The notes under the pieces: model-generated
Database searches by the model: none
Seen by the model: only the letters and a program-made list of their open reading frames with translations
Told to the model about the DNA's origin: nothing
Shown here: one piece after another, positions 1 to 64,000 of the stretch
Numbering within the stretch: the stretch's first letter is position 1
Layout of the letters: each line of letters opens with the position of its first letter
Source: an uncultured Rhodobacteraceae bacterium
GTDB taxonomy: Bacteria; Pseudomonadota; Alphaproteobacteria; Rhodobacterales; Rhodobacteraceae
Length of the DNA: 64,000 nucleotides
Assembly (NCBI GenBank): GCA_947497065.1
Contig: CANMEQ010000001.1
Span: 198,208-262,207 of the forward strand
Direction of reading: 5' to 3'
Translations under genes and position numbers: made by a program

Positions 1-996
1 ATCGATTTCCTGGAATTTCAGGCAGCGGGTTTCATGGTCCTCATCTGCATGAGCCATGGGGATGTAGCCTTGATCGCAGCGGCCCTCTTCGAAGTAGTCG
101 CAGCGGGGGCCGAAGTTACAGCCCGGTGGGCGTTCATGGGGCAAGGGGAAGTTGCCCGGAATGGCGATGAGAGGGCGCGCGTTTTTGTCGGCGCCGGGCA
201 GTGGGATCGAGCGGAACAGCGCCTGTGTGTAAGGGTGCTGCATTTTGTCGAACACATCTTCGATTGAGCCGCGTTCAACCGCTTCGCCGGAATACATCAC
301 ACAAATCCGATCGCAGGTTTCCAGCACCAGCCCGAGGTTGTGGGAAATGAACAGCATCGAGGTGCCGTATTTTTTGCCAAGGTCTTTGACCAGTTCCACG
401 ACGGCGGCTTCAACCGTCACATCAAGGGCGGTTGTCGGTTCATCGAGGATCAACAAGGAGGGTTTCGACATCAGCGCCATGGCGATGACGATCCGTTGCT
501 GTTGGCCGCCAGACAGCTGGTGTGGGAAGCTGTCGAGCATGCGTTTGGGGTCGGGGAGTTTGACGTCTGTGACCACTTCGAGGGCGCGGTCATAGGCCTC
601 TTTTTCGGAGACACCCTCGTGGATCATCGGCACTTCCATCAACTGTTTGCCGATGCGCATGGCGGGATTGAGGGAGGCCATAGGCTCTTGATAGATCATC
701 GCGATTTTCGAGCCGCGGATGTCGCGCAGCTCTTCTTGCGTCATCTTGTTGAGGTCTTGGCCTTTGAACTTGATCGAGCCGCCTACGATGCGGCCGTTCA
801 CGCCCAAGTCTTGCATGACGCCAAGTGCCACGGTGGATTTACCGCAGCCGGATTCACCGACAATGCCCAAGGCTTCGCCGGGCATGATTTTGGCGGAGAA
901 ATCCATGACAGCAGGGATTTCGCGCAGGCGGGTGAAGAAGCTGATGGAGAGTTTATCGATCTCGAGGATCGGACCATCGTAAGTGTCGTTTTCCAT
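1..996 (-). CDS. Peptide/nickel-type ABC transporter ATP-binding protein (3' end runs off the window)
   Basis: Manual translation from ATG at 996: MENDTYDGPILEIDKLSISFF...GESGCGKST (Walker A)...LSGGQQQR (signature)...LLILDEPTTALD (Walker B)...HPYT...CNFGPRC. No stop before position 1, so it is absent from the ORF track. Confidence 0.93.
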   Translation of the reverse strand, partial: MENDTYDGPILEIDKLSISFFTRLREIPAVMDFSAKIMPGEALGIVGESGCGKSTVALGVMQDLGVNGRIVGGSIKFKGQDLNKMTQEELRDIRGSKIAMIYQEPMASLNPAMRIGKQLMEVPMIHEGVSEKEAYDRALEVVTDVKLPDPKRMLDSFPHQLSGGQQQRIVIAMALMSKPSLLILDEPTTALDVTVEAAVVELVKDLGKKYGTSMLFISHNLGLVLETCDRICVMYSGEAVERGSIEDVFDKMQHPYTQALFRSIPLPGADKNARPLIAIPGNFPLPHERPPGCNFGPRCDYFEEGRCDQGYIPMAHADEDHETRCLKFQEID

Positions 997-1000
997 GAGA

Positions 1001-2455
1001 TTAATCCTTCAGGCTTTCTTCGCGCAGACCATCTGCGAGAAGGTTGAGACCGAGCACCATAGACAGCAGTGCGATGGCAGGTGGCAGGGCCGGGTGGGCG
1101 TAGATGAGCAGCAGTTTGCGGCCCTCGTTGATGGTGGAGCCCCAGTCCGGCGATTCCGGTGGCAGGCCAAGGCCGAAGAAGCCCAGGGTGCCCAAGAGGA
1201 TGGTGGTGTAGCCGATGCGCAGGCAGAAATCGACGATCAGGGGCCCGCGTGCGTTGGGCAGGATTTCCCACAGCATGATGTACCATGTGCCTTCGCCACG
1301 GGTTTGGGCGGCGGCTACATAGTCGCGGGTTTTGATGTCGAGGGTGAGGCCCCGCACGATGCGGAACACCGTGGGCGAGTTCACGAAGACGACGGACACA
1401 AAGACCACCAAGATGCCGCCTGGGATGTCAAAGCCATCGAGAGCGTTTGGCCAGATGTAGAGAGGCGAGCCTTTGGCGCTGATGGTGGACAGGTAGAGCC
1501 AAGCGAGCGGGATTAGGACGATCGCGAGGTAGAGGATGTTTTTGCGGCTTTGTGTTTTATAGCGTGAGTTGATCAGGACGCCGAAGAACACCAGCGGGAA
1601 GATGAACAAGAACGCGGCCAAGAAGTTGGGCAGGCCCGTTGCCACGATTTCTGGGGTGACCAGAAGGTAAAACAGCAAAATGACGGGGAAGGCCAAGATC
1701 AGGTTGGCCAGAAAGGACAGGGTTGTGTCCAGTTTCCCGCCATAAAAGCCCGCAGGCAGGCCCAATGTGATGCCGACCATGAAGGCAAAGACCGTCGCCA
1801 GCGGTGCGATGACCATCACGATGACGGAGCCTTCGACCATGCGGCTGAAGATATCGCGGGCAAGGTTATCGCCGCCCAACAAGTAATGGGGGTAGAGGCC
1901 TTCGGCTTCGGCGTCGGGGACGACGAAACCGGGCACTTTGTTCTTGATGCCAGAGATTTGGGACAATGGGTCGTGGGTGGCGATCATGTCGAACAGGCCC
2001 ACAAAGATGGCGGTGAAGACCCAGAACATGACCAAGCCGAAACCGATCATGCCGATGGTTGAATCGAACAGTTTTCCGTAGAGGCCCAATTTGCGTTTGA
2101 ACGTGATCGACAGGCCAAAGGTTGCGATCAAGGCGATCCAGACGGGTAGGAACCGTTTGGAGATTTCGCCTAAGATGCCCGCGTCACCGTAGGGCATGAC
2201 CCACGACAGCACGATGAAGGCCGCGCAGAGCATGACAAGCAAGACAAACAGCTGACCTGTGTATTTTTCCAACCGGCCCAGCAGGCCGCCGCGCCCTTGC
2301 AGGGTGCCGTCGGCGTTGGTTTGGAGTTTTACCTCGGCTGCGAAGACGCCCATGATCAGTTGCAGGATCAGGCCTGTCAGAAAGACAGCCGCGGTGATGA
2401 CGATGAGTGGGACGAGAATGCTCCCCAAGGAGCCGGTCCATGTTAATGGGTCCAT
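1001..2455 (-). CDS. Peptide ABC transporter permease (DppC/OppC-like), unusually long
   Basis: LLGGDNLARDIFSR motif, EAA-like loop DYVAAAQTRGEGTWYIMLWEILPN, PDWG motif; many hydrophobic segments. Confidence 0.9.
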   Translation of the reverse strand: MDPLTWTGSLGSILVPLIVITAAVFLTGLILQLIMGVFAAEVKLQTNADGTLQGRGGLLGRLEKYTGQLFVLLVMLCAAFIVLSWVMPYGDAGILGEISKRFLPVWIALIATFGLSITFKRKLGLYGKLFDSTIGMIGFGLVMFWVFTAIFVGLFDMIATHDPLSQISGIKNKVPGFVVPDAEAEGLYPHYLLGGDNLARDIFSRMVEGSVIVMVIAPLATVFAFMVGITLGLPAGFYGGKLDTTLSFLANLILAFPVILLFYLLVTPEIVATGLPNFLAAFLFIFPLVFFGVLINSRYKTQSRKNILYLAIVLIPLAWLYLSTISAKGSPLYIWPNALDGFDIPGGILVVFVSVVFVNSPTVFRIVRGLTLDIKTRDYVAAAQTRGEGTWYIMLWEILPNARGPLIVDFCLRIGYTTILLGTLGFFGLGLPPESPDWGSTINEGRKLLLIYAHPALPPAIALLSMVLGLNLLADGLREESLKD

Positions 2456-2465
2456 GATAGGCTCC

Positions 2466-3512
2466 TTAAGAGATGCGGATGCGTGGGTTGAGGAAGACGT
2501 AGCCGATATCGGAAATCAGCTGTGTGACCAGAACCACGAAGACGGAAACGACGGAAACACCAAGCAGAAGATCGATGTCATTGTTGGAGGCGGCTTGCAC
2601 CAAGGTCCAGCCGAAGCCTTTGTAGTTGAACAAGGTTTCAACGATCACGACACCGTTCAAAAGCCACGGGAACTGCAACATGATCACGGTGAAGGGGGCG
2701 ATCAGGGCGTTGCGCAGGGCGTGTTTGAGCACGATGTTGGGGAAGCTGACCCCTTTGAGACGCGCGGTGCGGATGTACTGCGCGGTCATCACCTCGGTCA
2801 TCGAGGCACGTGTCATGCGCGCGATATAGCCCATGCCGTAGAGGGCGATGGTGATCACGGGCAAGAAGAAGTTGTTGAAGTTCGCGTCGTCCATCGCAGA
2901 CGTCGCGGTGCCTTTGAAGATTTGCATGCCAAATAATGGGGTCGCAAAAACCGCGATCAAGATAACACCGGAAACATATTCAGGGGTCGCGGTAGAGACG
3001 ATCGACACGGTGGACAGGCTGCGGTCGGTGCGGGATCCTTCGCGCATGCCGGCCAGAACGCCGATGATCAATGCGCCGGGCACCATGACCATCATCACCC
3101 AAAACATCAGTTTTCCGGTCAGGCCCAAACGGGTGCCCACGATTGTAGAAACCTCATCGCGGAAGACCGTGGATTGGCCCCATTCCCCTTGGAGAATGCC
3201 GCAAAAGGTGGGGGTGTCTTCGGTGGGCGTGCGGCCTGCCTCGCATTTCGCACGCGTCTCACCATCGGTGCCGTCGATCACGTATCCGGGCAGGATGCCG
3301 ACCCACTGGCCGTATTTGACGGGTAGCGACTGCGTGTAGCCGCGGTTGCCGAGGAACGTTTCAACCTGTTCATCCGACATGCGGAAGTTACCTTGGGTTT
3401 TGGCAAGCTTTTCCAAGTTCGGATAGAGGTTCGTAAGCCAGAACACGATGAACGTTAGGCATAATGCCGTAAGGATCATCACGCCCAAACGGCGGAGAAT
3501 AAACAGTCCCAT
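2466..3512 (-). CDS. Peptide ABC transporter permease (DppB/OppB-like)
   Basis: MGLFILRRLG start, YIRTARLKG..KHALRNA EAA motif, IVETLFNYKGFG. Confidence 0.92.
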   Translation of the reverse strand: MGLFILRRLGVMILTALCLTFIVFWLTNLYPNLEKLAKTQGNFRMSDEQVETFLGNRGYTQSLPVKYGQWVGILPGYVIDGTDGETRAKCEAGRTPTEDTPTFCGILQGEWGQSTVFRDEVSTIVGTRLGLTGKLMFWVMMVMVPGALIIGVLAGMREGSRTDRSLSTVSIVSTATPEYVSGVILIAVFATPLFGMQIFKGTATSAMDDANFNNFFLPVITIALYGMGYIARMTRASMTEVMTAQYIRTARLKGVSFPNIVLKHALRNALIAPFTVIMLQFPWLLNGVVIVETLFNYKGFGWTLVQAASNNDIDLLLGVSVVSVFVVLVTQLISDIGYVFLNPRIRIS

Positions 3513-3587
3513 GAAGGCCCCAGTTTTGTGGTCTTTTATTGATTATTTTTGTGTGTCGCAGAGCACACAGGTGCGTAGAACGATCAA

Positions 3588-3616
3588 AAAGGCCGCCCCC
3601 AGTTGGAGCGGCCTTT
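3588..3616 (-). terminator. Intercistronic stem-loop after the binding-protein gene (attenuator or mRNA stabiliser)
   Basis: AAAGGCCGC (3588-3596) and GCGGCCTTT (3608-3616) inverted repeat; a T-run follows on the minus strand. Confidence 0.6.
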
Positions 3617-3632
3617 AAGAGTTTAGATCAAA

Positions 3633-5300
3633 TTAGGCTGCAACAGCCCATTTGTAGATCTGTGGCAGATACGCGATGTGCATATCCCAGCCGACGAAAC
3701 CTGGCTTGGAGTGACGGTAGATTGTGCGCCAGTATGGCTGCAGCGTCACGGCGTCGTCAGTCAATGTCTGCTGGATTTTGGCCATCACTTCGCGACGTGC
3801 ATCTGCATCTGCGATTGCGTTGGCTTCATCAAGCAGGGCGTCGAATTCTGGATTGTTGTAAGCGAATTCGTTCCATGCTTCGCCAGACCGGTAGGCCAGA
3901 CCCAGAACCTGTGTGCCCAATGGGCGGTGGTTCCAGTTGGTGGAGCTGAAGGAGTAATCTGTCCAATCGTTCCAGAATGTAGAGCCTGGAATGGTTGTCC
4001 GTTTTACGTTCATGCCAGCGTCACGCATTTGGGCTGCCACTGCATCAGTGGTGTTTTTGCGCCAGTCATCGTCGATGGAGAAGATTTCGAATTCGAAATC
4101 AGCCATGCCAGCTTCTTCGAGAAGGGCCATGGCGCCTTCTGGATCGAAGTCGACCTTCGGGATGTCTGCCCATTCGGGGTGCATTGGGCCAACGTGCTGG
4201 TTGCGTGCAACCTCACCTTGGTCGGCATAGCCCAGTTCCAAGCACACAGCGTTATCAACGGCCATCTGGATCGCCTTGCGGACGCGGACGTCTGCGTAGG
4301 GTTTCATGCCGTCAACTTCGGCCTCTTGGTTTGGACGGATCACGATTGTGGACCCGGATGCGACGGCGGATTCTTCAAAGCCGATACCGTTGAAGACTTC
4401 GACGAAATCACCAACTGTTTCGAAGGTCATATCGACTTCGTCTGCGGCTGCAGCGGCAACCCAAGCGGATGGATCTGTGCCGTAGTCGATGTATTCGATA
4501 CGATCGAGGAATGCGCCTTTGCCAGCCGCGTAGCCCCACCATTCGTGGCCTTCGTTCCGCACGAGGACAGCTTTTACGCCGACTTCGTTGCTTTCGAGAG
4601 TGTAGGGGCCAGTGCCGACGGGTGTGTTGCCCGGATCAACGCGGTCGATTGAGCTGTGGTAGATTGCGGCAGGGTAATCGGCCATGCCAGCGATCAATGT
4701 GATGTCGGATTTTGGCAATGTCAGTGTGACCTGATGCGGGCCTGTCACCTCAATCGCGCCGTCAATTGCAACGCCGGTTTCGCCATCGACCAATACGGTC
4801 ATGCGGCCAGCCATGGAGTTGCCTTCGGCTGCGCTGTCGCACCAGTCGTTGATCACGCGTGCCACGTCTTCGGCTGTGAAGTCGTCGCCGTTGTTCCATT
4901 TGACGCCTTGGCGCACGTTCAATGTGTAAACGGTTGCGTCGTCGTTGACGTCCCAGCTTTCCAGAAGCATCGGCTCGAAGGACCCATCGGAGTTATACTC
5001 AACGAGGTATTCAAGCCAGCCCGCTGTGACGTAGGCCATTTGTGTCCAGTCAAAGGCGCGCGGATCTTTGAGGGCGCGTACTTCCATTTGCATGCGCAAT
5101 GTGCCGCCTTGCTGGGCGTGGCCAGCGGCGCGTGCCGGCTGGGACAGACCCATGAGGCCATATGCACCTGCGGCTGTGACACCAAGTGCGGTTGTACGGG
5201 TCAAAAACTCCCGGCGGCTGAGTTTGCCCGCTTCGACGTCTTTTACATAGACGTCGACTGCTGGGTGCAGTGGACCGCCGGTTAGTGTTTTATTGGTCAT
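3633..5300 (-). CDS. ABC transporter substrate-binding protein, family 5, with Tat signal
   Basis: Start at ATG 5300 (GGGAG 7 nt upstream). SRREFL twin-arginine motif, SBP_bac_5 motifs ([35 protein letters not shown]). Confidence 0.92.
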
Positions 5301-5560
5301 TCGTGTACTCCCTGATGACACGTTTATCGTTATCTTTTTGGTGTTGGAAACGCTTGGTCCGATAGATGGTTGTTGGCCAAAAGGTCCCCAAATTTTCCAA
5401 TGGCTCCACCTTGGGCAGGGATTCCCTGTCCGTCAACGGTCGCAATCGGCGTTTCATATCACGTTTGCGACGTTCGCATGGTCTGTATACGACATGCAAG
5501 GCGAAAGCTGACACACACGAGAGATGGAGGTGGGGTGAATGGGGCCCAAGACGTTGCGCG

Positions 5561-6379
5561 CTAAATTGCTGTAAGTGGGCCTTTTTTTCGAAACTGGGTC
5601 GGCGTGAGACCGGTTTCAGCCTGAAACGCACGGGTGAAATAGGCGGCAGAGCCAAAGCCCAAGTCGTCCGCGATCTCGCGGACGGGGGTGGCCGTGTCGC
5701 GCAGGCGCAGGCGTGCTTCGAACAAGATACGATCGTTGAGCAGGGTCAGAGCAGATTTTGCACAGGTTTCTTTGCAGCAGCGCGCTAAGTGGGTCGCGGT
5801 TACGCCCAGTTTAGCCGCATAGTCGGCGACGCCCAGATGCTCGTGATAGTGATGTTCGATCAGGTCGGTGTAGGCCGCGATCAGGCGCGCAGCGGCTGAG
5901 GTCGCGCGGGCATCTGATGTGTCTGCATCGCGCAGGGCAATTTGGCGTTCGAAGTAGATCGACAGCAGGCCCAGCTGGTAATGCGCTGCACGGGCAGCAC
6001 CGGGCAAGTCGGATTTCAATTCTCGTTCCAATACATCCATATGGCTGGAAAGTTCTTTTTGTCCCACCACGTCACGCAGACGCAGGTGAACCGGTTCGAG
6101 CGGCCATTCTGTGGCCATGGCATGTGGGATCGTCAGCATTTGGCCAAACACAGTTGGGCCCACTTCGAACCCGTACATCGTATTTGCGGGAATATAGATT
6201 AGGTTGTTTGCGCCGTAGCCGCGGGTCAGCCCCGCAATTGTGATGCGTCCTTGGCCACGGGCGACGAATATCAGGCGAGGGCTGGAATGTGACCGCATCG
6301 CCTCGGTGCGCCACCGGCCTTGGGTCGCATTTTGTGCGATTGCCGTAAGTGCGAGGCGGTTTTGAGGGTCGGTCATCAT
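5561..6379 (-). CDS. AraC-family transcriptional regulator
   Basis: N-terminal cupin-like region (HSSPRLIFVARGQG); C-terminal double HTH (IADDLGFGSAAYFTRAFQAETGLTPTQFRK). Start uncertain (6376, 6379 or 6415). Confidence 0.88.
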   Translation of the reverse strand: MMTDPQNRLALTAIAQNATQGRWRTEAMRSHSSPRLIFVARGQGRITIAGLTRGYGANNLIYIPANTMYGFEVGPTVFGQMLTIPHAMATEWPLEPVHLRLRDVVGQKELSSHMDVLERELKSDLPGAARAAHYQLGLLSIYFERQIALRDADTSDARATSAAARLIAAYTDLIEHHYHEHLGVADYAAKLGVTATHLARCCKETCAKSALTLLNDRILFEARLRLRDTATPVREIADDLGFGSAAYFTRAFQAETGLTPTQFRKKGPLTAI

Positions 6380-6458
6380 CGGGCTGCAAACTTTCAAAAG
6401 GTTCGAATTTTGCAATTTTGGCCGGATCGAGATGGCAAATCAAAGGAATAAATGTGGA

Positions 6459-7346
6459 TTATTTGGCATCTGCAAGATCTGGTAGTGCGATCTGCTGCCA
6501 CCGCTTCATACGGGATCTAAGCCAAGTGCGTTGGCGTTTGGCATATTGGCGTGTGGCGATAATGATCGCGTTGCGCGCCGAATCGATGGATAGATTTCCA
6601 TCCAGCAGCTGTATCATTTCTGCCGCGCCAATCGCCTTGGATGAGGGGGCTGACGGATCCCAGACAGGTTTCATGGTTTCGGCTTCGCCGAGGGCACCCA
6701 TGTCCATCATCAGGTCAAAACGCTGGGCGATGCGCGTTCCGAGCCAGTCAACTTCGGGCATCAGGGCCAGGGGCGTACAGGCCTCGAGCGGCAGCAAGGG
6801 GGGCGGTGTGTCCGCCTGCCATGCGCGGATGCTGCGGCCCGTGGCTGTCTGAACTTCCCACGCGCGTTGCACGCGAGCACGGTTGTTGAGGTCGATCGCT
6901 TGGGCGGTGTCATCGTCCAGATCGGCGATCAGATCGGGCAGTGGGATAGCGTCAGCGCGGGTACGTACATCCGCTGGGGTGGCTGGAATGTTGGCCAAGC
7001 CTTCGGTCAGGGCGGTAAAATAGAGACCTGTGCCGCCGACAATGATCGGGCGTGGACCGGTGCCCGTCAGGAACGGCGTTACATCGCGCAACCAATCGCC
7101 AACGGAGTAGGGCGCGTCGAAGGGCAGATGCCCATAAAGGTGGTGGGGCACTTGGGAGAGATCCTCTGCGGGTGGTTGCGCCGTGAGGATGGGCCAGCCT
7201 TGATAGACCTGCAGGGCATCGGCGTTTACGATCACGCCGCCTTGGCTTTCCGCAATTTCCAACGCGAGCCCTGATTTGCCCGATGCTGTCGGGCCATAGA
7301 TCAAGACCGGAAGGTCGGGGTCGATTTTGGTGAGGTCGATCATCAT
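6459..7346 (-). CDS. miaA: tRNA dimethylallyltransferase
   Basis: GPTASGKS P-loop, [29 protein letters not shown]. Confidence 0.95.
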
Positions 7347-7417
7347 ATGTCCCATTGCGCCTGCCGCCCTTTTGCGACATTTTACGCGGAACTGAAAGCA
7401 TCGAGAGGACCCGGCCC

Positions 7418-8143
7418 ATGTCAACGACCGAAAAAGCGGCATACAAGAGGGTGATGCTCAAGATTTCCGGCGAGGCGCTGATGGGCGACCAAGGTTTCGG
7501 ACTGCATCCCCCCACCGTCGAGCGCATCGCAAAAGAGGTGCAATCTGTTCACCAAATGGGTGTTGAGATTTGTATGGTCATCGGGGGCGGCAACGTGTTC
7601 CGTGGCTTGCAAGGCTCGGCCCAAGGGATGGAGCGGACCACGGCAGACTACATGGGCATGTTGGCCACCGTGATGAACGCCTTAGCGATGCAATCCGCGC
7701 TGGAAGGCTTGGACATCAACACGCGCGTGATTTCCGCGATCACCATGAACGAAGTGGCAGAGCCCTATATTCGCCGGCGCGCTGTTCGCCACCTAGAAAA
7801 GAAGCGGATTTGCATTTTCGCAGCAGGCACGGGCAACCCGTATTTCACGACCGATACGGCGGCAACGCTGCGTGCCTCTGAGATGTCCTGCGAGGCGATT
7901 TTCAAAGGCACAAAGGTTGACGGTGTTTACGACAAAGATCCAGCCAAGCACGATGATGCGAAACGGTATGAAACGATCACTTATGATGAGGTTTTGGCCC
8001 AGCATTTGGGTGTGATGGATGCCAGTGCGATTGCTTTGGCCCGTGAAAACAGCTTGCCGATTGTGGTGTTCAGCCTTGATGACAAAGGCGGATTTAAAGG
8101 CATTCTAGACGGCAGCGGCACGTCGACAACGGTGCGAGACTAG
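7418..8143 (+). CDS. pyrH: UMP kinase
   Basis: [51 protein letters not shown]. Confidence 0.97.
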
Positions 8144-8281
8144 GGCGCGCGCTTTCGGGTGTGGATCTGATTTCAGGGCGGCCTTGGATAGGCGGTTCTG
8201 CACAGGTCTTGCACAGACCTTCTATACAAACCCCGCGTGTTAACGGTATATCAGCCCCAACGCGATCAAAAGAGCAGAGAT

Positions 8282-8845
8282 ATGTCAGACGATTTTATCC
8301 TAGACACAGATGATTTAACCCGCCGCATGGACGGGGCTATTGCAAACTTGCGGACCGAATTCGGGTCGCTTCGGACGGGCCGTGGGTCTGCGTCGATGTT
8401 GGAACCTGTGATGGTGGATGCCTATGGGTCCATGACACCGATCAACCAAGTTGGCACCGTCAACGTGCCTGAACCGCGCATGGTGACAGTGAATGTGTGG
8501 GACAAAGGGTTGGTCGGCAAAGTGGAAAAGGCCATTCGTGAAAGCGGGTTGGGCATCAACCCACAGCTGAACGGCACCATCATCATGCTGCCGATCCCAG
8601 AGCTGAACGAAGAACGTCGTCGCGAGCTGAGCAAGGTTGCAGGAACCTATGCGGAAAACGCGCGGGTCAGCATCCGCAATGTGCGTCGCGATGGGATGGA
8701 TCAGATCAAGAAAGCCAAGAACGATGGCATGTCTGAGGATGATCAAAAGCTTTGGGAATCCGAAGTGCAGGATCTGACCAATGATTACATCAAACGTGTT
8801 GATGTGGCGTTGGACGCGAAGCAAGAAGAAATCATGCAAGTTTAA
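8282..8845 (+). CDS. frr: Ribosome recycling factor
   Basis: [47 protein letters not shown]. Confidence 0.97.
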
Positions 8846-8919
8846 GAGGTTCGGCTGCGGGCGACCCGCCTGCAGCCAAACTTACAAAACGAGACGCGTA
8901 AGCAGTGGGGGCCAATACT

Positions 8920-9633
8920 ATGGCCGAGATTAACGGGCCGAAACATGTCGCCATTATTATGGACGGCAATGGACGTTGGGCGCAGATGCGGGGGCGGCCA
9001 AGATTGATGGGCCACCACGCTGGTGCGCGTCGTGTGCGCGAAATCGTTGAGGCGTGCCCTGCACAGGGTGTTAAATACCTGACAGTCTTCGCGTTTTCGA
9101 CAGAAAACTGGAAGCGAACACAAAGCGAAGTGGCCGGTCTGATGAAGCTGTTTCGCCGATACATTCAACGTGAAGCGCGTGATTTGTTGGCCAACGGTGT
9201 GCGTGTTCGGTTCATCGGCGACCGTGTCCGGTTGGACGATAAGCTGGTAAAAATGATGGATGAGCTGGAACTGCTCACATCGGACAATGACAAAATTCAT
9301 CTCACTGTTGCGTTGAACTATGGCGGGCGTGATGAGGTTGCTCGGGCGACCAAGCGGTTGGCCTTCGACGTGGCGGCTGGAAAGTTGGCGCCCAAAGATG
9401 TGGGCGACGAAACCTTGGCCCAATATCTGGATACCTGTTTTTTGCCGGATCCTGATCTGGTGATCCGCACCAGTGGCGAGGCACGGATTTCGAACTTTCT
9501 GCTCTGGCAATCGGCCTATGCGGAATACGAATTTATCGAAACCTTGTGGCCTGATTTTACGGCGGATGTTTTTGCTCAGGTGCTGGGGAACTATCAGACC
9601 CGTGACCGCCGTTTTGGTGCGGTGAAGGTTTAG
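8920..9633 (+). CDS. uppS: Undecaprenyl/isoprenyl diphosphate synthase
   Basis: HVAIIMDGNGRWA, FAFSTENWKR, ALNYGGR, PDPDLVIRTSGEARISNFLLWQ. Confidence 0.96.
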   Translation: MAEINGPKHVAIIMDGNGRWAQMRGRPRLMGHHAGARRVREIVEACPAQGVKYLTVFAFSTENWKRTQSEVAGLMKLFRRYIQREARDLLANGVRVRFIGDRVRLDDKLVKMMDELELLTSDNDKIHLTVALNYGGRDEVARATKRLAFDVAAGKLAPKDVGDETLAQYLDTCFLPDPDLVIRTSGEARISNFLLWQSAYAEYEFIETLWPDFTADVFAQVLGNYQTRDRRFGAVKV

Positions 9634-9636
9634 AAT

Positions 9637-10428
9637 ATGGCCGGGAATTGGGATGATCTGAAGGTCCGCATGATATCAGGCGCCGCGATGGCGGCGGTGG
9701 GTATCGTTGCGATTATTGCCGGTGGCGTTTGGTTCCAGATGTTGACGGTTTTCGTGACCGCGGTGATGGTTTGGGAATGCTGGATCATGATCCGAGGGGC
9801 CTCGCCGACGTCGGGAATGTTGATGGCGGCTGCGGTGGCTTCTATTTTGTCGGCTCAAGTGTTTGGTGGGACGCAAAGTTATGAGTTTATTGCGCTTTTC
9901 CTTGCCGTCCCTGTGCTTGGCGCAGCTGTTTTGCCGCGCGAACGGGTGACGTTTTTTATCTTTGCGCTTGGTATCCAGTTGGCGGGCTATGGGCTGGTGC
10001 ATTTCCGGATCGAGTTCGGATTTACTTGGCTTTTGTGGCTGGTCAGCATCGTGGTTGTCACGGACATTGCAGGATATTTCGCGGGCAAAGCCTTAGGTGG
10101 GCCAAAATTTTGGCCTGCGATTAGCCCCAAGAAGACCTGGAGCGGGACGATTGGTGGCTGGGCTGGCGCGGCTGTTGTCGGCTTTATCTTTACACTTTTT
10201 ACCAATGCCGGTGTGTCGATCATTCTTCTGTCCGTTGTGATTAGTTTTGCGGGTCAGATGGGTGACATCGCAGAAAGCGCGTTGAAACGTCGGCAAGGGG
10301 TGAAGGACAGTTCTGCTCTGATACCCGGGCATGGTGGCCTGTTTGACCGATTTGATGCCTTGCTTGGTGCGTCGTTGTTCATGCTGGCCGTGGCGGTTGG
10401 ATTTAATGTTCCCGGAGTGGCCTTTTGA
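9637..10428 (+). CDS. cdsA: Phosphatidate cytidylyltransferase
   Basis: ISPKKTWSG, GDIAESALKR..GVKDS..LIPGHGGLFDRFD. Confidence 0.95.
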   Translation: MAGNWDDLKVRMISGAAMAAVGIVAIIAGGVWFQMLTVFVTAVMVWECWIMIRGASPTSGMLMAAAVASILSAQVFGGTQSYEFIALFLAVPVLGAAVLPRERVTFFIFALGIQLAGYGLVHFRIEFGFTWLLWLVSIVVVTDIAGYFAGKALGGPKFWPAISPKKTWSGTIGGWAGAAVVGFIFTLFTNAGVSIILLSVVISFAGQMGDIAESALKRRQGVKDSSALIPGHGGLFDRFDALLGASLFMLAVAVGFNVPGVAF

Positions 10429-11597
10429 GGCGGATCAGTGTTTTCGGAGCGACCGGATCTATCGGGCAGAACACCCTTGATCTGGTGCGCCGTGCGCCAC
10501 AGGACTATGATGTTGTCGCCCTGACGGGTGCGCAGAATATCGCGCAATTGGCCAGCGATGCCAAAGCGTTACGCGCCGAAGTTGCGGTCACCTCTGATGA
10601 GGCCCGATTGCCCGAGTTGCGCGATGCGTTGGCGGGGAGTGGCGTTGAAGCTGCAGCGGGTGATGCGGCATTGATCGAGGCTGCAGCGCGGCCTGCCGAT
10701 TGGGTGATGTCAGCGATTGTCGGGGCTGCGGGTTTGGCGCCTGGACTTGAGGCTATCAAACATGGGACGACCTTGGCGTTGGCCAACAAGGAGTCGTTGG
10801 TGACGGCCGGGCCCTTGTTGATGGCACAAGCCGCGCAGCATGGGTGCACGATTTTACCCGTCGACAGCGAGCATTCCGCGGTTTTTCAGGCGCTTATTGG
10901 CGAGGACATGGCCGCGGTCGAGCGGATTATCATCACGGCCAGCGGCGGTGCGTTTCGCGACCACCCGATTGAAGATTTGGCCAATGTCAGCGTCGCGCAA
11001 GCGTCTTGCCATCCCAATTGGGATATGGGGCAGCGGATCACGATTGATTCTGCATCGATGTTTAACAAGGCGATGGAGCTGATTGAAACCAAAGAGTTTT
11101 TTGGTGTGTCGCCGTCCCAGATTGAAACGATTGTTCATCCCGAAAGCATGATCCACGCCTTGGTCGGGTTTAACGACGGTGCCTTGATGGCGCATGTGGG
11201 GCCACCGGATATGCGGCATGCGATCGGGTTTGCGCTGCACTGGCCGGATCGCACCCATTTGCCGGTGGAGCGGTTGGATCTGGCAAAGATCGGTCAATTC
11301 AACTTTCGCGCGCCTGAGGCGGATCGGTATCCGGCGTTGGCCATTGCCGCGCGTGTGATGGAAGAGGGCGGGCTGACCGGTGCGGTGTTCAATGCCGCAA
11401 AAGAGCAGGCATTGGATGAATTCATCGCAGGTCGCTGCCGCTTTACAGATATGGCACAGGCGGTAGATCGCGTGGTTGACGCTATGTTATCGCGCGAAGG
11501 GCTGCAAAATGCCACGATTACATTAGATAGCGTCGGGCAGGCGGACGCCATGGCGCGTGCGTTGACCGTTGAACATATCGCAAAGACAAAGGGCTAA
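10425..11597 (+). CDS. dxr: 1-deoxy-D-xylulose-5-phosphate reductoisomerase
   Basis: GATGSIG, LALANKESLV, PVDSEH, HPNWDMGQRITIDSASMFNKAMELIE. Confidence 0.97.
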   Translation: MRRISVFGATGSIGQNTLDLVRRAPQDYDVVALTGAQNIAQLASDAKALRAEVAVTSDEARLPELRDALAGSGVEAAAGDAALIEAAARPADWVMSAIVGAAGLAPGLEAIKHGTTLALANKESLVTAGPLLMAQAAQHGCTILPVDSEHSAVFQALIGEDMAAVERIIITASGGAFRDHPIEDLANVSVAQASCHPNWDMGQRITIDSASMFNKAMELIETKEFFGVSPSQIETIVHPESMIHALVGFNDGALMAHVGPPDMRHAIGFALHWPDRTHLPVERLDLAKIGQFNFRAPEADRYPALAIAARVMEEGGLTGAVFNAAKEQALDEFIAGRCRFTDMAQAVDRVVDAMLSREGLQNATITLDSVGQADAMARALTVEHIAKTKG

Positions 11598-11600
11598 ACC

Positions 11601-12941
11601 TTGGATTTTCTCACGAACCTGATCCCTGCATTTGGGAATATTGGCTTTACGCTGGTGGCTTTTGTGGTCGCATTGTCGGTGATTGTCGCGATCCATGAAT
11701 ATGGCCACTACATTGTGGGGCGCTGGTCGGGGATCCATGCGGATGTGTTTTCCATTGGGTTCGGTAAGGTTCTGTTCAGTCGCACAGACAAACATGGCAC
11801 GGTCTGGCAGATCGCCGCGCTACCGTTTGGTGGATATGTTAAGTTCAAAGGCGACAGCAACGCGTCTTCGATGCCCGTGACCAACGGCGAAGAAGACATA
11901 GCGGCGCGCGACACGATGTTGGGGGCTCCGCTTTGGGCGCGGTCGGCCACTGTGGCGGCAGGCCCGATCTTTAATTTCATTTTGTCGGCGATTGTGTTCG
12001 CAGGGGTTTTGCTGTTCCAAGGGCAACCGGTGACGCCGCTGACAGTTTCCGAGATTTCCTCGTTTCCGCCCGAAATCACCCAAGACTTGCAGGCGGGCGA
12101 CCGTGTTTTGGCGGTTGAAGGAACGGTGATCAATTATCCGGATGGCTTTTCGGCGGCCGTGTCTGGGCTGCCGTCCCAACCCTCGGTTTCATATGATATT
12201 GAGCGTGACGGCGTACGGATGACGGTTTTGGGCCCACAGCCACAGCCTGCGATGGTTCAGTCTCTGACGCCGCGCTCGGCGGCGGATGATGCTGGGTTGA
12301 AGATTGGTGATGTAGTCGTTCGTATGGACGAGACGCCGATTTATCAGTTCGGGGATATGGTTGATTTTGTTGACACCGCTGGTGCCACGCCCATTGAGAT
12401 CGAGATTTGGCGCGATGGGGAAACGATTGTTGATACTTTGACCCCGCGTTTGGTGGCGATCCCACAGCCGGACGGGAATATGCTGGACGAACCTAAATTG
12501 GGGATTGGTAACGGCGGGCTGTTTTTTGAACCGGCCACGACCCATGTTGGATTTGGCGAAGCGGTGAGCCTTGCAGTGCAGCAGGTGTGGTTCATCATTA
12601 AGCAATCGCTCAATGGCATGAAGCAAATGATTATCGGCAATATCAACACCTGTAACCTGAGCGGTCCGGTGGGGATTGCCGAAACTTCCGGGTCGATGGC
12701 GAGTCAAGGCACATTGAGTTTCATCAGTTTCATCGCGGTGTTGTCGACAGCGGTTGGGCTGTTGAACCTGTTCCCAATCCCTGTGTTGGACGGCGGACAT
12801 CTGATGTTCCACGCCTATGAAGCGGTGACCGGTAAGATGCCAAGTGATGGTGCGTTGCGAATTTTCATGGCCATTGGTTTGGCGCTGATTGGCACGATGA
12901 TGTTGTTTGCGATTGGCAACGATCTGCTGTTCTGTCCGTAA
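11601..12941 (+). CDS. rseP: RIP metalloprotease RseP (TTG start)
   Basis: HEYGH zinc motif, two PDZ-like regions, NLFPIPVLDGGH. Confidence 0.95.
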   Translation: MDFLTNLIPAFGNIGFTLVAFVVALSVIVAIHEYGHYIVGRWSGIHADVFSIGFGKVLFSRTDKHGTVWQIAALPFGGYVKFKGDSNASSMPVTNGEEDIAARDTMLGAPLWARSATVAAGPIFNFILSAIVFAGVLLFQGQPVTPLTVSEISSFPPEITQDLQAGDRVLAVEGTVINYPDGFSAAVSGLPSQPSVSYDIERDGVRMTVLGPQPQPAMVQSLTPRSAADDAGLKIGDVVVRMDETPIYQFGDMVDFVDTAGATPIEIEIWRDGETIVDTLTPRLVAIPQPDGNMLDEPKLGIGNGGLFFEPATTHVGFGEAVSLAVQQVWFIIKQSLNGMKQMIIGNINTCNLSGPVGIAETSGSMASQGTLSFISFIAVLSTAVGLLNLFPIPVLDGGHLMFHAYEAVTGKMPSDGALRIFMAIGLALIGTMMLFAIGNDLLFCP

Positions 12942-13015
12942 GACGCCAAAGAGCTGCCCAGAAGTTGCCACAATTCATCGGTAGCTAAGCCGCAACGAAT
13001 TTTAGTGGGTGACGT

Positions 13016-13141
13016 ATGCAAACTCTGACAGCTGGATATAATGGCATTAGCCTTTTGGTGAACCTGAACTGGGACCGCCTGTTGTACCTTGCAACAATCG
13101 CATTTGCTTTGGGGTTTGGCGGTTGGGTCGGGTCGCTTTGA
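13016..13141 (+). CDS. Putative 41-aa single-pass membrane protein (below the ORF-track cutoff)
   Basis: Manual translation: MQTLTAGYNGISLLVNLNWDRLLYLATIAFALGFGGWVGSL*. C-terminal hydrophobic helix; fills the rseP-bamA gap and is followed by a GC-rich hairpin near 13180-13200. Confidence 0.6.
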   Translation: MQTLTAGYNGISLLVNLNWDRLLYLATIAFALGFGGWVGSL

Positions 13142-13271
13142 CACTGCGATAGACCTTCATGAAATCACGGCAATTTTCAGCGCGTCCCTAGGGGCGCGTT
13201 TGTTGCTTTTGACATCGCTGTTTTGCCCCGTTAGACGGGTAACACTTGGGATGTCGAAACGAGCATAAAAC

Positions 13272-15578
13272 ATGAATATTTTCGCGCGGTCTTTGAACAA
13301 CAAAACGATCCATTTGAAGGCAGGCGCATTCGCTACCTTGATGGCGGCGACCAGCGTAATTGCCTTGGCCACGCCCGTTGCAGCACAGAACTTCAGCTTT
13401 TCGAACGTTTCCGTGCAAGGGAACCAGCGGATCGAGACGGCGACAATCCTGACCTATCTTGATTTCGCGCAGGGCGAGACCGTCTCTGCGGGGCAGTTGA
13501 ATGATGCGGCCCAGCGAATCCGCGCGACTGGGTTGTTCCAAGAGGTCAACGTTGTGCCGCAAGGCGGGACCTTGGTGATTGAGGTTGTCGAATTCCCGAC
13601 CATCAACACAATTTCTTTCGAAGGAAATGCCCGTGTTCGCGATGCCGAGCTTGCGGCCGTTGTCTCCAGCCAAACGCGCCGCGTTTACAGCCCTGCGCAG
13701 GCAGAAGCAGATACAGCCGCTATCACGCAAGTTTATGCCGATCAAGGCCGCGTCAATGCCACGGTCGCACCGCGGATCATTCAGCGGTCTGACAACCGCG
13801 TAGATTTGATTTTTGAAGTGTTCGAAGGCGGTCTGACCGAAGTCGAGCGGATCAGCTTTGTAGGCAACCGTGCCTTTGGCGAAAACCGGTTGCGCCGTGT
13901 TCTTGAGACAAAGCAGGCGGGTATTTTGCGGGCCATCGTGGGCCGCGATACATTTATCGCCGACCGCGTGGCGTTTGACCAACAGGTGCTGACCGATTTC
14001 TACCAATCGCGCGGCTATGTGGATTTTCAAGTTCAGAACGTGGATGTATCGCTGACGCGTGAGCGCGATGCCCACCTGATCACCTTCAATGTCCAAGAGG
14101 GGCAGCAGTTCTCATTCGGGAACGTGTCTGTCTCATCGGAAGTGACCGACGCGGATCCGTTGGATTTTGAAGACGCGTTGAAATTGCGCTCTGGTGTGAC
14201 CTATTCACCGGCGCTGATCGAACAAGACATCGCGCGATTGGAACGTTTGGCCATTCGCAAAGGCCTTAACTTTGTGCGTGTTGATCCGCGGATCACGCGC
14301 AATGATCGTGATTTGACGTTGGATGTTGAATTTGTGCTGGTGAATGGGCCGCGCATTTTTGTCGAACGTATCGATATTGAAGGTAACAACACAACTTTGG
14401 ACCGCGTGATCCGGTCCCGTTTTGATGTGGTTGAGGGCGATCCGTTCAACCCGCGTCAGATCCGCGAAAGCGCAGAACGCATTCGCGCGTTGGGCTACTT
14501 TAGCAATGCCGATGTTGACGCCCGTGAAGGGTCGAGCCCCGATCAGGTTGTGATTGACGTTGACGTTGCAGAGGCGCCGACCGGGTCTTTGTCGTTTGGT
14601 GGTAACTTCTCCTCCGACAATGGGTTTAGCCTGTTGGCCAACTTCAGCCAGCGCAACTTCCTTGGGCGCGGGCAATCGCTGAGCTTTGGGATTGTGGCTG
14701 GTGCGGATGACCAAGATATTTCGTTCAGCTTCACAGAACCCCGCGTGTTGGGGCGCGATCTGAGCTTTGGCATCGATCTGTCTTACGGCACGTCCGACAG
14801 TGATGACACGACGTTTGATACGACGACGGCGCAGTTCCGCCCGCGGATTGGGTTCCCGGTGTCTGAGAACGGACGCGTCACGTTGTTCTATTCTTATGAC
14901 TACACAGACATTTTCGACATCGATACCGATGCGTCTCAGTTCATTGAAGACGATGAAGGTTCGGTGGGCACCCATGCGTTGGGCTATTCATATAGTTACG
15001 ATACCCGTCGCACCGGCCTGAACCCGAACGCCGGTGTGTTGTTCCGCTTCGGCCAAGAATTTGGTGTGGGCGATGCGACTTACGTAGAAACTACGGCTGA
15101 GCTGACAGGCCAGACCTTGGTGTTGAACGAGGAAGTGACCCTGCGGGCCACGCTTGAAGGGGGCTTGCTGACCTATTCCGATGGGAACAGCCGGATCACC
15201 GATCGCTATTTCTTGGGCAGCAGCATTATGCGCGGGTTTGAGCCAGGCGGCATTGGCCCACGTGATACGGCCACGGATGATGCGCTTGGCGGGAATGCCT
15301 TTGCGGTTGCCCGTTTGGAAGCTGAATTCCCGCTCGGTCTGCCTGAAGAATACGGTATCACCGGTGGTGTGTTCTTGGATTACGGTTCTGTTTGGGACAC
15401 CGGGATCAATGATGCCTCCATCGAGTACGATGACTTTACACCGCGGACCATTGCGGGGGTTTCCATCTTTTGGGACACGCCGATCGGCCCATTGCGGTTC
15501 AACTTTACCGAACCGTTGGATGTGCAGCCAAACGATGAAACCAAACAGTTTGATGTGACGATTTCCACGTCGTTCTAA
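13272..15578 (+). CDS. bamA: Outer-membrane protein assembly factor BamA
   Basis: Signal peptide, POTRA repeats (VQGNQRIE, FEGNARV, FVGNRAF, IEGNNTT), MRGFEPGGIGP loop, C-terminal F. Confidence 0.96.
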   Translation: MNIFARSLNNKTIHLKAGAFATLMAATSVIALATPVAAQNFSFSNVSVQGNQRIETATILTYLDFAQGETVSAGQLNDAAQRIRATGLFQEVNVVPQGGTLVIEVVEFPTINTISFEGNARVRDAELAAVVSSQTRRVYSPAQAEADTAAITQVYADQGRVNATVAPRIIQRSDNRVDLIFEVFEGGLTEVERISFVGNRAFGENRLRRVLETKQAGILRAIVGRDTFIADRVAFDQQVLTDFYQSRGYVDFQVQNVDVSLTRERDAHLITFNVQEGQQFSFGNVSVSSEVTDADPLDFEDALKLRSGVTYSPALIEQDIARLERLAIRKGLNFVRVDPRITRNDRDLTLDVEFVLVNGPRIFVERIDIEGNNTTLDRVIRSRFDVVEGDPFNPRQIRESAERIRALGYFSNADVDAREGSSPDQVVIDVDVAEAPTGSLSFGGNFSSDNGFSLLANFSQRNFLGRGQSLSFGIVAGADDQDISFSFTEPRVLGRDLSFGIDLSYGTSDSDDTTFDTTTAQFRPRIGFPVSENGRVTLFYSYDYTDIFDIDTDASQFIEDDEGSVGTHALGYSYSYDTRRTGLNPNAGVLFRFGQEFGVGDATYVETTAELTGQTLVLNEEVTLRATLEGGLLTYSDGNSRITDRYFLGSSIMRGFEPGGIGPRDTATDDALGGNAFAVARLEAEFPLGLPEEYGITGGVFLDYGSVWDTGINDASIEYDDFTPRTIAGVSIFWDTPIGPLRFNFTEPLDVQPNDETKQFDVTISTSF

Positions 15579-16174
15579 TGAAGGGGTTTTGGCTCAGCAT
15601 TGTGTTTGCAGGTTGGGCTGGGCTGACCTGCGCGCAACAGGCCGAGACGGGCGCGCAGGCGCAGTCAGGCCCGCTTCGAAATGCGACCAGCGTGTTGACG
15701 GTGGATGTAGACCGGTTGTTCAGTCAGTCCGACTTCGGCTTAAGAGTGATTGAGGATTATACCTCACAGGGAGAAGCTTTGGCCGCTGAAAACCGCCGCA
15801 TTGCAGATGCGTTGCGTGTGGAGGAGTTGGCCCTTGCAGAGCAGCGCCCAGACATGGCGATCGAGGTTTTTTTATCCGAGGCTGAAGCGTTTGATGAAAA
15901 GGCCCAGGCCATTCGGCGCGCGCAAGATGCTAAAGAACGTGAACTTGAAACGCTTTTGTCTGAAGGGCGGGATCGGTTTTTGGAGGTCACGCGGCCTATT
16001 CTTGGGGAGTTGATGGTGGAACGCGGGGCCTTTACAATTTTGGACCGGCGGTCGGTTTTGCTGTCGCTGGGCAGTATTGATGTGACGGACGCGGCGATTG
16101 AGCGGATCAATCTTGCGCTTGGCGACGGGAGTGCCACGTTGAGCGAAACAGACGACGCCGAGGACGCGGAATAG
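15578..16174 (+). CDS. OmpH/Skp-family periplasmic chaperone
   Basis: Signal peptide, VDVDRLFSQS, coiled-coil core, IDVTDAAIERIN; located right after bamA. Confidence 0.85.
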   Translation: MKGFWLSIVFAGWAGLTCAQQAETGAQAQSGPLRNATSVLTVDVDRLFSQSDFGLRVIEDYTSQGEALAAENRRIADALRVEELALAEQRPDMAIEVFLSEAEAFDEKAQAIRRAQDAKERELETLLSEGRDRFLEVTRPILGELMVERGAFTILDRRSVLLSLGSIDVTDAAIERINLALGDGSATLSETDDAEDAE

Positions 16175-16270
16175 GCGAAATCGCCACAGGACGCTTGCCG
16201 CGCTTCACTTCGCTTGCTAGGCCAGTGCTACACTTTTCGAAGGCTGCGGCTTTCATCGACGGAGGACAGT

Positions 16271-16732
16271 ATGTCAGACCCTATCACCACTGCAGATATT
16301 CAGTTGATCCAACGGATTATCCCACACCGCTATCCGTTTTTGTTGATCGACAAAGTGGTTGATATCAATGGCACAACCTCTGCGACGGGCATCAAAAATG
16401 TCACGATGAACGAACCGCATTTTCAGGGGCATTTCCCTGGCACGCCAATTATGCCGGGTGTGACCATCATCGAAGCCATGGCGCAGACATCTGCGGTTAT
16501 GGTGGGGGCCACGATGGGCCTGATGGACAAAAACATGTTGATCTATTTCATGGGGATCGACGGTTGCAAGTTCCGCCGCAAAGTTGTTCCCGGTGATGTT
16601 TTGGAAATGAAGGTTGAAACCACGCGCGGAAAGCCCGGTGGCAAGGTTTGGAAATTCAAAGGCGTCGCGACAGTGGACGGTGAAATGGCGGCTGAAGGCG
16701 AATTCACGGCCATGATGGATTTGTCGAGCTAA
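16271..16732 (+). CDS. fabZ: 3-hydroxyacyl-ACP dehydratase
   Basis: [40 protein letters not shown]; GGAGG SD upstream of 16271. Confidence 0.97.
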
Positions 16733-16735
16733 TCG

Positions 16736-17515
16736 ATGGCTATTCACCCTTCCGCCATTATTGAAGACGGCGCGCAGATTGGTGCGGATGTAACGATTGG
16801 TCCGTTTTGCGTTGTCGGCCCGAAAGTTGTGCTTGGTGACCGTGTCGAGCTGAAATCGCACGTCGTTGTGTCTGGGGACACGCAAGTTGGGGCCGATACG
16901 GTTATTTTTCCGTTCTGCTGCATTGGCGAGATTCCGCAGGATGTGAAATTTAAGGGCGAGGCGGCCAAGCTCGTGATCGGCGAACGCAACCGCATTCGCG
17001 AGCACGTGACCATGAACCCCGGCACCGAGGGTGGCGGCGGCATCACCAAGATTGGCGACGACGGGTTCTTTTTGGCGGGCAGCCATGTCGCTCATGATGC
17101 CACAGTGGGTGATCGTGTGATCATTGTGAACCAATCCGCTGTGGCCGGGCATTGCGTGATCGAAGACGACGTGATCATCGGCGGTTTGTGCGGCATTCAC
17201 CAATTTGTTCGCATTGGCCAAGGCGCAATTATCGGCGCGCTGACGATGGTGACAAATGATGTGATCCCACATGGTTTGGTTCAAGGTCCACGCGGTGAAT
17301 TGGATGGTCTCAATCTTGTGGGGCTAAAACGGCGCGGGGTGTCGCGTGCTGATATTTCGGGCCTGCGGGTCGCGTTTCAAACCCTGAAAGACGGGGAGGG
17401 ATCGTTTTTGGAACGGGCCCGCCGTTTGGGTGAGGAAACCGAAAGTGATTATGTGGCGCAAATGGTCGAGTTTATTTTGGCCGATACAGATCGCCACTTC
17501 CTGACGCCCAGATGA
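16736..17515 (+). CDS. lpxA: UDP-N-acetylglucosamine acyltransferase
   Basis: IHPSAII, hexapeptide repeats, PQD, IREHVT, HVAHD, IHQFVRIG. Confidence 0.96.
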   Translation: MAIHPSAIIEDGAQIGADVTIGPFCVVGPKVVLGDRVELKSHVVVSGDTQVGADTVIFPFCCIGEIPQDVKFKGEAAKLVIGERNRIREHVTMNPGTEGGGGITKIGDDGFFLAGSHVAHDATVGDRVIIVNQSAVAGHCVIEDDVIIGGLCGIHQFVRIGQGAIIGALTMVTNDVIPHGLVQGPRGELDGLNLVGLKRRGVSRADISGLRVAFQTLKDGEGSFLERARRLGEETESDYVAQMVEFILADTDRHFLTPR

Positions 17516-18417
17516 AAGTCGCGTTGATTGCCGGTACAGGAGGGCTGCCCCCTGTCGTAGCGCAGGCTGCCCGACAGGATGGGTGGGATTTGGTTCTGTG
17601 TGAGATGCTGGGTTTTCCATCGGATGTGGATGACGCGCTGCCCCGCTTACAGTTTCGGATTGAGACGTTGGGCACGTTTTTGGCCACACTTGTAGAGGAT
17701 GGCGTGACGCATGTGTGCATGGCTGGTGCCGTGCAGCGCCCTGCCGTAGATCCGGGAATGATTGACGAAGCGACGGTGCCGATCGTGCCGCGTCTGATGG
17801 CGGCGATGGCCAAGGGTGACGACGGCACCTTGCGCGAGATCGTTAAGGTTTTTGAAGAAGCGGGTTTGACCGTGATGGGCGCGCATGAATTGGCGCCCGG
17901 TCTCTTGCCGCCTGCAGGGGGGATGACCCAAACCCCAATTCCCGACATCGAGTTAGATGTGAAAGCGGCTGAGGCGGCACTGGCTGACATGGGCCGCGCC
18001 GATATGGGGCAGGCTGTTTTGGTGCGCGCAGGGCAGGTGATTGCCCGTGAAGACGCCCGCGGCACGGCAGCATTGCTGGCGGATCATTCGTCTGAATTGG
18101 TGGAAAGCCCGACGCATGCGTCTGGTGTCTTGGCGCAATTGATGGATGCCATCAGGCATACGCTGGCATGGATCTCCAGCACGCTGAACCCGTTGGACCC
18201 GCTGCCCGGTGCCGGGGCCTTTTTGTACAAAGCGCCGAAACCAAATCAAATTTTGCAGGCTGATATGCCGGTAATTGGGCCCGATACGGCGATGCAGGCG
18301 GCTGAGGCTGGGCTGGATGGGATCGTGATTGCCCACGGCGGGGTGATGGTTCTGGATCTGGATCAGGTTGTGAACATCCTTGATGGTCAGGGCATGTTTT
18401 TATGGGTGCAGCCATGA
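17512..18417 (+). CDS. lpxI: UDP-2,3-diacylglucosamine diphosphatase LpxI
   Basis: ALIAGTGGLP, MAGAVQRP, GDDGTLR, DMGQAVLV, KAPKP..ADMPVIGP; lies between lpxA and lpxB. Confidence 0.88.
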   Translation: MKVALIAGTGGLPPVVAQAARQDGWDLVLCEMLGFPSDVDDALPRLQFRIETLGTFLATLVEDGVTHVCMAGAVQRPAVDPGMIDEATVPIVPRLMAAMAKGDDGTLREIVKVFEEAGLTVMGAHELAPGLLPPAGGMTQTPIPDIELDVKAAEAALADMGRADMGQAVLVRAGQVIAREDARGTAALLADHSSELVESPTHASGVLAQLMDAIRHTLAWISSTLNPLDPLPGAGAFLYKAPKPNQILQADMPVIGPDTAMQAAEAGLDGIVIAHGGVMVLDLDQVVNILDGQGMFLWVQP

Positions 18418-19580
18418 AAGTGTTCGTGATCGCGGGCGAACCGTCTGGCGATAAACTGGGCGGCGCGTTGATGGCGGGTTTAACCCAACTGGTGCCGGAT
18501 GTTGCCTATCAGGGCATCGGTGGCCCGATGATGCAGGCCCAAGGTTTGGACAGCCAATTTCCGATGGAAGAGCTGTCCCTGATGGGTATTGCGGAAATTT
18601 TGCCGAAGTACCGCCACCTGAAACGGCGTATCCGCGAGACCGCTGAGGCTGTGATCGCAGCGCAGCCGGATGTGTTGATCACAATCGATTCACCTGATTT
18701 TTGCCTGCGGGTTGCGCGGTTGGTGAAGGCAGGGTCCAACGTTCGGACGGTGCATTACGTCGCGCCGACGGTCTGGGCGTGGCGGGCAGGGCGCGCGGCA
18801 AAGATGGCGCAGGTCATTGATCAGGTTTTGGCCCTGTTCCCGTTTGAACCGCCCTTCATGGAGGCCGAAGGCATGCGGTGCGATTTTGTGGGCCATCCGG
18901 TTGCCGCTGAACCGCCCATCACCCGCGATGAGCTGGACGCGTTTGTGAAACGCAACAAGATCGCAGCGGGTGCCGATACCTTGGTTATTTTGCCCGGTTC
19001 GCGCCGATCCGAGATTGAGCGGCTGGGGGAGATCTTCGTTCAGGCGATTGCGGACACGGATATCTCTGACAAACAGGTGCTGATCCCGACCTTGCCGCAT
19101 CTGCGGGCGTTGGTTGAAAAGACGTTCAGACCCACGATTATGGGGGCAAACGGTGTGATTGTGGATGGCGCGGGGCTGTCGGCGGAAGAGGCCGCGCGCG
19201 AGCGACTGGTTGCGATGCGATTTGCGGATGTTGCCTTGGCGGCCTCTGGCACGGTGTCATTGGAGCTGGCGGCAGCCCGCACACCAATGGTGATCGCCTA
19301 TGATATGAATTGGTTGAGCCGGCAAATCATCAGTCGGATGTTGTTGACGGATACGGTCACTTTGGTGAACTTAGTCAGCGAAACGCGTGTGGTGCCCGAA
19401 TTTGTCGGGCAGGCGTGCCAGCCAGCACCGATTGCGCGGGCCTTGTCGCAAACCTACCGCTCACCCGAAGATCAGTTGGCGGAGTTGGACGTTACGATGG
19501 ATCGGCTCGGGCGCGGAGGTGAGGCCCCGGGGTTGCGCGCGGCCCGCGCGGTTTTGTCCGGTCTTGAACAGAGAGAGTAA
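18414..19580 (+). CDS. lpxB: Lipid-A-disaccharide synthase
   Basis: IAGEPSGDKLG, IDSPDF, HYVAPTVWAWR, LPGSRRSE, ASGTVSLE. Confidence 0.96.
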   Translation: MKVFVIAGEPSGDKLGGALMAGLTQLVPDVAYQGIGGPMMQAQGLDSQFPMEELSLMGIAEILPKYRHLKRRIRETAEAVIAAQPDVLITIDSPDFCLRVARLVKAGSNVRTVHYVAPTVWAWRAGRAAKMAQVIDQVLALFPFEPPFMEAEGMRCDFVGHPVAAEPPITRDELDAFVKRNKIAAGADTLVILPGSRRSEIERLGEIFVQAIADTDISDKQVLIPTLPHLRALVEKTFRPTIMGANGVIVDGAGLSAEEAARERLVAMRFADVALAASGTVSLELAAARTPMVIAYDMNWLSRQIISRMLLTDTVTLVNLVSETRVVPEFVGQACQPAPIARALSQTYRSPEDQLAELDVTMDRLGRGGEAPGLRAARAVLSGLEQRE

Positions 19581-19584
19581 ACAG

Positions 19585-20358
19585 ATGCCCGCCCCTGAAA
19601 ACACTCTCAAAACAGCGTTGAAACGCGGCATGCCGCAGTTTGGGATCTGGTTGACCCTCGCCAATGCCACGGTGGCCGAGATTGCGGGCAAGTCCGGTTT
19701 TGACTGGTGTTTGATCGACGGTGAACACGGGCCGAACACCTTACAAACCATTGCGGCACAAGTGCAGGCCTTGGCGGGCACACCGGCGCAGGCCGTAGTG
19801 CGTGTGCCCGTGGGCGAGGATTGGGTGCTCAAACAAGTGCTTGACTTGGGGGTGCAAACGATTGTTGTGCCGATGGTGCACACGGCCGAGCAAGCCCAAC
19901 AGGTGGCCGCTGCCGTTCGGTATCCCGGACAAGGGGTACGCGGCATGGGGGCCGCGTTGGCGCGGGCGTCGGATTATGGGGATATCGTTGATTATGTGAG
20001 CAGCGCCAACGAGCAGATTTGTTTGTTTGTACAAATCGAAAGCGTTGAAGGCGTGAAAAACATCGATGCAATTGCCGCAACAGACGGTGTGGATGGTATT
20101 TTTGTCGGCCCCGCGGATCTGAGCGCGGATATGGGCTTCGTCGGGGATATGGGCGCGCCTGATGTTTTGGCGGCGATTGACCATGTGTATGCCCGCACCA
20201 AAGCGGCCGGAAAATGTGTTGGAACGGTCAGCTTTGATCCGTCGGACTATCAAACCCAGACCGATAAGGGTGTCACGTTTCTCGGTCTCGGGGGCGAGGC
20301 GATTGTGCTCTCACAGGGTTTGAAAGCCGTCGCACAGAAGGCCCCGCGCAAGCCTTGA
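19585..20358 (+). CDS. HpcH/HpaI-family class II aldolase
   Basis: GFDWCLIDGEHGP, VLDLGVQTIVVPMV, VRYPGQGVRG, QIESVEG, DGIFVGPADLSA. Confidence 0.92.
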   Translation: MPAPENTLKTALKRGMPQFGIWLTLANATVAEIAGKSGFDWCLIDGEHGPNTLQTIAAQVQALAGTPAQAVVRVPVGEDWVLKQVLDLGVQTIVVPMVHTAEQAQQVAAAVRYPGQGVRGMGAALARASDYGDIVDYVSSANEQICLFVQIESVEGVKNIDAIAATDGVDGIFVGPADLSADMGFVGDMGAPDVLAAIDHVYARTKAAGKCVGTVSFDPSDYQTQTDKGVTFLGLGGEAIVLSQGLKAVAQKAPRKP

Positions 20359-20392
20359 TGGTGCGGGCGCGACGCGGCCTAAGCGCTCGGGC

Positions 20393-21505
20393 TTAATAGG
20401 GCACGTCTTCCAAAACACCGTCCATGGACATTTGTTGGTACAAGAGCCCTTCCCGCAGGCCACGATCGGCAACAGACAGCCGGTCGGTCGGCCAAAGCCG
20501 CATGAGGGTTTGTAGAATGGCGGCCCCCGACATGATTAACGCTTGGCGGTCTTTGCCGATACGCGGGTCCGCGCGACGGCCTGCTTCGCCCAGTTTGAGG
20601 TAGCCTTGAATGACTGTGTCGATCTGGTCCGATGTCATGCGCAGTCCGTCGACCTTGGTGCGGTCGTAGCGGCGCAATCCCAGATGGCTGGCCGCAACGG
20701 TTGTAACGGTTCCAGAGGTGCCGATAATCTGAAATCCGTCGCGGGCTTGTTCTGATGCTGACGGCGCAAATTTTTCGAGGCTTTCTTCGAAAAACCATGA
20801 CATCAGGGCAAATCGTGCGCTGTCGTCTTCGACATCGGCGAATTGGTCGCGCAAGGTTGCAACGCCCAACGGCACCGAAATCCAATCGACGACTTTTGCG
20901 GCGGCGAAGGGGCCGGGGTCTTGGGTGAAGCCGGAATGCAGGCGCATGATCGCGCGGGGGCGTTCGCGGGGCGGCACGTTGGTGAGGTCGATCCACACCA
21001 GTTCCGTGGAGCCGCCACCAATATCCACCACCAGCAATTGTTCGGATTTCGTGCTGACCAAGGGCGCGCAGGAAATCACCGCCAAACGCGCTTCTTCTTC
21101 CGGCTCGATGATTTCAAGGGTTAGGCCCGTCTCGCGGCGGACTTGGTTGATGAAATGCTGCGAATTGCGCGCGCGGCGACAAGCCTCAGTGGCAACCAGC
21201 CGCATGTTGGTGACTTTGTGGCGTTGCAGTTTTTGACGGCACACACGCATAGCGTTGACCGTTCGCGCCATGGACGAACGGCTAAGTTTGCCAGACTGTT
21301 CCAATCCGTGCCCAAGCTGGACGGATTTGGAAAAGCTGTCGACCACATGGAATTGACTGCCCTTGGGTTGGGCAATCAGCATGCGGCAACTATTTGTACC
21401 CAGATCCAACGCTGCATACAGCGCAGATGGATCGGGCGGTTTCGGCACGGGGTGCTCTACCGGCTGTGGGAACGCGCCCGCACCTTTGGGACGCTTGGGC
21501 GCCAT
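20393..21505 (-). CDS. ppx: Ppx/GppA-family exopolyphosphatase
   Basis: ALDLGTNSCR, VATEACRRA, EEEARL, VDIGGGSTE, GTSGT, DRGLREG; GGAGGG SD before ATG 21505. Confidence 0.92.
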   Translation of the reverse strand: MAPKRPKGAGAFPQPVEHPVPKPPDPSALYAALDLGTNSCRMLIAQPKGSQFHVVDSFSKSVQLGHGLEQSGKLSRSSMARTVNAMRVCRQKLQRHKVTNMRLVATEACRRARNSQHFINQVRRETGLTLEIIEPEEEARLAVISCAPLVSTKSEQLLVVDIGGGSTELVWIDLTNVPPRERPRAIMRLHSGFTQDPGPFAAAKVVDWISVPLGVATLRDQFADVEDDSARFALMSWFFEESLEKFAPSASEQARDGFQIIGTSGTVTTVAASHLGLRRYDRTKVDGLRMTSDQIDTVIQGYLKLGEAGRRADPRIGKDRQALIMSGAAILQTLMRLWPTDRLSVADRGLREGLLYQQMSMDGVLEDVPY

Positions 21506-21709
21506 AGTCACGCCCTCCATATCAAGTTACCTTTACCGTAATCACGACGCTGCCCACGTGCAAGCGTTGTGATCAACCTCACTAAAGTGTTGAAGATTTT
21601 GAGGGGGATAAGGGGTCGCCATTTGTCCGCCCAATGTCGAAAATAGGCACTGTAGATCAAAGCACCAACGATAGGTGTTGAGTAAGGCGCATAAGGAGCG
21701 AGATTCGCG

Positions 21710-22006
21710 ATGGCAAATGTAGTTGTGGTTTATTGGCGGGACATTCCAGCGCAGGTGATTGTGGGAAAGGGCCGTCGTGGTACCAAAAAACAATTGTCTG
21801 AACGGTTTGAGCAGGCCATCGATCGCGCTGCGATGAAATCGGGCGCGGCAGAGACAGATGATTATCTGGCCGAGTGGCGCAAAGCCGATCCTTATGTTGT
21901 CGAAGGCACAGATGCCGAGGTTGTAGAAGCAGAAGCCGCACGGCTGGAAGCGGAATACGACAAAGAGCGTTTGATGGAGCTGATCAACAACGACGGCCGC
22001 GCGTGA
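21710..22006 (+). CDS. Small conserved protein ('virulence factor' family-like; function unknown)
   Basis: VYWRDIPAQV...LSERFEQAIDRAAM...DDYLAEWR, a pattern I associate with the CvfC-like 'Virulence_fact' domain; AAGGAG SD. Confidence 0.75.
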   Translation: MANVVVVYWRDIPAQVIVGKGRRGTKKQLSERFEQAIDRAAMKSGAAETDDYLAEWRKADPYVVEGTDAEVVEAEAARLEAEYDKERLMELINNDGRA

Positions 22007-22035
22007 GCGGGTCGCACCCTTGGAAGGAGGCTGTC

Positions 22036-22968
22036 ATGGCCCTATTGAATTTCCGCAAAAGAGACCCTGAAATCGTGGATGGTTTTAATCCGCAGCTTGA
22101 GGCCTTTTTGGATGGCTATTCTATTGAAATGATGCCGCGCACCGCCGCCAAGGTTGAAGATTTTACAGCACTTTTGCCAAAGGGCACGCGTGTCTACATC
22201 GCCCATATCGAAGGCACGCCGATTGAAGACATGGTGGAGACGGCCAAACGGCTCGCAACGGCAGGCTATGCGGTCATGCCACATTTCCCGGCGCGGATTA
22301 TCAAAGACAAGGCGACTTTGGACAATTGGATTACCATGTACCGCGGTGAGGCGGGTGTTGAGCAGGCCTTGCTTTTGGCAGGTGGCGTGGCGGCGCCGCA
22401 TGGTGACTATCATTCATCCATGCAGCTGTTGGAAAGCGGTGCGTTTGACGGTTTTAAACGGTTGCATGTGGCAGGCCACCCTGAAGGCAACCGCGACATC
22501 GACCCAAACGGCGGAACGGCCAATGTCGACGACGCGCTGCAGTGGAAGCAAAGGTTTTCTGAAACAACAGACGCTGAGATGGCATTGGCCACACAGTTCG
22601 CGTTCGAAGCAGCGCCTATTATTGAATGGGCTGACAGCCTGAAGGCCGCGGGGATCACGATCCCCATTCATATCGGCATCGCGGGCCCGGCAAAGCTGCA
22701 GACCATGATCAAATTCGCCATGGCCTGCGGTGTGGGCCCATCGTTGAAGGTGCTGCAAAAACGCGCCAAAGATGTCACCAAATTGATGCTACCGTTCGAG
22801 CCAACCCAAGTGTTGACCGAGCTTGCGGCCCACAAAGCCGCGCATCCCGACAGCAATATTGAACGCGTACACTTCTTCCCGCTTGGCGGTATCAAAACCA
22901 ATGCCAATTGGGCAATCCAACATGGCGGCGCCTCTGCCGTTCCTGCAAATCCAGTAGAAAGCACCTAA
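22036..22968 (+). CDS. metF: Methylenetetrahydrofolate reductase (MetF-like)
   Basis: SIEMMPR, VMPHFPAR, ALLLAGG, VAGHPEG, ATQFAF, PIHIGIAGP, HFFPLGG; AAGGAGG SD. Confidence 0.82.
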   Translation: MALLNFRKRDPEIVDGFNPQLEAFLDGYSIEMMPRTAAKVEDFTALLPKGTRVYIAHIEGTPIEDMVETAKRLATAGYAVMPHFPARIIKDKATLDNWITMYRGEAGVEQALLLAGGVAAPHGDYHSSMQLLESGAFDGFKRLHVAGHPEGNRDIDPNGGTANVDDALQWKQRFSETTDAEMALATQFAFEAAPIIEWADSLKAAGITIPIHIGIAGPAKLQTMIKFAMACGVGPSLKVLQKRAKDVTKLMLPFEPTQVLTELAAHKAAHPDSNIERVHFFPLGGIKTNANWAIQHGGASAVPANPVEST

Positions 22969-22973
22969 ACATT

Positions 22974-24053
22974 ATGGTCCGCACTGTTATCGAATCTAAA
23001 ACCAAGACCGCCATCATCGGCTTTGACGAGCCGTTTTGCGTGATTGGCGAACGGATCAACCCGACAGGTCGTAAAATCCTGAACGAAGAGCTGGAACGCG
23101 GTGATTTTTCACGCGTCGAAGCGGATGCCATTGCGCAAACGATGGCGGGCGCGAATGTGTTGGACGTAAACTCTGGCGCTGTGTTTTCCAACAAAATGGC
23201 CGAAGATCCGCGTTACGCCGACAATAACTTCGTCGAGCCTGAACTGATGAAACAGTTGGTCGAAAAGGTGCAGGCGGTGTGTGACACGCCGCTGTGCATC
23301 GACAGCTCGGTTCCGGGCGCATTGGAAAACGGGCTGGCCGCTGCAGAAGGGCGCCCGCTGTTGAACTCGGTGACAGGCGAGGAAGAGCGACTGGAGTTGG
23401 TGCTGCCGCTGGTGAAGAAATACAACGTGCCTGTGGTTGCGATTTCCAACGACGACACCGGCATTTCCGAAGACCCAGAGGTGCGCTTTGCAGTGGCGAA
23501 GAAAATCGTCGAACGTGCAGCCGATTTTGGCATTCCGGCCCATGATATCGTCGTTGATCCATTAGTGATGCCTATCGGTGCCATGTCCACGGCTGGTTTG
23601 CAGGTGTTCACATTGGTGCGCCGTTTGCGCGATGAATTGGGAGTGAACACAACTTGTGGGGCATCCAACATCTCCTTCGGGTTGCCGAACCGCCACGGTA
23701 TTAACAACGCATTTTTGCCAATGGCTATGACGGCGGGCATGACCTCTGCCATCATGAACCCGGTCGCCTTGCCGATTGGCCCCAAGAAAATCGCCGCTAA
23801 AAAGGAAGAAGTTCTGGCGTCAGGGATCATCCTCCCAGAAGGTATGGACGATGAGGCTTTCGTTCAGATGTTTGGCATGGGGTCGACCAAGCCACGTGCG
23901 GGTAAGGAAATGGAAGCTATTCGCGCGGCCAATTTCCTAACCAACAACGACGATGGTGGTGCGGCCTGGATCAGCGCCAACCGCCAAGCGCCCAAAGCGG
24001 GCCAAGAGGGTCGCGGTCGGGCCGGGCGTAAAGGCGGCCGTCGTCGCGGCTGA
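22974..24053 (+). CDS. Stand-alone pterin-binding domain (methyltetrahydrofolate:cobalamin methyltransferase part of a split MetH)
   Basis: VIGERINPTG, LDVNSG, PLCIDSS, LLNSVTGE, DPLVMPI, GASNISFGLPNR. Confidence 0.9.
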   Translation: MVRTVIESKTKTAIIGFDEPFCVIGERINPTGRKILNEELERGDFSRVEADAIAQTMAGANVLDVNSGAVFSNKMAEDPRYADNNFVEPELMKQLVEKVQAVCDTPLCIDSSVPGALENGLAAAEGRPLLNSVTGEEERLELVLPLVKKYNVPVVAISNDDTGISEDPEVRFAVAKKIVERAADFGIPAHDIVVDPLVMPIGAMSTAGLQVFTLVRRLRDELGVNTTCGASNISFGLPNRHGINNAFLPMAMTAGMTSAIMNPVALPIGPKKIAAKKEEVLASGIILPEGMDDEAFVQMFGMGSTKPRAGKEMEAIRAANFLTNNDDGGAAWISANRQAPKAGQEGRGRAGRKGGRRRG

Positions 24054-24110
24054 TGATTGTAAATGCTCTTCGTGGTCTCTATTTCCTGTAGAGCCTGCGG
24101 AGAGTGATGC

Positions 24111-24770
24111 ATGACAATCGATATTTCGGATCTACTACGTGAATTTATCACGTTGTTTGTGGTGATCGACCCGATCGGGTCGATCCCTGTTTTTCTATTC
24201 GCGGTGGCCAATGTACCTGCAGAATTGCACCGCAGGTTTGCTTTGCGTGCGATTTTGATCGCGACTTGCGTGTTGCTTGGCTTCTTGTTGCTCGGCCAAA
24301 TCGCGTTCGAGGCCTTGGGGCTTCGGCTTGGGTCATTCCAGATCGCGGGCGGGATTGTCTTGTTGATCTTTGCCATGTCGATGATTTTTGGCGACTCAAA
24401 GCCCGATGCTGAAATCGCCGAAGCAGGGCGTGATCACTTGTCTGGTGCGGTGTTTCCTTTGGCCATGCCCTCCATCGCGTCCCCCGGTGCGATGTTGGCG
24501 ATCGTTATTTTGACGGATAACAACGAACAAACCTATGCAGAGCAAGCGGTGACGGCTGGTTTGCTGGTCGCGGTTCTTGCCCTGACTTTGGTGTTGCTGC
24601 TGCTCGCCACACAGATTTTCAAATTGATTGGCCACACGGGGGCCAGCGTGATCAGCCGCGTGATGGGGATCGTGTTGGCGACACTGGCGGTGGATTCAAT
24701 TATTGGCGGGCTGGAATCCCTTGCGATCATCGATGTGGCTGGTGAAGCGGCGCTGGAAATTAGCGAATAG
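24111..24770 (+). CDS. MarC-family inner-membrane protein
   Basis: LFVVIDPIGSIP, FQIAGGIVL, VFPLAMPSIASPGA, SRVMGIVL. Confidence 0.92.
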   Translation: MTIDISDLLREFITLFVVIDPIGSIPVFLFAVANVPAELHRRFALRAILIATCVLLGFLLLGQIAFEALGLRLGSFQIAGGIVLLIFAMSMIFGDSKPDAEIAEAGRDHLSGAVFPLAMPSIASPGAMLAIVILTDNNEQTYAEQAVTAGLLVAVLALTLVLLLLATQIFKLIGHTGASVISRVMGIVLATLAVDSIIGGLESLAIIDVAGEAALEISE

Positions 24771-24777
24771 CCGCGGG

Positions 24778-25917
24778 TTAATACCCGCGCCAGATCCAGC
24801 CCCCGCCGAAGATACGGCTGCTGTCTTGATCGTAGAACACACAGGCCTGACCAGGCGAGACGCCTTCTTCTGGTGTGAGCAATTCCACCTCGGCCTCTGT
24901 CGCCGAAATAGGCCGGATCACAGCGTCCATCGGTGGTTTGGTGGAGCGGACTTTGACAGCCACATGGCGTTCGGCCACGGCATCAAAGGCATCATCGCCC
25001 AGCCAATTGATTTCACGCACCGGCACCGTACGGGTCGTCAGCATGTCTTTGGGACCAACCACAACGTGCTTTTTATCAACGTCCAGTTTCACCACGTAGA
25101 GCGGATCGGCCAAACCGCCGATGCCCAACCCACGACGCTGACCTATGGTGTAGTGAATGACGCCACGATGTTGCGCCAACACATTGCCATCCACGTCCAC
25201 GATATCACCAGGCTCGGCTGCACCGGGGCGCAGTTTTTCGATCACGGCGGCATAGTTGCCGTCGGGGACAAAGCAGATGTCTTGGCTGTCCGGTTTATCA
25301 GCCAGGGATAGGCCATATTTACGGGCCAGCTCCCGCGTTTGCTCTTTCGAGGCATGGTGGCCCAGTGGGAACCGCAGATAGTCCAGCTGTTCTTGGGTGG
25401 TTGAGAACAAGAAATAGCTTTGATCTTTGGTCGGGTCTGCGGCGCTATGAAGTTCGGCGCCGCGATCGCCCATCATGCGCTGAATGTAATGGCCCGTGGC
25501 CATACAATCGGCATCCAGGTCCTTGGCTGTCTCCAGCAGGTCTTTGAATTTCACGCGTTCGTTGCAGCGGATGCAGGGCACAGGCGTAGCGCCGCCCAGA
25601 TAGCTGTCTGCGAATTCATCGATCACCGCTTCTTTGAATGTATTCTCATAGTCCAGAACGTAGTGGGGGAACCCCATGTCTTCGGCCACACGGCGCGCAT
25701 CATGAATGTCGCGACCTGCACAGCACGCGCCTTTTTTCGCCAGCGCTGCACCGTGATCGTAGAGCTGAAGCGTGACGCCAACCACATCATACCCCTGATC
25801 GGCCAACATGGCGGCCACAACAGAGCTATCAACGCCACCAGACATGGCAACGACAACGCGCGTCTCAGACGGCGGCTTGGCAAAGCCAAGGGAATTGAGG
25901 CTTGGATCGAGGGGCAT
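24778..25917 (-). CDS. mnmA: tRNA 2-thiouridine(34) synthase
   Basis: [56 protein letters not shown]. Confidence 0.97.
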
Positions 25918-26047
25918 AGCGATGTCCTATGGAGTGTTTCGATTGGAATATATGAAAAGTGTAATCATTCTCAAGCCCCGGCTTTACGGGTTCTTAGCTT
26001 TGGCAAGGGATTGTGGTCTTGAAAACAGCCAAACCAGAGTATGAGAG

Positions 26048-26326
26048 ATGTATTTGCGAAAGATAGAAGGCCCTAGGTCGGTACAATTACCCGATGGCTC
26101 GGTCATGACCCGCGCTGATCTTCCACCTGTTGAAACCCGTCGCTGGGTCGCCAGTCGTAAGGCAAGCGTGGTGAAAGCTGTCGCACATAGCCTGATTTCG
26201 CGCGAAGAAGCGAAAGAAATGTACAGTTTGTCCGATGATGAGCTTGGCGAGTGGGAAAATGCTGTGAAGAATTTTGGCGAACGAGCCCTGAAGACCACGT
26301 CGTTGCAAAAATTTCGGCAACCATAA
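26048..26326 (+). CDS. sciP: CtrA inhibitor SciP (DUF1153)
   Basis: LPDGSVMTRADLPP..TRRWVASRKASVV..V..GL-like segment; directly upstream of ctrA. Confidence 0.92.
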   Translation: MYLRKIEGPRSVQLPDGSVMTRADLPPVETRRWVASRKASVVKAVAHSLISREEAKEMYSLSDDELGEWENAVKNFGERALKTTSLQKFRQP

Positions 26327-26353
26327 GAAGAGTTGCAAACTTCTCACCGCGCG

Positions 26354-26384
26354 GTAACGTGTGATTAACCATTGTTACCTTAAG
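26354..26384 (+). promoter_or_regulatory. Probable CtrA autoregulatory site in the ctrA promoter
   Basis: GTAA-CGTGTGA-TTAAC at 26354-26369 (one mismatch to TTAA-N7-TTAA) plus a further TTAA half-site at 26380-26383. Confidence 0.6.
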
Positions 26385-26418
26385 TTCGTTTTAGACATCG
26401 ATTGAGCGGAGAAGCGTA

Positions 26419-27138
26419 ATGCGCGTATTGCTAGTAGAAGACGACCCCTCGACGGCCAAAAGTATCGAATTGATGCTCAGCCACGCGAACTTAAATGTAT
26501 ATACAACCGACCTTGGCGAGGAAGGAATCGATCTCGCGAAGCTGTATGACTATGATCTCATCTTGCTTGATATCAACCTGCCGGACATGAACGGACACGA
26601 AGTATTGCGTCAGTTGCGCCTCAGCCGGATTGATACGCCGATCCTGATTTTGTCGGGCGAAGATGGGACCGAAAGCAAACTCAAAGGCTTTGGGTTCGGT
26701 GCTGATGATTACATGACCAAGCCTTTCCACCGCGAGGAGTTGGTTGCACGCATTCATGCCATTATTCGACGCTCTAAAGGGCATGCACAATCGATTATCA
26801 AAACGGGATCAGTTGCGGTCAATCTTGATGCGAAAACGGTCGAAGTCGACGGCGCGCCAGTACACCTGACAGGGAAAGAGTACCAAATGCTGGAGCTTTT
26901 GAGCCTGCGCAAAGGCACCACGCTGACCAAAGAGATGTTCTTGAACCATCTCTACGGCGGCATGGATGAGCCTGAATTGAAAATCATCGATGTTTTCATC
27001 TGCAAACTCCGCAAGAAATTGAGCGAAGCTGCGAACGGTGAAAATTACATCGAGACGGTTTGGGGACGTGGATACGTCTTACGTGACCCGGAGCCTGTCG
27101 CAAGCATGAACCCTGAAAAGATTGCAATCGGCGCTTGA
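26419..27138 (+). CDS. ctrA: Cell-cycle master response regulator CtrA
   Basis: [77 protein letters not shown]. Confidence 0.97.
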
Positions 27139-27255
27139 AGGCACAACCAGCCCTTTCGATAGAAGGGAAGGCCGGGTTCCTTACGGCCGTCAGGGCTGGA
27201 CCTAGCCTACCTGCGGACCTATCACTAAGCTAAATAATCGATTGGCTATGGATAG

Positions 27256-31613
<4,358 letters not shown>

Positions 31614-31641
31614 GGTGATTTGGAACATTTTGTTCACTTTT

Positions 31642-31656
31642 GTTCTCAAAAAGTTC
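31642..31656 (+). promoter_or_regulatory. LexA (SOS) box, alphaproteobacterial type
   Basis: GTTC-TCAAAAA-GTTC is an exact GTTC-N7-GTTC. Extra half-sites at 31623 (GAAC), 31632 (GTTC), 31680 (GAAC-N7-CAAC), 31700 and 31713. Confidence 0.75.
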
Positions 31657-31661
31657 TTGCT

Positions 31662-31676
31662 TTAACGTCTGGTTAA
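31662..31676. promoter_or_regulatory. CtrA binding site
   Basis: TTAA-CGTCTGG-TTAA is an exact TTAA-N7-TTAA. Confidence 0.72.
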
Positions 31677-31722
31677 TGAGAACAAAGGGGCAACAAAGAG
31701 AACATCATCGAGGAACAGCACA

Positions 31723-31845
31723 ATGGCACAAGAGATCAAAAGCGTAATCGCAAGATCTTCCGACACACTTATCGCAGATGCGATCGGCGTGGTAAGCCTG
31801 ATGGTGATGTTGTTTGGTGCGCTCGCTTTGCCCAGTTTCTTCTAA
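31723..31845 (+). CDS. Putative 40-aa small membrane protein (below the ORF-track cutoff)
   Basis: MAQEIKSVIARSSDTLIADAIGVVSLMVMLFGALALPSFF*; GAGGA SD upstream; one C-terminal hydrophobic helix. Confidence 0.72.
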   Translation: MAQEIKSVIARSSDTLIADAIGVVSLMVMLFGALALPSFF

Positions 31846-32009
31846 CTGCCTGCTGCGTTTTGTGCGGTGAACCAGATCATCTGTCCCAACTCCGGTGTTT
31901 TCCCAAAACGCCGTTTGATCTGACTACGTCCGACACTGCCTGTCTCGACCAAATACGGGAGCCTGCCTTTCCCGATATGCCACCGGTCCCAACATAAAAC
32001 GCATTTCTG

Positions 32010-32053
32010 CCGCTGCTTTCCACTGTCCCGGAAAGCAGCGGTTTTTTCTTTTT
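32010..32053 (+). terminator. Rho-independent terminator
   Basis: 12-bp perfect stem CCGCTGCTTTCC / GGAAAGCAGCGG, 8-nt loop, then TTTTTTCTTTTT. Confidence 0.85.
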
Positions 32054-32063
32054 AATGAGGTGT

Positions 32064-32516
32064 TTACGCAGACTTTGCGTTCTGCGCGTTGGCCATGGCT
32101 TCCAATGTCGCGTCAAAGGCCAACATGATCGACATATGTCTGTTTTTATACTCAGCCGCTGGGCCCAAAACCTCAAGCGCATCAAAAGGTGCATCCGGTG
32201 CAGGTCCACCAGATTTCAACATGGACAGCAATTGGTCACGACCGGTTTGCACCTCGTCTTGCGTGCGGCCGATGATGTTTTGCCCCACCACGGCAGCCGC
32301 AGCTTGCCCCAATGCGCAGGCTTTAACGTCCTGACCAAAGGCGGTCACTTTGCCGTCCGCCACGTTAACGTCCACGGTCACAGTTGACCCACATAGGGGC
32401 GAACGCCGCTTCGCTGTCGCGTCGGGCTCCTCCAATCGTTGACTGTGAGGGATATCAGCGGCAAGCCCGAGAATGCGTGTAGAGTAGAGTTTGATCAGGT
32501 CGCTATCAGCGGACAT
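32064..32516 (-). CDS. NifU/IscU N-terminal-like Fe-S scaffold family protein
   Basis: LIKLYS.RIL.LAA, SPLCGSTVTVD, VKACALGQAAA, NRHMSIMLAFDA. Confidence 0.82.
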   Translation of the reverse strand: MSADSDLIKLYSTRILGLAADIPHSQRLEEPDATAKRRSPLCGSTVTVDVNVADGKVTAFGQDVKACALGQAAAAVVGQNIIGRTQDEVQTGRDQLLSMLKSGGPAPDAPFDALEVLGPAAEYKNRHMSIMLAFDATLEAMANAQNAKSA

Positions 32517-32585
32517 GGAATTGCCTTTGCGTTGCTTGCAGCATAGATAGGGCGCATGGGGCATGATGCCAAAGGAAAAACGCGT

Positions 32586-32948
32586 ATGACTTTCGATCCT
32601 GACACATTGAAGTATGATTCCAATGGTTTAATCCCGTGTATCGCGCAGCAGGATGGAACAGGCGAAGTGCTCATGATGGCGTGGATGAACGCCGACGCTG
32701 TGGCAAAGACCCTTGAAACAAAGCGTGTGACCTATTGGTCCCGCTCGCGGCAGGCGTTCTGGATCAAAGGCGAAACATCAGGGCATACTCAAGAATTGAT
32801 CGATTTGCGGATCGACTGTGATCGCGATTGCCTATTGGCGATTGTGAAACAAACGGGCGCTGCATGCCATACAAACCGGCGTGTGTGTTTCTACACCTCC
32901 GTTATTGATGGCACTGAAACCGAGCTCATGGCGCCGTTGACCGACTAA
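32586..32948 (+). CDS. hisI: Phosphoribosyl-AMP cyclohydrolase
   Basis: GLIPCIAQ, MMAWMN, YWSRSRQ.FW.KGETSGH, DCDRDCLL, GAACHT.R..CF. Confidence 0.95.
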   Translation: MTFDPDTLKYDSNGLIPCIAQQDGTGEVLMMAWMNADAVAKTLETKRVTYWSRSRQAFWIKGETSGHTQELIDLRIDCDRDCLLAIVKQTGAACHTNRRVCFYTSVIDGTETELMAPLTD

Positions 32949-33748
32949 AGGCCGACCATTTTTCGGATATCACTCGGCGTTGCGCCGTCTTCGCGATACT
33001 TGGACAAAGCGCGCGACGCGCTGACCTTGGCGAGGCGTTTTCCATCATCGTCGCGGATAAGGTCGTGATGATGGTATATTGGAGCCTGAAACCCTAAAAG
33101 GTGTTGCAAAACAACGTGTAACGGCGTGACGTTCAACAAGTCACGTCCCCGAATGACGTGAGAAATACTCTGTTCGGCATCATCTACAACACAGGCCAAA
33201 TGATAGGCTGGGTCGCCTGTGTCTTTGCGACGTAGCACCGGATCGCCCAGCTGGGTCAGAACAAAATCAGGATCGAGACCTATGCGCAGGCCTGTATCTT
33301 CAAACGTGGTTTTGGGCAGTGATTTCAGCGCCTTTGAGAGATCCAGTCGAATGGCGTCGCCACTATCGGCGTCGGACATTGACCGATGGCGGCATGTGCC
33401 GGGGTAGACGAGCCCGTCTACACCCATGTCTGCGCCGGCTGCCTTTACCTCACGTCGTGTGCATTTGCAGGGATACAGGTAAGGTGAGAGCAATTTGAGC
33501 GCTGTCCAATAGGTATCAAAGTGCTCAGATTGGCGCCAAACGGGGCGTTCCCATTCTAGGCCAAGCCACTGAAGATCTTCATAAATAGCCGCTTCCCATT
33601 CAGGTCGGCAGCGCGTGCTATCCGTGTCCTCTATGCGCAGCAGGAACCGGCCCGATGCGGACTGGACGTAGCGTTGAATAAACAGGGCCGAATAGGCATG
33701 ACCAAGGTGCAAAGGACCGGTTGGAGAGGGTGCGAAGCGCGTGATCAT
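32945..33748 (-). CDS. gluQ: Glutamyl-Q tRNA(Asp) synthetase (GluRS paralogue)
   Basis: TRFAPSPTGPLHLGH, LRIEDTD, PAYHLACVVDD, HVIRGRDL, KRLAK. Only 267 aa, so no anticodon domain. Confidence 0.88.
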   Translation of the reverse strand: MITRFAPSPTGPLHLGHAYSALFIQRYVQSASGRFLLRIEDTDSTRCRPEWEAAIYEDLQWLGLEWERPVWRQSEHFDTYWTALKLLSPYLYPCKCTRREVKAAGADMGVDGLVYPGTCRHRSMSDADSGDAIRLDLSKALKSLPKTTFEDTGLRIGLDPDFVLTQLGDPVLRRKDTGDPAYHLACVVDDAEQSISHVIRGRDLLNVTPLHVVLQHLLGFQAPIYHHHDLIRDDDGKRLAKVSASRALSKYREDGATPSDIRKMVGL

Positions 33749-33754
33749 GGATGA

Positions 33755-35101
33755 TCAGCCTTGGGCTTGCCCGAGCCACGCCTGCCAATCGATTTTGGCG
33801 CGATCGGTGTAGGCTTTGTAGCGGTCTTTGCGACCCCGGCGACCGCTTTTGAGGCCTTCTACTGGCGGGAACAGGCCGAAGTTGACGTTCATGGGTTGGA
33901 ACGTCTTGGCTTCGGCGCCGCCTGTGATGTGGGTGACCAACGCGCCGGTTGCGGTGGTGTTGGGCACAGCAGGCACAGTTTCATTTCGCATTTCAGCCGC
34001 GGCGAGGCGACCTGCGAGAAGGCCCATGGCCGCGGATTCAACATAGCCTTCGACGCCTGTGATTTGACCTGCAAACCGGATATTGGGTTTGGATTTCAGG
34101 CGCATTTGATCGTCAAGCAAGGTGGGTGAGTTCAGGAATGTGTTGCGGTGGATACCACCCAAACGCGCGAAGCTGGCATCGGTAAGGCCAGGTATCCTTT
34201 TGAAAACATCCGTTTGCGCGCCGTACTTCATCTTAGTTTGGAAGCCCACGATGTTGTACAATGTGCCCAATGCGTTGTCTCGGCGAAGCTGGACCACTGC
34301 GTATGGTTTCACGTCGGGCTGGTGCGGGTTGGTGAGGCCTACGGGTTTCATGGGGCCGAACCTCAAGGTCTCGCGGCCGCGTTCCGCCATGACTTCGATT
34401 GGTAGGCAGCCATCGAAGTAACCTGCTGTTTCGCCTTCTTTAAATTCGGTTTTGTCAGCGACCAACAGCGCGTCGATGAAGCCTTCGTAATCGTCTTTGG
34501 TCATCGGACAATTGAGATAGGCGGTGCGCTCTTCTTCGGTTTCGCCTTTGTCGTAGCGCGATTGCATCCAGGCCACGGACATGTCCACGCTTTCTGCGTA
34601 GACGATAGGGGCGATGGCATCGAAAAAGGCCAAAGCCTCTGCGCCGGTTTCGGCGGCAATGGCATCGGCCAGTTTGCCAGATGTGAGCGGCCCAGTGGCG
34701 ATGATCCAGTTTCCATCATCGGGGAGCGTGTCAATTTCTTCGCATGAAATCGATATGTTAGGGTGCGATGTTAATTTAGCTGTCACAGCTTCGGCGAAGG
34801 GATCACGGTCGACCGCCAGTGCACCACCGGCGGGCAATTTATGCACGTCTGCGGTGGTCATGATGATCCCATCCGCTTGGCGCATTTCCCAATGGAGAAG
34901 CCCCACAGCGTTCTGCTCATCATCGTCCGACCGGAAAGAATTCGAGCAGACCATTTCGGCGAGATTGCCCGTACGGTGCGCGAAGGTTTCGACCTTTGGG
35001 CGCATTTCGTGGATGACCACTTGGATGCCTTGATTGGCCGCTTGCCACGCGGCCTCTGATCCGGCCATTCCGCCGCCGATGATGTGTAATGTCTGTGTCA
35101 T
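33755..35101 (-). CDS. trmFO: tRNA (uracil-54) FADH2-dependent methyltransferase
   Basis: [20 protein letters not shown]-like [53 protein letters not shown]. Confidence 0.96.
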
Positions 35102-35237
35102 GCCCGTCAAATAGGCCGATGTGTCAGCCAAGGAAAGGGGCGAAATGAGCGATATTGCTTTGGTATTGCTCTGGTATGGGGTTGGTATGGGTGGCGCATC
35201 AAGATGTGCAGCTGGAAAAACGCACGAGACCAAACGG

Positions 35238-35269
35238 CGAAAAGCCCGCTGAGATCATCGGGCCTTTCG
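35238..35269 (-). terminator. Possible terminator after the outer-membrane protein gene
   Basis: GCCCG/CGGGC stem flanked by CGAAA/TTTCG; T-rich tail on the minus strand. Confidence 0.45.
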
Positions 35270-35289
35270 TAAATCTTTCTGCGAATGTC

Positions 35290-35988
35290 TTAGTTGCCAG
35301 GGAAAAGAGTTTCAGACACGCCGCGACGATCAAATGTTGTTCCGCGTGCCGCCCCAAACTGGACTGATGCGCCAATACCGATAAAGCTGCTCGAGGTTTC
35401 GTCGAGATCAACGTTCCCAATTTCGGCGTAAACAGTAGGACCGTTTGAGAAATCATATTCGGCACCAGCGCTTACGCGGGTAATGTCGGTATCGGCGATA
35501 TCTCCGATGCCTAGGTCAGCGATTGCCGATACAGAGTCGGTGATTTGATACGCTCCACTCAGCCCAAGAACGCTACTGTTTTCGTCGTTATCGTAAATCG
35601 CAAAATACCCTTCACCGCTCAATCTATTGGATTCAAATCCGCCCTCAAATCCGTAAAATGTTCCGCCGGTGCTATTCTCACCAAAGTCGTTGCCGATGAT
35701 GAAGCCAACAGAGGCCTGATCATTCAGGTGATAGATGCTGTGGACCGTGAAGGTTGTGATTGAATTATCCACTATTGAAAAATCGTAGTGCGCCAGGTCA
35801 AAGGCAAACCCGATATTTCTATTTGTCGCGTATTCCAGCGCAACGGAGTAATCGACGGTCGAAGAAAACCCACTTTCGTCGTAGGTATATGCATCAATTG
35901 TGAGTTCGCCGCCTGCAAATTGTTGGGCCGATACGGATGTAGAGAGGGCAGCCACGATTGCGGCGCCGGATACTGCTTTGATAAACAT
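35290..35988 (-). CDS. Hypothetical exported beta-barrel/porin-like outer-membrane protein
   Basis: Signal peptide ending (SVSA-QQF); alternating aromatic/hydrophobic beta-strands (LEYAT, FAFDLAHYDF, YGFEGGF, LGLSGAYQI, AGAEYDF, IGIGASVQF); GAGGA SD. Confidence 0.7.
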   Translation of the reverse strand: MFIKAVSGAAIVAALSTSVSAQQFAGGELTIDAYTYDESGFSSTVDYSVALEYATNRNIGFAFDLAHYDFSIVDNSITTFTVHSIYHLNDQASVGFIIGNDFGENSTGGTFYGFEGGFESNRLSGEGYFAIYDNDENSSVLGLSGAYQITDSVSAIADLGIGDIADTDITRVSAGAEYDFSNGPTVYAEIGNVDLDETSSSFIGIGASVQFGAARGTTFDRRGVSETLFPGN

Positions 35989-36232
35989 TTGTTTTCCTCA
36001 AGAAAAAACTGCTGGAGGTTGAGTCCTCCTTGGTTGAACAAAAACAAAAATTTGCCAAGAAATCAATGAATTCCTTAGCAAATTTGAGGTATTTGTACGC
36101 TTGAACAAGATTATTTGAAGCGCGTTCGACGGCTTTGGCTTGGCGTTCCGCCAATTACAACTGTTTGCGCTGCGTGACTTTAACAACGTCACTGGTTTGC
36201 TGTTGGCGTTTACAATATGGGGCGGCGACCAA

Positions 36233-36263
36233 CATCATGATCGCGAAAATGGCGATCATGATG
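36233..36263. terminator. Stem-loop just downstream of gyrA
   Basis: Perfect 12-bp inverted repeat CATCATGATCGC-N7-GCGATCATGATG; no U-tract. Confidence 0.5.
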
Positions 36264-36293
36264 CTTAAGCTATTGGACGAAAAGCGTCGGGGT

Positions 36294-39041
36294 TCATTCA
36301 GAACCGCCTTCGCTATCCTCTTCTTCATCGGTTTGATCAGCGATGTAGGCGACGGAGACGACTTCTTCGCCTTTGCCGGTGTTGAACACTTTCACACCGC
36401 CTGCGGAGCGGGAGCGGAAGGAGATGCCGTCGACGGGGACGCGGATGGACTGGCCTTTGGAGGTGGCCAGCATGATCTGGTCGTCCAGTTCAACCGGGAA
36501 GGAAGCGACGATTTCGCCGCCGCGCATCGCTTTGTCCATCGCGGTGACGCCCATGCCGCCACGACCGCGCACGGGGTAGTCGTGCGAGGAGCTGAGTTTG
36601 CCTGAGCCGCCTGCGGTAATCGTCAGGATCAGGTTTTCAGCCGCCGACATTTCCGCGTAGCGATCTTGGCTGATGGAGCCTGCGGGCACATCTTCGTCTT
36701 CGATTTCCGCATCATCGGCGAGGCCGGCCATGGCGCGGCGCATTTTGAGGTAGGCGGCGCGTTCTTCGGCTTCGGCGTCGAAGTGGCGGATGACGGACAT
36801 GGAGACGATTTTGTCGTCTCCTTGGAGTTTGATGCCGCGCACACCGAGTGAGGCGCGGGAGTTGAAGACGCGGACGTCGGTGCATGGGAAGCGGATCGCG
36901 CGGCCGGAGTTTGTGACCAACATCACGTCATCCTCTTCGGAGCAGATGCGGGCGTTGATCAGCTGAACGTCGGCGTTTTCGTCTTCGAACTTCATGGCGA
37001 TCTTGCCGTTGCGCATGACATTTGTGAAGTCTGACAGGCGGTTACGGCGCACAGTTCCAGCGGATGTGGCGAAGACGATTTGCAGGTCGTCCCATTCTTT
37101 TTCGTCGCGGTCCACGGGCATGATGGCGGCGATCGACACACCTGTCGGGATCGGCAGGATGTTAACGATGGCCTTACCCTTGGAGGTGCGGGACCCCTGA
37201 GGCAAGCGCCATGTTTTGAGTTTGTAGACCATGCCGTCGGTCGTGAAGAACAGCAGTTGCGTGTGGGTGTTGGCCACGAACAACTGAGTGACGACGTCGT
37301 CTTCTTTGAGGGAACCACCTGAGATGCCTTTACCGCCACGCTTTTGGGCGCGGAAGTCGGCGAGGGCGGTACGTTTGATGTAGCCGGATTCTGTGACGGT
37401 CACGACCATGTCTTCACGTTCGATCAGGTCTTCGTCTTCCATGTCGCCAGACCAGTCGACGATTTCGGTGCGACGGGGCACGGCGAAGAGGTCTTTGCAT
37501 TCTTGCAGCTCGTCGCGAATGATCCCCATGATGCGTTCGCGTGAGGCGAGAATTGCGAGGTATTCCTTGATCTTACCGGCCAACTCTTCAAGTTCGTCGG
37601 TGACCTCTTTGACGCCCAATTGGGTGAGGCGCTGGAGGCGGAGTTCGAGGATCGCGCGGGCTTGGATTTCGGACAGGTTGTAGGTGCCGTCATCGTTTGC
37701 AGTGTGGGTCGGATCGTCGATCAAGGCGATGAAGGGCAGGATTTCTTCGGCAGGCCATGCGCGTGTCATCAAGGCGTGGCGCGCTGCCGGCGCATCGGCG
37801 GATGCGCGGATGGTGGCGACGACTTCGTCGACGTTGGAAACCGCCACGGCGAGACCGCAGAGCACGTGGGCGCGGTCGCGGGCTTTGTTCAGCTCAAACG
37901 CGGTACGGCGGATGACGACATCTTCGCGGAAGTCCAAGAAGGATGTCAGGAAGCGACGCAGGGTGAGTGTTTCGGGGCGACCACCGTTCAGGGCCAGCAT
38001 GTTGCAGCCGAACGACGTTTGCATCGGTGTGAAGCGGAACAGCTGGTTCAGCACGACTTCGGCGGTGGCGTCGCGTTTGAGTTCGACAACCACGCGGACA
38101 CCGTTGCGATCGGATTCGTCTTGGACGTGGGCGATGCCTTCGATCTTTTTGTCGCGGGCGGCTTCGGCGATGCGCTCTACCATGGTGGATTTGTTCACCT
38201 GATAGGGGATTTCATTGATGATGATCGCGAACCGGTCTCGGCGGATTTCTTCGACGGCGGTTTTGGCACGGGTGACCACGCTACCGCGACCTTCGAGGTA
38301 GGCTTTGCGCGCGCCGGAGCGGCCGAGCATGATGCCACCTGTTGGGAAATCGGGGCCCGGCACGTATTCGATCAGATCTTCGGATGTGAGATCAGGGTTT
38401 TCGATCAGTGCGAGGGTCGCGTCGATGACTTCGCCCAAGTTGTGGGGCGGAATGTTGGTGGCCATACCCACGGCGATACCGCCTGCGCCGTTGACCAACA
38501 TGTTGGGGAAACGGGCGGGCAGAACGGTGGGTTCACGGTCTTTGCCGTCGTAGTTGTCTTGGAAATCGACAGTGTCTTTGTCGATATCGGCCAGCAGGTA
38601 GGCGGCCGGTTTGTCCATGCGGACCTCGGTGTAACGCATCGCGGCGGGGTTATCGCCGTCCATGGAGCCGAAGTTGCCCTGTCCGTCGAGCAAGGGCAGC
38701 GACATGGAGAAGTCTTGGGCCATACGCACCAAGGCATCGTAGATCGCGCTGTCGCCGTGGGGGTGGTATTTACCCATCACATCGCCGACCGGACGGGCAG
38801 ATTTACGGTAGGATTTGTCGTGGCTGTTTCCGGTTTCATGCATCGCGTAAAGGATGCGGCGGTGGACCGGTTTTAACCCGTCGCGCAGATCGGGAATCGC
38901 GCGGCTGACGATGACGGACATCGCATAGTCGAGATAAGAGGTTTTCATCTCGGAGGTGATCGAGATGGACGGCCCGTCGAATGCGGGGCGCTCGGGCGGT
39001 GTTTCGCCTGTTGTTTCAGGGGTTTGCGTGTCGTCGCTCAT
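36294..39041 (-). CDS. gyrA: DNA gyrase subunit A
   Basis: [39 protein letters not shown] catalytic Tyr, GyrA-box QKRGGKG. Confidence 0.97.
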
Positions 39042-39170
39042 GTGATGCCCTAACTGTCCCTTGTGCGCGGCTGCTTGTGACTCGGCCTGCGCTATATATT
39101 GTTAAGGGGGAGTGTATCAGAGGCAAGGTGTGGGGTGCAACGGATGGTTTTTGATTGCCACCGTGCACGT

Positions 39171-39201
39171 GAGGGGCGCCGGTTTGTGTGCAGCGCCCCT
39201 C
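39171..39201 (-). terminator. Stem-loop downstream of ocd
   Basis: GAGGGGCGC / GCGCCCCTC 9-bp inverted repeat. Confidence 0.45.
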
Positions 39202-39229
39202 GAGCGGGTATATTGGCCTAAGCGGTGGG

Positions 39230-40270
39230 TTATTTGGCCCGTTGAAGCATGCCGAACAGGTCGCGTGGATCGTCTGGATCGGCGAGCATATCGAGGTCAT
39301 CGAAGAAATCGGTGCCTTGGATTGCGGATTTCACGGTGCGCAGGGCTGAGAAATCTTCGATGGCGAAGCCGACACTGTCGAACAGGGTGATTTGTTTGTC
39401 ATCGCGGCGGCCTGTGGTGCGGCCTGCGAAGACATCATGGAGTTCGGTGACGGGGTGATCGTCGGCCAAGGCCTGAATTTCACCTTCGATGCGGGTTTGT
39501 GGCGGATATTCTACAAAGATATCAGTGCGATGCAGGATGTCTTTGTGGAGTTCTGTTTTGCCCGGACAATCGCCGCCGATGGCGTTGAGGTGCACGCCTG
39601 CGCCGACCATATTGTCGGTCAGGATGGTGGCATATTGTTTGTCGGCGGTGCAGGTGGTGATGATCTGCGCGCCGTTCACGGCGTCTTGGGCCGTTTTGCA
39701 GCTGACAACCGTCAGGCCGCTGGTGGCGAGGTTGCGCGCACATTTGGCGGTGGACTGTTCATCGATGTCGAACAGGCGCACGGTGGTGATGCCGCAGATG
39801 GCCGCGAAGGCACGACATTGGAATTCGGACTGCGCGCCGTTGCCGATCATGGCCATGGTGGTGGCGCCTTTGGGCGCGAGGTATTTGGCGGCGAGCGCAG
39901 ACATGGCCGCGGTGCGCAGAGCGGTGAGCAGGGTCATTTCGCTGAGCAGGACCGGATAGCCGGAGTGCACATCGGCCAGCAGGCCAAAGGCGGTGACGGT
40001 TTGCAGGCCTTCGGCGGTGTTTTTGGGGTGACCGTTCACGTATTTGAAGCCGTAGAGATCGCCATCGGAGGTGGGCATGAGTTCGATCACGCCCACATCG
40101 GAATGGGAGGCTACGCGTGGTGTTTTGTCGAAAGCCTCCCAGCGCAGGAAGTCGGCTTCGATGGCGTCGGCGATGCGAATGAGCATCGCATCGAGGCCCA
40201 CGTGGTGGACGAGGCGCATCATGTTGTCGACGGAGACGAAGGGCACGAGGGCTTTTTGTGAAGGGATCAT
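39230..40270 (-). CDS. ocd: Ornithine cyclodeaminase
   Basis: IELMPTSDG, FKYVNGHPKN, LTALRTAAMSA, GNGAQSEFQ, AIGGDCPGKTE, FDSVGFAIED. Confidence 0.95.
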   Translation of the reverse strand: MIPSQKALVPFVSVDNMMRLVHHVGLDAMLIRIADAIEADFLRWEAFDKTPRVASHSDVGVIELMPTSDGDLYGFKYVNGHPKNTAEGLQTVTAFGLLADVHSGYPVLLSEMTLLTALRTAAMSALAAKYLAPKGATTMAMIGNGAQSEFQCRAFAAICGITTVRLFDIDEQSTAKCARNLATSGLTVVSCKTAQDAVNGAQIITTCTADKQYATILTDNMVGAGVHLNAIGGDCPGKTELHKDILHRTDIFVEYPPQTRIEGEIQALADDHPVTELHDVFAGRTTGRRDDKQITLFDSVGFAIEDFSALRTVKSAIQGTDFFDDLDMLADPDDPRDLFGMLQRAK

Positions 40271-40280
40271 GGGGAGGCTC

Positions 40281-41201
40281 CTAGAATGCGCGTGTGGGGC
40301 GGTCGAAGACGCGGCGGCCCATGAGGGAGGCGGTCAGGTCGACCATCAATTGGGCGGTGCGGCCGCGATCATCGAGGAAGGGGTTGAGTTCGACGAGATC
40401 GAGAGAGGTGACGCGGGCGCTGTCGTGCAGCAGTTCCATCACGAGGTGGGCTTCGCGCAGGGTTGCGCCGCCGGGGACGGTCGTGCCGACGCCCGGTGCG
40501 ATGTCGGGGTCGAGGAAGTCAACGTCGAGGGAGACATGCAGCAGGCCGTTGGCGGCTGTGACGCGGTCGAGAAATTGGGTGAGGGGCGCGCGGATGCCGC
40601 CCTCGTCGATGGCGCGCATGTCGGCGAGGGACATGTTGGTGACGGACAGGGCTGCGTGTTCGGCGGGATCAACGGAGCGCAGGCCGATCATGCAGATGTT
40701 TTCCGTGGGCACGGGGTGCTGGACGGGAGGGAAGGCGTCGAACCCCGGGCGGCCAGTGAAATAGGCCACGGGCGTGCCGTGCAGGTTGCCGGAGGTGGTG
40801 GATTGGGGCGTGTGAAAATCGCTGTGCGCGTCGAGCCAGAGGACAAACAGCGGGCGGTTTTCGCGTGCTGCGTGTTCGGCGATGCCAGTGACGGTGCCCA
40901 AGGCCAGCGCGTGGTCGCCGCCCATGAAGATAGGCAGGGATTGGGAGGCTGCGGTTTGTGCTGCACGGTTGAGCGCCGTGGTCCAGCCGATGGTTTGGGG
41001 CAGGGCGACGAGGTGGCTGTCTTCGGGGATGTCATTCATATCCGGTTGCAGGTTGCCGGTGTCGGTCACGGTGTGGCCGAGGTCGCGCAGTGTTTCGGCG
41101 AGGCGGGCGGTGCGGTAGGCATCGGGCCCCATGATGCAGCCTTTGCGGTCTTTGCCGCTGTCGACGGGCGCGCCGATAAGGTGGATGTTTTGCGGTGTCA
41201 T
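40281..41201 (-). CDS. rocF: Arginase
   Basis: GGDHALA, WLDAHSD, SGNLHGTP, HVSLDVDFLDP, VELNPFLD. Confidence 0.95.
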   Translation of the reverse strand: MTPQNIHLIGAPVDSGKDRKGCIMGPDAYRTARLAETLRDLGHTVTDTGNLQPDMNDIPEDSHLVALPQTIGWTTALNRAAQTAASQSLPIFMGGDHALALGTVTGIAEHAARENRPLFVLWLDAHSDFHTPQSTTSGNLHGTPVAYFTGRPGFDAFPPVQHPVPTENICMIGLRSVDPAEHAALSVTNMSLADMRAIDEGGIRAPLTQFLDRVTAANGLLHVSLDVDFLDPDIAPGVGTTVPGGATLREAHLVMELLHDSARVTSLDLVELNPFLDDRGRTAQLMVDLTASLMGRRVFDRPTRAF

Positions 41202-41305
41202 GAGGAGCTCCTATCTGTTGGGCCCATCATTATCGGGGTTGTGTGGTTTGGGAAGGGTGCGCATTGTGCAAAGTGAGCGCGTATTGATCAAATTGGATAG
41301 ATGGT

Positions 41306-41734
41306 ATGGACGAATTGGATGGTCGGTTGGTGCAGGCGTTGCGGCGGGACGGGCGGGCGTCTGTGTCGGAGTTGGCGGCTGATTTGGGGGTCACGCGGGC
41401 GACGGTGAAGGCGCGGATGGATCGGTTGCGGCAGGCGGGGGAGATTGCAGGGTTTACGGTGCAGACGCGCGCAGATGTTGCGGCCCATGCGGTGCGCGGA
41501 TTGATGATGCTGGGGATTGAGGGGCGCGGCACGGAGCGCGTGATGCGCGCCTTGGCCGGCATGGTGGAGGTGCAGGCGGTGCATTCGACCAATGGCACCT
41601 GGGATTTGATTGTAGAATTGGGCACCGAAACCCTAGAGGATTTCGATGCCTGTTTGTTTGCAATCAGACGGTTGGACGGTGTGACACGATCTGAGACGAA
41701 CCTGTTGTTGTCCACGCGGCGGGCGGGGCGCTAG
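41306..41734 (+). CDS. Lrp/AsnC-family regulator, divergent from rocF-ocd
   Basis: MDELD..L...LRRDGRASVSELA HTH; HSTNGTWDL RAM domain. Confidence 0.92.
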   Translation: MDELDGRLVQALRRDGRASVSELAADLGVTRATVKARMDRLRQAGEIAGFTVQTRADVAAHAVRGLMMLGIEGRGTERVMRALAGMVEVQAVHSTNGTWDLIVELGTETLEDFDACLFAIRRLDGVTRSETNLLLSTRRAGR

Positions 41735-41738
41735 GCCG

Positions 41739-42188
41739 TTATTTGCGTGCCGCTGCGATCCAAAGGCCGACCAAGACGAGCGAGAACAGGCCGTTCAAGG
41801 TGGCCATGGATAGGCCCATGATCGACCATGCGATATCATCGCACATGACGATTGGGGTGATGTCGGTGCTGAGCAGGTCGATATTGTCCATCCGGCCTGA
41901 ACCGGTGCAGCTGGTCGGGCCGTCCCACCATTTTTGTTCGACGCCGGAGTGGAAGAAGCCGATGCCGGAGGTGAGTGCGGCGGCCAATGCGCCAAGCCAC
42001 GCCAAGGCTGCGCGGTATTTCGGCTGCACCAAGGCCAGCGTGCCAATGAGGATCGCTGCAGCATGGGGCCATCTTTGCCAGTAGCACATTTTACATGGGG
42101 CGTAGCCGATGGCTTGGAAGACAAAGGCGCCGCCCAAAAGGGCGAAGCTGCCGGCGGTGGCGAGGAAGATGAGCTGTGTGCGTGTCAT
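41739..42188 (-). CDS. DsbB-family disulfide bond formation protein
   Basis: GYAPCKMCYWQRWPH CxxC motif, HSGVE..WW.GP..C, CD..AW...GLSMA. Confidence 0.88.
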   Translation of the reverse strand: MTRTQLIFLATAGSFALLGGAFVFQAIGYAPCKMCYWQRWPHAAAILIGTLALVQPKYRAALAWLGALAAALTSGIGFFHSGVEQKWWDGPTSCTGSGRMDNIDLLSTDITPIVMCDDIAWSIMGLSMATLNGLFSLVLVGLWIAAARK

Positions 42189-42196
42189 GGTGTGCA

Positions 42197-42775
42197 TTAT
42201 AGATAGTGAGTGGCGGCGAAGCCACCGACGAGAATGACGCAGAACAAGATGAACATCAGGCCTAGACGTTTTTCGATGAAGTCGCGGATGGGTTCGCCGA
42301 ATTTCCAAAGCAATGTGGCAATTATAAAGAACCGCAATGCTCGGGCCAGAATAGATGTGACGAGGAAAGTCATGACGGGCATCGCTGTCCAGCCGGACAT
42401 GATTGTGATGACTTTATAAGGAAACGGCGTGAGCCCTGCGATCAGAACTGCCCAGAATCCCATGTCGTTAAACCGTGTGCTGAATTCTGCCATCGAATCC
42501 GCTTTGCCAAGGGATTCCAAAATAGGCTGACCGACGCTTTCGAATGCGAACATGCCAATGCCATACCCCAGCATACCGCCCATTACAGATGACACTGTGG
42601 CGACGGCAGCAATTAGGAAGGCCCGATTTGGCCTTGCGATAATCATGGGGATCATCAGCAGATCGGGTGGAATAGGGAAAACTGAGCTTTCAATAAAGGC
42701 CACGAAGGCCAGCGCCCATAGCGCGTAAGGTGAATGGGCGAGGGACAGGGTCCAATCGTAAAGACGTCTTAACAT
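42197..42775 (-). CDS. YqaA/DedA (SNARE-associated-like) membrane protein
   Basis: FIESSVFPIPPD, GGMLGY.IG, GLTPFPYKV, ARALRFF. Confidence 0.9.
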   Translation of the reverse strand: MLRRLYDWTLSLAHSPYALWALAFVAFIESSVFPIPPDLLMIPMIIARPNRAFLIAAVATVSSVMGGMLGYGIGMFAFESVGQPILESLGKADSMAEFSTRFNDMGFWAVLIAGLTPFPYKVITIMSGWTAMPVMTFLVTSILARALRFFIIATLLWKFGEPIRDFIEKRLGLMFILFCVILVGGFAATHYL

Positions 42776-42856
42776 GGGGCTGCTCTTGTTTGTTTGGTTG
42801 GTTAGGCCACGGAAGTTTTGTAGGGTCAACCGCAACAACGTGCAAAGGATGTGCAG

Positions 42857-43717
42857 ATGAAGTGGCAAGGTCGCCGTGGGAGCCGTAATATTGAAGACAG
42901 ACGCCAGAGCGCTGGGTCGTCCGCTGGGCGCAAGGTTGGCGGGATTGGCGGGGTCGCCGGTGTTTTGGTTCTATTGGTGGGCTGGTATTTCGGGATCGAT
43001 ACATCGGGGTTCGTGGATTTGGGCGGTAGTGGCACGCAAGAGCAGGTGAGCAACGAGATCACGGCGCAAGATCAAGAGATGGCGCAATTTGTGTCGGTGA
43101 CCTTGGCGGATACAGAAGAGGTTTGGGCCGAGATTTTCCTGCAGCAGGTGGGGCGGGCCTATGATGCGCCGACGTTGGTTTTGTTTAAGGGGGCGACGCA
43201 ATCGCCCTGCGGTGGGGCGTCGGCGGCATCGGGGCCGTTTTACTGCCCCGCCGATGAGAAGGCCTATTTGGATACGGATTTCTTTGTGACCTTGGAAAAC
43301 CGGCTGGGCGCGGGAGGCGATTTTGCCGCCGCCTATGTTGTGGCCCATGAAGTGGCGCACCATGTGCAAAACGAGCTGGGCATTCTGGGGCAGGCAAACC
43401 GCATTCGCCAACAGGTGAGTGAAGCGGAGAGCAATCAGATTTCTGTGCGGATTGAATTGCAGGCCGATTGTTTCTCGGGCGTGTGGGCGCGCTATGCGCA
43501 AGAGCGGTTCAACAGTTTGGAGCGCGGTGACATTGCCGAAGCGATGAATGCGGCCGCCCAGATCGGCGATGATACTTTGCAGCGCAATGCGGGGCGCACG
43601 GTTCAGCCGCACACCTTTACCCATGGGACTTCTGAACAGCGCCAAAGGTGGTTTGCGACCGGGTATGAGAGTGGGGAAATTGCGACCTGCGACACTTTTA
43701 GTACCAACACGCTCTAA
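42857..43717 (+). CDS. Neutral zinc metallopeptidase (YpfJ-like)
   Basis: MKWQGRRGSRNIEDRR, GPFYCPAD, AHEVAHHVQN (HExxH), ELQADCFSG, FTHGTSEQR. Confidence 0.92.
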   Translation: MKWQGRRGSRNIEDRRQSAGSSAGRKVGGIGGVAGVLVLLVGWYFGIDTSGFVDLGGSGTQEQVSNEITAQDQEMAQFVSVTLADTEEVWAEIFLQQVGRAYDAPTLVLFKGATQSPCGGASAASGPFYCPADEKAYLDTDFFVTLENRLGAGGDFAAAYVVAHEVAHHVQNELGILGQANRIRQQVSEAESNQISVRIELQADCFSGVWARYAQERFNSLERGDIAEAMNAAAQIGDDTLQRNAGRTVQPHTFTHGTSEQRQRWFATGYESGEIATCDTFSTNTL

Positions 43718-43802
43718 AGACTTCATTTCTGCCGTTGACGCCAGTTTAGAGGGCGGTTATTCCACGCCCATTCCAGGCAGCCAGATGCTGCCCGACATAC
43801 TT

Positions 43803-43888
43803 GCCGGTGTGGCGGAATGGTAGACGCAGGGGATTCAAAATCCCCCGATGGTGACATCGTGCCGGTTCGAGTCCGGCCACCGGTACCA
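43803..43888 (+). tRNA. tRNA-Leu (anticodon CAA)
   Basis: Acceptor GCCGGTG/CACCGGT, D-arm GGCGGAATGGTAGACGC, anticodon arm GGGGA-TTCAAAA-TCCCC, long variable arm, GGTTCGAGTCC T-loop, encoded CCA. Confidence 0.97.
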
Positions 43889-44839
43889 ATATCTCATAAC
43901 AGACAGCTCAGGTGAGGTATGCGCGCGAAAGCGTGTGTTTGACGGGTTTGCTCCGTTGCGGATCAAGTGAGCTTCACATCTTTCAGAATATCGCTGGGTG
44001 GCTAGGGGCTGCAGGTTTGCGCCGTTGCACAGGTCGCCTGCTGGTGAGGGTGACGTGTGAGAGATTTGCTGGTGGATTTTGTGTTTAGCAGAACATTCGG
44101 TGCGCATGGCTCTTGGGTGTGGTCGAATGTACCGCGAAGCATCGCTGGTGGGGGCGGTCCGCGGTGCAGTTTCGGGTCGAGGTTTTAGGTCTTTGAGCGA
44201 ATCTGATTCGGATTCTTTACCTAACGTCAGTTTGTTGGTTTCCCATGGGTAAACAAAGGGTAGGCACTGGGCGCATTGTTTTTAAAATGACGGGCGAGAA
44301 TGGCCGGTTTTGAGGGTTCAACATAAAATTTCGCGAGGCGAGTTCACATTTTTGCCCCAAATGAAGGAGCCGGAAAGGTGTGGGGTTGGTGGGATAAAAA
44401 ATTCAATTTGCGTAAAAATTAATCAAAAGGATCGCTTTCAAAGGGCTTTAGTTGCTGTTTGGTAAACGATCAGCCGAAAAAGGGCGGTGTGGGGACAGTG
44501 TGACTTGCAACTTGGGGGTGAGTGCGTTGCAAGCGCTGTAACGTTAATCGCGGTTTCGTTCTTTTTTTTGCCTTTGTTAGGGGGGCGTTAGTCTGTATTA
44601 AGAGTGCAGAGCCGTACATGGCGAACCGGAAATCTGGGGTCCGGGCGGGTTGATATGACCTGCAAATAAAAAGTGGTGTCTGCGCGATTGGGTAATTCTT
44701 GATCTTCAATGCGGATGGTTAATTGGCCGCCTTCGGGCGGTTCACGTTGGTTTGGTGTGCCGAGCGCAGCTGGATCTTCGGGGGTGTAATTTTTTGTGTC
44801 GGCGACTTCGCTGGCAGTGAGAGTAGTTAGGATAGCGCA

Positions 44840-47800
44840 ATGTCAGATCGTGATAGAAACGACTGTGATCATTTGGACGGATACGTTGAGGGTGATGATG
44901 GTGCGAACACCATCGATTCTTCTTACACTGGGGACCGAGACGGAGATCGCATTGATGCGAACGACGCAATTCTACCAGGCGAGCAATCCAATGATGATAT
45001 CGTCTTGGCCGGTGGCGGTGACGACATCGTAAAGTCCGGAAGCGGCGACGATGAAGTTTACGGTGGTGACGATAACGACATGATCTTCGCAGCATCTGGT
45101 GATGACGTTGTTTACGGCGGTTCTGGCGATGACAAAGTCGAAGCAAGTTCTGGCGAAGATGTTGTGTTTGGCGGCGACGGCGATGATGACATCTGGGCCG
45201 GCAAAGATAACGACACTGTTTCCGCGGGCGCAGGCAATGACACAGTTGTTGGTGGCGACGGCGAAGACTTGATTGCTGGCGGGTCCGGCAATGACACGAT
45301 CGATGCTGGCAGCGAGAACGACGAAGTCTATGGCGGCGGCGGTGCTGACTCTATTGAGGGTGGTACGGGCAACGACACGCTGATCGGTGGCAACACTGAG
45401 TTTGACGGCACGCTTGATTTTGACGACCTGTCCACTGGCGAATTGGTCGATGGTCAGTTCGTTGCAAACGGTGTGACGATCACGTCGTCTGATCCTGAGC
45501 ACCCTGTGATGGTGTTTGACACGAACAACCCAACTGGTGGCGACAACGATCTGGCGACTAACAACCTGAACAACGTTCTGATCCTGTCCGAAGACCGCGA
45601 TTCTTCTGACCCGGATGATAACGCGTCTGGTGGTACATTTAACATCGTGTTCGATGGGCCTGCGACAGTGACATCACTGACGATTTTGGATGCCGATCAC
45701 GGTGCATGGGTGAAATACTACGACGTTAACGGCAACCTGCTGCAGCAGATTGACGTGCACACGGCCAACAATGGCCAAGAAGTGATCAGCACAAACCTGA
45801 CAAACGTTGGGTCTATCGAAGTGATCCTCGGTGCATCTGGTGCGATCGACAACCTGACATATTCTATCGACGCTGATGACCTGGATGGGAACGACACCAT
45901 CGATGGTGAAGAGGGCGACGATTACATCGAAGGCAATGCCGGCAACGACAGCCTTGATGGCGGCGAAGGCAACGATGAGATCTTCGGCGGCACAGGCGAT
46001 GACCGTATCTTCGGCAACGACGGTAACGACACGCAGTTTGGCGGCGAAGGCAACGATGTTCTTGGCGGCGCTGATTTCGGCGACGATACGTATTTTGGTG
46101 GCGCTGGCGACGATATGGTCGAAGCGTCTTTCGGCGATGACCTGATCTTTGGTGGTGAAGGCAACGACGACCTGTGGGCGTCTTCCGACAACGATGAAGT
46201 CTTCGGCGGTGACGGCGATGACAACGTTTATGGTGGTCAGGGGACTGACACTGTATCTGGCGACGACGGCAACGACACATTGTCTGGCGGTTCTGGCGCG
46301 GACACTGTGTTTGGTGGTGCTGGCGACGACGTCATTGACGGTGACCTGCTGTACAAAGATGACAACGGGGCTGCTGGCAACGATCAGTTGTTTGGTGGCG
46401 ACGATGCCGATACGATCATTGCGAACGCAGGTGACACCGTGGACGGTGGCGCTGGCGGCAATGACCACGATATTCTTGATCTGACAGGCGAAGGCCCGTT
46501 CTTCTTGGCCGGTCCTGATGGCACAGGCAGCCCAGTTGCAGACAGCAACGGCAATGGTCTCGACGGGACGGTTATTTTTGTTGACGAAGATGGTGAGCCA
46601 ACGGGCGAAACACTGTCCTTCACCGAGATCGAGCAGATCATCGGCGACGAAGTGAACCGTGGCCCAGAAGCGGGTAACGACACTGCGTCAACCGACGAAG
46701 ATACTCCTGTCACGATCAGCGTTTTGGACAACGACAGCGACCCAGACGGCGATACGCTGACAATCACTGAAGCGTCTGTTTCTGCCGATCAGGGCACAGT
46801 TGAAATCGTCAACGGTGAGCTGGTGTTTACGCCTGCTGAAAACTTCAACGGCGAAGCAACAATCACATACACTGTTTCCGACGGGAACGGCGGCGAAGAC
46901 ACAGCGACAGTTACTGTTGATGTGGCACCTGTGAACGATGCACCTGATGCGGTTGATGACGCTGATACAACAGATGAAGACACACCTATCACTGTTGATC
47001 TGCTGGCAAATGACACAGATGTTGACGGCGATGACCTGACTGTTGTTTCCGCGAGTGTTCCTGCGTCGCAGGGTAGCTTGGTTGATAATGGCGACGGGAC
47101 TGTCACCTTTACACCAGCTCCAAACTTCAACGGTGAAGCGACAATCACGTACACCATCGAAGACGAAGATGGCCTGCAGGACACAGCGACACATGTCATC
47201 ACAGTTGAACCTGTGAATGACGATCCGATCGCATGCCCAGACCACTATTTCGTCAACGAAGACGAAACGACTGGCGATCTGGACGGCAATGTCATCACGA
47301 ACCCAAGCGACAATGGCGCGGGTCTGGACATCGATCCGGACGGTGACACGCTGACAGTTGTGGCCATTGATGGCGACGATACAGCTGTGGGCACGGTTGT
47401 GACCGGGTCCAATGGCGGTGAGTTTGTTCTGAACGCTGATGGATCTTTCGACTTCTCTGCGAACGGTGATTTCGAAGAGCTGGGCGTTGGTGAAACAGCT
47501 GACACGCAGATCACATACACTGTATCTGACGGGAACGGCGGCGAAGCGACAACAACGCTGACCATCACAATCAACGGTCAGAACGACGGCCCGGTTGCGA
47601 CAGACAATGATTACGTCGAAAGTGCGGACGATTCTGCGACAGATATCGACGGAAACATCCTGCGCGATGACACCGGCGATGGCGCTGATTTCGATGTGGA
47701 CGGTGATTTGATCCGCGTTGTGTCCATCACCAATGGCACTGACACCGATGCGCCGAATGATCCGTTCGGGAACACCGGCTCTCCTGCGACTGTTGCAGGT

Positions 47801-50800
47801 GATAACGGCGGCATCATCACGATCTACAACGGTGGGAACGTACAGTTCGATCCGAATGGTGAGTTCGATGATCTGGCCGAGGGTGAAACAGCAACGACAT
47901 CTGTGACTTACACCATTGAAGACGAAAATGGTGCGCAAGATACGGCTGTTGTGACATTCACAGTGACCGGTACAAACGACGCGCCAGTGGCCGTTTTGGA
48001 CACCGACACAACGGACGAAGACACAGCCATCACGCTCGACAATGTTCTGGGCAACGATGAAGACATCGATGGTGATACGCTGACTGTATCCGAAGTGAAC
48101 GGCGACCCAGCAAACGTTGGCGAACCGATCGCAGGTGACAACGGTGGTCTGATCACGATCAACGAAGATGGTACTGCGTCCTTCGATCCAAACGGTGAGT
48201 TCGAAGCGCTCGGCGATGGTGAAACGGCTGAGACAGAAGTGACTTACACAGTCACTGACCCAAGCGGTGCAACAAGCACAACAACGGTTACGGTCACTGT
48301 AACCGGTGTGAATGATGCGCCAAATGCGGTCGATAGCTCTTATGTTGTTGCGCAAGATGAAGCGGCTGGTGATGTGGATGCGAATGCACTCACAGATGAC
48401 ACTGGCGAAGGCGTGGACAGCGATCCTGAGGGCGACGACCTGACAGTTGTGGCCGTTGAGGGTGACACTGGAAACGTTGGCGGTGTTGTGGCTGGCGACA
48501 ATGGTGGCTTGTTCACAATCAATGCTGACGGGTCTGTCGACTTTGATGCGAATGACGAGTTCGATGGCCTAGGCGAGGGCGAAACAGCCACGACCACGGT
48601 GTCTTACACCATCGCTGACGAAGACGGTCTGGAAGACACGGCGACTGTGACGTTCACTGTGACAGGGACAAACGACGGTCCTGTGGCTGTTGAAGACACA
48701 GACGAGACCGATCAGGATACGGCGATTGTTCTGGACAATGTTCTGGGCAACGACAGCGACCCTGATGGCGATACGCTGACAGTGGCGTCTGTTGATGGCG
48801 ATGCGGCGAATGTTGGTACACCTATCGCAGGTGACAACGGTGGTCTGATCACGATCAACGCAGACGGCACAGCCTCCTTCGATCCGAACGGCGACTTTGA
48901 CGATCTGGGCACAGGTGACACCGAAGAAACAGCGGTTACCTACACCATCACAGACGGCAACGGCGGCACTGACACAACGACTGTGACGGTCACTGTGACA
49001 GGCACGAACGACGCGCCTGAGGCGACAAACAGCTCTTACGTTGTGGCGCAGGACGAAGCCTTTGGTGACGAAGACGCGAATGCGATCACAGACGACACAG
49101 GCGACGGTGTTGACAGCGATGTTGACGGCGATCCGCTGACAGTTGCGGCTGTTGACGGTGCTGCGGCGAACGTTGGTCAGCCGGTGGCTGGTGACAACGG
49201 TGGTCTGTTCACAATTGCGGAAGACGGCACGGTCGACTTCTCTGCGAACGGTGAGTTTGATGATCTGGGTGAGGGCGAAACAGCCTCCACAACAGTGACT
49301 TACACCATCACCGATCCAGAAGGTGGCACCGACACAGCGACTGTTACCTTTACTGTGACAGGTACGAACGACGGCCCAGTGGCTGTTGAAGACACTGATG
49401 CGACCGATCAGGATACTGCGATTGTTCTGGACAATGTTCTGGGCAACGACAGCGACCCTGATGGCGATACGCTGACAGTGGCGTCTGTTGATGGCGATGC
49501 GGCGAATGTTGGTACACCTATCGCAGGTGACAACGGTGGTCTGATCACGATCAACGCAGACGGCACAGCCTCCTTCGATCCGAACGGCGACTTTGACGAT
49601 CTGGGCACAGGTGACACCGAAGAAACAGCGGTTACCTACACGATCACAGACGGCAACGGCGGCACTGACACAACGACTGTGACGGTCACTGTGACAGGCA
49701 CGAACGACGCGCCTGAGGCGACAAACAGCTCTTACGTTGTGGCGCAGGACGAAGCCTTTGGTGATGTGGACGCGAATGCGATCACAGACGACACAGGCGA
49801 CGGTGTCGACAGCGATGTTGACGGCGATCCGCTGACAGTTGCGGCTGTTGACGGTGCTGCGGCGAACGTTGGTCAGCCGGTGGCTGGCGACAACGGTGGT
49901 CTGTTCACAATTGCAGAAGACGGCACGGTCGACTTCTCTGCGAACGGTGAGTTTGATGATCTGGGTGAGGGCGAAACAGCCTCCACAACAGTGACTTACA
50001 CAATCACCGATCCAGAAGGTGGCACCGACACGGCGACTGTGACCTTCACTGTGACTGGCACAAACGACGGCCCAGTGGCTGTTGAAGATACCTTCACAAC
50101 GGATGAAGACACAGTGTCTGAGCTTGGCAACGTTCTGGACAACGACAGCGACCCAGACAGCGATCCGCTGACTGTTGCTGAAGTGAACGGCGACCCTGCG
50201 AATGTTGGTCAACCGGTTGCTGGTTCTGAGGGTGGCTTGGTCACCATCAACCCAGACGGCACGATTAGCTTTGACCCGAATGGTGAGTTCGACGAACTTT
50301 CCCCAGGTGAAAGCGTTGAGACGACTGTTACGTACACTGTAACTGACCCATCCGGTGCTGAGGCGACTGAAACTGTGACCATCACAGTGAATGGCGTGAA
50401 CGATGGCCCAGAAGCGACAGACAACGCCTATGTTGTGTCGTTGACTGAAACAGCTGGCGACGTGGACGGAAACGTTATCACTGAAGACACTGGCGACGGT
50501 GTTGATAGTGATCCGGAAGACGACGATCTGACTGTTGTTGCTGTGGACGGCGATGCTGCGAATGTTGGCAATGTTGTTGCTGGCGACAACGGCGGGACGT
50601 TCACAATCAATGACGACGGTACAGTCGACTTTGATGCGGGCGACGACTTTGACGATCTTGGTCTTGGCGAAACGCGCGACACGTCTGTCACGTACACAAT
50701 CGCTGATGAAAACGGTGCAACGGATACGGCGACAGCCACATTCACAGTCACTGGCATCAACGACGGTACAGTGCAGGGCACAGCCGGCAACGATGTGATC

Positions 50801-53782
50801 AATCCAGACATCCCATATGTGGATGCCGACGGTGATATTGTTGACGCTGGCGACGGCATCCTGCCGGGTGACGAAGACACAGACAATGATGTGATCGAAG
50901 GCTTCGGCGGCGATGACAGCATTGATGCAGGTGCTGGCGATGACGTGGTGTTTGGTGGTGCGGATGACGACACGATCGATGGCAACATCGGCGATGACGA
51001 GTTGTTCGGTGGCCAAGGCGATGATGACATCGAAGGCGGCGAAGGTGATGATGTGGTTGACGGCGGTGCCGGTGACGATGTTCTGAACGGCGGCGACGGT
51101 GATGACACTGTGGTTGGCGGCGCAGGCAACGACACCATTGATGGCAACGACGGTGACGATGAACTGCGTGGCGGTTCTGGCGACGATGTTATTAATGGGT
51201 CTGAGGGCGAAGACACATTGTTTGGTGGCACTGACGCCGACGGTATTGACCTTGGCGGCGATGACGTCCTGTTTGGCGGTGCCGACGATGACACTGTCAT
51301 CGGTGGCGCTGGCGAAGACATTGTATCTGGCGACGAAGGCAACGATGAGCTTCATGGCGGTCTTGGCGATGACACCTTGTTGGGTGGCGACGGCAACGAC
51401 GTGATCGAAGATGTCGAAGGCAATGACAGCGTTGAAGGCGGCGACGGTAACGATATTATCAACGTTGGTTCTACGCAGGGTGATGAAAACCCTGATGTTG
51501 GTTACCCTGAGCAGCCATCTGCGACGGTCCCGGACCTTGTGTTCCCTGGCTATGACGCGGACGAAGATCCAAACGATGACAAAGACTTTGTCGACGGTGG
51601 TGCGGGTGATGATATCATCAACACAGGCGACGACGATGACACCATCATCGGTGGGTCCGGTAACGACACAATCAACGCAGGCTTCGACGATGATACCGTC
51701 GATGGCGGCACCGGTGATGACTTTATCGAAGGTGGCGAAGGCAACGATACGGTTGAAGGCGGTGACGGCGACGACACTATCTTCGGTGGGATCGATGACC
51801 CATTGGCTGACGCGGTAAGCTTCCCTGATGATGAGCCTGACGCGCTTGGGTTCCAGGATCTTGTGCCTGAAAACAACGGTGATGTGCTGTTTGGCGGTGC
51901 TGGCAACGATACGATCTTTGGCCAAGACGACGACGACAGCCTGTTTGGTGGCGACGGCGACGATGTTCTTGACGGTGGTATCGACGACGACATGATCCAA
52001 GGCGGCGACGGCAACGATGTTGTTATTGGTGGTCAAGGCGATGACAGCCTGACCGGCAACGACGGCAACGACACTGTTGTCGGTGGTGACGGCGCGGATA
52101 TCGTACGTGGCGGTACTGGCGACGACGATCTGACCGGTGACGATGGCATGGACATGCTGTTCGGTGGTGCTGGAAACGACACCATTGATGGCGGTGACGA
52201 CGACGATAAGATCGAAGGTGGATCTGGCGATGATACGATCATCGGTGGCGCCGGTAACGACGATCTTTGGGGCGCATCTGGTGATGACTCTGTCGACGGT
52301 GGCACGGGTGATGACGTTATCAACACAGCCGAAGGCAACGATGTTGTCGAAGGTGGTGACGGCGATGACGTTATCGACACGGCCAACGACGAAACACCTG
52401 AAATTGTAGTGCTACCTGATGGGATTTTGCTGACAGGTGAAAACCTGCCAGATGTTGGTTATCCAGGTGCTTATGAAGCGGATGCCGATCCGTTTGATGA
52501 CCTCGACACAGTCTTTGGCGGAGCTGGCAACGACAGCATCACCACAGGCGATGACGATGACACCATCTTTGGTGGCACCGGTGACGATAATATCGACGCT
52601 GGCATCGACGATGACTTTGTTGAAGGTGGCGAAGGCAACGACACGATCCTTGGGTCCGAAGGTAACGACGAAATCTACGGTGAAGACGGTGACGACGTTA
52701 TCTATGGTGGCCTAGCACCTGGTGATGGTGATTTCGCAGACCTGCCAAACGATTTGGATGGTGATGGCGACAGCAACGATCCGGGTGAAGACCTTGTCAC
52801 CGACAACAACAACGACACGTTGTTCGGCGGCGCGGGTAACGACTTCATCACAGGTAACGACGACGATGACACATTGTACGGCGGTACAGGGAATGACGTT
52901 CTAGATGGCGGCATCGATGATGACACGATCTACGGCGATGAGGGTGAAGACACGATCATTGGTGGTCAGGGCACGGACGAATTGTTCGGCGGCTTGGGCT
53001 CCGACACATTCCTTGGCGGTGACGGCGGTGATGTGGTTGTTGGTGGCGAAGACCCCGATGATACCGATGTTGATGTTCTGGATCTGACTGGATCTGGCGT
53101 TGATTTCATCACTTACGTTGATGGTGACCCAGAGGCAGGTGAAGTGACCTTCCTTGACGGCTCCACCATGACCTTCTCTGAGATCGAGAATGTGATCCCG
53201 TGCTTTACGCCGGGCACCACAATCGCGACACCGAAGGGGGAGCGTTTGGTTGAAGAACTGCGCGAAGGTGATCGGATCATCACACGGGACAACGGTATCC
53301 AAGAAATCCGTTGGGTTGGCCGCAAAGAGATGTCTGGCAAGGCGCTGGTCGCCAATTCGCATCTCAAGCCGATCCTGATCCGTGCGGGTGCATTGGGCAA
53401 CGGTCTGCCTGAGCGCGATATGCTCGTGTCTCCGAACCACCGTTGTTTGGTCGCCTCCGAGAAGACACAGCTCTACTTTGAAGAGCGTGAAGTTCTCGCA
53501 GCGGCGAAACACCTGGTCGGGTCCGAGGGTATTCATGCGGTTGATGTGATGGGCACGTCCTACATCCACTTCATGTTCGACCGCCACGAAGTGGTTCTGT
53601 CGAACGGCGCATGGACGGAAAGCTTCCAGCCAGGTGATTACAGCCTGAAAGGGATCGGGAATGCACAGCGCAACGAAATCTTTGAGCTGTTCCCAGAGCT
53701 ACAGGAACGTCAGGGGCTGGAAGGCTACCAGTCAGCCCGTCGCGCCCTGAAGAAGCACGAAGCCAAGTTGCTGATCAAGTAA
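44840..53782 (+). CDS. Giant (2980 aa) acidic RTX / Ig-like-repeat protein with C-terminal Hint (BIL) domain; probable surface adhesin
   Basis: Dozens of GGxGxDxL/I nonapeptides; 12 N-D-x-P-initiated Ig-like repeats; C-terminal CFTPGT...SPNHR...YIHFMFDRHE...NGAWTESF. AGGA SD; no N-terminal signal peptide. Confidence 0.92.
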   Translation: MSDRDRNDCDHLDGYVEGDDGANTIDSSYTGDRDGDRIDANDAILPGEQSNDDIVLAGGGDDIVKSGSGDDEVYGGDDNDMIFAASGDDVVYGGSGDDKVEASSGEDVVFGGDGDDDIWAGKDNDTVSAGAGNDTVVGGDGEDLIAGGSGNDTIDAGSENDEVYGGGGADSIEGGTGNDTLIGGNTEFDGTLDFDDLSTGELVDGQFVANGVTITSSDPEHPVMVFDTNNPTGGDNDLATNNLNNVLILSEDRDSSDPDDNASGGTFNIVFDGPATVTSLTILDADHGAWVKYYDVNGNLLQQIDVHTANNGQEVISTNLTNVGSIEVILGASGAIDNLTYSIDADDLDGNDTIDGEEGDDYIEGNAGNDSLDGGEGNDEIFGGTGDDRIFGNDGNDTQFGGEGNDVLGGADFGDDTYFGGAGDDMVEASFGDDLIFGGEGNDDLWASSDNDEVFGGDGDDNVYGGQGTDTVSGDDGNDTLSGGSGADTVFGGAGDDVIDGDLLYKDDNGAAGNDQLFGGDDADTIIANAGDTVDGGAGGNDHDILDLTGEGPFFLAGPDGTGSPVADSNGNGLDGTVIFVDEDGEPTGETLSFTEIEQIIGDEVNRGPEAGNDTASTDEDTPVTISVLDNDSDPDGDTLTITEASVSADQGTVEIVNGELVFTPAENFNGEATITYTVSDGNGGEDTATVTVDVAPVNDAPDAVDDADTTDEDTPITVDLLANDTDVDGDDLTVVSASVPASQGSLVDNGDGTVTFTPAPNFNGEATITYTIEDEDGLQDTATHVITVEPVNDDPIACPDHYFVNEDETTGDLDGNVITNPSDNGAGLDIDPDGDTLTVVAIDGDDTAVGTVVTGSNGGEFVLNADGSFDFSANGDFEELGVGETADTQITYTVSDGNGGEATTTLTITINGQNDGPVATDNDYVESADDSATDIDGNILRDDTGDGADFDVDGDLIRVVSITNGTDTDAPNDPFGNTGSPATVAGDNGGIITIYNGGNVQFDPNGEFDDLAEGETATTSVTYTIEDENGAQDTAVVTFTVTGTNDAPVAVLDTDTTDEDTAITLDNVLGNDEDIDGDTLTVSEVNGDPANVGEPIAGDNGGLITINEDGTASFDPNGEFEALGDGETAETEVTYTVTDPSGATSTTTVTVTVTGVNDAPNAVDSSYVVAQDEAAGDVDANALTDDTGEGVDSDPEGDDLTVVAVEGDTGNVGGVVAGDNGGLFTINADGSVDFDANDEFDGLGEGETATTTVSYTIADEDGLEDTATVTFTVTGTNDGPVAVEDTDETDQDTAIVLDNVLGNDSDPDGDTLTVASVDGDAANVGTPIAGDNGGLITINADGTASFDPNGDFDDLGTGDTEETAVTYTITDGNGGTDTTTVTVTVTGTNDAPEATNSSYVVAQDEAFGDEDANAITDDTGDGVDSDVDGDPLTVAAVDGAAANVGQPVAGDNGGLFTIAEDGTVDFSANGEFDDLGEGETASTTVTYTITDPEGGTDTATVTFTVTGTNDGPVAVEDTDATDQDTAIVLDNVLGNDSDPDGDTLTVASVDGDAANVGTPIAGDNGGLITINADGTASFDPNGDFDDLGTGDTEETAVTYTITDGNGGTDTTTVTVTVTGTNDAPEATNSSYVVAQDEAFGDVDANAITDDTGDGVDSDVDGDPLTVAAVDGAAANVGQPVAGDNGGLFTIAEDGTVDFSANGEFDDLGEGETASTTVTYTITDPEGGTDTATVTFTVTGTNDGPVAVEDTFTTDEDTVSELGNVLDNDSDPDSDPLTVAEVNGDPANVGQPVAGSEGGLVTINPDGTISFDPNGEFDELSPGESVETTVTYTVTDPSGAEATETVTITVNGVNDGPEATDNAYVVSLTETAGDVDGNVITEDTGDGVDSDPEDDDLTVVAVDGDAANVGNVVAGDNGGTFTINDDGTVDFDAGDDFDDLGLGETRDTSVTYTIADENGATDTATATFTVTGINDGTVQGTAGNDVINPDIPYVDADGDIVDAGDGILPGDEDTDNDVIEGFGGDDSIDAGAGDDVVFGGADDDTIDGNIGDDELFGGQGDDDIEGGEGDDVVDGGAGDDVLNGGDGDDTVVGGAGNDTIDGNDGDDELRGGSGDDVINGSEGEDTLFGGTDADGIDLGGDDVLFGGADDDTVIGGAGEDIVSGDEGNDELHGGLGDDTLLGGDGNDVIEDVEGNDSVEGGDGNDIINVGSTQGDENPDVGYPEQPSATVPDLVFPGYDADEDPNDDKDFVDGGAGDDIINTGDDDDTIIGGSGNDTINAGFDDDTVDGGTGDDFIEGGEGNDTVEGGDGDDTIFGGIDDPLADAVSFPDDEPDALGFQDLVPENNGDVLFGGAGNDTIFGQDDDDSLFGGDGDDVLDGGIDDDMIQGGDGNDVVIGGQGDDSLTGNDGNDTVVGGDGADIVRGGTGDDDLTGDDGMDMLFGGAGNDTIDGGDDDDKIEGGSGDDTIIGGAGNDDLWGASGDDSVDGGTGDDVINTAEGNDVVEGGDGDDVIDTANDETPEIVVLPDGILLTGENLPDVGYPGAYEADADPFDDLDTVFGGAGNDSITTGDDDDTIFGGTGDDNIDAGIDDDFVEGGEGNDTILGSEGNDEIYGEDGDDVIYGGLAPGDGDFADLPNDLDGDGDSNDPGEDLVTDNNNDTLFGGAGNDFITGNDDDDTLYGGTGNDVLDGGIDDDTIYGDEGEDTIIGGQGTDELFGGLGSDTFLGGDGGDVVVGGEDPDDTDVDVLDLTGSGVDFITYVDGDPEAGEVTFLDGSTMTFSEIENVIPCFTPGTTIATPKGERLVEELREGDRIITRDNGIQEIRWVGRKEMSGKALVANSHLKPILIRAGALGNGLPERDMLVSPNHRCLVASEKTQLYFEEREVLAAAKHLVGSEGIHAVDVMGTSYIHFMFDRHEVVLSNGAWTESFQPGDYSLKGIGNAQRNEIFELFPELQERQGLEGYQSARRALKKHEAKLLIK
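46655..50758 (+). repeat. Array of 12 Ig/cadherin-like repeats (about 95-131 aa each)
   Basis: Each unit begins N(D/R)(A/G/D)P.A and ends YT(V/I).D..G..D/S..T...TV.G/P. Confidence 0.9.
48671..50062 (+). repeat. Near-identical tandem duplication, 2 x 696 bp (48671-49366 and 49367-50062)
   Basis: Long exact DNA matches at a constant 696-bp offset. The ORF track also shows identical antisense peptides at 48712 and 49408. Confidence 0.93.
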
Positions 53783-53790
53783 ACGACTAT

Positions 53791-53866
53791 GAACCAGCCC
53801 GAGCGAATCGGGCTGGTTTCACGAAAAAGAAGCCCGGACGCGAAACAGCGTTCGGGCATTTTTTAT
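53791..53866 (+). terminator. Tandem hairpins / Rho-independent terminator after the giant gene
   Basis: AACCAGCCCGA/TCGGGCTGGTT hairpin (53792-53818), then GCCCGGACGC/GCGTTCGGGC hairpin (53832-53857) followed by ATTTTTTAT. Confidence 0.82.
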
Positions 53867-54070
53867 GCAGTTTTATTCATATTTTTTGAAATTGTTGCGG
53901 GTTTCGATTTAATGGCGCGCGACGCCGGCTTTTGTTAATCGCCCTTTCTATTTTAACGTGCGTGCGCGTTTTTTCCCCGCTAATGAAAGAAAGACTTCAT
54001 TTACAAATACCAAAGTATGGTCCGGCTTGGGCCTGTTTTAAGTTAGCTAACGCACACGAGGATGCACCCC

Positions 54071-55237
54071 ATGGCTACGATTACCGGAACTTCAAATTCA
54101 GATACGCTGGTCGGTGGTACTGATGATGATGTGATCAGTGGCTTGAACGGGCAAGACAGCCTGTCCGGTGGTGACGGCAATGACACGCTGTATGGTGGCG
54201 AAGGGAACGACACGGTTGAAGGGGGTGACGGGGACGACTCTATCGAGGGTGGGTCCGGTCAGGATATCCTCTATGGCGGTGACGGGGATGATACGATTTC
54301 CGACGATGAGGGAACGCAAAACCTCGGCCAAGACACGGTGTACGGCGGTGCGGGCAACGATACGATTTCGCTGAGCGGGAATGGCGATACTGCCTATGGC
54401 GGTACAGGAGACGATCTGTTCAACATCCTGACGTTTTCCAACTTTAATGGTCTGACGATTGATGGCGATGAAGACAGTGATGGCAATGACAACGATGTCA
54501 TCAATTTTGCGGCCTTGTATCAAAAATTTCCTGATCTTCAGATTATTTACGAAAGCCAAAGTGCCGATGGTGAAGACGGGCGTATCCTGATCAAGACGGC
54601 CCCGAACGGGCGAGAGCTTGGTCGTTTGAACTATTCGAACATTGAAAACATCATTTGTTTTACGCCGGGCACCTTGATTGCCACACCGATGGGCGAAGTG
54701 CCGGTTGAAAGTTTGCGCGAAGGGGACAAGGTGTTCACCCGCGATAATGGCATTCAGGAATTGGCTTGGATTGGCCGCCGTAACTTGAGCCGGTTTGACC
54801 TTGAAGCCACGCCGGAATTCCAACCTGTTTTGGTTAAGGCGGGATCTTTGGGCGCTGGGTTGCCGGAGCGGGATTTGCTGCTGTCGCCAAACCACCGGTT
54901 GTTGATGACGGGCGAGCGGGCATCGCTTTATTTTGAAGAGACAGAAGTACTGTCTGCGGCGAAACACTTGGTCGATATGGATGGTGTGGCGCAGGTTCAG
55001 ACGCAATCGGTGAGCTATATTCACCTGCTGTTTGAACGCCACGAGGTGATTTTGTCCAACGGTACGTGGACGGAAACGTTCCAGCCGAGCGATCATTCGT
55101 TGAAGGGCGTTTTGGATGAGCAGCGCCGTGAAATCCTTTCGTTGTTTCCAGAGCTTTCTACGCTTGGGAGCAAAGACGGATGGCCTGCGGCACGCAAAGT
55201 GCTGAAGAGCCATGAGGCCAAACTGCTTACGGTTTAA
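54071..55237 (+). CDS. Short RTX-repeat protein with C-terminal Hint (BIL) domain
   Basis: MATITGTSNSDTLVGG.., about 10 GGxGxD repeats, CFTPGT at 54656, SPNHR, YIHLLFERHE, NGTWTETF; GAGGA SD. Confidence 0.92.
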   Translation: MATITGTSNSDTLVGGTDDDVISGLNGQDSLSGGDGNDTLYGGEGNDTVEGGDGDDSIEGGSGQDILYGGDGDDTISDDEGTQNLGQDTVYGGAGNDTISLSGNGDTAYGGTGDDLFNILTFSNFNGLTIDGDEDSDGNDNDVINFAALYQKFPDLQIIYESQSADGEDGRILIKTAPNGRELGRLNYSNIENIICFTPGTLIATPMGEVPVESLREGDKVFTRDNGIQELAWIGRRNLSRFDLEATPEFQPVLVKAGSLGAGLPERDLLLSPNHRLLMTGERASLYFEETEVLSAAKHLVDMDGVAQVQTQSVSYIHLLFERHEVILSNGTWTETFQPSDHSLKGVLDEQRREILSLFPELSTLGSKDGWPAARKVLKSHEAKLLTV

Positions 55238-55814
55238 GGGTTTTCCTGTAGGAATCCCAGTCTTCGGGCGTGTCTAGATCTAGGCGCGCCCGTTGTCCGT
55301 TGAGGGGGAAGAACGTTGTTTCGGCGGCGTGGTTTTGGCAGATTTCGAAGGCCCCGCGATCACCGCTAAGTTGGTCGAACTGGGCGAACAGGTGGCGTGC
55401 AAAATAGATGGGGTGACCAGGTTTGCCGTCGTCCGTGGTGGCGCGCAGGAGTGTAGGGCTGTCGCTTTGGGCCAGCCCGTGAATTTGGGCGAGATCGTTT
55501 TGGGTGATGTCTGGCATATCGGCGGGCAGGATGATGACGCCAGTTGCGGTTTCGGGCAGGGCCTGAATACCGGCGCGCAGGCTGAAGGCCATGCCGCGAT
55601 CTGCATTGGGCACCGCTATGGAGTGTGCGCTTTCTGGCAGGCATGAGCGGCGGGTGTGCGTGAGGCTGGGCAGGGTGACGAAGGTCGGGGCCACGGCCAC
55701 GGCGGACGTTGCCAATCGTTGGAGGATGGGCACGCCGTCTATGGGCTCAAGGAGTTTATCTGCGCCCCGCATCCGCGAAGATCGCCCTGCAGCGAGGAGG
55801 AGAATGGGGATCAT
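55227..55814 (-). CDS. MocA/MobA-like nucleotidyltransferase (NTP_transf_3)
   Basis: LLLAAGRSSRMRGADKLL, GMAFSL, PADMP, GHPIYF, GDRGA, DLDTPED. Confidence 0.88.
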   Translation of the reverse strand: MIPILLLAAGRSSRMRGADKLLEPIDGVPILQRLATSAVAVAPTFVTLPSLTHTRRSCLPESAHSIAVPNADRGMAFSLRAGIQALPETATGVIILPADMPDITQNDLAQIHGLAQSDSPTLLRATTDDGKPGHPIYFARHLFAQFDQLSGDRGAFEICQNHAAETTFFPLNGQRARLDLDTPEDWDSYRKTLKP

Positions 55815-55882
55815 TGGACTGAAACCCGTTTTGAGTGTGCGGGCCTGATGGCTTTGTGCAGATCAGACCCGCGCATCTGTTT

Positions 55883-56440
55883 TTATGGAATGATACGCGT
55901 GTATTTCGTGCCTTCGATGGTCGCGCCCGCACGGAAGCCGGCTTGGGCGAAGACAACCGCAATGACGGGGGCCAATGAGGTTGTCGTTTCTGCGCGCAGG
56001 GTTTCGCCTGAATCGCTGAGGGCATATTCGATGTCCGCGCCTGCAGCCCAACCGGAGGACCGGCGGAAGTCGAGGAGCGCCTCTTGCGTCATGAAGAACA
56101 AAACGGTCGAGAATTGCTGGCCACCGATTTGCAGGCCCGCGCTGGCCGCTGTGGATGAGTAATAATCCACTGTGCTGTCGCCGATGCGCAGGGCGCCACG
56201 GCCGAACGAGCCGCCGATGCCGAGGCCCGCTTCGGTGATGACCGGCATCACCAACATGCCGCTGGCTTTGCCCGCCAAGTCGCGGGTGCCGGGGTAGGAA
56301 TTGTACATGAAATTAAGCGTGCTATCGACGCGCGCGTCGATGGTTGCCGCGCCGTTGCCGCCGATGCCATTGCCGCATGCGGACAGGGTTGTGGTTGCCA
56401 GCGCAGAGAGCGCAAAATTGCGTCTTGAAAGAAGGGTCAT
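55883..56440 (-). CDS. Tat-exported lipoprotein with SYLF/Ysc84-like domain
   Basis: SRRNF Tat motif plus LSAC lipobox; GLGIGGSFGRG, ASAGLQIGGQQ, W.AG.D, AGATIEGTKYTR. Confidence 0.8.
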   Translation of the reverse strand: MTLLSRRNFALSALATTTLSACGNGIGGNGAATIDARVDSTLNFMYNSYPGTRDLAGKASGMLVMPVITEAGLGIGGSFGRGALRIGDSTVDYYSSTAASAGLQIGGQQFSTVLFFMTQEALLDFRRSSGWAAGADIEYALSDSGETLRAETTTSLAPVIAVVFAQAGFRAGATIEGTKYTRIIP

Positions 56441-56548
56441 AACTGCCTCGTGCCTATAGGGTCGGGGTTGGTCCCCGTTATATGCCCATGACTATAGGCG
56501 GTATTGTACTGTGTGTCAGCAGCTATATGCAGGTGGGCGAAAATCGGA

Positions 56549-56974
56549 CTATTCGGCTGTTTCGGTCTTTGGAGCGGAGAGCGGCTCTACGAGGGCGATG
56601 AAGTTTCCGCAGGTGTCGTCGAAGATGGCCATTTTGGCAGGGCCCATGTTTTGCACGGGGCCTGTGAAGGTTAGGCCTGCAGTGATGAGGCGTTCGTATT
56701 CGGCGTCGATGTCATCAACGTCGAGTTGCGTAAAAGGAAGTCCGTCTTTGCGTAGGCTTTCCTTGAAGGCTTTCATTGCGGGATAGTCTGCGTTGGGTTC
56801 GAGGAGGAGCTCGACGCCGTTTGGGTCATCTGGTGCCGTCAGCGTCAGCCAGCGGGCGCCGTTGCCCATGTCGATGTCGTGTTTGACGGCGAAGCCCAAA
56901 ATATCACGATAGACGGAGAGCGCGTGGTCTTGGTCTCCGACGGAGATGGAGGTGAGGGTGACGCGGATGGTCAT
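56549..56974 (-). CDS. VOC/glyoxalase-family protein
   Basis: VGDQDHALSVYRDILGF, RWLTL, ELLLEP, DVDDIDAEYERL, FDDTCGN. Confidence 0.9.
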   Translation of the reverse strand: MTIRVTLTSISVGDQDHALSVYRDILGFAVKHDIDMGNGARWLTLTAPDDPNGVELLLEPNADYPAMKAFKESLRKDGLPFTQLDVDDIDAEYERLITAGLTFTGPVQNMGPAKMAIFDDTCGNFIALVEPLSAPKTETAE

Positions 56975-57963
56975 GCGCCTAAGGCTTTGGCGGCGGCGGG
57001 GGCGAAATAGGTTAGGATGCCGTCGCAGCCCGCCCGTTTGAAGCCCATGAGGGATTCGAGCATGACTTTATCATGGTCGAGCCAGCCGTTTTGAGCGGCG
57101 GCTTGGATCATCGCGTATTCGCCGGACACTTGGTAGGCGAAGGTGGGCACGCCGAATTCGGATTTTACGCGCCGCACGATGTCGAGGTAGGGCATGCCCG
57201 GTTTGACCATGACCATATCCGCCCCTTCGGAGAGGTCGCGTTCGACCAGTCGCATGGCTTCGTCTGAATTCGCGGGATCCATTTGGTAGGTGTTTTTATC
57301 CCCGGTGAGGGCCGATGAGGCGCCAACGGCATCGCGGAAGGGGCCGTAGAAGGCGGAGGCGTATTTGGCCGTGTAGCTGAGGATCGTGACATGGCTGTGG
57401 TTTGAAGTTTCCAGCGCTGTGCGAATGGCGCCGATGCGGCCATCCATCATGTCCGACGGGCCGAGGATATCGGCGCCGCACTCCGCTTGCGTCAGGGCCA
57501 TTTTTACCAGAGCCTCGATGGTGCGGTCGTTCACGATCTCGCCGTTTTCAACGAAGCCGTCGTGGCCGTTGATGTTGTAGGGGTCGAGCGCGATGTCGGT
57601 CATGACTGCGATTTCGGGGCAGGCGGATTTGATTTCGCGGATCGCGCGGTTGGCGATATTGTCAGGGGACCACGCCAGAGCGCAGTCTTCGGTGCGGGCG
57701 TCCATGCCTGTGTAGGGAAAAACGCAGATCGCAGGGATGCCCAAGGCGTAGGCGTCTTTAGCGGCTTTGCCCACGCGGTCGACCGTTATGCGGGAGACGC
57801 CGGGCATAGAGGCCACGGGCTCTGCGGTGTCTGTCCCCTCCATCACGAAGATCGGCCAGATGAAATCTGCTGGTGTGAGGGTGTTTTCGCGGACCATAGC
57901 ACGCAGGGCTGGCGTGCGGCGCAGGCGGCGCAGGCGGGTGTTTGGAAACGGGGGCAGGGTCAT
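56971..57963 (-). CDS. hemB: Porphobilinogen synthase
   Basis: RLRRLR, DIALDPY..GHDG, PSDMMDGR, KYAS.FYGPFRDA, YQMDPAN, MVKPG.PYLD, YQVSGEY. Confidence 0.97.
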   Translation of the reverse strand: MTLPPFPNTRLRRLRRTPALRAMVRENTLTPADFIWPIFVMEGTDTAEPVASMPGVSRITVDRVGKAAKDAYALGIPAICVFPYTGMDARTEDCALAWSPDNIANRAIREIKSACPEIAVMTDIALDPYNINGHDGFVENGEIVNDRTIEALVKMALTQAECGADILGPSDMMDGRIGAIRTALETSNHSHVTILSYTAKYASAFYGPFRDAVGASSALTGDKNTYQMDPANSDEAMRLVERDLSEGADMVMVKPGMPYLDIVRRVKSEFGVPTFAYQVSGEYAMIQAAAQNGWLDHDKVMLESLMGFKRAGCDGILTYFAPAAAKALGA

Positions 57964-58081
57964 AAAGCGGGCCTTTCTCATCACACCCGAGTGCTGACAT
58001 GGAAATAGGTTTATCACAAGTCTGGGCTTTGTCGCATTGCAGCGCTAGATTGCGGAAAAACAATCACAGGCTGCCCTTCTC

Positions 58082-58606
58082 GTGAACTGGACAACAATCT
58101 TATTCGAAGTCATCGATATGCGAAGCTTTTCCAATCTTTGGTATTGGATTGCTCTCGCGGTCGTGTGGTCGACGGTCAGTCACTGGGTGATGGGTGTGCC
58201 GTTTGACATGATCCAGCGGGCGCGCAAGCGAGGCGGGCAGGCGGAGATTGATCTGCACGATATGGTACGCATCAACGTGAACCGGCTGTTGTATATCGGG
58301 CAAATCGCGGGGCTGGTTTTGCTGGGTTTGGTGACGGGCGTGCTGACATCGCTGGCGATTTTGGCGTTTTGGTACCGCGTGGAATTTGCCCAGGCCGTGT
58401 TTTTGTTGGCGTTTCCGCTGACGGTGGTGGGCGCGCTGAGCCTGTCTACCGCGTTGGTGATTTCCCGTGACAATCCTCAGGGCGATGCGCTGTATGCGCG
58501 GCTGATCAAGCATCGGGTTATCACGCAGTTTATTGGTATGCTGTCGATTTTTGTGACCGCGATGTTTGGCATGTATCAAAACCTGGCGGTCTTTCCTGGC
58601 TTCTGA
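58082..58606 (+). CDS. Conserved multi-pass membrane protein of unknown function (GTG start)
   Basis: IDMRSFSNLWYWI, four or five hydrophobic segments; fills the gap between hemB and mfd. Confidence 0.75.
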   Translation: MNWTTILFEVIDMRSFSNLWYWIALAVVWSTVSHWVMGVPFDMIQRARKRGGQAEIDLHDMVRINVNRLLYIGQIAGLVLLGLVTGVLTSLAILAFWYRVEFAQAVFLLAFPLTVVGALSLSTALVISRDNPQGDALYARLIKHRVITQFIGMLSIFVTAMFGMYQNLAVFPGF

Positions 58607-58652
58607 GCTGTGAGTGGTTGACATAGGGCCTACGCGGAGTAGGTCCGGTGGC

Positions 58653-61600
58653 ATGACACTTTCTAAGCATATTACCGTATCTGGCGCGCCCGAAGGGTTT
58701 GACGCACGTTTGATCTTGGCTGAGGCTGAAAAAGGCCCTGTGGTTCATGTGTGCCGTGATGACAAACGGCTGGAGGCCACGCGGGCCGCATTGGCGTTTT
58801 TTGCGCCTGATATGCCAGTTGTTGTGTTTCCCGGTTGGGATTGTTTGCCGTATGATCGTGTGTCGCCCAATGCGGATGTTTCGGCCGCGCGGATGGCGGT
58901 TTTGGCGGGGCTGGCCCATGGGATGCCGCCCAAGTTTGTTTTGTTGACCACATTGAATGCCGCGACGCAAAAGGTGCCTGCGCGTGCCGTTCTGCGCGAG
59001 GCTGCGTTTTCTGCGCAGGTTGGTGGCCGTGTGGATGAGGCCGCGTTGCGAGCGTTTTTGGTGCGCATGGGGTTCACCCAAGCCCCAACGGTGACGGAAC
59101 CCGGTGATTACGCTGTGCGCGGTGGGATCATTGATATTTTCCCACCCGGTCAGGCGGGGCCCGTGCGGTTGGATTTGTTTGGGGATGATCTGGATGGCGC
59201 GCGCCGCTTTGATCCGGCCACGCAGCGAACCACGGAAAAGTTGGACGTTGTTGAATTGGCCCCAGTGTCCGAGGTGATTTTGGACGAGGCTGCGATCACG
59301 CGGTTTCGGCAGGCGTATCGTTTGGAATTCGGGGCGGCTGGGTCGGATGATCCGTTGTATGAGGCTGTGTCAGCGGGCAAGAAACATGCCGGTATTGAAC
59401 ATTGGTTGGGGTTTTTCCACGAACGCCTAGAGACGTTGTTTGACTATTTGCCCGAGGCGACCGTCACGTTGGACGATCAAAACGCGGCGCAGCGTCAGGC
59501 GCGGTGGGACAGTATTGCCGATCAATATGATGCGCGCCGCGAGGCTATGCTGGCCAAGGGGCGGATGGACAGTGTGTATAAGCCTGCGCCGCCAACAGGG
59601 TTGTATTTGGATGACGCTGCTTGGGCGGCGGCGATCGCGCCGTTGCGGGTGCTGCAATTTGCGGCGTTGCCGCAGGCGACGGGCATGGGTGTTACGGATG
59701 CAGGTGGGCGCATTGGGCGCGACTTTGCACCGGAGCGCCAGCAAGAAAGCATCAGCCTTTTCGGGGCTTTGGCATCGCATCTTAAAGCAAAGCTTGAAGG
59801 TGGTCCGGTTGTTGTCGCGTCATATTCTGATGGCGCGCGGGAACGTCTGATGGGGTTGATTGAGGACGAAGGTGTGGGCGAGGCCATACCGGTGTCCGAT
59901 TTCACCCGCGTTGGCAAAACGGGGCTGCATTTGGCGGTTTGGCCGTTGGAACACGGGTTTGAAAGTAAAGATCTGACGGTCGTGTCCGAGCAGGATGTTT
60001 TGGGGGATCGGTTGATCCGCCAGACAAAGCGTAAGAAGCGGGCGGATAATTTCCTGACGGAAACCCAAAGCCTGACGCCCGGTGATCTGGTCGTACACGT
60101 TGATCACGGCGTGGGCCGCTATCACGGGCTAGAGGTGGTGACCGCTGCCGGTGCTGCGCATGAGTGTTTGTTGCTGGAATACGCCGAACAATCAAAGCTT
60201 TACCTGCCTGTTGAGAACATCGAGCTGCTGTCGCGGTTCGGACATGAGGTGGGGCTGCTTGATAAATTGGGGGGCGGTGCGTGGCAGGCCAAGAAGGCCA
60301 AGCTGAAGGAACGCATCCGCGAGATGGCGGAGAAGTTGATCCGCGTGGCGGCGGAACGGGCCTTGCGCACGGCGCCGGCGCTGACGCCGCCGGACGGGAT
60401 GTGGGACCAGTTCTTGGCGCGGTTCCCCTATGCGGAAACCGACGATCAGCTGCAGGCGATTTCGGATGTGTTGGACGATATGGGATCGGGCCAGCCGATG
60501 GACCGTTTGGTGTGCGGGGATGTTGGGTTCGGAAAAACCGAAGTGGCCATTCGCGCGGCGTTTGTCGCGGCGATGTCTGGGGTGCAGGTGGCGATTATTG
60601 CGCCAACCACATTGTTGGCGCGCCAGCACTACAAGAATTTCGCAGAACGGTTTCGTGGATTTCCCATTAATGTCAGGCCGTTGTCGCGCTTTGTGAGCAC
60701 AAAAGAAGCGGCTGCAACGCGCGAGGGCTTGGCCAAGGGCGATGTGGATATTGTGATCGGCACCCATGCGCTGCTGGCGAAATCGATCCGGTTCAAGAAC
60801 CTTGGGTTTATCGTGATTGACGAGGAACAGCATTTCGGGGTGCAGCACAAAGAGCGCCTGAAACAGATGCGGACCGATTTGCATGTGCTAACGCTGACGG
60901 CGACGCCAATTCCACGGACGTTGCAATTGTCGCTGTCGGGCGTGCGTGAGCTGTCGATCATCGGGACGCCACCGGTGGACCGGTTGGCGATCCGCACCTA
61001 TGTGAGCGAGTTTGACACGGTGACGATCCGTGAGGCGCTGTTGCGCGAGCATTACCGTGGCGGGCAGTCGTTCTTTGTGGTGCCGCGTGTGTCTGATTTG
61101 GCGGATATTGAAGCGTTTCTGAAGGCTGAGGTGCCCGAGGTGTCTTTCGTGACGGCCAATGGCCAGATGGCGGCGGGCGAGTTGGATGACCGCATGAATG
61201 CGTTTTACGATGGCAAATATGATGTGCTGTTGGCGACGACGATTGTGGAGTCGGGCTTGGATATTCCGACGGCCAACACAATGATTGTGCACCGTGCGGA
61301 TATGTTTGGTTTGGCACAGCTTTACCAAATTCGTGGGCGTGTTGGGCGCAGCAAGACGCGGGCCTATGCCTATTTGACCTATAAGCCAAAGTTGAAGCTG
61401 ACGCCGCAGGCGGAAAAACGGCTGCGCGTTTTGGGGTCGATCGACAGTTTGGGGGCCGGATTTACCCTGGCGTCGCAGGATTTGGATATTCGCGGGGCAG
61501 GCAACCTGTTGGGCGAGGAACAATCGGGCCAGATGCGCGAGGTTGGTTATGAATTGTACCAATCCATGCTGGAAGAGCAGATTGCCAAGATCAAATCTGG

Positions 61601-62102
61601 CGAGGTGACATTGGTTGAGGATGGCCAATGGGCGCCGCAGATCAACCTTGGGGTGCCTGTGTTGATCCCGGAAGATTATGTACCTGATTTGGATGTGCGT
61701 TTGGGTCTCTACCGTCGCTTGTCTGACCTGACGACCAAGGTTGAATTGGAAGGATTTGCCGCCGAGTTGATTGACCGGTTCGGGAAATTGCCCAAGGAGG
61801 TCAACACGTTGATGTTGGTCATTCGGATTAAAGCCATGTGTAAACGGGCTGGCATCAGCCAATTGGACGGTGGCCCGAAAGGCGCTGTGATCCGGTTCCA
61901 CAATGATAAGTTTGCCTCGCCCACAGGGTTGGTCGATTTCATCGAGGATCAACGCGGGTTGGCCAAAGTGAAGGACAACAAGATCGTGGTGCGCCGCGAT
62001 TGGGGCAGCGACCGCGAGAAAATCCAAGGCGCGTTCAATATTGCCCGTGATTTGGCCGCCAAGGTGAAGGCCGCCAAGAAGGCCGCAGCGACGAAGGGCT
62101 AG
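58653..62102 (+). CDS. mfd: Transcription-repair coupling factor
   Basis: WDCLPYDR, RGGIIDIF, VVHVDHGVGRY (CarD-like), CGDVGFGKTEVA, IDEEQHFG, QIRGRVGRS, DLDIRGAG. Confidence 0.97.
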   Translation: MTLSKHITVSGAPEGFDARLILAEAEKGPVVHVCRDDKRLEATRAALAFFAPDMPVVVFPGWDCLPYDRVSPNADVSAARMAVLAGLAHGMPPKFVLLTTLNAATQKVPARAVLREAAFSAQVGGRVDEAALRAFLVRMGFTQAPTVTEPGDYAVRGGIIDIFPPGQAGPVRLDLFGDDLDGARRFDPATQRTTEKLDVVELAPVSEVILDEAAITRFRQAYRLEFGAAGSDDPLYEAVSAGKKHAGIEHWLGFFHERLETLFDYLPEATVTLDDQNAAQRQARWDSIADQYDARREAMLAKGRMDSVYKPAPPTGLYLDDAAWAAAIAPLRVLQFAALPQATGMGVTDAGGRIGRDFAPERQQESISLFGALASHLKAKLEGGPVVVASYSDGARERLMGLIEDEGVGEAIPVSDFTRVGKTGLHLAVWPLEHGFESKDLTVVSEQDVLGDRLIRQTKRKKRADNFLTETQSLTPGDLVVHVDHGVGRYHGLEVVTAAGAAHECLLLEYAEQSKLYLPVENIELLSRFGHEVGLLDKLGGGAWQAKKAKLKERIREMAEKLIRVAAERALRTAPALTPPDGMWDQFLARFPYAETDDQLQAISDVLDDMGSGQPMDRLVCGDVGFGKTEVAIRAAFVAAMSGVQVAIIAPTTLLARQHYKNFAERFRGFPINVRPLSRFVSTKEAAATREGLAKGDVDIVIGTHALLAKSIRFKNLGFIVIDEEQHFGVQHKERLKQMRTDLHVLTLTATPIPRTLQLSLSGVRELSIIGTPPVDRLAIRTYVSEFDTVTIREALLREHYRGGQSFFVVPRVSDLADIEAFLKAEVPEVSFVTANGQMAAGELDDRMNAFYDGKYDVLLATTIVESGLDIPTANTMIVHRADMFGLAQLYQIRGRVGRSKTRAYAYLTYKPKLKLTPQAEKRLRVLGSIDSLGAGFTLASQDLDIRGAGNLLGEEQSGQMREVGYELYQSMLEEQIAKIKSGEVTLVEDGQWAPQINLGVPVLIPEDYVPDLDVRLGLYRRLSDLTTKVELEGFAAELIDRFGKLPKEVNTLMLVIRIKAMCKRAGISQLDGGPKGAVIRFHNDKFASPTGLVDFIEDQRGLAKVKDNKIVVRRDWGSDREKIQGAFNIARDLAAKVKAAKKAAATKG

Positions 62103-62105
62103 AGG

Positions 62106-63317
62106 TTAGCCTTCGTCGCTGTCGCGGCGGATTTTGCTGGTTAGCCAGAAGGCCAATACGGCGCAGATAAAGCAACCGATGGCCAGCGGAAATGGGGTTC
62201 CGTTGAAGCTGAGCCCGATGGGGACGGCGATGATCACGGCACCGATGGTGGAGATTGCTGTGATGATCGACGCGGCGGAGCCTGCGATGTGGCCCATGGG
62301 TTCGAGGGCGAGGGCATTCAGGTTGCCGATGGTCAACCCAGCTTGGAAGAAGACGGTTGTCGTCCACACAGCGTAGAACAGAAGTTCGATGTGGTTGGGC
62401 AGGTGCAACAGGTCGATCCCGATGATCAGCAGTGAGGCAATGGATTGGGCGAGAAACATCGCTTTGATGATTTTGCGCATGCCCAACCGGCCCACGAGCC
62501 GTGCGTTGACGACCGATGAGGTGGCCGCGAGGATCGCGATGCCGCCGAACCACAGGTGGAATGTGTCGCCTTGGCCATAGGTTTCGTCGAACACTTGTTG
62601 GGTGGAGCTGAGCACGGAAAAGAGCATGCCGAAGCTGAGGGTTTGCACGAAAATGGAAAGGCGCACGGTGGGGTGGGCGAAAACCTCTGCCGTGGCGGCG
62701 GCCAGTGCTTTGAAGGAAAGCGGGCGGCGGTTTTCGGGTTTGAGGGTTTCGGGCTGCCGCAGGGTGAGCCAGAGTGCGGCGAGCGAGGTGAAGCTTGCAA
62801 AGGCGATGAAGACCGCGCGCCAGCCCGCCAAATCAATGATAACCGCCCCAAGGCTGGGGGCCAATGCGGGCACCAGGGCGAAGACGAGCATCACGAAAGA
62901 CATGATGCGCGCCATGTCGCGGCCTGAATAGACGTCGCGGACCAACGCCATGGCCGCGACGCGGGGGGCGGCGGCGGCGAGGCCCATCAGGAACCGCGCG
63001 AGCAACATGGTTTGCAAGGTGGGCGCGATAAAGGCCAGCGCGCAGGCGGAGACGTAGAGCACCGCGCCGCAGACGATGACGGGCTTTCGTCCGAACCGGT
63101 CGGCCAGCGGGCCGGTGAAAAATGTGCCCAGCCCCATGCCCAGCACGAAGCTGGTGATGATCAATTGCGCAGCATTGAGATTGTTGGGCGTGAGGGCCGC
63201 GCCGATTTCGGGCAGGGCCGGCAACATCGCATCGATGGAAAAGGCCACGGTTGCGGCCAACATTGCGATAAGCGCCACGAATTCGGTTTGGTGCAGCGGT
63301 TTGGTCGGGCGGGTCAT
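62106..63317 (-). CDS. Bcr/CflA-family MFS drug-efflux transporter
   Basis: AFSIDAMLPALP, GPLADRFGRKP, ALVRDVY.GR.MA, LAPSLG, WR.VF, PETL. Confidence 0.92.
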   Translation of the reverse strand: MTRPTKPLHQTEFVALIAMLAATVAFSIDAMLPALPEIGAALTPNNLNAAQLIITSFVLGMGLGTFFTGPLADRFGRKPVIVCGAVLYVSACALAFIAPTLQTMLLARFLMGLAAAAPRVAAMALVRDVYSGRDMARIMSFVMLVFALVPALAPSLGAVIIDLAGWRAVFIAFASFTSLAALWLTLRQPETLKPENRRPLSFKALAAATAEVFAHPTVRLSIFVQTLSFGMLFSVLSSTQQVFDETYGQGDTFHLWFGGIAILAATSSVVNARLVGRLGMRKIIKAMFLAQSIASLLIIGIDLLHLPNHIELLFYAVWTTTVFFQAGLTIGNLNALALEPMGHIAGSAASIITAISTIGAVIIAVPIGLSFNGTPFPLAIGCFICAVLAFWLTSKIRRDSDEG

Positions 63318-63383
63318 ATATGCGGAGTCCAGAAATGTTTCGCGGCCGCAAATGTGCGGCCGCAGATGTAAACGCATGTCGTA

Positions 63384-63893
63384 CTATTTAGTTCCAGAAG
63401 AATTTTCTGGTGACGATTTGTGTCTATTGCGGCGCAGCCAGGCTATGAGCGCGACGCAGCAAATGATCACCTCGACCAGGAAAATCCAACGGAAGATAGA
63501 GTTGAGGATCCAATTGCCCCAGTGGCGCGTGATTTCAAAGGGAAAGATGGTGAAGGCCTTATCGGTAAAAGGCCAAAGCCACATGATGTAGCCGTCGAAA
63601 GTATCGAGGCAGCAATGGAGCAAGGTGCCTAAGAAGAACGTTATCGCGGCGGGCAGGTATTTGCGCGCAAATCTTGACACCAGGGGCAGCGTGACGACCG
63701 CGACCATGAGCCAGAACATAGGGATATGGACCCAGTATTCTTGTGTGTGGTAGGCGCGATCATCAATAAAATAGTACCAAATCAGCGAGATATCTGGAAA
63801 AACCGACCCCACGAGGGCGGCGGGCAGCAGCAATGGCGCTTTGGGCAGGCTGCGCCCCAAAAGGTAGCCGGAGGGAAGGTGCGCGATAATCAT
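63384..63893 (-). CDS. Membrane-bound metal-dependent hydrolase family protein (YdjM-like)
   Basis: MIIAHLPSGY, GSVFPD, YWVH, LHCCLD, IMWLWPF. Confidence 0.72.
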   Translation of the reverse strand: MIIAHLPSGYLLGRSLPKAPLLLPAALVGSVFPDISLIWYYFIDDRAYHTQEYWVHIPMFWLMVAVVTLPLVSRFARKYLPAAITFFLGTLLHCCLDTFDGYIMWLWPFTDKAFTIFPFEITRHWGNWILNSIFRWIFLVEVIICCVALIAWLRRNRHKSSPENSSGTK

Positions 63894-63895
63894 GG

Positions 63896-64000
63896 TCAGT
63901 CTTCTTGCGGTGGTGTGTTTTCGATTTGCTCCATAATCTCGCCGATGACTTTCACCCACATTTCCGTGGTTTGTGCGCCGGGCACGGCGTGCTGATTGGC
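63896..64000 (-). CDS. 3' end of a probable DsbA/FrnE-family oxidoreductase (5' end outside window)
   Basis: Manual translation ANQHAVPGAQTTEMWVKVIGEIMEQIENTPPQED*; the (V/I)xGAQ motif is typical of FrnE-like C-termini. Confidence 0.55.
   Translation of the reverse strand, partial: ANQHAVPGAQTTEMWVKVIGEIMEQIENTPPQED

What the first reader, a model, noticed from the sequence alone, without database searches (positions are those of the whole stretch)
31623..31716. Composite LexA + CtrA operator in the gap after recG
Seen: within ~95 bp there is an exact GTTC-N7-GTTC (31642-31656) and, 5 bp later, an exact TTAA-N7-TTAA (31662-31676). These are followed by GAAC-N7-CAAC (31680-31694), with more GAAC/GTTC half-sites on both sides. 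A TTGCTT hexamer (31657-31662) between the two boxes could be a -35. Established: these are the alphaproteobacterial LexA and CtrA consensus sites. Inference: a promoter that integrates DNA damage with cell-cycle state, sitting in the ctrA-ligA-recG neighbourhood.
Basis: partly seen in the sequence, partly recalled or inferred. Interest (0 to 1): 0.68.

Follow-up and report, generated by a model that had tools for sequence, protein, structure and literature searches.

The report
SOS-repressed promoter after recG
The gap after recG holds a promoter bracketed by two DNA-damage (LexA) repressor sites, kept almost unchanged across the Rhodobacteraceae, that drives an unannotated 40-residue membrane protein and a structured RNA tail; the proposed cell-cycle (CtrA) site is a perfect match here but is not conserved.

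Summary

**LexA: strongly supported.**
- A weight matrix built from seven other SOS promoters of this genome ranks box 1 (31642-56, + strand) 10th genome-wide. Box 2 (31680-94, read on the - strand) ranks 11th.
- The core TGTTC-N7-GTTCTT-N18-TGAGAACAA occurs exactly once per genome in 210 of 300 genera of the family. It occurs in none of 149 other alphaproteobacterial families.
- In 141 of 147 loci it lies directly after recG.

**What it is.** It is a promoter:
- The -35 hexamer (TTGCTT here; TTTACA or TTGACA elsewhere) abuts box 1.
- A 17-bp spacer ends in an invariant TGA.
- The -10 (GAACAA) and the likely start site lie inside box 2.

**What it drives.**
- A conserved 40-aa single-helix membrane ORF (31723-31845).
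- A roughly 200-nt folded 3' region ending at the terminator (32009-42).

**CtrA: uncertain.**
- TTAACGTCTGGTTAA is one of only seven such palindromes in the genome, all non-coding.
- The full box survives in only 7 of 21 congeners, and its columns evolve like neutral spacer.
- In 16-22% of other genera, GTTAA sits at a different fixed register.

No binding or expression data could be obtained.

The parts
29514..31613 (+). recG, ending 10 bp before the first half-site. No terminator-like hairpin lies between it and the operator.
   Evidence: ORF list. tblastn places recG directly upstream of the operator in 141 of 147 loci. The terminator scan finds none on the + strand between 31613 and 31700.
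31629..31637 (+). Upstream third half-site, TTTGTTCAC. Its GTTC (31632-35) is 6 nt from box 1.
   Evidence: These columns were not fixed by the search pattern and are 88-93% conserved across 142 distinct operators. The lexA promoter of this genome has a similar three-GTTC array.
31642..31656 (+). LexA box 1, GTTCTCAAAAAGTTC, abutting the -35 hexamer.
   Evidence: Scores 19.3 bits and ranks 10th genome-wide with a matrix trained on seven other SOS promoters. Invariant in 29 of 29 orthologous promoters that were retrieved through the ORF rather than the motif.
31646..31652 (+). Conserved T-N-AAAAA tract inside the box 1 spacer. Possibly an UP-element-like contact at about -46 to -40 (inference).
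   Evidence: Four of the seven columns are 90-94% conserved (the other three 50-80%), although the N7 spacers of the other SOS boxes in this genome vary.
31657..31662 (+). -35 hexamer, TTGCTT.
   Evidence: Orthologues carry TTTACA (81), TTTACT (18), TTGCAT (15) or TTGACA/TTGACC (4) at the same position. The distance to the TGA-GAACAA block is fixed.
31662..31676 (.). CtrA-consensus palindrome, TTAACGTCTGGTTAA, inside the promoter spacer.
   Evidence: It is the only exact match in the window. It is one of 7 TTAAC-N5-GTTAA sites in the genome, all non-coding. Against a conserved role: the full box is in 7 of 21 congeners and these columns carry 0-0.3 bits order-wide.
31677..31685 (+). TGA followed by GAACAA: an inferred extended -10 element overlapping the first half of box 2.
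   Evidence: TG is invariant in 29 of 29 promoters retrieved through the ORF. The hexamer lies exactly 17 bp from the -35 hexamer. The consensus promoter scan found no standard promoter here.
31680..31694 (-). LexA box 2. It reads GAAC-N7-CAAC on the + strand and TTTGTTGCCCCTTTGTTCTCA on the - strand. It covers the -10 and the likely start site near 31692.
   Evidence: Scores 18.6 bits and ranks 11th genome-wide. AAC at 31692-94 is 99-100% conserved and C at 31691 is 91% conserved; neither was fixed by the search. The box is an exact GAAC-N7-GAAC in L026 and L029.
31710..31715 (+). Ribosome-binding site GAGGAA, 7 nt before the ATG.
   Evidence: Read from the sequence. GAGGA is conserved within the genus.
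31723..31845 (+). 40-aa ORF MAQEIKSVIARSSDTLIADAIGVVSLMVMLFGALALPSFF: a polar N-terminus followed by one C-terminal hydrophobic helix.
   Evidence: Present in 22 of 23 genomes of the genus and much of the family, and in no other family. A roughly 40-aa ORF with the motif R..T...D..G follows the operator in nearly all of 147 loci. Pairwise differences at codon positions 1/2/3 are 0.21/0.09/0.47. No Pfam or NCBIfam family matches. One database source names it 'hypothetical protein'.
31855..32002 (+). Structured 3' region. A closing helix pairs 31855-64 with 31993-32002 and encloses hairpins whose loops carry CUGUCCC or CUGCCU.
   Evidence: The consensus fold of 19 congeners has 40 pairs, 6 with compensatory changes. 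No Rfam family matches.
32009..32052 (+). Intrinsic terminator: a 13-bp stem with loop ACUGUCCC, then a T-tract.
   Evidence: Terminator scan. Conserved with compensatory GC-to-AU changes.

Best explanation
Positions 31629-31697 are a LexA (SOS)-repressed sigma-70-type promoter.

**Layout**
- Two LexA boxes in opposite orientation bracket the core promoter.
- Box 1 (31642-56), helped by a third GTTC at 31632, abuts the -35 hexamer (31657-62).
- Box 2 (31680-94, on the - strand) covers the -10 (GAACAA, preceded by an invariant TG) and the probable start site near 31692.

**Proposed mechanism**
- Bound LexA would block RNA polymerase at both ends of the promoter.
- RecA-stimulated LexA cleavage after DNA damage would release a transcript of about 360 nt.
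- That transcript encodes a 40-aa membrane microprotein (31723-31845) and carries a folded 3' RNA domain that ends at the terminator (32009-42).
- The most likely role of the microprotein is a damage-induced membrane effector. A division brake like Caulobacter SidA is my first choice, and a TisB-like membrane toxin is second.
- In this species the promoter spacer also holds a perfect CtrA palindrome. I treat it as a possible lineage-specific overlay, not part of the conserved design.

**Shown and inferred**
- Shown: the motif matches, the conservation, the synteny, and the coding signature of the ORF.
- Inferred: LexA binding, the promoter geometry and start site, induction by damage, and the function of the product.
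For: **Match to this genome's own SOS boxes**
- The matrix was built from the recA, lexA, uvrA, uvrD, imuA-imuB-dnaE2, mmcB and nrdJ/DUF1489 boxes.
- Box 1 ranks 10th and box 2 ranks 11th of about 6.5 million positions.
- Ranks 1-7 are the training sites and rank 8 is a second, inverted box at recA.

**Conservation**
- 29 of 29 promoters found through the ORF keep both boxes while the spacer drifts.
- At least 120 Rhodobacterales species carry the core.
- 210 of 300 genera have exactly one copy, and the reversed control pattern gives 0.
- 0 of 149 other families have it.

**Columns not fixed by the search pattern**
- GTTC at 31632-35 is 88-93% conserved.
- CAAC at 31691-94 is 91-100% conserved.
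- The -35 hexamer is 78-83% conserved.

**Geometry and downstream unit**
- The -35 hexamer varies only among -35-like sequences, and its spacing is fixed.
- The downstream ORF is conserved and shows purifying selection.
- recG lies directly upstream in 141 of 147 loci.
Against: - There are no binding, start-site or expression data.
- The proposed -10 hexamer GAACAA is a poor match to the consensus, and the generic scan calls no promoter here.
- The invariant TG could be a LexA flank preference rather than an extended -10. recA also has GTTCTCA.
- Box 2 keeps a conserved mismatch, CAAC rather than GAAC.
- There is no terminator after recG, so read-through transcription may also reach the ORF.
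- The function of the product rests only on analogy.
Confidence: 0.8

Rival explanations
1. This is the first reader's model: a truly composite operator. CtrA~P binds TTAACGTCTGGTTAA (31662-76) in the spacer and, together with LexA, gates the promoter, so that expression depends on both DNA damage and cell-cycle or CtrA-phosphorelay state.
For: - The site is an exact TTAAC-N5-GTTAA, one of 7 in the genome, all non-coding. Other spacings give 0-3.
- TTAA-N7-TTAA occurs 19 times in non-coding DNA against 6 in coding, with a background of 1-7 at most control spacings.
- Two of the five sites in the window with at most one mismatch lie just upstream of ctrA itself.
- In other genera, GTTAA sits at a fixed position 11-15 nt from the start of the -35 hexamer. 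This is seen in 26 of 119 operators and in 23 of 142 operators in a one-per-genus sample, where shuffles reach at most 6.
- That arrangement gives TTTAC-N5-GTTAA overlapping the -35 hexamer.
- Overlap of predicted LexA and CtrA sites at other promoters has been reported for Dinoroseobacter shibae (PMC6473078).
Against: - The full box is present in only 7 of 21 congeners. Its first-half columns (0.58 bits) are no better conserved than neighbouring spacer columns.
- Order-wide these columns carry 0-0.3 bits.
- The recurrent GTTAA in other genera is 5 bp out of register with the site here and needs a mismatched TTTA half. That variant is not enriched in this genome.
- TTAA-N6-TTAA is almost as enriched as N7 (17 against 19), so AT-rich repeats in non-coding DNA are not a clean CtrA signal.
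- The AA of the second half-site coincides with an A-rich stretch conserved in all genera.
- The genes next to the other six palindromes are mostly not classic CtrA targets.
Confidence: 0.3
2. The GTTC/GAAC array is bound by a regulator other than LexA. Alternatively, the 9-bp inverted repeat TTTGTTCTC...GAGAACAAA acts as an RNA hairpin at the 3' end of the recG mRNA.
For: - The two arms are perfectly complementary in this genome.
- No other terminator follows recG.
Against: - Both boxes were predicted by a matrix trained only on recognised SOS genes.
- The stem would be AU-rich with a 30-nt loop and no T-tract.
- The left arm differs (GTTCTT or GTTCCT) in many species while the right arm stays the same, so pairing is not maintained.
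Confidence: 0.04
3. The motif cluster is a chance pile-up with no function.
For: GTTC-N7-GTTC on its own occurs at the chance rate in the window.
Against: - The core is single-copy in 210 of 300 genera, and the reversed control gives 0.
- The boxes are invariant while the sequence between them drifts.
Confidence: 0.01

Closest known systems
Alphaproteobacterial SOS boxes (GTTC-N7-GTTC direct repeat), as described for Rhodobacter sphaeroides recA and the Caulobacter SOS regulon (from my own knowledge of that literature)
   Same: The repeat and the extended TGTTC flavour match the recA, lexA, uvrA, uvrD and imuA boxes of this genome. recA here also has two boxes in opposite orientation.
   Different: - The two boxes bracket the -35 and -10 with an invariant 23-bp gap.
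- A third half-site lies at N6 spacing.
- The N7 spacer is a conserved A-tract.
- Box 2 carries a conserved CAAC deviation.
- The target is an unannotated microprotein gene, not a repair gene.
sidA of Caulobacter crescentus, a LexA-controlled gene for a 29-aa inner-membrane division inhibitor. Functional analogues include YneA, SosA and ChiZ (PMC4211646; other titles listed)
   Same: A very small single-helix membrane protein behind a LexA-type operator in an alphaproteobacterium.
   Different: - No match to the 40-aa protein was found outside the family.
- No division phenotype is known.
- A long structured 3' RNA is attached.
tisB/istR-1 and dinQ/agrB of E. coli: LexA-controlled small hydrophobic toxins (from my own knowledge)
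   Same: A LexA-boxed gene for a small hydrophobic peptide on a highly structured mRNA.
   Different: - No antisense or antitoxin RNA was identified.
- The chromosomal position after recG is fixed family-wide. That fits a core gene better than a mobile toxin-antitoxin module.
CtrA boxes (TTAA-N7-TTAA), and the promoters predicted to carry both CtrA and LexA sites in Dinoroseobacter shibae (PMC6473078)
   Same: An exact consensus palindrome inside a LexA-controlled promoter, 5 kb downstream of ctrA.
   Different: - It is not conserved at orthologous promoters.
- It lies in the spacer at about -30 to -16, not over the -35.
- The D. shibae study lists no site for the unannotated 400-bp gap after its recG.

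Membership tests
Alphaproteobacterial LexA operator | GTTC-N7-GTTC direct repeat | tested here: met
   Box 1 is exact. Box 2 has one mismatch here and is exact in L026 and L029.
Alphaproteobacterial LexA operator | Resembles the boxes at recognised SOS genes of the same genome | tested here: met
   Ranks 10th and 11th genome-wide with a matrix trained on seven other SOS promoters.
Alphaproteobacterial LexA operator | Conserved at orthologous promoters | tested here: met
   29 of 29 promoters. 210 of 300 genera, single copy.
Alphaproteobacterial LexA operator | Overlaps promoter elements of a downstream gene | tested here: inconclusive
   The geometry fits (-35 abutting box 1, -10 and start site inside box 2). 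No start site is mapped, and the generic scan finds no promoter.
Alphaproteobacterial LexA operator | LexA binding and induction by DNA damage | not testable with these tools
No experimental data were found in the literature searched.
CtrA box | TTAA-N7-TTAA consensus | tested here: met
   Exact at 31662-76. One of 7 TTAAC-N5-GTTAA sites in the genome.
CtrA box | Conserved at orthologous promoters | tested here: not met
   7 of 21 congeners. 0-0.3 bits order-wide. A CtrA-like GTTAA in 16-22% of other genera lies in another register.
CtrA box | CtrA~P binding or CtrA-dependent expression | not testable with these tools
   No data available.
SOS-induced small membrane division inhibitors (SidA-like; a functional class) | Small single-pass membrane protein under LexA control | tested here: met
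   40 aa with a C-terminal hydrophobic helix. LexA control is inferred from the operator.
SOS-induced small membrane division inhibitors (SidA-like; a functional class) | Blocks division through the late divisome | not testable with these tools
   Needs over-expression and deletion phenotypes.
Type I toxin-antitoxin (TisB/IstR-like) | Cognate antisense or antitoxin RNA | not tested
   No search for an antisense transcript was possible without RNA data.

The most novel reading that the evidence does not exclude
The recG-proximal module is the missing DNA-damage checkpoint of the Rhodobacteraceae. It would be a promoter gated tightly by two LexA dimers and, in some lineages including this one, also by CtrA. 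It would produce a dual-function RNA. The 40-aa membrane protein would arrest division or membrane function, and the folded, C-rich-loop 3' domain would act as a regulatory sRNA.
Probability: 0.2. Interest if true: 0.8.

Novelty: new member of a known kind. Interest (0 to 1): 0.6.

Why it matters
No SOS-induced division inhibitor or small membrane effector turned up for the Rhodobacteraceae in the literature I could search. That family includes the Roseobacter group, Rhodobacter and Paracoccus.

This operator marks a single-copy, family-wide gene that is usually unannotated. It appears to be one of the most tightly LexA-guarded targets in the genome, and it sits 5 kb downstream of ctrA.

It offers a short, well-defined DNA fragment and a 40-aa product for direct tests of how DNA damage is coupled to the cell cycle in these bacteria. 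LexA and CtrA are already known to interact there in the regulation of gene transfer agents (PMC6473078).

Tried and rejected
**Searches that found nothing**
- Rfam search of 31400-32300: only a sub-threshold PhrS hit, 15.8 bits against a gathering score of 37. Rejected.
- Consensus promoter scan: no promoter called. The -10 is non-canonical, so I relied on comparative geometry instead.
- Pfam and NCBIfam on the ORF: no family.
- Literature searches for LexA/CtrA in Dinoroseobacter, SidA-like inhibitors in Rhodobacter, and R. capsulatus LexA: none mention this locus.

I used a DNA pattern scan instead.

**Corrected error**
- My first alignment mixed strands, because genome-search loci are not oriented. 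I redid it.

**Alternative promoter placements, rejected**
- -10 in the A-tract of box 1, or at GTTAAT: no conserved -35 lies at a workable distance.

**GTTAA as a degenerate LexA half-site, rejected**
- It is out of the 11-bp register with box 1, and A replaces the key C.

**Validating the CtrA motif through its neighbours**
- I checked the genes next to the other six TTAAC-N5-GTTAA sites. Apart from a LuxR-type regulator, they are not classic CtrA targets. This gave no support.

Full report
**1. Observation**

- GAAC at 31623.
- GTTC at 31632.
- GTTC-N7-GTTC at 31642-56.
- TTGCTT at 31657-62.
- TTAA-N7-TTAA at 31662-76.
- GAAC-N7-CAAC at 31680-94.
- GAAC at 31700 and 31713.

recG ends at 31613.

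Taken singly, GTTC-N7-GTTC is not unusual. The window has 2 matches, and shuffles give 2.4. TTAA-N7-TTAA is rare, with 1 match against 0.12 expected.

The cluster as a whole is exceptional. There are seven GTTC/GAAC tetramers in 94 bp against about 0.75 expected. Only four other places in the 3.25-Mb genome reach seven or more in a 94-bp window.

**2. What the operator controls**

- Seven nucleotides after a GAGGAA ribosome-binding site, an ORF of 40 codons begins (31723-31845).
- A homology search finds it in 22 of 23 genomes of the genus and in many genera of the family. It has no internal stops, and it is absent from every other family tested.
- Pairwise differences at codon positions 1/2/3 are 0.21/0.09/0.47. 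The other two frames mostly contain stops. It is therefore a real coding gene.
- The product has a polar N-terminal half and one C-terminal hydrophobic helix. R11, T15, D19 and G22 are nearly invariant, and a conserved L-x-L-P lies near the end.
- It matches no Pfam or NCBIfam family. Where a database source names it, the name is 'hypothetical protein'.
- Downstream of the ORF, about 200 nt are conserved in the genus. They fold into a closing helix, internal hairpins with CUGUCCC or CUGCCU loops, and a strong terminator at 32009-42. Some pairs show compensatory changes.
- No Rfam family matches this region.

**3. The LexA reading, tested inside the genome**

Fifteen of the 87 GTTC-N7-GTTC matches in the genome fall in non-coding or 5' regions. 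Their neighbours include these genes:
- recA
- lexA
- uvrA
- uvrD
- the imuA-imuB-dnaE2 cassette
- an mmcB-type gene
- nrdJ/DUF1489

I built a weight matrix from those seven sites, excluding the site under study. Scanning both strands of the genome gave this ranking:
- Ranks 1-7 are the training sites.
- Rank 8 is a second, oppositely oriented box at recA.
- Rank 10 is box 1 (19.3 bits).
- Rank 11 is box 2, read on the minus strand as TTTGTTGCCCCTTTGTTCTCA (18.6 bits).

This promoter therefore carries two of the best LexA-type sites in the genome. An inverted pair has a precedent at recA. The lexA promoter likewise has a three-GTTC array, which resembles the extra half-site here at 31632.

**4. 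Conservation**

*Promoters found through the ORF.* Aligning 29 orthologous upstream regions retrieved through the ORF avoids any bias toward the motif. The following are invariant, while the spacer between them drifts:
- TGTTC at 31641-45.
- GTTCTT at 31653-58.
- TG and GAACAA at 31677-85.
- AAC at 31692-94.

*Wider scans.*
- In 141 of 147 loci the operator sits directly after recG. ligA and ctrA lie further upstream in 33 of 35 loci long enough to show them.
- In a one-genome-per-genus sample, 210 of 300 genera have exactly one copy. The reversed control pattern gives none.
- None of 149 other alphaproteobacterial families has it.

*Columns the search pattern did not fix.*
- The upstream GTTC is 88-93% conserved.
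- The AAAAA tract in the box 1 spacer is 90-94% conserved.
- The -35 hexamer is 78-83% conserved.
- CAAC at 31691-94 is 91-100% conserved.
- Conservation stops at about 31697. The half-sites at 31623, 31700 and 31713 are genus-level features only.

**5. Promoter geometry (inference)**

- The hexamer abutting box 1 is TTGCTT here. In orthologues it is TTGCAT, TTTACA, TTTACT or TTGACA, so it changes only among -35-like sequences.
- Exactly 17 bp downstream lies GAACAA, preceded by TGA. The TG is invariant.
- This fits a TGn-extended -10 whose hexamer is constrained by the LexA half-site.
- The start site would then fall near 31692, inside the fully conserved CAAC.
- Box 1 would block the -35 and UP region, and box 2 the -10 and start site.

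Caveats:
- The generic scan calls no promoter here.
- The TG could reflect a LexA flank preference, because recA also has GTTCTCA.
- No terminator separates recG from the operator.

**6. The CtrA reading**

*In favour.*
- The site is a full palindrome, TTAAC-N5-GTTAA. It is one of seven in the genome, and all seven are non-coding. Other spacings give 0-3.
- TTAA-N7-TTAA occurs 19 times in non-coding DNA and 6 times in coding DNA. Most control spacings give 1-7.
- Two of the five sites in the window with at most one mismatch lie just upstream of ctrA.

*Against.*
- Only 7 of 21 congeners keep the full box. The first-half columns (0.58 bits) are no better conserved than neighbouring spacer columns.
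- Order-wide these columns carry 0-0.3 bits.
- TTAA-N6-TTAA is nearly as enriched as N7, 17 against 19.
- The genes next to the other six palindromes are mostly not classic CtrA targets.

*An observation that is not explained.*
- In other genera, GTTAA sits at a fixed position 11-15 nt from the start of the -35 hexamer. This holds in 26 of 119 operators.
- It also holds in 23 of 142 operators of a one-per-genus sample. The next most frequent position-specific 5-mer there is GGTTA, the same element shifted by one base, with 13 instances. Shuffled spacers reach at most 6.
- Together with the -35 hexamer this reads TTTAC-N5-GTTAA, a near-CtrA box overlapping the -35. It is 5 bp out of register with the box in this genus.
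- Some factor that recognises GTTAA has therefore been retained at this promoter in a minority of lineages. CtrA is the obvious candidate, but this is not shown.

My estimates:
- About 0.3 that CtrA truly co-regulates this promoter in this organism.
- About 0.15 that CtrA control is an ancestral, conserved feature of the operator.

**7. Literature**

- The D. shibae network study predicted overlapping LexA and CtrA sites at several promoters (PMC6473078).
- Its gene table shows recG (Dshi_1510) followed by a 400-bp gap with no annotated gene. Its binding-site tables list nothing there. The module would have been invisible to an analysis based on annotated genes.
- Searches for a SidA-like inhibitor in Rhodobacter found nothing.
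- Earlier notes from this scan on the ORF and on the 3' region agree with my results, but they are not independent evidence.

**8. Verdict**

- This is a genuine, family-wide, single-copy, double LexA operator embedded in a promoter.
- It drives an unannotated microprotein gene with a structured RNA tail.
- It is a new member of a known kind of element.

Noticed in passing
window 31846-32052: The roughly 200 nt after the small ORF fold into a closing helix (31855-64 paired with 31993-32002), internal hairpins and a terminator. The loops repeat CUGUCCC or CUGCCU. Six pairs show compensatory changes among 19 congeners. There is no Rfam match. It may be a 3'-derived sRNA or an mRNA-control domain.
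   Followed up: partly
window 26354-26394: Two CtrA-like boxes with one mismatch each (GTAACGTGTGATTAA and TTAAGTTCGTTTTAG) lie 25-65 bp upstream of the ctrA start codon at 26419. This is consistent with ctrA autoregulation.
   Followed up: no
genome C1:152015-152056 (outside the window): recA also carries two LexA-type boxes in opposite orientation, 12 bp apart. One is exact, and the other reads GTTC-N7-GGTC.
   Followed up: partly
genome C2:429670-429684 (outside the window): The best-scoring LexA box in the genome sits upstream of an imuA-imuB-dnaE2 mutagenesis cassette. The first ORF there looks mis-framed in my crude gene calls.
   Followed up: partly
whole genome: TTAA-N6-TTAA is almost as enriched in non-coding DNA (17 non-coding, 4 coding) as the canonical N7 spacing (19 and 6). 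Most other spacings give 1-7. The cause is unknown.
   Followed up: no
window 31691: The second half of box 2 is CAAC rather than GAAC in 91% of species. This is a conserved departure from the LexA consensus. It may tune repression, or it may be dictated by the start site.
   Followed up: no
window 32052-32066: A CtrA-like site with one mismatch (TTAATGAGGTGTTTA) lies just after the terminator, at the 3' end of the convergent NifU-like gene.
   Followed up: no

Follow-up and report, generated by a model that had tools for sequence, protein, structure and literature searches.

Nearly all Rhodobacteraceae appear to carry, behind recG, a self-contained unit of ~360 nt that would be repressed by LexA and induced in the SOS response, and whose product is a 40-residue protein predicted to cross the inner membrane once. 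The reading of this protein that we rank first, with a probability of roughly 40%, is that of a damage-induced brake on cell division comparable to SidA of Caulobacter. The unit is described here from a 64-kb stretch of DNA of an uncultured Rhodobacteraceae bacterium (the window, to whose first letter all positions refer) and from its counterparts in the genus, the family and public sequence collections.

Results

A small open reading frame conserved behind recG

The frame occupies positions 31723–31845 of the plus strand, from an ATG to a TAA stop codon (31843–31845), and its 40-residue product reads MAQEIKSVIARSSDTLIADAIGVVSLMVMLFGALALPSFF. It is preceded by the Shine–Dalgarno sequence GAGGA (31710–31714, plus strand), which lies in an unstructured leader, 8 nt upstream of the ATG; coordinates, start, stop and translation all agree with the preliminary description of this DNA, which had proposed a 40-residue frame with this ribosome-binding site. 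Upstream on the same strand lies recG (29514–31613; Pfam domains RecG_wedge, DEAD, Helicase_C and RecG_dom3_C), which overlaps ligA by 4 nt and constitutes the syntenic anchor of the small gene while standing outside its unit; 109 nt separate the recG stop codon from the start of the small frame. The gene is thus flanked by ligA-recG upstream and by an unrelated convergent gene on the other side, and nothing in the neighborhood at this locus provides a clue to division. A terminator scan located an intrinsic terminator on the plus strand at 32009–32052 (a 13-pair stem with the loop ACUGUCCC, followed by a T-run), whereas the same scan revealed no terminator-like site on the plus strand between the recG stop codon and the small gene, so transcription continuing out of ligA-recG may contribute expression that does not depend on LexA.

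Of the 23 genomes of the genus covered by a tblastn-type search of 60 relatives, 22 carry the frame, at 63–98% identity, stop-free and at full length wherever the contig contains it; weaker matches were seen in other genera of the Rhodobacteraceae. With a profile built from 19 sequences, matches were obtained in 244 of 301 genomes, which correspond to 243 of the 300 genera covered in the same GTDB family, nearly always as a single hit per genome. Four family genomes without a profile match, Dinoroseobacter among them, still hold a diverged frame of 38–40 codons behind recG with the same helix pattern and with LexA-type boxes too; as the profile missed these diverged copies, the family-wide frequency (at least 81% of genera) is an underestimate. 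The profile search gave no match outside the Rhodobacteraceae, and nothing comparable was present behind recG in eight genomes of other alphaproteobacterial families. The C-terminus of RecG is encoded directly upstream on the same strand in 48/48 loci first examined, where the gap between the recG stop codon and the frame spans 78–147 nt, with one case of 620 nt; the range of 78–147 nt is also the one given for the 68 loci fetched by protein search, in which the frame nearly always has 40 codons. Conservation downstream of recG, which the preliminary description had named as a check, was borne out: the frame is kept in all 68 of these loci, and no fewer than 243 of 300 genera have it.

The pattern of substitution is that of a coding sequence. 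In 48 orthologous loci from 29 genera the frame is open throughout, with 40 codons in 46 loci and 42 codons in two, and pairwise differences among 47 orthologues amount to 31, 20 and 49% at codon positions 1, 2 and 3, respectively. The other two same-strand frames are interrupted by stop codons in 46/47 and 19/47 orthologues. A GGAG, GAGG or AGGA word stands 8–14 nt before the start in 43 of the 47, and one further orthologue has its Shine–Dalgarno word 17–19 nt before a provisional start. Public protein clusters matching the profile number 854 at 90% identity and 522 representatives at 50% identity; their members nearly all have 38–42 residues (longer ones look like over-extended starts), the representatives include no domain fusions or Pfam hits, and wherever a copy is named it is annotated as "hypothetical protein". 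On this comparative evidence, the frame is almost certainly a protein-coding gene. Single-copy and syntenic behind recG, without a match in 50,697 phage records and matched among plasmid records only in two very large replicons (0.6 and 1.6 Mb), it behaves in these comparisons as a vertically inherited core gene of the family rather than as a mobile toxin.

The length of the gene lies below common annotation cut-offs, and older annotations of model strains do not show it. In the RefSeq annotation of Dinoroseobacter shibae, as used in a 2019 study, it is absent: recG (Dshi_1510) ends at 1,573,042, the next annotated gene (Dshi_1511) starts at 1,573,442, and the frame falls in the gap between them at ~1,573,145–1,573,267 on the plus strand (strain DFL12, NC_009952). 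Its location in this unannotated gap means that published gene-level transcriptomes never reported the gene. A literature search found no paper describing this protein family.

Conserved LexA-type boxes in the putative promoter region

The 109-nt gap contains three GTTC direct repeats (GTTC-N6-GTTC-N7-GTTC, 31632–31656, plus strand), the last two of which form an exact alphaproteobacterial LexA-type box, GTTC-N7-GTTC, at 31642–31656 (box II, plus strand). This box abuts a −35-like hexamer, TTGCTT (31657–31662, plus strand), recognized from the alignment and its consensus. Further downstream, the element GAGAAC-AAAGGGG-CAAC (31678–31694, plus strand) holds a second candidate box, GAAC-N7-CAAC at 31680–31694 (box III), which has one mismatch and the opposite orientation to box II. 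The placement of the frame directly behind LexA-type and CtrA-type boxes, as had been claimed, holds for the sequence itself: both the GTTC-N7-GTTC at 31642–31656 and a TTAA-N7-TTAA at 31662–31676 are exact.

The LexA-type boxes are strongly conserved in the 68 loci that were fetched through the protein and thus not selected for their promoter, where box II is kept in 67 and box III in 63. In a wider set, the exact N7-spaced GTTC pair occurs in 177 of 179 loci and the triple GTTC repeat in 157 of 179. In 58 of 60 loci, GAGAAC follows box II at a spacing of exactly 21 nt. Positions inside the boxes carry close to 2 bits of information each, and those around them next to none. A scan for the promoter pattern, with one genome per species, returned at least 120 loci, all in Rhodobacteraceae-type records, and 112 of those listed have the small open reading frame 30–95 nt downstream.

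Within the same genome the motif keeps the company expected of an SOS box. About 10 exact boxes lie outside long open reading frames, one each before lexA, uvrA, imuA-imuB-dnaE2 and the small gene, and one more between nrdJ and a divergent gene. The recA gene, whose box falls inside an over-extended ORF call and so outside this list, is preceded by GTTC-N7-GGTC and then GAAC-N7-GAAC, a layout of two boxes in opposite orientation like that of the small gene; box III also resembles GAGAACAAGTGCAGAAC, located downstream of the recA −10 element. Abundance provides no comparable argument. Exact LexA-type words number 87 genome-wide against 100 expected from composition, and the 10 exact boxes observed in intergenic DNA against 7.5 expected represent no significant enrichment. 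Intergenic enrichment was accordingly dropped in favor of conservation as an argument, and the case for LexA rests on conservation and on the neighboring company of the motif. Taken together, these comparisons make it highly probable that the unit is LexA-controlled.

Two published sources were considered for the box and set aside: it is absent from the list of LexA sites published for D. shibae (in whose annotation the gene is missing), and the LexA sites "upstream of recG" reported for some alphaproteobacteria in a 2012 comparative study differ from the box studied here.

A promoter scan detected no consensus sigma-70 promoter and no −10 element at the usual spacing, and the −35 and −10 regions were assigned by position and conservation. 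Elsewhere the −35-like hexamer reads TTGCAT (in most of the genus), and the prevailing form outside the genus is TTTACA. As a lead, TGAGAAC, which is conserved, would agree with the ANAWC end of the Caulobacter-type −10 element, and box III probably extends over part of the −10 region and over the transcription start. The second half of box III is always CAAC and never GAAC; since this is odd for a LexA site, box III may instead be a promoter or leader element.

An open leader and a structured 3′ untranslated region

Folding of the leader, taken from GAGAAC up to codon 16, showed it to be unstructured (z = −0.31), so the ribosome-binding site is not hidden. Behind the frame, about 165 nt of non-coding sequence separate it from the plus-strand terminator (the 3′ untranslated region, or 3′ UTR, being given as ~190 nt), and the sequence of this region (31846–32008, plus strand) is conserved across genera as much as the coding region. 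RNAalifold on 15 species of the genus gave a common fold of 39 pairs, 5 of them with compensatory changes, in which three hairpins are enclosed by a long helix (GCGUUUCGUGC...GCACGAAACGC) that shows a C-G to U-A exchange. A CAGAUC/GAUCUG hairpin displays CUGUCCCAAC, two small hairpins display CUGCC, and the terminator, itself conserved with compensatory changes, again reads ACUGUCCC in its loop. The exposed motifs CUGUCCC, CUGCCU and GUCCCA recur in other genera. Rfam returned no family, its only match being PhrS at E = 0.18, far below the gathering score. The conserved fold suggests that the 3′ UTR may be a candidate 3′-UTR-derived small RNA (sRNA).

Searches of sequencing runs with the window, the orthologue from genome G293 and a Planktomarina locus yielded one metatranscriptome contig as the only RNA match. 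This contig of 164 nt, from an oyster metatranscriptome, contains a 134-nt insert between Illumina adapters that is 100% identical to the G293 orthologue, over a span that begins 8 nt ahead of the ATG and runs 6 nt past the stop codon; as a single fragment for which DNA carry-over is possible, it is weak evidence, compatible with transcription. Runs X17–X20 were discarded as RNA evidence, being DNA-like assemblies of relatives at ~88% identity.

The predicted protein

Ten residues of the protein are invariant or nearly so: R11, S12, T15, D19, G22, L26, L30, L34, L36 and P37. AlphaFold2, supplied with an alignment of 35 orthologues, predicts a helix at residues 2–11, a break at S12 and a second helix at residues 13–39, with a mean pLDDT of 88. 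The hydrophobic moment of residues 2–12 is 0.52, indicative of an amphipathic segment, and Kyte–Doolittle means are ~2.0 or above in 19-residue windows from residue 15 on (residues 16–38), leaving 2–3 residues beyond the membrane helix. The prediction is thus of a short amphipathic helix followed by one inner-membrane helix, and the preliminary description, which had proposed an amphipathic N-terminus and a single transmembrane helix, fits all three of these predictions. Topology is not secure, because the N-terminal 15 residues carry a net charge of 0 in the source species. With its conserved Thr/Asp/Gly face and LxLP end, the protein may pack specifically against a second membrane protein. 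No Pfam family matched the peptide at E values up to 10, and NCBIfam gave only MtfM (E = 0.041, 13.7 bits against a cut-off of 37.5), in a match covering the hydrophobic helix only.

Discussion

A putative division brake

In the mechanism that we propose, LexA would occupy, without damage, GTTC-N7-GTTC at the −35 region and GAAC-N7-CAAC over the −10 and start region, and RecA-stimulated cleavage of LexA would free the promoter. The open leader and strong Shine–Dalgarno sequence would then allow immediate translation of the 40-residue protein, which would insert as a single inner-membrane helix with its amphipathic N-terminal helix at the cytoplasmic face. T15, D19, G22 and LxLP, in or near the membrane helix, could mediate helix-helix binding to a larger membrane protein, for which the late divisome (FtsW/FtsI/FtsN) is ranked as the most likely partner; by engaging it, the peptide would hold back septation until repair is complete, in the manner of SidA in Caulobacter. 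The folded 3′ UTR of the same transcript may act as a co-induced small RNA.

The division brake is ranked first for five reasons. The host has no recognizable SulA, as the preliminary description had held, because the best PF03846 match in the whole genome scores 12.2 bits against a cut-off of 23.1; many SOS regulons include one small membrane-anchored division inhibitor (PMC4211646, PMC6051672, PMC13396833); the gene is core, vertical and single-copy, and resides off phages and ordinary plasmids; its leader is open for translation, unlike those of type I toxin mRNAs; and the conserved polar face suggests a protein partner over pore formation. Small membrane proteins that inhibit division and are induced in the SOS response are indeed common to many bacteria (PMC4211646, PMC6051672). 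Yet the Pfam and NCBIfam searches related the peptide to no known division inhibitor, and from its sequence it could equally be a toxin resembling TisB or a protein that modulates some other membrane complex.

The closest counterpart is SidA of Caulobacter crescentus, a 29-residue SOS-induced inner-membrane division inhibitor that acts on FtsW (PMC4211646). Both proteins are alphaproteobacterial and come from a host without SulA; LexA-type control and a build of essentially one transmembrane helix, both known for SidA, are predicted for the present protein. The present protein nevertheless has 40 residues rather than 29 and a conserved amphipathic N-terminal helix in addition, and the fixed place behind recG and the structured 3′ UTR belong to its gene; the distinction from SidA was drawn from the description of SidA, with Pfam and NCBIfam returning no significant family. 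DidA, a 71-residue single-pass division inhibitor of C. crescentus acting through FtsN (PMC4211646), is likewise a small single-pass membrane protein induced by damage, as we infer for the gene studied here, but it is SOS-independent, activated by DriD, larger and equipped with periplasmic and cytoplasmic tails, whereas the present gene has LexA-type boxes. YneA of Bacillus, SosA of Staphylococcus and ChiZ of Mycobacterium are SOS-induced single-pass division inhibitors (PMC13396833, bioRxiv 10.1101/364299, PMC6051672) that share the checkpoint logic proposed here, a small, SOS-induced, membrane-anchored block of late division; they differ in their active extracytoplasmic domains (LysM or a C-terminal segment), where the present protein has only the 2–3 residues past its helix. 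SOS-boxed genes for tiny membrane proteins are therefore already known (SidA, TisB, DinQ) and the present family is, as far as tested, non-homologous to them; its distinct traits are the N-terminal amphipathic helix, the place behind recG, the RNA tail and a far wider conservation.

Alternative functions of the unit

Somewhat unlikely, in our estimate, is that the protein is an SOS-induced accessory or regulatory subunit of some other membrane machine, and that it takes no direct part in division. Candidates for such a machine would be transporters, respiratory complexes, proteases, DNA uptake, or the anchoring of the chromosome or of repair factors at the membrane. The conserved T15, D19, G22 and LxLP fit helix-helix recognition here as well, without naming a partner, and most characterized bacterial small membrane proteins reportedly bind larger membrane proteins of many kinds (PMC12648545). 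The flanking genes, ligA-recG and the unrelated convergent gene, give no clue to such a partner, however, and elsewhere the SOS slot for a small membrane protein is typically filled by division control or by a toxin.

The division brake may also be one half of a broader arrangement, for which we see a rather low probability: a dual-function SOS transcript found throughout the Rhodobacteraceae, in which the peptide is the division inhibitor and the 3′ UTR is released as a trans-acting sRNA that alters the use of other mRNAs through its CUGUCCC/CUGCCU loops. Small RNAs derived from 3′ UTRs occur in Rhodobacter sphaeroides, where ccaF1-CcsR1-4 and RSP_7527-UdsC depend on RpoHI/RpoHII (PMC8625941, PMC9779115). 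They resemble the present unit in combining a short small-protein mRNA with a conserved structured 3′ UTR and a terminator, and differ from it in their unrelated sequence and in their RpoHI/RpoHII dependence, as opposed to the LexA-type boxes seen here. RSP_7527-UdsC, with its 300-nt mRNA, was examined as a possible published orthologue and rejected, as its primers and probe share no conserved motif with the unit and its promoter is RpoHII-dependent.

A membrane toxin of the TisB/DinQ kind, which upon SOS induction would depolarize or permeabilize the membrane, lower ATP and bring about dormancy or tolerance, is improbable. Type I toxin mRNAs are usually translationally locked, and type I toxins are typically patchy and multi-copy in distribution. 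In E. coli, TisB/IstR-1 and DinQ/AgrB are LexA-controlled systems of this type whose toxins are inner-membrane peptides of 27–29 residues. The regulatory logic and size class of the present gene match theirs, with a LexA box ahead of a tiny gene for a hydrophobic membrane peptide (for TisB, see PMC11575346), and a single hydrophobic helix with a conserved acidic residue would suit such a toxin. Yet TisB and DinQ are accompanied by antisense or trans-acting antitoxin RNAs, have locked leaders and occur in a narrow and patchy range, whereas the small gene combines an unstructured leader and exposed Shine–Dalgarno sequence with strictly syntenic, single-copy and vertical conservation in nearly every genus and absence from phages and true plasmids. 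No toxin family was found in Pfam or NCBIfam, even at E = 10. No antisense partner is evident from the sequence either, although antisense transcription may occur: neither a minus-strand terminator nor a conserved antisense element was seen, and the conserved RNA lies on the same strand as the gene.

Alternative modes of control

The preliminary description had proposed composite LexA/CtrA control of the unit. The LexA half of this proposal is well supported in silico, through the conservation of boxes II and III in the 68 protein-fetched loci and the occurrence of the same motif at lexA, uvrA, imuA-imuB-dnaE2 and recA; the CtrA half is not supported as a general feature. A CtrA-type full box with palindromic half-sites, TTAA-N7-TTAA, matches exactly at 31662–31676 (strandless), and through it CtrA could co-control the unit and link the SOS response to a cell-cycle, motility or gene-transfer-agent regulon, a reading that we consider doubtful. 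With the pattern tested (TTAA-N7-TTAA, or TTAACCAT), the box is the sole match in the window against 0.12 expected, and its place within the promoter spacer is one at which protein binding would have consequences. Across the genome, CtrA-type boxes in intergenic DNA number 18 against 3.2 ± 1.9 expected, an enrichment of 5–6 times from which it follows that most such boxes in this genome are probably functional. The box is not conserved, however. Of 20 species of the genus only 6 carry the full TTAA-N7-TTAA, and none of 48 loci in other genera does. Its half-sites occur in 11/20 and 15/20 species but coincide in just 6, where independence would predict 8.25. The second half-site, moreover, lies within a stretch kept for other reasons, its GTTAAT standing directly before GAGAAC and being retained probably as part of the promoter. 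From this pattern of conservation, the CtrA-like word at this locus is probably occasional and fortuitous, though a species-specific CtrA input may exist, and the suggested link to motility or the gene transfer agent has this non-conserved box as its sole support.

It is very unlikely that some regulator different from LexA acts at the GTTC repeats, such as a response regulator recognizing direct repeats at helical periodicity, in which case the unit would lie outside the SOS response. Such a regulator could account for three repeats spaced 10 and 11 bp apart, the first pair having the N6 spacing that is not of the LexA type, for the lack of a canonical GAAC second half in box III and for the absence of genome-wide enrichment of exact LexA-type boxes. 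Against this, the N7 pair is exact in all but two of the 179 loci and matches the boxes of lexA, uvrA, imuA and recA, and the neighboring repair gene fits an SOS response. That the functional product is solely an SOS-induced small RNA, with the frame incidental or a leader only, is hardly credible: the conservation of the 3′ UTR, its 5 covarying pairs and its repeated exposed C-rich motifs would be in keeping with it, but the coding-type substitutions, invariant length, kept Shine–Dalgarno sequence and residues invariant over about 300 genera are not, and a dual-function transcript is more likely.

Implications for the SOS response of the Rhodobacteraceae

To our knowledge, checkpoints of the SulA type occur only in gammaproteobacteria, and SidA occurs only in Caulobacter. 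The small gene, the only uncharacterized one found here with strongly conserved LexA-type promoter boxes, is a concrete and easily tested candidate for arresting division or protecting the cell after DNA damage in the Rhodobacteraceae, a family very abundant in the sea that includes the roseobacter group, Paracoccus and Rhodobacter. If the peptide acts on FtsW, FtsI or FtsN, it would be the second minimal inhibitor known for the septal synthase, with an evolutionary origin of its own, and would serve as a tool for studying the activation of the septal synthase complex. An sRNA in the 3′ UTR, if real, would add a post-transcriptional arm to the family's SOS response; and should the dual-function reading be true, a single LexA-controlled RNA of 360 nt would deliver both protein and RNA effectors of the checkpoint.

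Transcription and 3' UTR of the small gene

As the end of ligA and the start of recG overlap by 4 nt (window 29514–29517), the two genes are probably co-transcribed as a single transcript. No + strand terminator was found between recG and the small gene (31723–31845, + strand), so read-through from the former into the latter is possible. An adapter-flanked 134-nt cDNA insert from an oyster metatranscriptome (run X27) exactly matches the orthologue of the small ORF in a relative's genome (G293, locus L051, positions 690–823), extending from 8 nt 5' of the ATG to 6 nt past the stop codon.

The small gene is followed by a conserved, structured 3' UTR of ~190 nt (window 31846–32053), in which a closing helix encloses three hairpins and a terminator follows. 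Comparison of 15 species revealed five covarying pairs in the fold, and the motifs CUGUCCC and CUGCC are repeatedly exposed in its loops. The region, for which Rfam gave no match, is a candidate SOS-co-induced 3'-UTR sRNA. A convergent 166-aa gene (window 32064–32564, − strand) lies downstream and adjoins the unit of LexA-type boxes, small gene, 3' UTR and terminator in 38 of 48 loci; no Pfam family was assigned to it at E ≤ 1e-5.

Orthologues and their distribution

In the model roseobacter Dinoroseobacter shibae, the orthologue (locus L190, NC_009952, about 1,573,145–1,573,267) encodes MFTEIKSIVTRAPASLAQDATGALAILVLFAAMLHLPVLI, is preceded by GTTCTTAAAAAGTTC-TTTAC, and falls within an unannotated gap of the RefSeq table behind a 2019 transcriptome study. 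Public assemblies contain 88 contigs that encode the identical protein. Strongly diverged orthologues, exemplified by that of Hasllibacter (MQDFLAILSYQPRAALRDAVALAGLTGALFAALHAPLL), occur at L191, L192 and L193 (genomes G123, G064 and G122, respectively). Despite their divergence, these three retain the position, length, helix and LexA-type boxes. As all three are missed by the profile search, profile-based counts underestimate the true distribution.

LexA-type and CtrA-type boxes elsewhere in the genome

Outside the window, the source organism's genome (G000) carries an exact intergenic GAAC-N7-GAAC at C3:178137. Judging by eye from the translations, its neighbours are a ribonucleotide-reductase-like gene of 755 aa and, in divergent orientation, a gene of 143 aa, suggesting that dNTP supply may be under SOS control.

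Intergenic TTAA-N7-TTAA, the full CtrA-type box, is 5–6 times enriched in the same genome (18 sites observed versus 3.2 expected from shuffles), with examples at C2:466933, C2:466957, C8:74898 and C3:352867. These 18 sites constitute ready-made candidates for the CtrA regulon of the source organism.

What the first reader, a model, noticed from the sequence alone, without database searches (positions are those of the whole stretch)
44840..53782. Giant self-processing adhesin candidate: RTX / beta-domain / RTX / 12 Ig repeats / RTX / Hint
Seen: 2980 aa, extremely Asp/Gly/Thr-rich, no signal peptide, a modular extender stalk and a Hint domain starting at Cys2788 (53201). No T1SS genes (ABC, MFP, TolC), LapG/LapD-type release genes or integrase are in the window. 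Established: RTX plus Ig-repeat proteins (LapA or MpIBP type) are Ca2+-rigidified, T1SS-secreted adhesins, and alphaproteobacterial B-type BIL Hint domains autocleave. Inference: a surface or biofilm adhesin whose maturation or release is set by its own Hint domain rather than by a periplasmic protease.
Basis: partly seen in the sequence, partly recalled or inferred. Interest (0 to 1): 0.72.

Follow-up and report, generated by a model that had tools for sequence, protein, structure and literature searches.

The report
Giant RTX protein ending in Hint
This is a real 2,980-residue calcium-binding, repeat-rich surface-type protein of an Octadecabacter-like marine bacterium that ends in a self-cleaving intein-like (Hint) domain, but it is one ordinary member of a very large, already catalogued Rhodobacterales family whose export route and role are still untested.

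Summary
ORF 44840-53782 (+) encodes 2,980 aa. Its layout is RTX, a lectin-like beta-sandwich, RTX, 12 tandem-95/Ig repeats, a long RTX block, then a Pfam Hint_2 domain starting at Cys2788 (nt 53201) and a conserved 47-aa basic tail.

It is not unusual. At least 737 protein clusters of 1.6-5.2 kaa share this C-terminus, in Octadecabacter, Yoonia, Loktanella, Nereida and Rhodobacter capsulatus. Hint_2 is found in 34 of 41 sampled genera of the family, and this genome has 13 copies, one immediately downstream.

The catalytic Cys1 and the S-x-x-H motif are conserved and the modelled fold is HINT, so self-cleavage at Pro2787|Cys2788 is likely.

The LapA/MpIBP comparison fails on several defining features. 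There is no N-terminal retention domain, no LapG in the genome and no linked T1SS here or in 83 related loci. The C-terminus is also unlike the ...DDFLLF ends of this genome's other RTX proteins. T1SS machines do exist elsewhere in the genome.

Export by T1SS, an adhesin role, and the idea that the Hint sets "release" all remain inference.

Verdict: new member of a known kind (B-type BIL / Hint_2 RTX proteins), modest interest.

The parts
44840..53782 (+). Whole gene, 2,980 aa, RTX / Ig-repeat / Hint_2 protein
44840..45394 (+). RTX block 1 (aa 1-185). Acidic N-terminus, no signal peptide, no BapA/LapA-type prefix domain
45395..45883 (+). Beta-sandwich domain (aa 186-348) with a lectin/CBM/discoidin-like fold. 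No Pfam model. Belongs to a large unnamed family
45884..46504 (+). RTX block 2 (aa 349-555)
46505..46654 (+). Internal cap/linker (aa 556-605; the LDLTG-type start of the cap, HDILDLTG, lies at aa 543-550 at the end of RTX block 2; ...SFTEIEQII at 593-601). It resembles the segment just before the Hint but is not followed by a Cys
46655..50755 (+). 12 tandem-95 / Big_9 / Cadherin-like Ig repeats (aa 606-1972). The last ten form five 696-nt double units (112+120 aa), and the middle two are 98-100% identical in DNA
50756..53044 (+). RTX block 3 (aa 1973-2735), about 52 nonapeptide motifs
53045..53200 (+). Pre-Hint cap (aa 2736-2787; VDVLDLTG...TFSEIENVIP). Its last residue, Pro2787, is the predicted new C-terminus after cleavage
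53201..53638 (+). Hint_2 / B-type BIL core (aa 2788-2933). Has Cys2788 and Ser2864-x-x-His2867, and no terminal His-Asn
53639..53779 (+). Conserved basic helical tail (aa 2934-2980; ...EIFELFPEL...ARRALKKHEAKLLIK). Cys1-to-stop is 191-195 aa in 119 of 120 giant homologs
53832..53857 (+). Terminator-like hairpin (10 bp stem, 8 GC pairs, T-run) 50 nt after the stop
54062..55237 (+). Downstream paralog, 391 aa, RTX + Hint_2 + tail. A same-strand downstream Hint_2 gene occurs in 25 of 80 related species loci

Best explanation
The gene encodes an extracellular, Ca2+-folded fibrous protein of the Rhodobacterales 'RTX + Ig repeats + Hint_2' family.

Shown here:
- The domain layout.
- A lectin/CBM-like beta-sandwich near the N-terminus.
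- A repeat stalk whose length varies between species.
- A C-terminal 193-aa module (Hint_2 core plus a 47-aa basic helical tail) with the catalytic Cys1 and S-x-x-H intact and a HINT fold.

Inferred mechanism:
- The unfolded, very acidic chain leaves the cell C-terminus first through one of the genome's unlinked type I secretion systems.
- The RTX blocks fold on binding Ca2+ outside the cell.
- The Hint module makes an N-to-S acyl shift at Pro2787-Cys2788, and the thioester is resolved. This separates a 2,787-aa passenger ending ...EIENVIP from the 193-aa module.
- The conserved module, not the RTX part, is what all 13 paralogs of the genome share. It is therefore most likely a common export/processing cassette that is removed from diverse passengers.
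- The passenger then acts as a glycan-binding surface or matrix protein. A role as a cell-anchored adhesin is not shown.
For: - Domain calls come from Pfam and NCBIfam.
- Cys1, SPNHR, the YIH..FD.HEVVLSNGAWTESFQPG stretch and the tail are 80-100% conserved in 120 giant homologs, and the module length is fixed at 191-195 aa.
- The AF2 model of aa 2752-2980 has pLDDT above 90 over the Hint core. Foldseek hits are BIL domains, inteins and Hedgehog-C (6y75, 2lwy, 1at0).
- B-type BILs keep all intein motifs except the C-terminal one and cleave their N-terminal flank (review PMC7765530). RTX proteins with Hedgehog/intein homology were already flagged as likely autoprocessing (PMC3034196).
- The genome has 13 Hint_2 proteins with unrelated N-terminal parts and no signal peptides. 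Only 3 of them carry RTX repeats.
- Three T1SS ABC/MFP sets and three TolC-like genes are present in the genome.
- The beta-domain model (pLDDT 95.6) matches discoidin, fucose-binding, CBM6/CBM32 and gingipain adhesin domains.
- 36 of 150 representative proteins carrying that domain also end in Hint_2.
- The locus is syntenic across genera, with the MobA-like neighbour in 56 of 83 loci, so it is a vertically kept core gene.
Against: - No experiment or proteome for this protein or a close relative was found.
- The C-terminus is basic and strongly conserved. It is unlike the acidic-hydrophobic ...DDFLLF / ...SDFLLV ends of several of the genome's other RTX proteins, and unlike classical T1SS signals, which are described as unprocessed (PMC3034196).
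- No T1SS gene lies within 7 kb of the gene in any of 83 related loci.
- A Hint domain needs no Ca2+ and could fold and cleave in the cytoplasm, which would cut the passenger from a C-terminal signal before export.
- The tail is modelled with low confidence (pLDDT 45-85).
- Four paralogs lack Cys1 and His, and three of them keep a tail-like end. The module therefore has some role that does not need cleavage.
- No retention device is visible, so 'adhesin' is not established.
Confidence: 0.6

Rival explanations
1. Clip-and-link. The thioester at Cys2788 is resolved not by water but by a nucleophile: a lipid, an LPS or polysaccharide hydroxyl or amine, or a lysine of another protein. The passenger's C-terminus, the first part to leave a T1SS channel, would then become covalently tied to the cell surface or matrix. 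This would work like Hedgehog cholesteroylation, BIL-ubiquitin-like conjugation, or the Ca2+-triggered anhydride of the FrpC self-processing module. The conserved tail would recruit the acceptor, as the sterol-recognition region does in Hedgehog.
For: - The HINT fold includes hits to Hedgehog-C (1at0) and the Tetrahymena BUBL BIL2 domain (6y75).
- A conserved, roughly 47-aa helical extension follows the Hint core at the position where Hog proteins carry their adduct-recognition region.
- No other anchoring device is present: no BapA/LapA prefix and no LapG.
- There is a precedent for self-processing with covalent linkage in RTX proteins (PMC7078468).
Against: - This is pure analogy. No acceptor, no adduct and no dedicated residue was identified.
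- B-type BILs tested so far are reported to give cleavage products (PMC7765530, PMC7664689).
- The tail is poorly modelled.
Confidence: 0.13
2. Cleavage before export. The Hint folds and cuts in the cytoplasm. This exposes ...TFSEIENVIP-COOH and its cap as the real C-terminal T1SS signal, and the 193-aa module stays inside the cell as a licensing or timing device.
For: - The Hint needs no Ca2+.
- The cap before the Hint is conserved (LDLTG...F.EIENVIP) and acidic-hydrophobic, loosely like other RTX ends in the genome.
Against: - The same cap motif occurs internally (aa 543-601) and between RTX blocks of a paralog, so it is not specific to a terminus.
- Non-RTX paralogs have unrelated sequences before Cys1.
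- The tail is as strongly conserved as the core, and this model gives no reason for that.
Confidence: 0.1
3. The Hint module of this protein does not cleave in vivo. It serves only as a folded C-terminal export or recognition tag, or as a binding domain, and the protein stays full length.
For: - Four of the 13 paralogs have lost Cys1 and the block-B His, and three of them keep a tail-like end. A non-catalytic role for the module therefore exists.
- Hint modules of the giants are very strongly conserved across genera, with short branches.
Against: - The giant lineage keeps Cys1, S-x-x-H and every other motif at 95-100% in 120 homologs. This is hard to explain without catalysis.
- Published B-type BILs cleave (PMC7765530).
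Confidence: 0.1

Closest known systems
B-type bacterial intein-like (BIL) domains = Pfam Hint_2 (PF13403), as in RTX proteins of Rhodobacter sphaeroides and R. capsulatus (Amitai et al. 2003 and Dassa et al. 2004, cited through reviews PMC7765530 and PMC7664689; the original papers were not held)
   Same: - C-terminal Hint with Cys1 and block-B S/T-x-x-H, without the intein His-Asn end.
- Alphaproteobacterial host, with an RTX passenger.
- R. capsulatus orthologs of this very protein exist, 63% identical over the last 281 aa.
   Different: Nothing essential. This copy is longer than most (2,980 aa, 12 Ig repeats) and carries a lectin-like beta-sandwich. In vivo function is unknown for the whole family.
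LapA / MpIBP / BapA-type T1SS giant adhesins
   Same: Giant acidic protein, Ig-like extender repeats, RTX repeats, a putative sugar-binding module, no signal peptide.
   Different: - No N-terminal retention/prefix domain and no LapG in the genome.
- No linked T1SS.
- The ligand-binding-like domain is N-proximal rather than C-proximal.
- The extreme C-terminus is a Hint module rather than a secretion signal.
- A true BapA-prefix protein with its own OMP-ABC-MFP is at C1:19103-27748 of the same genome.
FrpC / ApxIVA self-processing module (Ca2+-dependent 'clip and link' of RTX proteins; PMC7078468, PMC5233953)
   Same: A T1SS-type RTX protein that cuts itself autocatalytically at one defined bond and generates an activated acyl group on the released fragment.
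   Different: The chemistry and fold are unrelated. FrpC uses an Asp-Pro anhydride in an internal, Ca2+-triggered module. This protein uses a Cys thioester in a C-terminal HINT fold. Linking is shown for FrpC and not for this protein.
Hedgehog C-terminal autoprocessing domain (Hint + sterol-recognition region)
   Same: A C-terminal Hint followed by a short extension. The N-terminal passenger is the functional secreted product. The fold matches (1at0).
   Different: Sequence identity is only 16% over the Foldseek alignment. No sterol and no known acceptor. Bacterial host.

Membership tests
Pfam Hint_2 / B-type BIL | Match to PF13403 above the curated cut-off | tested here: met
   193.2 bits against a cut-off of 28.4, aa 2787-2933, full profile 1-147; 199.7 bits in the genome scan
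Pfam Hint_2 / B-type BIL | N-terminal nucleophile (Cys/Ser) as the first residue of the domain | tested here: met
   Cys2788 in IPCFTPGT. At least 95% conserved across the 120 giant homologs (the CFxxG pattern is found in 119 of them), and present in 8-9 of 13 paralogs
Pfam Hint_2 / B-type BIL | Block B Thr/Ser-x-x-His | tested here: met
   Ser2864-Pro-Asn-His2867-Arg, conserved in at least 95% of 120 homologs
Pfam Hint_2 / B-type BIL | No intein-type C-terminal His-Asn plus downstream nucleophile | tested here: met
   The confidently modelled fold ends near aa 2930 in ...AWTESFQPGD. There is no His-Asn, and a 47-aa tail follows
Pfam Hint_2 / B-type BIL | HINT fold | tested here: met
   AF2 core pLDDT above 90. 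Foldseek hits 6y75, 2lwy, 6mwy and 1at0 with probability 1.00 and target TM 0.57-0.68
Pfam Hint_2 / B-type BIL | Autocatalytic cleavage of the N-terminal flank | not testable with these tools
   Needs expression and mass spectrometry. Literature precedent only (PMC7765530)
LapA/MpIBP/BapA-type T1SS adhesin | N-terminal retention / BapA-prefix-like domain | tested here: not met
   The first 187 aa give only RTX hits. A different protein of the genome does match BapA_N (PF22783 at 31.5 bits, NF033677 at 35.5 bits)
LapA/MpIBP/BapA-type T1SS adhesin | LapG-type periplasmic protease (Peptidase_C93) in the genome | tested here: not met
   No PF06035 match in the 99%-complete genome
LapA/MpIBP/BapA-type T1SS adhesin | LapD-type c-di-GMP receptor | not tested
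LapA/MpIBP/BapA-type T1SS adhesin | Dedicated T1SS genes next to the adhesin gene | tested here: not met
   None in the window. None within 7 kb in 83 related loci
LapA/MpIBP/BapA-type T1SS adhesin | Tandem Ig-like extender | tested here: met
   12 tandem-95/Big_9 repeats
RTX protein / T1SS substrate | Gly/Asp nonapeptide repeats | tested here: met
   31 HemolysinCabind stretches, E 4.9e-153
RTX protein / T1SS substrate | Unprocessed secretion signal in the last ~60 residues | tested here: inconclusive
   The last 47 aa are conserved, basic and helical. They differ from the ...DDFLLF-type ends of several of the genome's other RTX proteins
RTX protein / T1SS substrate | ABC, MFP and TolC-like components present in the genome | tested here: met
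   C7:106820-109863, C1:22996-27748 and C8:8138-13320, plus a TolC-like gene at C8:60287-61432
Hedgehog-type Hog domain | Hint followed by an adduct (sterol) recognition region that directs acyl transfer | tested here: inconclusive
   A conserved 47-aa helical tail exists, but at low model confidence and with no detectable similarity to a sterol-recognition region
FrpC/ApxIVA self-processing module | Internal Ca2+-dependent module cleaving an Asp-Pro bond | not tested
   Considered only as a functional analogue (PMC7078468). No model of that module was available to scan

The most novel reading that the evidence does not exclude
The 193-aa Hint_2-plus-tail cassette may be a bacterial Hedgehog-like transfer device. 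It is the first part of the chain to emerge from the T1SS. It would fold and use its thioester to ligate the passenger's C-terminus (...EIENVIP) covalently to an envelope or matrix acceptor chosen by the conserved tail. That would give Rhodobacterales a protease-free, LapG-independent way to anchor dozens of different passengers per genome.
Probability: 0.12. Interest if true: 0.75.

Novelty: new member of a known kind. Interest (0 to 1): 0.3.

Why it matters
Hint_2 proteins are among the most expanded unexplained families in roseobacters. There are 1-20 copies in 34 of 41 sampled genera, and the family is listed among functions enriched in fast-blooming marine bacteria (PMC12487129). No paper in the held library tests what the C-terminal Hint does in the cell, how these proteins leave it, or why the tail is so conserved. 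This particular gene adds no new principle. It is, however, a clean, syntenic, full-length example on which the family-wide question could be tested: is the module a secretion signal, a release device or a ligation device?

Tried and rejected
- Literature searches for any proteomic or genetic study of Hint-domain RTX proteins in roseobacters found nothing usable. This covered, and the supplements of two exoproteome/OMV papers. The two primary BIL papers are not held.
- PDB sequence searches with the Hint module and with the beta-domain gave only chance-level hits.
- Tandem Repeats Finder found nothing because the 696-nt period exceeds its limit. The repeat finder resolved the repeats.
- Rfam on the 1.1-kb upstream gap found only a tRNA and no riboswitch.
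- No RNA run of this strain exists. Metatranscriptome contigs match only short conserved Hint patches of relatives, so they say nothing about this gene.
- I asked whether the missing N-terminal domain of relatives is hidden upstream in another frame. It is not: tblastn and blastn show no remnant.
- Hint-less RTX proteins of the genome ending in ...ISFANIDHLTT were considered as support for the 'unmasked signal' idea. I dropped this because they are small proteins with N-terminal membrane helices.
- Long antisense ORFs inside the gene (for example 48569-52036, minus strand, 1,155 aa) are taken as by-products of the repeat composition. All family hits are on the plus strand.
Full report
OBSERVATION

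The ORF at 44840-53782 on the plus strand is open for 2,980 codons and is preceded by AGGA 7 nt upstream of the ATG. The protein is 18.6% Asp, 16.4% Gly and 10.7% Thr. Its first 2,787 residues hold 706 acidic and only 19 basic residues, while the last 193 hold 26 of each. The N-terminus (MSDRDRNDCDHLDG...) is not a signal peptide.

Pfam gives 31 RTX stretches, 12 Big_9/Cadherin_4 stretches and one full-length Hint_2 match at 2787-2933 (E 3.9e-57). NCBIfam tandem-95 repeats. All parts of the observation are confirmed.

ANATOMY

- RTX block 1 is aa 18-182.
- A 163-aa non-RTX domain is aa 186-348.
- RTX block 2 is aa 356-545.
- A cap ending ...SFTEIEQII is at aa 593-601.
- Twelve Ig-like repeats run aa 606-1972.
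- RTX block 3 is aa 1980-2716, with about 52 nonapeptides.
- A second cap is aa 2736-2787.
- The Hint core is aa 2788-2933.
- A 47-aa tail is aa 2934-2980.

The last ten Ig repeats form five 696-nt double units (112 + 120 aa). The two middle units are 98-100% identical at the DNA level, so the copy number may be recent or under-assembled.

A strong terminator-like hairpin lies 50 nt after the stop. A tRNA lies upstream at 43803-43885, followed by about 950 nt with no Rfam match.

THE HINT MODULE

In an alignment of the last 260 residues of 120 giant homologs, the following are 80-100% conserved:
- Cys1-Phe-Thr-Pro-Gly-Thr
- Ser-Pro-Asn-His-Arg (2864-2868)
- YIH..FD.HEVVLSNGAWTESFQPG
- FPEL
- LKKHEA.LL

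The distance from Cys1 to the stop is 191-195 aa in 119 of 120, and 193 aa in nearly all of 80 species loci.

An AlphaFold2 model of aa 2752-2980 has pLDDT above 90 over the core and 45-85 over the helical tail. Foldseek places the core with the Tetrahymena BUBL BIL2 domain, the Clostridium thermocellum BIL domain, several inteins and Hedgehog-C. There is no terminal His-Asn.

These are the features of B-type BIL domains. A review describes these domains as keeping all intein motifs except the C-terminal one and as cleaving their N-terminal flank (PMC7765530; see also PMC7664689). Self-cleavage at Pro2787|Cys2788 is therefore likely, but it is not shown for this protein.

HOW COMMON IT IS

A search with aa 2700-2980, restricted to proteins of 1.6-5.2 kaa, found 737 clusters. 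The listed ones nearly all have RTX + Big_9/Cadherin + RTX + Hint_2. They come from Octadecabacter (93% identity in O. temperatus), Yoonia, Loktanella, Pseudooctadecabacter, Nereida, Roseovarius and Rhodobacter capsulatus (63%). They are already named 'Hint domain-containing protein' or 'tandem-95 repeat protein'.

Hint_2 occurs in 34 of 41 genera sampled from the same family, at 1-20 copies. This genome has 13. The RTX review of 2010 already noted RTX proteins with Hedgehog/intein homology as likely autoprocessing (PMC3034196).

An earlier follow-up in this scan on a similar protein reached the same verdict (e1-4246346). I count that as agreement, not as evidence.

CONTEXT

The locus is syntenic with O. 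temperatus: ornithine cyclodeaminase, arginase, DsbB, Zn-peptidase, giant, small RTX+Hint_2, MobA-like. The MobA-like neighbour recurs in 56 of 83 related loci. The gene is therefore a vertically inherited chromosomal gene, not an island.

A same-strand Hint_2 gene directly downstream occurs in 25 of 80 species loci. That is about half of the giants, including R. capsulatus. In a tree of the modules, the giants' modules form one tight clade with very short branches, while the downstream partners lie outside it on longer branches. The pair is therefore old and is not being homogenised. The pairing is frequent but not obligatory.

SECRETION

The genome has three ABC/MFP sets. Two of them are complete OMP-ABC-MFP loci, each next to its own large substrate. 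One of those substrates carries a BapA prefix-like N-terminal domain.

The giant differs from that canonical adhesin on several points:
- It has no prefix domain.
- The genome has no LapG.
- No T1SS gene lies within 7 kb of the gene in any of 83 related loci.
- Its C-terminus is basic and conserved, whereas several of the genome's other RTX proteins end in ...DDFLLF...SDFLLV or ...DTFLF.

RTX content, extreme acidity and the lack of a signal peptide still make T1SS the most likely route. That remains inference, and the signal is undefined.

Only 3 of the 13 paralogs have RTX repeats. All share the module. Four have lost Cys1 and the His, and three of those four keep a tail-like end. This argues that the module has a role beyond cleavage, most simply export or recognition.

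THE BETA-DOMAIN

Residues 186-348 have no Pfam or NCBIfam family. They do match 1,548 representative clusters, often at the very N-terminus of the protein. Of the best 150, 36 end in Hint_2, and one is fused directly to it.

The model (pLDDT 95.6) is a beta-sandwich. It resembles discoidin lectins, fucose-binding modules, CBM6/CBM32, a pectate-lyase CBM and a gingipain adhesin domain, with modest TM-scores of 0.4-0.59. This fits a glycan-binding role but does not show one. Among the 120 giants, 39 carry this domain, almost always N-proximal.

Close Octadecabacter orthologs have an extra domain of about 158 aa (MSDYTIDWS...) before the first RTX block. That domain is absent here, with no remnant upstream.

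VERDICT

It over-reaches on LapA/MpIBP membership and on 'release'.

The protein is a new member of a known kind. The real open question belongs to the whole family: what the Hint-plus-tail cassette does in vivo. A Hedgehog-like ligation role cannot be excluded and would be interesting, but nothing here supports it beyond analogy.

Noticed in passing
window 48752-50143: Two consecutive 696-nt double Ig-repeat units are 98-100% identical in DNA. This is either a very recent duplication or a place where a short-read assembly may have collapsed or mis-counted copies. Orthologs differ widely in repeat number and length (1,986-2,494 aa in close Octadecabacter relatives).
   Followed up: partly
window 43886-45320: Octadecabacter orthologs begin with an extra N-terminal domain of about 158 aa (MSDYTIDWS...) that is missing here. 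DNA similarity to O. temperatus stops after the tRNA (43888) and resumes only at 45320. No remnant of the domain exists in any frame upstream.
   Followed up: yes
window 54062-55237 (+): A 391-aa RTX + Hint_2 + tail gene lies directly downstream, after a terminator. A same-strand downstream Hint_2 gene is present in 25 of 80 related species loci, and its Hint belongs to a different, faster-evolving clade than the giants' Hint.
   Followed up: yes
genome contigs C3:101147-101965, C2:578611-579282, C7:180994-182109, C2:246629-247393 (outside the window): Four of the 13 Hint_2 paralogs lack Cys1 and the block-B His, so they are presumably non-cleaving. Three of them still keep a tail-like C-terminus (C2:578611-579282 has no tail). 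A fifth paralog (C2:521673-522710) has its Cys displaced.
   Followed up: partly
genome contig C6:268935-271697, continuing into the ends of C16 and C1 (outside the window): A second large RTX + Hint_2 protein (at least 920 aa) is broken at a contig end. Matching RTX fragments sit at other contig ends, so the assembly breaks in RTX repeats.
   Followed up: no
genome contig C1:19103-27748 and C8:4033-13320 (outside the window): Two canonical T1SS loci, each next to a large substrate of 1,256 or 1,345 aa: C1 is ordered substrate-OMP-ABC-MFP and C8 substrate-ABC-MFP-OMP. The C1 substrate has a BapA prefix-like N-terminal domain. These show what a LapA/BapA-type adhesin locus looks like in this organism.
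   Followed up: partly
window 45395-45883: The beta-sandwich domain belongs to a large family (1,548 representative clusters) with no Pfam or NCBIfam model. Its conserved motif is MIFDT.NPTGGD.DL...SEDGDSSDPDDNA.GG, with probable Ca2+-binding acidic loops.
   Followed up: partly
window 43803-43885 (+): A tRNA gene (Rfam, 56 bits) lies between the Zn-peptidase gene (42851-43717, +) and the giant gene, followed by about 950 nt with no detectable RNA family or ORF match.
   Followed up: no
window 42851-43717 (+) vs 42971-43726 (-): Of two overlapping ORFs, the plus-strand one is the real gene (Zn_peptidase PF04228, E 3e-117). The minus-strand 251-aa ORF has no family.
   Followed up: yes
window 55227-55814 (-): The MobA-like NTP-transferase gene next to the Hint pair is a neighbour of the giant's orthologs in 56 of 83 loci across genera. 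This is probably plain synteny, and no functional link is evident.
   Followed up: no

What the first reader, a model, noticed from the sequence alone, without database searches (positions are those of the whole stretch)
53201..55237. Two adjacent genes end in a colinear 193-aa Hint plus basic-tail module; cleavage may unmask the secretion signal
Seen: both modules start at CFTPGT (53201 and 54656), are exactly 193 aa, align without gaps (about 113/193 identical by hand count), lack a terminal His-Asn, and end in a conserved tail (QR.EI..LFPEL...AR..LK.HEAKLL) that is basic or neutral, unlike the very acidic passengers. Established: T1SS signals occupy the extreme C-terminus just after RTX repeats, and B-type BIL domains cleave at their N-terminal Cys. 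Inference: N-cleavage would expose ...F(S/T)EIENVIP or ...YSNIENII as the new C-terminus, so the Hint may gate export. Alternatively, the thioester could ligate the passenger to a nucleophile (as Hedgehog does with cholesterol) for anchoring.
Basis: partly seen in the sequence, partly recalled or inferred. Interest (0 to 1): 0.68.

Follow-up and report, generated by a model that had tools for sequence, protein, structure and literature searches.

The report
Self-cleaving Hint cassette ending two RTX proteins
Two neighbouring calcium-binding surface-type proteins of a marine Rhodobacterales bacterium each end in the same 193-residue intein-like self-cutting module; this module belongs to a very large, already catalogued family, and nobody has tested whether the cut comes before or after export.

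Summary
Gene A (44840-53782, 2980 aa) and gene B (54062-55237, 391 aa) both end in a 193-aa module that starts at CFTPGT. The two modules share 113/193 residues with no gaps.

Residues 1-146 are Pfam Hint_2 (E about 1e-57) with Cys1 and an SPNH block B but no terminal His-Asn, which matches the published description of B-type bacterial intein-like (BIL) domains. The last 47 residues form a conserved two-block helical tail that Pfam does not model.

The module is not special to this pair. The genome holds 13 Hint_2 loci, and 18,427 protein clusters match. In the best 150 clusters the module is always the last 191-197 residues.

Hint_2 tracks type I secretion: 25/25 Hint-positive genomes have a T1SS membrane-fusion gene, against 0/3 Hint-negative genomes of the same family.

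The "cleavage unmasks the signal" idea is neither shown nor excluded.
- For: the tail does not look like a T1SS signal, and the pre-Cys end is acidic then hydrophobic.
- Against: the pre-Cys cap is a generic RTX block end that also occurs internally in gene A, and a position-specific test found no likeness to this genome's T1SS ends.

Verdict: new members of a known kind, modest interest.

The parts
44840..53782 (+). Gene A: 2980-aa giant RTX / Ig-like repeat protein ending in the Hint cassette. No N-terminal signal peptide is evident.
   Evidence: ORF. Pfam: Big_9 and Cadherin_4 x12, HemolysinCabind x31, Hint_2 at aa 2787-2933.
46469..46657 (+). Internal twin of the pre-Hint cap in gene A (...DILDLTG...LSFTEIEQII|G), followed by Gly and the Ig repeats instead of a Hint domain.
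   Evidence: Cap HMM hit at aa 544-606, E 2e-6. Translation.
53072..53200 (+). Gene A pre-Hint RTX cap, DVLDLTG...TMTFSEIENVIP. Its last residue is the -1 position of the scissile bond.
   Evidence: Translation. Cap HMM E 1.6e-16. 25/25 small proteins with this cap carry Hint_2.
53201..53638 (+). Gene A Hint core (module residues 1-146): Cys1 at 53201-53203, block B SPNH at 53429-53440, WTESF at 53612-53626.
   Evidence: Pfam Hint_2 at 197 bits. AF2 model, with Foldseek matches to inteins, BIL domains and Hedgehog. Coordinates checked.
53639..53779 (+). Gene A tail (module residues 147-193): a two-block helical C-terminal extension not covered by any Pfam model.
53832..53867 (+). Terminator-like GC-rich hairpin plus T-run between the two genes, which suggests separate transcription units.
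   Evidence: Sequence.
54062..55237 (+). Gene B: 391-aa RTX protein ending in the Hint cassette.
   Evidence: ORF. Pfam HemolysinCabind plus Hint_2 at aa 198-343. AF2 full-length model.
54596..54655 (+). Gene B pre-Hint cap end, ...GRLNYSNIENII. It forms the last beta-strands of the confidently modelled RTX domain.
54656..55093 (+). Gene B Hint core: Cys1 at 54656-54658, block B SPNH at 54884-54895, WTETF at 55067-55081.
55094..55234 (+). Gene B tail (module residues 147-193).

Best explanation
Both genes encode type-I-secretion-type RTX passengers fused to a portable 193-residue C-terminal autoprocessing cassette. The cassette is a B-type bacterial intein-like (Pfam Hint_2) domain plus a family-specific two-helix tail. 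Inferred chemistry: the folded Hint domain shifts the (Pro/Ile)-Cys1 peptide bond onto the Cys1 thiol (N-S acyl shift, assisted by the block-B His of SPNH). The resulting thioester is then resolved by water or a thiol. This detaches the passenger, which ends ...EIENVIP or ...NIENII, from a 21-kDa Hint+tail fragment. No splicing is possible because there is no block G His-Asn and no downstream extein. My weak lean on the order of events is that cleavage happens in the cytoplasm, before or at hand-over to the T1SS. The conserved tail would then serve as a docking or structural element rather than as the signal. Shown here: domain identity, intact catalytic residues, fixed extreme-C-terminal position, family size, and co-occurrence with T1SS. 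Inferred: cleavage itself (by homology to tested Rhodobacter BILs), its timing, and every role proposed for the tail.
For: Identity and catalytic residues: (invariant C1, S77-P78-x-H80, E140). The Hint fold is shown. Published activity: type B BILs lack block G and cleave at their ends without splicing (PMC4031507, PMC7765530). From my own memory, Dassa et al. 2004 tested Rhodobacter sphaeroides and R. capsulatus domains in E. coli. An R. capsulatus protein is 65% identical to module B. Cassette behaviour: the module is always the last 191-197 residues in 269 relatives and in the best 150 of 18,427 cluster representatives. It is fused to RTX and non-RTX passengers, none of which shows an evident Sec signal by eye. 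Link to T1SS: there are three ABC+MFP loci in the genome. Among sampled genomes, 25/25 Hint_2-positive ones have a T1SS MFP above cut-off, against 0/3 Hint_2-negative genomes of the same family. For cleavage before export: T1SS moves unfolded chains C-terminus first, is stalled by folded domains, and reads a signal at the extreme C-terminus (PMC4648471). The tail has background composition (KHPMWC 0.15-0.20), whereas true T1SS-type ends in this genome score 0.02-0.10 and the pre-Cys segment 0.07. 235/269 pre-Cys ends are acidic then hydrophobic, against 1/269 tail ends and a null of about 3%.
Against: There is no direct evidence of cleavage or secretion for these proteins. The pre-Cys cap is a generic RTX block-end motif that also occurs internally followed by Gly. 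Its composition may therefore only reflect the RTX passenger. The cap HMM does not detect the C-termini of non-Hint RTX proteins. A PSSM built from nine T1SS-type ends ranks pre-Cys ends no better than internal positions or tails. No Hint-less protein ending in this cap was found, so the cap is never seen acting alone as a C-terminus. Pre-export cleavage leaves the strict conservation of the tail unexplained, and no benefit of gating is evident. The eight or so other RTX proteins of the genome manage with plain ...DFLLF-type ends.
Confidence: 0.4

Rival explanations
1. Export first, cut afterwards. The tail, or the whole cassette, is the C-terminal recognition element. It leaves the cell first through the T1SS in unfolded form. 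The Hint then folds outside together with the Ca2+-driven RTX fold and releases the passenger from the cassette, acting as a self-removing export tag or a timed-release anchor.
For: The cassette is the only element shared by very different passengers that lack any other export signal. It always sits at the extreme C-terminus with fixed length. The tail is as conserved as the Hint core: entropy is 0.98-1.11 in its two blocks against 1.02 for the core. The tail HMM hits only Hint-protein C-termini. The cap is never found as a natural C-terminus. Hedgehog processing likewise happens after translocation (established knowledge).
Against: The tail does not resemble T1SS signals in composition, and it carries 1-3 basic residues in its last 8, unlike all nine T1SS-type ends of this genome. 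T1SS signals are usually poorly conserved, whereas this tail is strongly conserved. A Hint domain that folds without Ca2+ would risk stalling the channel (PMC4648471). In other lineages Hint_2 is followed by a domain of about 185 aa instead of this tail. A Cys-less, His-less orthogroup keeps a modified tail.
Confidence: 0.25
2. Hedgehog-like transfer. The Cys1 thioester is resolved not by water but by a specific nucleophile (a lipid, glycan, peptidoglycan or protein amine or hydroxyl). This covalently anchors or cross-links the passenger by its C-terminus. The tail would act as the adduct-recognition region.
For: The architecture parallels Hog proteins: secreted passenger, then Cys-Phe, then Hint, then a short C-terminal region (SRR/ARR concept, PMC2362128). 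Foldseek matches Hedgehog 1at0. The region after Hint varies in kind between lineages, a 47-aa tail here and about 185 aa elsewhere, much as ARRs vary. Passengers are adhesin- or lectin-like: Ig and cadherin repeats, with weak H-type lectin and DUF642 hints. FrpC 'clip-and-link' shows that RTX proteins can self-cleave and ligate (PMC3034196).
Against: The tail is hydrophilic (GRAVY -0.85 and -0.39) with low hydrophobic moment (0.19-0.37), so it is not sterol- or membrane-region-like. Its last 20 residues are modelled with low confidence. From my own memory of Dassa et al. 2004, Rhodobacter B-type BILs cleave in E. coli without any special acceptor. No candidate acceptor or partner gene is conserved next to these genes.
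Confidence: 0.15
3. The cassette has no role in export. As Pietrokovski's group proposed for BILs, it mainly generates post-translational variability (alternative cleaved, uncleaved or trans-ligated forms) in variable surface proteins. Alternatively, the released Hint+tail fragment has a function of its own.
For: Reviews summarise this proposal (PMC7765530). Multiple Hint genes sit in conserved tandem arrays. Cys-less Hint-like paralogues are conserved across at least 11 genera, so the fold has non-catalytic uses.
Against: The strict extreme-C-terminal position, the fixed length, and the perfect co-occurrence with T1SS in the sampled genomes point to a link with C-terminal export.
Confidence: 0.12

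Closest known systems
B-type bacterial intein-like (BIL) domains (Amitai et al. 2003; Dassa et al. 2004), which I take to be equivalent to Pfam Hint_2 PF13403
   Same: N-terminal Cys, block-B (S/T)xxH, Hint fold, no block G His-Asn and no +1 nucleophile. Found in variable, secreted-type (often RTX) proteins of Rhodobacter-like Alphaproteobacteria. Cleavage without splicing is expected.
   Different: Nothing essential; these are further members. The 47-residue conserved tail after the Pfam model is not annotated in Pfam. I could not check how the original papers treat it because they are not held in the library.
Hedgehog C-terminal autoprocessing (Hog) domain: Hint plus sterol/adduct recognition region
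   Same: A secreted passenger is followed by Cys-Phe, a Hint domain and a short C-terminal region at the very end of the protein. The thioester chemistry is the same, and the model matches 1at0 structurally.
   Different: The organism is a bacterium. The -1 residue is Pro or Ile rather than Gly. The tail is hydrophilic and basic, not a hydrophobic sterol-binding region. No acceptor is known.
Canonical inteins
   Same: Hint fold, Cys1 and block B. Foldseek best hits are Prp8 and DnaB inteins.
   Different: There is no C-terminal Asn and no C-extein. The domain is not inserted in a conserved host protein, so it cannot splice.
FrpC-type self-processing module of RTX proteins ('clip and link', PMC3034196)
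   Same: An RTX/T1SS protein that cuts itself and can generate a reactive new C-terminus.
   Different: FrpC uses unrelated chemistry (Ca2+-dependent Asp-Pro cleavage through an anhydride). Its module sits internally, and it is known to act after secretion.
Classical T1SS substrates with an uncleaved C-terminal signal (serralysins, lipases, HlyA)
   Same: RTX repeats followed by a capping structure. T1SS genes are present in the genome. The passengers are acidic and cysteine-poor.
   Different: In classical substrates the extreme C-terminus is the signal. Here it is a conserved Hint+tail cassette whose composition is not signal-like. Other RTX proteins of the same genome end in ...DFLLF-type motifs.

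Membership tests
B-type BIL / Pfam Hint_2 | Match to the Hint_2 profile above the curated cut-off | tested here: met
   197.2 and 192.1 bits against a cut-off of 28.4, covering profile positions 2-147.
B-type BIL / Pfam Hint_2 | N-terminal nucleophile (Cys1) and block-B (S/T)xxH | tested here: met
   CFTPGT and SPNH are present in both modules. C1, S77, P78 and H80 are invariant in 51 relatives.
B-type BIL / Pfam Hint_2 | No intein block G (terminal His-Asn) and no +1 nucleophile | tested here: met
   The core ends WTESF/WTETF with an invariant Glu, and the proteins end KLLIK/KLLTV. Criterion taken from PMC4031507.
B-type BIL / Pfam Hint_2 | Hint (Hedgehog/intein) fold | tested here: met
   The AF2 core has pLDDT about 80-95. 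Foldseek probability is 1.0 to inteins, Tetrahymena BIL2, C. thermocellum BIL 2lwy and Hedgehog 1at0, with TM-score (target) 0.6-0.68.
B-type BIL / Pfam Hint_2 | Autocatalytic cleavage at the domain ends | not testable with these tools
   Inferred from intact catalytic residues and from published assays on Rhodobacter homologues (reviews PMC4031507 and PMC7765530).
Canonical intein | C-terminal Asn plus a Cys/Ser/Thr +1 extein residue, with insertion in a conserved host protein | tested here: not met
   There is no His-Asn and no C-extein. The domain is terminal in variable RTX proteins.
Hedgehog Hog domain | Hydrophobic sterol/adduct recognition region after the Hint domain | tested here: not met
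   Tail GRAVY is -0.85 and -0.39, hydrophobic moment is 0.19-0.37, and pI is 8.4-9.2. The architecture alone is parallel.
Hedgehog Hog domain | Gly-Cys-Phe cleavage site | tested here: not met
   Cys-Phe is present, but the -1 residue is Pro (171/242) or Ile (58/242) in RTX-type relatives.
T1SS (RTX) substrate | RTX nonapeptide repeats, and a T1SS ABC/MFP in the genome | tested here: met
   HemolysinCabind is found in both genes. There are three ABC+MFP loci elsewhere in the genome and none in the window.
T1SS (RTX) substrate | Signal-like extreme C-terminus (rich in LDAVTSIF, poor in KHPMWC; criterion recalled from the T1SS literature) | tested here: not met
   The last 60 aa of the tails score 0.40-0.55 rich and 0.15-0.20 poor, which equals background. 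Genuine T1SS-type ends in this genome are 0.02-0.10 poor. The pre-Cys segments do meet the criterion, at 0.07 poor.
T1SS (RTX) substrate | Demonstrated T1SS-dependent secretion | not testable with these tools
   Only co-occurrence is available: 25/25 Hint_2-positive genomes have a T1SS MFP, against 0/3 Hint_2-negative genomes of the same family.

The most novel reading that the evidence does not exclude
The cassette is a bacterial counterpart of Hedgehog autoprocessing. The Cys1 thioester would hand the passenger's C-terminus to a specific non-water acceptor on the cell envelope or on a target surface, and the conserved tail would act as the adduct-recognition region. Type-I-secreted adhesins would then be anchored covalently by their C-termini.
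Probability: 0.12. Interest if true: 0.85.

Novelty: new member of a known kind. Interest (0 to 1): 0.3.

Why it matters
B-type BIL / Hint_2 cassettes are among the most expanded protein modules of marine Rhodobacteraceae. This genome has 13 copies, relatives have up to 20, and the domain is reported as enriched in fast-responding 'bloomer' genomes (PMC12487129). Their biological role has still never been established. If cleavage licenses type I export, it would be the first T1SS signal unmasked by autoproteolysis. If the thioester is transferred to an acceptor, it would be a bacterial analogue of Hedgehog lipidation and a new way of anchoring adhesins.

This window adds no new kind of object. 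It does offer a convenient test pair: a small 391-aa substrate sitting next to a giant one. The work here also yields three concrete constraints.
- The tail is not signal-like in composition.
- The cap is a generic RTX block end.
- Hint_2 co-occurs strictly with T1SS in the sampled genomes.

Tried and rejected
1. NCBIfam and Pfam scans of the pre-Cys segments, the tail and control RTX C-termini for any T1SS C-terminal-target model. Nothing hit, not even the controls, so the test was uninformative.

2. Cap HMM (45 residues before Cys1, 240 sequences) against all ORFs of the genome. It gave no hit to the C-termini of non-Hint RTX proteins and hit only Hint proteins and internal cap twins.

3. 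By eye...AGEVTFLDGSTMTFSEIENVIP seemed to align end-to-end with ...ASNVIFLNDVAASDLTAQDFIF. A position-specific matrix from nine T1SS-type ends did not support this. Pre-Cys ends had a median at the 76th percentile, tails at the 91st, and 44% of internal positions scored as well. I rejected the alignment as evidence.

4. Search for Hint-less homologues of the caps, which would act as natural 'delta-Hint' variants. For the gene A cap, 25/25 hits carry Hint_2. For the gene B cap there were no hits.

5. The idea that the tail co-varies strictly with catalytic residues. In this genome 8/8 Cys1 copies have a canonical tail, and 5 Cys-less copies have a diverged tail or none. This was weakened because the Cys-less, His-less orthogroup at C3:101282-101962 is conserved in at least 11 genera and keeps a modified tail, LFPH...DFG..PR.

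6. A full-length AF2 model of gene B, to see whether the tail gains confidence next to the passenger. It does not: the last 20 aa have pLDDT about 40 and pTM is 0.56.

7. A profile search of PDB sequences found no solved B-type BIL. The only hit was a weak match to 2lwy over the first 28 residues.

8. Five literature searches for Hint_2 plus exoproteome or T1SS found no experimental study of this cassette's role. The original BIL papers are not held.

9. One class-level genome search was wasted on too strict an E-value.

10. Adjacency of Hint_2 genes to exporters in another family (G048). One gene lies next to a C39-ABC plus HlyD pair and the other next to an MFS efflux set. This is not conclusive.

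Full report
**What is there**

Two co-oriented genes lie on the + strand between housekeeping genes. Upstream are gyrA, ornithine cyclodeaminase, arginase and DsbB. Downstream are a MobA-like NTP transferase, Ysc84, glyoxalase, hemB and mfd.

- Gene A (44840-53782) encodes 2980 aa with 12 Big_9/Cadherin-like repeats and 31 RTX stretches.
- Gene B (54062-55237) encodes 391 aa with RTX repeats.
- A strong terminator-like hairpin (53832-53857 plus a T-run) separates them.
- Best-matching relatives are named Octadecabacter and other Rhodobacterales.

**Check of the observation**

Both proteins end in a 193-residue module beginning CFTPGT. The modules align without gaps at 113/193 identity, E 2e-89. 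At the DNA level identity is 61%, third codon positions are 47% identical, and no identical run exceeds 15 nt. They are therefore old paralogues, not a recent duplication or conversion.

Residues 1-146 match Pfam Hint_2 at about 195 bits. The last 47 residues match no Pfam or NCBIfam model. Neither module has a terminal His-Asn.

The tails are basic (pI 9.2 and 8.4). The passengers carry net charges of -687 and -35, with 2 and 0 cysteines.

**What it is**

The module has Cys1, an SPNH block B and an invariant Glu where inteins have their terminal Asn. All three are conserved in 51 aligned relatives.

An AlphaFold model (pLDDT 77.8) gives a confident beta-rich core. Foldseek matches it to inteins, the Tetrahymena BIL2 domain, the Clostridium thermocellum BIL domain and the Hedgehog autoprocessing domain, with probability 1.0 and target TM-scores of 0.6-0.68.

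These features fit the published definition of B-type bacterial intein-like domains. Those domains lack block G and cleave at their ends without splicing (PMC4031507, PMC7765530). From memory, the domains that Dassa et al. 2004 tested came from Rhodobacter sphaeroides and R. capsulatus. An R. capsulatus protein is 65% identical to module B. RTX proteins with Hedgehog/intein homology were already noted in the 2010 RTX review (PMC3034196).

**How common it is**

- The genome has 13 Hint_2 loci.
- A word-indexed search found 2434 relatives.
- An exhaustive phmmer search found 18,427 cluster representatives, 2872 of them below E 1e-30.
- In all of the best 150, and in 269 sequences inspected, the module is the last 191-197 residues of the protein, most often exactly 193.
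- Within the bacterium's family, 23 of 26 sampled genera have 1-20 copies, often in tandem.
- Across 121 sampled alphaproteobacterial families only 3 genomes have it.
- A close relative keeps the same locus with three Hint genes in a row: the giant, a 363-aa non-RTX protein, and the orthologue of gene B. The same downstream genes follow.

The pair is therefore an ordinary instance of a known, conserved arrangement.

**The tail**

The tail has two conserved blocks, QR.Ei.eLFPeL and aARr.LKkHEA.lL. Their column entropy (1.11 and 0.98) equals that of the Hint core (1.02). It contains invariant residues E159, F164, P165, L167, A179, R180 and E187.

It is predicted as four or five short helices, with moderate confidence for the first block and low confidence for the last 20 residues. 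This holds both in isolation and in the full-length gene B model.

It is hydrophilic with a low hydrophobic moment. A tail HMM finds only the C-termini of Hint proteins in this genome.

In this genome all eight Cys1-bearing copies keep the canonical tail. The five Cys-less copies have diverged tails or none. However, one Cys-less and His-less orthogroup is conserved in at least 11 genera and keeps a modified tail. The tail is thus an integral extension of this Hint subfamily rather than a strictly catalytic accessory. In another alphaproteobacterial family, Hint_2 is instead followed by about 185 residues.

**The pre-Cys end**

In 242 RTX-type relatives the consensus is F(-9) x (E/N) I E N (V/I)(I/V)(P/I). 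In non-RTX relatives it is typically ...ADF(I/V)P.

The RTX-type cap is a generic RTX block-end element.
- An HMM of the 45 residues before Cys1 hits an internal site of gene A (aa 544-606, ...LSFTEIEQII followed by Gly and the Ig array).
- It also hits sites inside another Hint protein.
- It does not hit the C-termini of the genome's non-Hint RTX proteins.

In the full-length model the cap's last strand ends exactly at -1 and the junction is flexible.

**Link to type I secretion**

No T1SS genes lie in the window. The genome has a PrtD-type ABC+MFP pair and two LapB-like loci, each next to a giant substrate.

Seven non-Hint RTX proteins end in an acidic residue followed by F/L-rich hydrophobics (...DFLLF...DTFLF...DFIF). 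The two T1SS-adjacent giants end ...EEDINVTI and ...DDDVTVFEI.

Across 26 genera of the family, the 23 with Hint_2 are exactly the 23 with a T1SS membrane-fusion protein above the curated cut-off. Two further Hint-positive genomes also have one. This supports dependence on T1SS. The three negative genomes may be related to each other, and RTX proteins as a whole would show the same pattern.

**Does cleavage unmask a signal?**

Evidence for:
- T1SS exports unfolded chains C-terminus first, stalls on folded domains, and reads a signal at the extreme C-terminus (PMC4648471).
- The tail's composition equals background (KHPMWC fraction 0.15-0.20). This genome's T1SS-type ends score 0.02-0.10 and the pre-Cys segments 0.07.
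- 235/269 pre-Cys ends are 'acidic then at least two hydrophobics', against 1/269 tail ends and about 3% at control positions.

Evidence against or neutral:
- The cap is a generic RTX element that also occurs internally.
- A position-specific matrix from nine T1SS-type ends ranks pre-Cys ends no higher than internal positions or tails.
- No protein ending naturally in this cap was found.
- The hypothesis gives the conserved tail no role.

My estimate is about 0.35 for pre-export cleavage in itself, 0.25 for export first and cleavage afterwards, about 0.15 for transfer to an acceptor, and the remainder for roles unrelated to export.

**Comparison with earlier notes of this scan (leads only)**

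- Several earlier reports describe the same family as ordinary (e1-4246346, e1-4125300).
- One reports conserved tandem trios (e1-3197171), which agrees.
- One note on this genome reports the internal cap twin (e1-5259758), which one search confirms independently.
- One reports a serralysin whose export tag is capped by a Hint domain (e1-5266381). I tested the analogous idea here, with mixed results.

**Verdict**

The domain assignment and the expected self-cleavage are well supported. The proposed gating of export is plausible but unsupported by any specific sequence evidence. The finding consists of new members of a known kind, and its main value is as a compact experimental test case.

Noticed in passing
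window 46469-46657: Gene A contains an internal copy of the pre-Hint cap (...DILDLTG...LSFTEIEQII) that is followed by Gly and the Ig-repeat array instead of Cys and a Hint domain. This suggests the giant protein was built by joining Hint-protein-like passenger units.
   Followed up: partly
own genome C3:101282-101962 (L027) and L028-L042: A 270-300-aa Hint_2-like protein lacks both Cys1 (A-x-A/G-R-G in place of CFTPG) and the block-B His. It is conserved at 35-55% identity in at least 11 genera and keeps a modified tail (LFPH...DFG..PR). It is a conserved, presumably non-catalytic Hint paralogue of unknown role.
   Followed up: partly
own genome, 13 loci (L001-L013): Only 3 of the 13 Hint_2 proteins have RTX repeats. 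The other passengers are small, acidic, beta-rich domains without an evident signal peptide, with weak H-type lectin and DUF642/DUF3244 hints. Five copies lack Cys1.
   Followed up: partly
own genome C8:1-13317 and C1:19097-27745: Two LapA/LapB-like loci each encode a giant substrate next to ABC, MFP and outer-membrane genes. One substrate is at least 2689 aa and ends ...DDDVTVFEI. The other is 1258 aa and ends ...EEDINVTI.
   Followed up: no
26 genera of the same family (G000-G025), plus G048 and G107: Hint_2 presence and a T1SS membrane-fusion protein above cut-off coincide perfectly: 25/25 against 0/3. Hint_2 was found in only 3 of 121 sampled alphaproteobacterial families.
   Followed up: yes
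L026 (relative GCA_947493255.1); also G010:C15, G025:C19, G015:C20, G005:C59, G022:C11: Tandem pairs or trios of Hint_2 genes recur in several genera. The closest relative has an extra 363-aa non-RTX Hint gene between the giant and the gene B orthologue; in this genome that gene type lies elsewhere.
   Followed up: partly
L052 6107-12191 (G048, another family): A 584-aa Hint_2 protein with about 185 residues after the Hint domain lies divergently next to a HlyD-family gene and a C39-peptidase ABC exporter. An IS240-type transposase is adjacent.
   Followed up: partly
position -1 of the cleavage site, family-wide: Pro occupies -1 in 171/242 RTX-type and 24/27 non-RTX relatives. From my own knowledge, Pro at -1 is unfavourable for N-terminal cleavage in engineered inteins, so this subfamily seems adapted to an unusual scissile-bond context.
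   Followed up: no
window 53790-53867: Two consecutive GC-rich hairpins follow gene A, the second with a T-run. The 279-bp spacer is AT-rich, so gene B probably has its own promoter.
   Followed up: no
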